From a virus (taxonomy: Duplodnaviria; Heunggongvirae; Uroviricota; Caudoviricetes): a stretch of DNA of 11,505 nucleotides. The stretch is taken from the IMG/VR virus record IMGVR_UViG_3300025713_000004. One strand, 5' to 3'. The notes below the pieces were generated by a model. That model was not told the DNA's origin. It searched no databases and saw only the letters and a program-made list of their open reading frames with translations. Made by a program: the position numbers and the translations under genes. This document shows, in pieces, positions 1 through 11,505 of this stretch. Position 1 is the stretch's first letter; each line of letters starts with the position of its first letter.

Positions 1-2
1 TA

Positions 3-254
3 CATGAAAAAATTCAAGAATTGTTAGATATTGAATTTACTGCTACATTAGATACTGATGGGCAACCAACATCATCAACATCACCAAAAAGTTATGTTTT
101 AAAAAGCGAAGGATATGTTGGTCAAGTAATATCTGAAAGTGAATTTAATCATATGGTGAGTATTGTTAAAAGAGAAAGTTTTAATCCAAATGCATTAAGA
201 GAATTAAATGAATTGAAAAGAAAAGCAAGAAAAATGAAACCATTTGACTTGTAA
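3..254 (+). CDS. 3' end of a hypothetical protein (5'-truncated by the window edge)
   Basis: The frame is open from base 3 (HEKIQELLDIEF...KRKARKMKPFDL, TAA at 252-254), so the TTG at 21 used by the ORF track is probably internal. A hairpin terminator follows. No recognisable family motif. Confidence 0.75.
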   Translation, partial: HEKIQELLDIEFTATLDTDGQPTSSTSPKSYVLKSEGYVGQVISESEFNHMVSIVKRESFNPNALRELNELKRKARKMKPFDL

Positions 255-277
255 TTCCTAAATATTTTTTGATTTTG

Positions 278-320
278 AATTCCCCATAAGTTTTTTTTTA
301 TGGGGAATTTTTATTTTATC
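278..320 (+). terminator. Intrinsic (Rho-independent) terminator
   Basis: Perfect 12-bp inverted repeat AATTCCCCATAA (278-289) / TTATGGGGAATT (298-309) with an 8-nt loop, followed by a T-rich tract, 23 nt after a stop codon. Confidence 0.85.
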
Positions 321-342
321 TTGTTTTTAATCACATTCTTTT

Positions 343-358
343 GTATTTATTATAAATA
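343..358 (+). promoter_or_regulatory. Putative phage late promoter motif (GTATTTAT followed by TATAAATA)
   Basis: GTATTTAT at 343-350 recurs at 10973-10980 in the same context (after a terminator, before a gene start). TATAAATA at 351-358 matches the T4 late promoter consensus. Both are short AT-rich motifs, so position is the main support. Confidence 0.45.
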
Positions 359-410
359 AAATCGACCTTAAATGGTCGAATTTGTTAATTGGGGGTACGG
401 TCAGTAGGTT
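358..410 (+). promoter_or_regulatory. Structured 5' leader: TCGACC-TTAAAT-GGTCGA hairpin plus a G-rich tract
   Basis: 6-bp stem 362-367/374-379, extendable by AAA/TTT after one mismatch. GGGGGTACGGTCAGTAGG (391-408) is unusually GC-rich for an intergenic region here. Confidence 0.35.
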
Positions 411-465
411 ATGAAACTTGTGAACAATAAAAATAATAAAATTGATGGTATAAGATATTAATAAT

Positions 466-1611
466 ATGGCTTTTTTTAGTCGTCCAAATTTAGATGATGT
501 CCAATTTAAACAGTTAAGTGGTACTACATTAACATTATCAGGTAAAACAATATTTAATAATACTACAGGTTTAATATTAACTGATGATAATGATAATAAA
601 ATACCAATTGTTGTAACTGGTGCTAGTAATAATAAAGTTTTAACTTATTATGATGGTAAAATTGTATTAATGTCTGGTGGTAGTGGTGGTGGTGGTGTAT
701 ATTATAATAGTTCACCAACAACATGCACTGTTGGTGGTTTAAATTGTGGGACAGATATTTATGGTTGTGAAATTAGTAAAATTTTAGAATGTATTGTTGC
801 ACCAGTTTTAATGCCAACATTAACACCAAATTCATACACATTTACTGAAAAATCATCAACTAAGTTATATCAAGAGGTTGGTTCTGTTATTAGTAGTATT
901 TGTGTTTGTTCGATTTATAATAGAGGTTCTGTTACTCCTTCTTATGGTGGTACTTCTTATAGAACTGGAATTCCAAGATGTTATAAATATGATTATTACT
1001 GTCCTAGTTGTAATTGTTACTATAATATTTGTACTTGTGTTACAAACAGTCTTGTTAATACACCAAAATTAAATAATTTTCCAATTTCACATTGTTGTGT
1101 TAATAGAATTAGAGGAACTGTTTATTATTGTGAAGGTGAACCACCACATTATAGTAATGGTTGCGATATTAGTGGATGTACATGTCCTGCTGGTAGTCTT
1201 ACTTCTTGTATTAATAAAATTGGTGTTTATCCATATTTTTGGGGTGTGAGTAACCATACTGGTAGTTTTTCTAGTAATAGTTGTTATCAAAATTGTTTAA
1301 TTAATAATGCTAGTGGTTGTTGTGTTTGTCCGACAAATGGTAATGTGGTTGTTGATAATTATAATTCTTCAGAAAATAGAATTTGGTTAGCAATACCAAA
1401 TTGTGGTGGTTGTCTTAAAACAAAATGGCAGGGTGGTAATAGCCTTGAAAATAAAGGAAATATACCGAGTGAAACAGGATTGTTTGATAATAATTCTGTT
1501 GTTTGTAATGTTTGTATATCATCACCAAATTCATATTGGTCTAACGTTCCATATACTTTTTATATTAGTTCATATCCAACATCAATAAATTATAGTATGA
1601 CTTTTAGTTAA
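466..1611 (+). CDS. ORF1: Cys-rich virion structural (fibre/decoration-like) protein, 381 aa
   Basis: Long ORF with ATG and TAA. The N-terminal Q..x..TLTLSG motif is shared with ORF5 and is followed by a GGSGGGG linker. The domain after it (SP..T.GG...G....EILE..V.P...P...EVG...NRGS..P.Y.G...CP.G...GVYP) is paralogous to the ORF2 C-terminus. 28 Cys, all within aa 87-350. Confidence 0.8.
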   Translation: MAFFSRPNLDDVQFKQLSGTTLTLSGKTIFNNTTGLILTDDNDNKIPIVVTGASNNKVLTYYDGKIVLMSGGSGGGGVYYNSSPTTCTVGGLNCGTDIYGCEISKILECIVAPVLMPTLTPNSYTFTEKSSTKLYQEVGSVISSICVCSIYNRGSVTPSYGGTSYRTGIPRCYKYDYYCPSCNCYYNICTCVTNSLVNTPKLNNFPISHCCVNRIRGTVYYCEGEPPHYSNGCDISGCTCPAGSLTSCINKIGVYPYFWGVSNHTGSFSSNSCYQNCLINNASGCCVCPTNGNVVVDNYNSSENRIWLAIPNCGGCLKTKWQGGNSLENKGNIPSETGLFDNNSVVCNVCISSPNSYWSNVPYTFYISSYPTSINYSMTFS

Positions 1612-1631
1612 TATATAAAAAAATATAAGAA

Positions 1632-4250
1632 ATGGCTATTCAATATAATGAAAATATAAAAATTGCTGCTCCCAATCCATTAGATTGGAGATATTTAAGT
1701 AATAGAACATTAAATGGTAGTCAATTACCATATTCAGGTATTACAGAAGTCAATAATAAAATAATACCAAGTGAAAGATATACTGGTTTAACTGTTAATA
1801 TTAATGGAACAGAATATTGGTATAAAGATGGTATTGGTAATAATGATTTAGTTGAAAAAATAGTAGATGGTACTGGATTATTAAGTGGTTACATTACTGG
1901 TGCGACTAATTATGGATATTATGAAGGATTATCTAATATTCAAACATTGGAAATAGTAATAATTGGTATTTTTTCACATTTAAGTGGTGATTATGATTCA
2001 ACATACCCAAATTTTTATATTGATAATTTAGGTAATTTACAAATTGGTATTCCTAGTGATGGTAATGGTAGAAGGGCTTATTTATTGAAAAATAGTATTT
2101 ATGAAGCATCTTTTGTTTGGAGTGATTATGAGGTTATTGGTTCATATAAAATTGGTTGGAATTTGGTTGATGTTGATGTTTCAAAATATATTGAAAAATC
2201 AGTAAAAACAAGAATAAAAAATTATTACGGTTTACTTAATGAACCATATAATGAAATTACTTGGAATCCTAGTGCTGGTGGTTATAATAATGGTAGTTCT
2301 TTAATTATTTCAAGTGTTCAAGGTAATCTTAATGGTTTGGGTAGTGAAATTAAAATTGGAAATCCAATTTATTCACGTACTAAAGATAATTCTCTATATC
2401 TTAGAACAATAAAAACAACAACACCGAATATAATAAACATTTCACATGATGCTGCTTATATAGATATATCAGGTACAACAATTTGTGGTATTAATATAGG
2501 AAAAGCCAATGAAATATATTCAGGATTGGATGGTAATAATTTAAAATTTAGAACAATTCAAGGTAGTGGAAATACAACAGTAAAAACATCTGGTGATAGA
2601 ATTATTGTTTATAGTTCATCAGATGGTAGTAGTTCAAATTATGTGGAATGTGGTAATAATATTGGTTTATATATAGGGAAAAGTGGAACTCAAAGATTGT
2701 ATTTAGATTATTCTGATGATTATAATTTTGCTGGGTATTATGATTCGTTGTATAATAATTATTATATTAATTCTAATGGTGTTCTTTGTGTTGGTAAAAT
2801 AAATATTGGGGGTGTTGATGTTGGTAGAAGGGGATTTATTCATGAAACTAGTGGTGGTTCTATGAAATATACTTCTTTTGTTTGGAGCAATTACGAATCA
2901 CCATTAGCGAATTGTTATACTATGGGATGGATATTATTGTCTGGACATCTTGATTGTTTTATTGGTTGTAATGTATTAAGTAAATTACAATCATATTATG
3001 AATCATCAATACCATATACTGAAGTTTATTGGTCACCATATTCTTTTTATAATAATGGTTCTGAGTTATCAATAGAGGTTATTTCAGGGTCAACAATGAC
3101 AGGTAATACAATTTGTGTTGGTGGTCCGATTTATTCATATGTTGATAATCAAACAATGTATCTTAGAACTATTAATTCCAAAACCCCAGAAAATCTTAAA
3201 GTTTCTTTTGATGGTGCATTTGTTTATTTATCTGCCATTACTTCAGTTTCTAATGTTTCTACTTGTGGTATTGGCGAAAGTATTGTATATAATTATAATG
3301 GTAAAAATTTAAATTTAAAATCAATTGTTGGTAGTGGTGGAACACATGTTAAAACATGTGATGATTGTTTGATTATTTGTTCTGATTCTGGTGGTGGAAG
3401 TGGTTTTTATGAATTATCATCACCAGCAGCAATCACTCTTGGTGGTATTTGTCAAGGTGATGTTTTAACAGGTAAAACATCAAATGAAATACTTGAAATG
3501 TTATTAGTACCAACACTATATCCAACAATAACAAGTCCTTCTAGTAGTTTTACATTATCAGAATCGGGATTAAAAGAAATTGGATGCTTAATTTCGTGTA
3601 TGTCGGCAACTTCAAACTTTAATCGTGGGTCAATTTTACCAATTTATTGTGGTGGTCCGTCCCATTCTGTTGGTTTTCCAATATCACATAATTTACAAGG
3701 TACTTGTCTTAATACTATAATTTGTAGTGATTTATGTGTAAAAGTTGATATTTGTGATTATGAAGTTCAACAGGGTATTCAATGTTGGTCAGGTTCTATT
3801 AGTTATAATGCACCTAGTAGTCCACCACTTGATAGTCGTGGTAATCCAATGAGTGCTTGCCCATCAGGTACAACATCAATTAAAGCAAGTTGTATTAATG
3901 GTGTATATCCATTGTATGCCACAACATCAAATATTAATGTATTAACAAAACAACCATTAGTATCAATGTCAAGTAATTATGTTTGTATAAATTTAGTTAG
4001 TGAAGTTGGTGGTAAACAAAAATTTGAAATTCCGTGTGCTTGGTTATCAAGCAATGAGTTAGATGGAATTTCAACATTTAATACGACTAATAATTCTTGG
4101 GAATATGAATCGGGTTCTAAACAAGGCGCATTAACATTTTGGACAGAATCTTCTGAAACAGAAACAATTCAAGGTCAAACAGTTGATTATCGTAGATATG
4201 AATATAATGGTTCTGATAGAAGTAGTATATCAATAAGATTAGAATTTTAA
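1632..4250 (+). CDS. ORF2: modular virion structural (fibre/decoration-like) protein, 872 aa
   Basis: N-terminal PLD.RY...RY.G..V.....YW module, an internal ~250-aa tandem duplication, and a C-terminal domain paralogous to ORF1. The G/S/T/N/I-rich composition is typical of phage fibres. Confidence 0.85.
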   Translation: MAIQYNENIKIAAPNPLDWRYLSNRTLNGSQLPYSGITEVNNKIIPSERYTGLTVNINGTEYWYKDGIGNNDLVEKIVDGTGLLSGYITGATNYGYYEGLSNIQTLEIVIIGIFSHLSGDYDSTYPNFYIDNLGNLQIGIPSDGNGRRAYLLKNSIYEASFVWSDYEVIGSYKIGWNLVDVDVSKYIEKSVKTRIKNYYGLLNEPYNEITWNPSAGGYNNGSSLIISSVQGNLNGLGSEIKIGNPIYSRTKDNSLYLRTIKTTTPNIINISHDAAYIDISGTTICGINIGKANEIYSGLDGNNLKFRTIQGSGNTTVKTSGDRIIVYSSSDGSSSNYVECGNNIGLYIGKSGTQRLYLDYSDDYNFAGYYDSLYNNYYINSNGVLCVGKINIGGVDVGRRGFIHETSGGSMKYTSFVWSNYESPLANCYTMGWILLSGHLDCFIGCNVLSKLQSYYESSIPYTEVYWSPYSFYNNGSELSIEVISGSTMTGNTICVGGPIYSYVDNQTMYLRTINSKTPENLKVSFDGAFVYLSAITSVSNVSTCGIGESIVYNYNGKNLNLKSIVGSGGTHVKTCDDCLIICSDSGGGSGFYELSSPAAITLGGICQGDVLTGKTSNEILEMLLVPTLYPTITSPSSSFTLSESGLKEIGCLISCMSATSNFNRGSILPIYCGGPSHSVGFPISHNLQGTCLNTIICSDLCVKVDICDYEVQQGIQCWSGSISYNAPSSPPLDSRGNPMSACPSGTTSIKASCINGVYPLYATTSNINVLTKQPLVSMSSNYVCINLVSEVGGKQKFEIPCAWLSSNELDGISTFNTTNNSWEYESGSKQGALTFWTESSETETIQGQTVDYRRYEYNGSDRSSISIRLEF
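1887..3389 (+). repeat. Ancient intragenic tandem duplication in ORF2 (aa ~86-332 and ~336-586)
   Basis: Colinear conserved motifs in both copies: GRRA/GRRG, SFVWSDY/SFVWSNY, IGW/MGW, PYNEITW/PYTEVYW, YNNGS/YNNGS, PIYS/PIYS, YLRTI/YLRTI, TP/TP, GSG.T.VKT/GSG.T.VKT. Confidence 0.9.
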
Positions 4251-4261
4251 AATAAATAAAA

Positions 4262-6223
4262 ATGGGAAGAAGTTTAGGTACATTTAAATATTCTGCAAAT
4301 TATGAAGTAGCAAAAAAAGCACCTTTAGATGCAAGACAACTTGTAGATAGTTATTCTGATTTATTATTAGAATCTACTTGGTGTGATAGTGATGGTGGTG
4401 TTTGGTTGTATGATGGTGCAATCGTTGTTGTTTCAAATGATATTGATACTTCCAAGAATGGTGTTTATTGGTTATGTGATGCTTCTAATTATACAAGTGA
4501 AGATAGTTGGATTAATGTTGGTTATGATAGTGACTTTATTATTGAAAATGGTTTATCTTTAATTAATGCTGGTACAACAATAAGATTGGGTGGTAATTTA
4601 GTTACTGGTACAACAATTAATGGTTTAGGATTACATGGTTTTCATTTTGATTGTATTGAAAATTTTAGAATAAATTCTTCAAATCAATATGAATCGACAT
4701 TTAATATTGATAATAATGGCATTTGTTTATCACATTCAGGATTATCTCTTTCTTTATCTTGTAATTTTGGGTTAAAATATGATGATTGTTATCATGATGT
4801 GTTTGAAATACATAGTATTCCTGATGTTTCATATGTTACTGGTATAACATCTAACATTTATAGTTGTTTTAATAATTATTATACGAAAACAGAAATTAAT
4901 AATTATTCGGGTAATACTGATGGTAGAATTAGTTTTTTAGAAGATAATATTATTACGGGTGTAACATGTGTTGGAAGTGGTGTTATACCATATGTTGATG
5001 TTCATGAAAAGGAGATTATATTTAATACAATTAAGGGTAGTGGTGGTACTAAAGTTAGTAAAGTAGGTTATGATATTATTATACATTCAACAACTGGAAG
5101 TAGTAGTGGTGGTGATAGTGTTTTTGATTATGATATAGAAGTTAGTATATGTGAAGGAAAAACTTTTGGTAAATATCTAAATGGTGATGTTATACCATCA
5201 AGTGGTAAAACAGCAATAGATGTAATAAAAATGGCATTAAATGAAGAAAAAAAACCAACAGTTACTTTAACTTCAAGTGGTGATGATGTTCGATTTGGTT
5301 TAGTTGATAAAGAAATTAATTTATGTTTTGATTATGTAATTAATACTTTAGATGCTGATGTTGATTGTGTGTGTCTTGAATGGTATGGGGGTGATATTCT
5401 TGGTTGGACTGTATTAACTGAATCTGTTGATTGTAAAACGTTCAAACATTATATTAATGATAGATTTAATGCATGTACAAATTGTTTTAGATATACAGTA
5501 TATGATACTGCTGGTGCTTCAGAAACTGTATCGTATTCAGTAACACCACAACAATATACTGCACCAAATATAAACATATCGTTAAATGGTGATATTACAT
5601 CACCTGAAACACAAAATTCTAGGGAAAGAGGTAATGTTATTAGTTGTCCAAGTGGATATGTTTGTAGCAACAGAGAATTAGTTAATATAGTTGGTTGGTG
5701 TTTACAAAGATGTTATAGTGGTGATTCATGGAAAACAATATCATCGGGTACTAGTTTAAATGAACAATGTATTAATATTCCATCTGTTGAAGATAATACA
5801 ATAAGTAATAACGCTACTTGTATTAGTTATAGAATTTGTTATGAAGATGAATACACAAATGGTTGTGGTGGTAATCAATCGATTGGATTTAAAGATTATT
5901 CGTATTGGGGATTTAATAATACATATCCATTGAATAGCAGTCAAATTCAGACATTAGGTAATAAATGTTTTATGCCTGATGTTTCTTTAAATTGGAATAA
6001 TATTAATACACCCGCAAATAATTACACATATTATGTGTATCCAAGTAATTATAGTGATATAACATCGATAATAAAAAATGGTGTGGAACAAGATTTAGGG
6101 GCATGGAGTGGATTAACAAACGTTTCCGTTACTAATTTACATGGTGTATCGGTAAATTATAAAGTATATAAAACAAACGCAAGACAAGCATATGGTTTAA
6201 GTGATTGCATTAAAATAACATAA
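4262..6223 (+). CDS. ORF3: modular virion structural (fibre/decoration-like) protein, 653 aa
   Basis: N-terminal PLDARQLV...YDG..V.V....NGVYWL...W module. NGL..LGG.L...TTI and GL.Y...Y...S...YVTGITS modules are shared with ORF4/5, and a GSGGT.V linker is shared with ORF2. The C-terminal region is beta-rich and possibly Ig/FN3-like (inference). 25 Cys. Confidence 0.85.
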   Translation: MGRSLGTFKYSANYEVAKKAPLDARQLVDSYSDLLLESTWCDSDGGVWLYDGAIVVVSNDIDTSKNGVYWLCDASNYTSEDSWINVGYDSDFIIENGLSLINAGTTIRLGGNLVTGTTINGLGLHGFHFDCIENFRINSSNQYESTFNIDNNGICLSHSGLSLSLSCNFGLKYDDCYHDVFEIHSIPDVSYVTGITSNIYSCFNNYYTKTEINNYSGNTDGRISFLEDNIITGVTCVGSGVIPYVDVHEKEIIFNTIKGSGGTKVSKVGYDIIIHSTTGSSSGGDSVFDYDIEVSICEGKTFGKYLNGDVIPSSGKTAIDVIKMALNEEKKPTVTLTSSGDDVRFGLVDKEINLCFDYVINTLDADVDCVCLEWYGGDILGWTVLTESVDCKTFKHYINDRFNACTNCFRYTVYDTAGASETVSYSVTPQQYTAPNINISLNGDITSPETQNSRERGNVISCPSGYVCSNRELVNIVGWCLQRCYSGDSWKTISSGTSLNEQCINIPSVEDNTISNNATCISYRICYEDEYTNGCGGNQSIGFKDYSYWGFNNTYPLNSSQIQTLGNKCFMPDVSLNWNNINTPANNYTYYVYPSNYSDITSIIKNGVEQDLGAWSGLTNVSVTNLHGVSVNYKVYKTNARQAYGLSDCIKIT

Positions 6224-6253
6224 AAAATAAATATTAAATTAAATATTAAAAAA

Positions 6254-7288
6254 TTGGCATTAAGAAGAAGCGATATTGTAGAACATAATAATCCTAACTT
6301 AGCAGTTGTTGATAGTGACTTTGTAAAAGGTGGATTTAGAACAAAGGTTAATAATTTAACCGAGTTATATGATTTGTCATTAAAAATCGATGAACCAACA
6401 GCATCTGGTCAAATGAAAGAACATGCAACAATTGTGTATGTTATAAGTGAAAATGATTATTATGTGTTGGTTGATATTGATAACATTGATAATCACGATG
6501 GTTGGAAAAAATTTATTACAAGTGGTAGTGGTGGAACGATTATTGGTCTTACAGGAAGTACAAATGGTTTAACTGATAATAACAATATTGTTAGTTTAGG
6601 TGGGAATTTAATAACAGAAACAACATTAAACATAAATCAATTTAATTTAATATTAACAGGAACAACTGGAAGTGTTTTAACTACAATTAGCAGTGGAAGT
6701 TCGTCTTATGTTTGTACAAATATTAATGTTAATGAAATTATATTAAAAACAAACAATGATTTAAATTCTGCTCAAATTATTATTGATAAAAATACAAATA
6801 AAATAATAAATTGTGTTGAAAATGGTGATATTATATTAAGTACCTGTTCATATAGTGGTCTTAATGGTAAGATTTGTGTTTGTAGTTGTTCTGGTATTAT
6901 ATATGATAGTTGTTATCATGATAATTATACAAATCGTTCTTTAGTTGACAAAGAATATGTTGATAATAAATTAGATGGTATTAATGTTAGATATGCTGAA
7001 CCATTATATCCTTTTTATGCGGAAGAAGATGATGATTTGATTGCTGTTACTGGATATAGTATTAGTAATGAAGCATATGTTTATTTATTAGATAAACCAA
7101 AATTGGGTCAATGTGTTACGATTACAGATATTGAAGGATGTGCATTAAAATATCCAATTATTATTAATGGTAATGGTAATTACATTAGTAGTGATTCAGA
7201 TGATTTGGCATGTATTAATAGTGATTATGGTTCAATAACTTTAAGATATAATGGTATTTTTTGGAGTGTTGTGGCTTTTTATAATTAA
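6254..7288 (+). CDS. ORF4: fibre-like virion protein, 344 aa, TTG start
   Basis: N-terminal VDSDFVKGG...L...VYV....YY.L.....W module, NGL..LGG module, RSLVDKEYVD motif, and a C-terminal domain paralogous to the ORF5 C-terminus. The first ATG (M54) would cut the conserved N-module, which favours the TTG start. Confidence 0.8.
   Translation: MALRRSDIVEHNNPNLAVVDSDFVKGGFRTKVNNLTELYDLSLKIDEPTASGQMKEHATIVYVISENDYYVLVDIDNIDNHDGWKKFITSGSGGTIIGLTGSTNGLTDNNNIVSLGGNLITETTLNINQFNLILTGTTGSVLTTISSGSSSYVCTNINVNEIILKTNNDLNSAQIIIDKNTNKIINCVENGDIILSTCSYSGLNGKICVCSCSGIIYDSCYHDNYTNRSLVDKEYVDNKLDGINVRYAEPLYPFYAEEDDDLIAVTGYSISNEAYVYLLDKPKLGQCVTITDIEGCALKYPIIINGNGNYISSDSDDLACINSDYGSITLRYNGIFWSVVAFYN
6554..6616 (+). 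repeat. 63-nt dispersed repeat, copy in ORF4 (partner at 8837-8899 in ORF5)
   Basis: 54/63 identical nt by manual codon alignment (GSTNGLTDNNNIVSLGGNLIT vs GSTNGLTDNNGIVCLGGQLIT). Confidence 0.85.
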
Positions 7289-7345
7289 AATAATAAAATG
7301 TTAAAATAGTAAAAAAATAATAAATGTTTTAAAAGTAAGAATATT

Positions 7346-10300
7346 ATGGCAGTTGGTACAAAAATTTTAATAAATGATTCTAAAGTTGACCAAAAAGGAA
7401 CTTTAACATTATGTGGATGTAATCAAATTAATAGTACGGGTTCTTTAGTATATTTAACAGACCAAACACAAGATTATAATTGTCTATCCGTACCCCATGT
7501 TGGTTATGTTACAGGTATAACTAGTGGTGTTTTAACTTGTTTAAATAGTTGTTTTTATAATAAAACAGAAATTAATAAATATACAGGAGATACCGATAAT
7601 AGATTAACTGATATTGAAAGTATAACAAATGTTGCAGTAACAGGTGCTTCCAATGGAATAACAAAAATTGATTCACATAATATTGAATTAGGTGGTAGTT
7701 TAACTAAAAACACAACAATTTCGGGTTCTTATGGTTTTGGTGTTAATAGTAATACAATAAAATTTAGTGGTGTAACAAGTGGTGTTGAAATTGGTGGAAG
7801 TGGATTGTATTTAACTGCAAATATTCCTGGAAGTGGTGGATTACTTTGTTTAGGTGGTTCTGGTGAAGTTTGTCAAACATCTTTAGCAGCATTTGGTGGA
7901 ATTACTGGTGGAACAAATGGTATTGTTGATTGTGGAAATCAAAATGTTGGATTGGGTGGTGTTCTTTCTTCTAGTACTACTATTTGTGGTGATGGAAATA
8001 ATTTAAGTTTAGGTTCTGCTGGAAGTAAATTAGGTTTATTAACAATAAATAGTAGTGAAAATATTGGTATTAATAGCGATAAAAATTTACAAATATCAAT
8101 ATCGGGTGGTACTATTACTACTTCAGATGGAATGGGTTTAAGATATTCTTCTGACTATTCAGATACTTTTGTTGATAATTCATTAATTACTAAACGCTAT
8201 GTTGATAATATTGTTTACGGTATTGACCCAAAATCGGCAGTTCTTGTTGCAACAACAGCAAATATTGATGAATTGATTGATATTAAAACTATTGATGGTA
8301 TTAGTTTAACTGGTGGTGATAGAATTTTAGTAAAAGACCAAGATGATAAAACGGAAAATGGTATTTATATTGTTAATGATGGTAATTGGTATCGTGCAAA
8401 CGATTTTGATGGTACTCCAAGTGGCGAAGTTACGCAAGGTGCATTAATACCAGTAATAACAGGAAATACTAATGCAAATACATTGTGGATATTGACATCT
8501 AAAGACCCAATTACTATAGATGTAGATGAATTAATTTTTACTAAATTTTCACAACTAATTGATGTTTCAAGTGGTAATGGTATTGATATATCAACAGTTG
8601 GTGCAGTAAAAACAATTAGTGTTGACTTAGCAGATAATTCGGGTTTGTGTTTTAGTAGTTCAGAATTGACAATAAACAGCAGTATTGCAGGTTCTGGATT
8701 ATGTTGGAAAAACGGTGTTATTAATGTAGATGTACCAACAGGTGGCACTACTGGTGTTCCTGTTAAATTTGATGATTCTTATGATTTAATTGTTGAAACT
8801 TCAGCAATAAATAATGTATTGGGTGGTGTTTTAAGTGGAAGTACAAATGGATTAACTGATAATAATGGTATTGTTTGTTTGGGTGGTCAATTAATAACAT
8901 CAACAGTAATTTGTGGTAATGATGTTTGTGGTTTGACTTATCAAGATACTGCAATAACAAATAAACGTGGTATTCAATATGCTGATGATTATAGTGCTAC
9001 TTTTGTGGCAAGAAGTTTGGTTGATGCTGGGTTTGTAACAGGATTAACATCAACATCAGGAATTCAAACAGCATGTAATGGTTTAACAAAAGAAGGTAAT
9101 GTTGTTGTATTGGGTGGTACATTAACAGGAAATACTACAATTGATATCAATAATGGTAATTTATTGGTTACTGATGGTGCTGGTAATTTTGGTGCTGATA
9201 TTGCAACAACTTATGTTCAGTTAGGTGATATTAATGGTGTTTGTGGACATTTATATGTGGATGATTGTGGTTCGTTTATTTGTATGAGAAATGCTACGGG
9301 TACTACATACGGAGAGTTTTGTTTTGATTCAACAACTATTAATGGTTTTGTAAGTGATAGTATTGATATTGGGTCATTAAATTTAACAAAGAGTTGTTAT
9401 CAAATAGATGTTGCTTGTGGAAGTAATGTTATTAGAGAACAAATGCTTGCATCATTACCTGAGTATATTGTCTATGCTTGTGGAAGTAATAAACAAATGT
9501 TTGCAGGAGCACTCAAAGTTCCCGCTATGGCATGTTGTGGTGCAATCTATGCTACATCAGCAGGTGCAGGAGTTTCATTCGGTAACGGTTCGATTACTTC
9601 AATACATTCAACAGCATTAGGAAACGCAAAAGTAGCAGTAGGAAATGTAATGGTTGATGTGTGTGGTGAAAGCATTAATATAACAACTGATTGTGTTGGT
9701 TCAACACAATATATTGACTTAGACTATCCAACTAATTTAATAACTATTGAATCAACTTGTGTTAATGTTGGATTAGGTAGCACTACAAATATTTTAATTG
9801 ATGGTAATGCAGATAGTATTTTAGTTAATACAACTGGTGTTCAACTATGCTTACAACAATCTGGTGGTAATATCTTTACCGATACTGTTAACAGTAAAGG
9901 TCTTGAATATGCTGAAGATTATAGTATAAACTTTACAGACCGTTCATTGGTTGATAAAGCATATGTTGATGGTGCTGTAGTATCAGGAACATCATTAATT
10001 TATGCATGTAATGGTTTAACAAAAGTTGATAATACAATTGCTTTGGGTGGTACATTAACTGGTGATACTTGGATATGTATACCTTCAGATGCATGTTTTG
10101 CTTTTGGTGATGCAACAACAGTTAATACCAACATCCAAATAATACGTACTTCAGGTAATGAATCGATTAATATGTATACCAATGGCACTACATTCTGGTC
10201 AGATTTATATCTTCATGATGGTAATTCTGCATTACGTTATTATGATTGCAATGCAGTAACAACATCTGAGTTAGTGGTAGAACCAAATCGTGCTAAAATG

Positions 10301-10885
10301 ATTGTTAATGATGGTAATTCAGAAATTGATGTAGATATTAACTATATTCAACTTGGTTATTATGGTACAGGTAATAATGAAATTTATTTAGATTCAGCAG
10401 GTATTTCATTCTTGTCAGATACTGCAATTATTTTGGGTGATGCTTCATATTATAATAGTCAAGTATTCATTTGTGCTCCAATAACATCGGGTTCAACAAG
10501 TGACCAAGTTATTGTTAGAGATTCAAGCACTGGTGAACTTAAAACAGTTGCAGGTAGTTCATTAGGTGATAAGAACAACATCTATGCAATGACTGTTATT
10601 ACAACCAGCACTGATTTAACAACGGAAAGTACCTACGTACAAATTGTAAATTCTCCATCTGCTTCAATCACTGTTACATTACCTGCAACACCAATAGATG
10701 GTCAGGTATTTAGAATTAAAGACGGCGGAAATAATGCAGTTAACTTCCCAATTACTATTGCTCCTAATGGTAATTTAATAGATAATGCAGAAAATAATGC
10801 AACACTTAATACTGATGGTGGTGCTCTTGAACTGGTATATAACAATGAATTAGGTTCATGGTTTGTATTCTCATTTGTTAATTAA
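7346..10885 (+). CDS. ORF5: large tail-fibre-like virion protein, 1179 aa
   Basis: Contains a COG5301-like phage tail-fibre domain (DPKSAVLVATTANI...IDG..L..GDRILVKDQ...ENGIY...W.RA.D), five NG..LGG.L...T.I repeats, three Y..DY...SL...YV/FV motifs, and a C-terminal ITVTLP..P.DG...I.D domain resembling the T4 gp34 N-terminal repeats (recalled from memory). 33 Cys. Confidence 0.88.
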   Translation: MAVGTKILINDSKVDQKGTLTLCGCNQINSTGSLVYLTDQTQDYNCLSVPHVGYVTGITSGVLTCLNSCFYNKTEINKYTGDTDNRLTDIESITNVAVTGASNGITKIDSHNIELGGSLTKNTTISGSYGFGVNSNTIKFSGVTSGVEIGGSGLYLTANIPGSGGLLCLGGSGEVCQTSLAAFGGITGGTNGIVDCGNQNVGLGGVLSSSTTICGDGNNLSLGSAGSKLGLLTINSSENIGINSDKNLQISISGGTITTSDGMGLRYSSDYSDTFVDNSLITKRYVDNIVYGIDPKSAVLVATTANIDELIDIKTIDGISLTGGDRILVKDQDDKTENGIYIVNDGNWYRANDFDGTPSGEVTQGALIPVITGNTNANTLWILTSKDPITIDVDELIFTKFSQLIDVSSGNGIDISTVGAVKTISVDLADNSGLCFSSSELTINSSIAGSGLCWKNGVINVDVPTGGTTGVPVKFDDSYDLIVETSAINNVLGGVLSGSTNGLTDNNGIVCLGGQLITSTVICGNDVCGLTYQDTAITNKRGIQYADDYSATFVARSLVDAGFVTGLTSTSGIQTACNGLTKEGNVVVLGGTLTGNTTIDINNGNLLVTDGAGNFGADIATTYVQLGDINGVCGHLYVDDCGSFICMRNATGTTYGEFCFDSTTINGFVSDSIDIGSLNLTKSCYQIDVACGSNVIREQMLASLPEYIVYACGSNKQMFAGALKVPAMACCGAIYATSAGAGVSFGNGSITSIHSTALGNAKVAVGNVMVDVCGESINITTDCVGSTQYIDLDYPTNLITIESTCVNVGLGSTTNILIDGNADSILVNTTGVQLCLQQSGGNIFTDTVNSKGLEYAEDYSINFTDRSLVDKAYVDGAVVSGTSLIYACNGLTKVDNTIALGGTLTGDTWICIPSDACFAFGDATTVNTNIQIIRTSGNESINMYTNGTTFWSDLYLHDGNSALRYYDCNAVTTSELVVEPNRAKMIVNDGNSEIDVDINYIQLGYYGTGNNEIYLDSAGISFLSDTAIILGDASYYNSQVFICAPITSGSTSDQVIVRDSSTGELKTVAGSSLGDKNNIYAMTVITTSTDLTTESTYVQIVNSPSASITVTLPATPIDGQVFRIKDGGNNAVNFPITIAPNGNLIDNAENNATLNTDGGALELVYNNELGSWFVFSFVN
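8225..8551 (+). other. COG5301-like phage tail-fibre domain within ORF5 (aa ~294-402)
   Basis: Matches the widespread phage motif K.SV.VATTANI...IDGV.L..GDRVLVKDQ...ENGIY......W.RA.D.......G....V..G..NA...W.L....PI. This domain contains no Cys. Family name assigned from memory, not from a search. Confidence 0.7.
8837..8899 (+). repeat. 63-nt dispersed repeat, copy in ORF5 (partner at 6554-6616 in ORF4)
   Basis: 54/63 identical nt. Includes an AGT(Ser)/TGT(Cys) difference between the copies. Confidence 0.85.
9071..9136 (+). repeat. 66-nt direct repeat, copy 1 in ORF5 (partner at 10004-10069)
   Basis: 54/66 identical nt, with the first 22 nt GCATGTAATGGTTTAACAAAAG identical. Spacing is 933 nt = 311 codons, in frame. 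Confidence 0.85.
10004..10069 (+). repeat. 66-nt direct repeat, copy 2 in ORF5 (partner at 9071-9136)
   Basis: ACNGLTKVDNTIALGGTLTGDT vs ACNGLTKEGNVVVLGGTLTGNT; 54/66 nt identical. Confidence 0.85.
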
Positions 10886-10900
10886 TAGCGAAAATATAGA

Positions 10901-10945
10901 CAAGAAAAAAATGGGATTCGAAAGTTTCTCATTTTTTTTTGCTTG
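10901..10945 (+). terminator. Intrinsic terminator, possibly bidirectional
   Basis: A7-ATGGGATTC-GAAA-GTTTCTCAT-T9: stem with a GNRA tetraloop, one G-U pair and two U-U mismatches, flanked by an A-run and a T-run, plus outer CAAG/CTTG pairing. Starts 15 nt after the ORF5 stop. Confidence 0.8.
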
Positions 10946-10972
10946 TATTTTTGACTTTTCAGGATTATTTTC

Positions 10973-10981
10973 GTATTTATA
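10973..10981 (+). promoter_or_regulatory. Putative late promoter motif GTATTTATA upstream of the glycosyltransferase
   Basis: Same GTATTTAT core and T-rich upstream flank as 343-350. It lies ~30 nt after a terminator and ~45 nt before the ATG. Confidence 0.4.
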
Positions 10982-11024
10982 AAAAAATGTAAAAAATTAT
11001 AATTTTAAAATAAAAAGACTTATT

Positions 11025-11505
11025 ATGAAGAATGATGGTTCAATTAAACCAGATGATAAATTTGTTATATTTCATACAGAGGGGGGGCATGGTAAGCAGG
11101 TTTGCGCAACAGCAGTATGTCGTGCAATAAAAAAAGCATATCCTGATTATAAATTAATTGTTGTAACAGCATGGGACGGTCCGTTCTTTTACAATCCTGA
11201 TGTATGGAGATTCTATACATTTGGACAAATGCAATACTTTTATGATGATTATATCAAAGAGGATACAAAGATATTCAGACACGAAGTTTATCATAGTGAA
11301 GACCATATAATGCAAAGAAAGCATTTGACACAATCATGGTGTGATATGTATAATATTCCTTGGGATGGTTATAAACCAAAAATATATATTAATCCTCGTG
11401 AATTAGAAATTGCAAAAGATAAAATAAAACCAGATAATAGACCGATAATGTTATTGCAAACACATGGTGGTTCACCAAATTCACAATATAGTAAAAAATC
11501 TTGGT
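11025..11505 (+). CDS. Glycosyltransferase, GT9 (ADP-heptose:LPS heptosyltransferase-like, GT-B fold), 3'-truncated; absent from the ORF track
   Basis: ATG at 11025, open to the window end (160 codons): MKNDGSIKPDDKFVIFHTEGGHGKQVCATAVCRAIKKAYPDYKLIVVTAWDGPFFYNPDV...KPKIYINPRE...RPIMLLQTHGGSPNSQYSKKSW. The GG.G....AT.V.RAIKKAYPD.KLIVVT start and the P...L.THGG......K.W second-domain start follow the RfaF/WaaF-type pattern. Confidence 0.75.
   Translation, partial: MKNDGSIKPDDKFVIFHTEGGHGKQVCATAVCRAIKKAYPDYKLIVVTAWDGPFFYNPDVWRFYTFGQMQYFYDDYIKEDTKIFRHEVYHSEDHIMQRKHLTQSWCDMYNIPWDGYKPKIYINPRELEIAKDKIKPDNRPIMLLQTHGGSPNSQYSKKSW

Follow-up and report, generated by a model that had tools for sequence, protein, structure and literature searches.

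The window, a stretch of 11,505 nucleotides of viral DNA, carries five consecutive ORFs whose products are rich in cysteine. Here we show that this enrichment is restricted to the fibre proteins of the phage, was gained specifically in its lineage, falls on polar and probably exposed positions, and turns over fast. The reading which best explains these observations, and to which we assign a probability of about one half, is that the distal, fast-evolving fibre modules of this lineage have lost the usual strong avoidance of Cys; we infer relaxed purifying selection as the cause. Extracellular virus parts that are put together in the cytoplasm usually avoid Cys, and fibre surfaces laden with it are unusual for virus particles.

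A probable tail-fibre operon of a T4-like jumbo phage

The five ORFs (Table 1) most likely form the operon for tail fibres or adhesins in a T4-like jumbo phage that has not been cultivated, the lineage of which is represented by contigs of 220-240 kb with a GC content of about 29%. Comparison of ORF5 with PHROGs revealed matches to phrog_11518, annotated 'tail fiber protein' (E 1.6e-23), and also to phrog_972, the tail-fibre and head-decoration matches lying at aa 276-507 and 1093-1176. ORF1 to ORF4 did not match any Pfam or PHROG profile, and searching BFVD with the model of ORF1 retrieved predicted tail and tail-fibre proteins with E down to 7e-14. The gene order, syntenic with that of the fibre operon in T4, also speaks for tail fibres. 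As in T4 genes 34-38, five consecutive late genes encode large Ser/Gly/Thr/Asn-rich fibre proteins, the distal one being strain-variable, and the operon lies 3' of replication genes (rnh-like 5'-3' exonuclease, DnaB-type helicase), which recalls the order of rnh and genes 34-38. No sequence homology of the five ORFs to T4 gp34-38 was detectable. The late-promoter-like word GTATTTAT was not enriched when taken alone (4 found against 2.5 expected).

Table 1. Features of the window, with positions counted from its first letter.
Feature	Position	Strand	Remarks
Terminator-like hairpin, 14 pairs and T run	277..310	+	Ends upstream ARPP-1-like gene, before the operon
GTATTTAT word, late-promoter-like	343..350	+	116 nt 5' of ORF1
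ORF1, 381 aa	466..1611	+	28 Cys (7.35%); first 86 aa without Cys
ORF2, 872 aa	1632..4250	+	24 Cys (2.75%); aa 1-284 Cys-free
ORF3, 653 aa	4262..6223	+	25 Cys (3.83%)
ORF3 C-domain, aa 276-653	5087..6220	+	17 Cys; helix, then tandem FN3/Ig-like sandwiches
ORF4, 344 aa	6254..7288	+	10 Cys (2.9%); TTG start; aa 1-150 Cys-free
69-nt module in ORF4	6554..6622	+	84% DNA identity to 8837-8905 in ORF5
ORF5, 1179 aa	7346..10885	+	33 Cys (2.8%); strain-variable distal fibre
Cys-poor module in ORF5, aa 276-460	8171..8725	+	Common to many unrelated phages; internal control
GTATTTAT word, second copy	10973-10980		5' of the gene downstream of the operon
Downstream ORF, cut off by window end	11025..11504	+	1.9% Cys; outside the Cys-rich set

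Residues 87-381 of ORF1 gave a confident model of an all-beta, two-domain tip (Ig/FN3-like sandwich) resembling predicted tail proteins of uncultured phages, and the C-terminal tip of ORF2 is a paralogue of this tip. ORF2 also contains an internal duplication (35% identity, E 5e-37), of which copy 1 (within aa 61-335) has 1 Cys as against 10 in copy 2 (within aa 336-600). The counterparts of ORF5 in other strains are 1109-1391 aa long and carry 44-49 Cys, while the 50-aa blocks covering aa 251-400 of ORF5 itself have none. In the 69-nt module shared by ORF4 and ORF5, a single AGT to TGT change converts IVSLGG into IVCLGG. Such diverged protein modules (40-69 nt, 64-84% identity) are the sole direct repeats, and DGR-diversified tips were rejected on this ground. 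Inspection of the five N-termini revealed no hydrophobic h-region of an export signal in any of them; a Sec-exported, disulfide-rich fibre was rejected accordingly.

Cysteine enrichment, its position and its turnover

The Cys counts originally given for the five ORFs were all exact and add up to 120/3429 residues (3.5%), and the peptide motifs quoted with them were present where indicated in 21 cases out of 21. The 120 codons comprise 113 TGT and 7 TGC. Seven upstream replication genes of the same phage encode 23 Cys in 2813 residues (0.8%; Fisher p = 1.7e-13 versus the fibre ORFs), and the five fibre proteins of T4, gp34-38, contain 5 in 3091 (0.16%; p = 1e-27); the fibre Cys load here is about twenty times that of T4 fibres. 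The Cys content expected from composition is about 3-3.5%, alike for the fibre ORFs, the seven neighbours and T4 gp34-38. The fibre cluster of a relative, G001 (178 kb), has 3.11% Cys as compared to 0.93% for the rest, and the non-fibre proteins of at least 500 aa in G001 have 0.51% (for example, 4 Cys in 2021 aa and 4 in 1489 aa). Thus, Cys is low in the non-fibre genes compared, and the enrichment is not genome-wide.

Alignment with homologues revealed that the gain of Cys is lineage-specific. The ORF3 C-domain has 17 Cys against a median of 0 in 134 family representatives, and its closest homologues (48-53% identical), including that of the syntenic sister phage L024 (GC 32%), have 0-1. When the window was compared with L024, 72 Cys were found only in the window and 16 only in the sister (p = 1e-9). 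The ORF1 protein is indexed in 102 blocks of a public assembly collection.

The replacement of polar residues by Cys, as originally proposed, was supported by exchange, column-class and strand analyses. The best exchange partners of Cys are K, R, D, S, T and N, a pattern that differs from BLOSUM62. Within the ORF1 family, Cys accounts for 1.2% of residues at conserved columns, 7.2% at variable columns and 0.7% in the N-terminal attachment part. The family of the ORF3 C-domain has N, T, S or Q at the 17 Cys sites. Of these sites, 13 fall within predicted strands and coincide with polar columns of the homologues. Placement of Cys between two hydrophobic residues, which had been described as a frequent pattern, was real but modest over the five ORFs (19% of Cys against 11-15% for S/T/V/A/G/N) and very clear in the ORF3 C-domain, where both columns next to the clearest Cys (aa 355, 408, 480 and 526) are hydrophobic in at least 96% of homologues. 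Judged from column patterns and predicted strands, the fibre Cys probably face outward and are exposed.

The model of the ORF3 C-domain (pLDDT 94.4) matched FN3 tandems of titin and NCAM (Foldseek E 1e-5 to 1e-4), and aa 120-256 of ORF1 matched RbmA (VIA Z 8.5), as well as other sandwiches. The modelled domains thus share a tandem beta-sandwich architecture with titin FnIII, NCAM FN3, RbmA and an ice-binding adhesin, a likeness at the level of fold only (8-15% identity). In FN3/Ig-like decoration and adhesin domains the disulfide, where present, is buried, whereas the Cys described here would face outward.

We checked conservation in an alignment of 97 sequences of the ORF1 family, in which Cys content varies from 0 to 7.7% (median 4.1%). 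Cys occurs in at least 8 sequences at 59 columns, a single Cys column of the window is more than 52% conserved, and the Cys columns tested underwent 3-24 state changes on the tree. Retention between sister sequences was 0.61 for Cys, 0.62 for Ser, 0.65 for Thr and 0.91 for Trp. Where two sequences shared 75% identity or more, S, G, Y and F, which a single step separates from Cys, accounted for 45% of the Cys mismatches, as compared to 29% expected, and of the near-identical phages L009 and L010 one carries a Cys-rich and the other a Cys-poor tip allele. Neither a spacing motif nor any periodicity of Cys was found in the five ORFs; CxxC was not enriched (6 observed, 4.7 expected), and CxC occurred 9 times against 4.7 expected (p 0.04 by global and 0.14 by local shuffle). 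The single column above 52%, the Ser-like retention and the lack of a spacing motif bear out the original prediction that these are not conserved disulfides or zinc fingers. A zinc-finger or metal Cys cluster was rejected, there being no excess of CxxC, no conservation of positions and little His (0.4-1.4% in the fibre proteins). A putative class of fibre modules with Cys repeats matured by a radical-SAM enzyme (CXXX/ranthipeptide-like) was also rejected, since Cys shows no periodicity and no radical-SAM gene was found in the 21 kb around the fibre cluster; the only one found in G001 lies more than 100 kb from its fibre cluster and scores far under every NCBIfam maturase cut-off.

A proposed loss of cysteine avoidance and the alternatives

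At variable polar columns the observed/expected ratio of Cys was 1.93, lower than that of Ser and Thr and close to that of Asn (2.04), Gly (2.16), Asp (2.10), Ala (2.03) and Gln (1.90), and Cys made up 7.8% of the polar set against 7.0% expected. The 'selected display of thiols' put forward in the original prediction was therefore not borne out, as Cys is only as frequent as other polar residues that carry no penalty. Loss of the penalty on Cys suffices, and positive selection for thiols is not needed, because Cys equals other polar residues in this ratio, because its recent changes favour the single-nucleotide neighbours S, G and Y, and because Cys-rich and Cys-poor tip alleles occur in near-identical phages. 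The modules affected would be the tandem FN3/Ig-like beta-sandwiches and the repeat modules, in which Cys would simply join the small polar residues of the surface and exchange with Ser, Thr and Asn. Most of it would arise through single-base changes in AGT, GGT and TAT, codons which are very abundant, and it would be lost as fast as Ser or Thr. Given this Ser/Thr-like exchange and turnover, most of the fibre Cys would belong neither to fixed disulfides nor to metal sites or repeats modified by an enzyme. The outcome would be a thiol-studded fibre surface, likely tolerated either as the virions live in reducing conditions or as stray oxidation of the domains is harmless, and any function of the thiols would be secondary. 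The occurrence of both tip alleles in near-identical backgrounds means that a simple relaxation across the habitat does not account for everything.

It is possible, though unlikely, that the exposed Cys oxidise after lysis to variable, non-conserved bonds within or between chains, which would make the fibres tougher or alter the shape of the tip surfaces and would be selected, but at shifting positions. Structural diversity would then arise much as it does from the variable Cys patterns of bovine ultralong antibody loops. Enrichment of Cys in strands, where cross-strand neighbours exist, would suit such bonds, as would the 6, 8 and 2 Cys in the three predicted sandwiches of the ORF3 C-domain. 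Moreover, several Cys columns of the ORF1 family co-occur, and Cys counts are even in 61 of its members and odd in 36 (p = 0.014, kinship ignored), an excess that hints at some pairing and speaks against relaxation. However, differences between sister pairs were even in 20 cases and odd in 15, showing no pairing, and a phylogenetically independent pair test, itself underpowered, gave no significant coupling. Cys is also lost as readily as Ser, which is unexpected if each loss strands a partner. In other fibre proteins of the lineage even and odd counts are about equal, and odd counts prevail when the 17 in the window are pooled with the ORF3-domain homologues that have 1% Cys or more (3-13 each).

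Precedents for such bonds exist in the disulfide-held virions of Milano and 7-7-1 (PMC10491603, PMC12796354) and in the fibres of Pam3 (PMC9942802). Milano and 7-7-1 are Agrobacterium myophages with disulfide-networked virions, whose structural proteins contain 2.4-2.6% Cys as compared to 0.9% in the T4 proteome (PMC10491603, PMC12796354). There, as here, Cys-rich structural proteins are a lineage-specific trait. Milano has its Cys in capsid, neck, collar and sheath, at positions conserved in related phages, and nearly all of them are engaged in mapped disulfides (PMC10491603, PMC12796354). In contrast to both phages, capsid and tail body have little Cys here (0.2-0.8%), the enrichment being confined to the fibres (3.5%, up to 7.4%); unlike in Milano, positions are unconserved and pairing is not evident, parity and co-occurrence signals being weak and mixed. 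In cyanophage Pam3, the tail fibres are disulfide-linked to the baseplate wedge, with one defined Cys near the fibre N-terminus and Cys-rich wedge loops, and redox dependence has been proposed (PMC9942802). Tail-fibre Cys are common to Pam3, where their role lies outside the cell, and our phage, but ORF1, ORF2 and ORF4 have no Cys in their N-terminal attachment parts, and in our phage Cys is scattered over the distal modules.

We consider it quite unlikely that free exposed thiols are selected as such for adhesion, disulfide exchange with the host, binding of metal or mineral, or modification (e.g. S-glycosylation). The exposed positions are consistent with such functions. The Cys content of ORF1, and of some homologues (7-7.7%), is about 2-fold higher than expected from composition, which also counts against plain relaxation. 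The gain relative to sister and family is strongly directional and includes T-to-C and N-to-C replacements that take two base changes, and a phage tRNA that reads UGU lies behind a late-promoter-like word; this tRNA could be an adaptive investment and would then count against plain relaxation too. On the other hand, Cys positions are not conserved as a site for binding or modification would require, and the frequency of Cys is equal to, not above, that of other favoured polar residues. A tip allele poor in Cys is functional in the same phage background, and relatives with equally Cys-rich fibres have no such tRNA. The suggested link to a neighbouring GT9 glycosyltransferase received no HMM support: the gene downstream of the operon belonged to no Pfam, NCBIfam or PHROG family, and neither it nor its full-length counterparts in relatives carried a glycosyltransferase signature in these collections.

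A purely mutational or compositional artefact, whereby a T- and G-rich coding strand and genes rich in AGT, GGT and TAT raise Cys, is very improbable. The compositional expectation for the fibre genes (3.4-3.8%) fits the observed 3.5%, and codons one step away from those of Cys are over-represented among its recent changes. Yet T4 fibre genes, with similar Ser/Gly/Thr/Asn and an expectation of 2.7-3.5%, have 0.16% Cys, and the closest ORF3-domain homologues stay at 0-1 Cys. Among relatives, fibre Cys load does not follow GC, and other residues are far off expectation (F 0.38, K 0.53 and R 0.30 of expected). Taken together, the comparisons with T4 and with the family largely refute this artefact.

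We find it scarcely credible that the encoded Cys is not Cys, UGU in late fibre genes being decoded wholly or partly as another residue by a tRNA with an ACA anticodon, which would amount to a phage sense-codon reassignment limited to late genes. U73 and G34 are major CysRS identity elements. The tRNA, encoded upstream of the window, has the loop U-C-ACA-A-U, A34, C33, discriminator A73 and a G1.A72 mismatch; it is thus without these elements and differs from canonical bacterial tRNA-Cys (GCA anticodon, U73 discriminator). Its neighbours likewise have bodies mismatched to their anticodons, and the locus is tRNA-like and evolutionarily labile, with UCA or CAA in the anticodon loop in relatives. 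Profile codon inference on the Cys-free ORF3-domain family, which recovered the standard residue for 14 control codons, assigned TGT best to Ser (0.28) with Cys at -4.7, and the strongly conserved C87 of ORF1 uses TGC, not TGT. However, the TGT columns fit no single residue, their consensus being N, N, T, S, S and so on by site, and the short variable arm of the tRNA rules out SerRS, of which it is therefore not a substrate. TGT also occupies core columns of ORF1 (aa 191, 240 and 286), at which the family alternates C with V, I and L, and encodes 22 of the 23 Cys of the replication genes, in hydrophobic contexts. G001, in whose 178 kb there is no ACA tRNA, has Cys-rich fibres and uses TGT in thioredoxin CxxC and radical-SAM CxxxCxxC motifs.

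Cysteine-studded fibres in phage biology

The lineage described here is a widespread one of giant phages, and it departs from Cys avoidance only on its host-recognition fibres, at probably exposed and fast-changing sites. For annotation, high Cys in these proteins is no sign of domains that bind metal or form knots. The same fold occurs in Cys-free and in Cys-loaded form, namely in the two ORF2 repeats, in the ORF3 domain and its wider family, and in the L009 and L010 tips; the question of what the Cys do is therefore directly testable. Should the thiols oxidise, the fibres would serve as a natural experiment on how FN3-like domains are stapled by disulfides at positions that are not conserved. 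Should they be free, the fibres would present the most thiol-rich phage surfaces that we found described, and may hint at a redox-defined niche or at thiol chemistry during adsorption.

The fibre operon and its surroundings

The five Cys-rich genes are consecutive, with intergenic gaps of 11-57 nt. A 5'-3' exonuclease, a DnaB-type helicase and an ARPP-1-like gene are their upstream neighbours, and the gene order around the operon is reminiscent of rnh-gene 34-38 of T4. ORF5 matched PHROG tail-fibre families; no Pfam or PHROG family was matched by ORF1-4. Across six samples of the same phage, ORF1-4 were 99.7-100% identical. ORF5 was the only strain-variable fibre gene, as compared with the 21-kb loci L001, L002, L004 and L005: in other strains it encodes 1109-1391 aa with 44-49 Cys, at 79% identity over 892 aligned residues. 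The AlphaFold model of ORF1 (pLDDT 86.7; mostly >90 over aa 80-381) predicts an all-beta tip of two domains. This tip resembles predicted tail proteins in BFVD from uncultured, crAss-like and Tenacibaculum phages (E down to 7e-14); Foldseek against PDB returned nothing at E <=0.001, and VIA gave generic sandwiches only. The ORF3 C-domain (aa 276-653; pLDDT 94.4) is predicted to form a helix followed by tandem FN3/Ig-like sandwiches, and no solved relatives of it were found by sequence search. On the grounds of gene order, the ORF5 PHROG match, the structural models and the strain-variable ORF5, ORF1-5 are very probably the fibre/adhesin operon of the phage.

Features of the fibre operon (window coordinates)
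Feature	Position	Strand	Description
terminator-like hairpin	277-310		ahead of ORF1-ORF5
GTATTTAT word	from 343		ahead of ORF1-ORF5
ORF1	466-1611	+	fibre operon gene 1/5
ORF2	1632-4250	+	fibre operon gene 2/5
ORF3	4262-6223	+	fibre operon gene 3/5
ORF4	6254-7288	+	fibre operon gene 4/5
ORF5	7346-10885	+	fibre operon gene 5/5

The ORF1 protein was found in 102 indexed blocks of public assemblies, on contigs of up to 240 kb, one copy being assigned to an 'archaeon' MAG by its label. No cultured phage was close, and a scan of genome contigs with the ORF1 alignment gave 0 relatives. The downstream ORF (window 11025-11504) had no match in Pfam, NCBIfam or PHROG, and neither had its counterparts of about 305 aa in L010, a relative, and L024, a syntenic sister phage; its length is 159 aa in strain L003 and 307 aa in other strains. 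A GT9 glycosyltransferase adjoining the operon was rejected, being without HMM support, and a 127-aa antisense ORF within ORF5 (window 8365-8748, minus strand) is most likely spurious. Homing-endonuclease genes lie in or beside the fibre cluster at L010:13784-14488 (GIY-YIG and NUMOD1) and L024:18328-19257 (NUMOD1 and an I-HmuI-like domain). The stretch from the DnaB-like gene to a 548-aa gene varies between strains, with an MT-A70 methyltransferase at L002:5887-6453 and several small ORFs plus an acetyltransferase at L005:5123-7323.

Cysteine content within and beyond the operon

Recounting reproduced exactly the Cys numbers of the original prediction, 28/381, 24/872, 25/653, 10/344 and 33/1179 for ORF1 to ORF5, which total 120/3429 (3.5%) and are encoded by 113 TGT and 7 TGC codons. 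All the motifs it quoted were found in the sequence, and the internal duplication of ORF2 is real (35% identity, E 5e-37), its copies carrying 1 and 10 Cys. The background for the rest of the genome was taken from the 21-kb loci of the same phage and from a 178-kb relative, G001. For comparison, 23 Cys are found in the 2813 residues encoded by seven neighbouring genes of this phage (0.8%; Fisher p 1.7e-13 against the fibre ORFs). Similarly, G001 (178.5 kb) has 3.11% Cys in its fibre cluster as compared to 0.93% elsewhere, and 0.51% in its 16 non-fibre proteins of at least 500 aa. Among the fibre clusters of the other relatives (L007-L011), some proteins have 3-7% Cys and others 0.6-2%. The Cys excess was thus confirmed as real and specific, and is stronger than had been claimed.

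An exhaustive profile search with ORF3 yielded 1160 relatives of its C-domain. This domain carries 17 Cys in the window as against a median of 0 in 134 representatives, 118 of which have <0.5% Cys; its nearest relatives (48-53% identity) have 0-1. Where the window has Cys at aa 408 and 355, 106 and 84 of the 134 representatives have Asn; aa 468 is Thr in 83 and aa 520 is Ser in 74, and residues at the remaining Cys positions include Gln and Lys. The fibres of the sister phage L024, which share 53% identity over 2756 aligned residues, contain 1.4% Cys: 24 Cys are shared, 72 are found in the window only and 16 in the sister only (p 1e-9), window Cys positions being mostly T, S, A or G in the sister. 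The ORF5 module at aa 276-460, common to many unrelated phages, is Cys-poor, with 0 Cys in aa 251-400.

Placement and turnover of the cysteines

Among 97 ORF1 homologues, Cys content ranged from 0 to 7.7% (median 4.1%). Cys occurred in at least 8 sequences at 59 columns, and C87 was the sole strongly conserved window Cys. The tested columns changed state 3-24 times on the tree. Retention between sister sequences was 0.61 for Cys, close to Ser (0.62) and Thr (0.65), as compared to 0.91 for Trp. No CxxC-type spacing signal was detected in the fibre ORFs, and no signal peptide was visible in them. The earlier proposal that these Cys are not conserved structural disulfides or zinc fingers was therefore borne out by their lack of conservation, their Ser/Thr-like turnover and the missing spacing signal. 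No DGR-type template/variable repeat pair was found, nor any radical-SAM gene near the fibre operon. More than 100 kb from its fibre cluster, G001 (also L012) encodes a radical-SAM protein of 274 aa, 19 of them Cys (4952-5776, minus strand), whose best matches, all weak and far below family cut-offs, are the peptide maturases YydG and AlbA; the gene adjoins a peptide deformylase fused to a SEC-C motif.

Across the ORF1 family, the Cys share is 7.2% in variable columns, 1.2% in conserved ones and 0.7% in the N-terminal attachment part. Its preferred exchange partners are K, R, D, S, T and N, the opposite of BLOSUM62. Exposure was judged by strand assignment and column chemistry: 13 of the 17 Cys of the ORF3 C-domain lie in predicted strands, at columns polar in homologues, and at the clearest of these positions (aa 355, 408, 480 and 526) at least 96% of homologues have hydrophobic residues in the two flanking columns. 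From this pattern, rather than from computed accessibility, we infer that they occupy the outward face of the sandwich.

At variable polar columns Cys was the sixth commonest residue (6.9%). At 1.93 times its expectation from base composition, it resembled Asn (2.04), Gly (2.16), Asp (2.10), Ala (2.03) and Gln (1.90); Ser (2.76) and Thr (4.43) exceeded it, and Lys, Glu and Arg lay far lower (0.3-0.44). Of the polar set, Cys accounted for 7.8%, as compared to 7.0% expected. Where sequences of at least 75% identity differed at a Cys, its single-step neighbours (Ser, Gly and Tyr) were over-represented, and an AGT to TGT change was directly seen in one module pair. Two nearly identical phages carry a fibre protein (L009:5734-7572 and L010:3494-5326) of which the first 280 aa are 100% identical and the C-terminal tips are alternative, with about 21 Cys in one whole protein and 5 in the other; this looks like cassette exchange. 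The best reading, to which we give a probability of about one half, is that avoidance of Cys has been lost on the fibre surfaces.

Alternative readings and the ACA tRNA

Variable disulfide stapling is the leading alternative, though an unlikely one. ORF1-family proteins have even Cys counts more often than odd (61 against 36; p 0.014, uncorrected), which hints at some pairing, but Cys-count changes between sister sequences were unpaired (20 even, 15 odd), and an underpowered test of Cys-column coupling on the tree gave no significant pair. A search of G001 for Erv1/Alr proteins of oxidative folding gave no match; the control genomes gave none either, so that this negative carries no information. 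Thioredoxin is present in G001. No ribonucleotide reductase class, sought as an oxygen clue, was found in this 54%-complete record.

Functional thiols are somewhat less probable still. ORF1 has twice the Cys expected from composition, and many Thr/Asn to Cys replacements require two base changes, both of which favour selection for thiols. Of the thiol display originally proposed, the unconserved, probably exposed polar positions stood; its 'selected' character is unneeded, the Cys ratio being like that of Asn, Gly and Asp. A compositional artefact is improbable: the 3091 residues of T4 gp34-38 include 5 Cys (0.16%) at a base-composition expectation of 2.7-3.5%, the same as here, and composition alone is therefore insufficient for the excess.

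Six of six strains (L001-L006) have a tRNA of 73 nt whose anticodon, ACA, reads UGU; it is located at L001:6386-6458, some 3.1 kb upstream of the first base of the window, and scores 48.5 bits with the Rfam tRNA model. Ahead of it stands a sequence that matches the late-promoter word at 9/10 positions, and CGTATTTATA lies about 126 nt upstream of it. With C33, A34, discriminator A73 and G1.A72 mismatched, this tRNA is, by established tRNA identity rules, without the classical CysRS identity elements. No look-alike was found across the phage collection. The syntenic element is CAA in L024 and UCA (opal-suppressor-like) in G001 and the further relatives G003 and G004. Thus, the ACA anticodon is not required for Cys-rich fibres, and the tRNA-supply argument is weakened because relatives with such fibres have the UCA/CAA-type element instead. 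An 87-nt tRNA(CAU) lies at L001:6492-6578; its body is of type II, the variable arm being long, and U1.U72 is mismatched. It is followed at 6600-6860 by further tRNA-like T-arms uncalled by ARAGORN (one of 25.7 bits at 6674-6730), some of which appear, by eye, split or permuted.

Recoding of UGU away from Cys is the least credible reading: profile-based codon inference called TGT 'Ser-like', but TGT columns fit no single residue, some TGT stand at core columns alternating C with V, I and L, ordinary Cys in early genes are encoded by TGT, and the thioredoxin and radical-SAM motifs of G001 use it.

The nearest precedents are the phages Milano, 7-7-1 and Pam3. Structural proteins of Milano and 7-7-1 contain 2.4-2.6% Cys, conserved and nearly all disulfide-bonded (PMC10491603, PMC12796354), and Pam3 has defined disulfides from fibre to wedge (PMC9942802). 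In contrast, the Cys described here are fibre-restricted and more extreme, their positions are unconserved and pairing is not evident; no account of a pattern like this one turned up in the literature searched. To return to lost avoidance, the polar-column ratios, the single-step mismatches and the coexisting tip alleles together say that the usual Cys penalty is gone and that Cys now belongs to the preferred surface alphabet of these fibres, for which selection for thiols is unneeded, though compatible.
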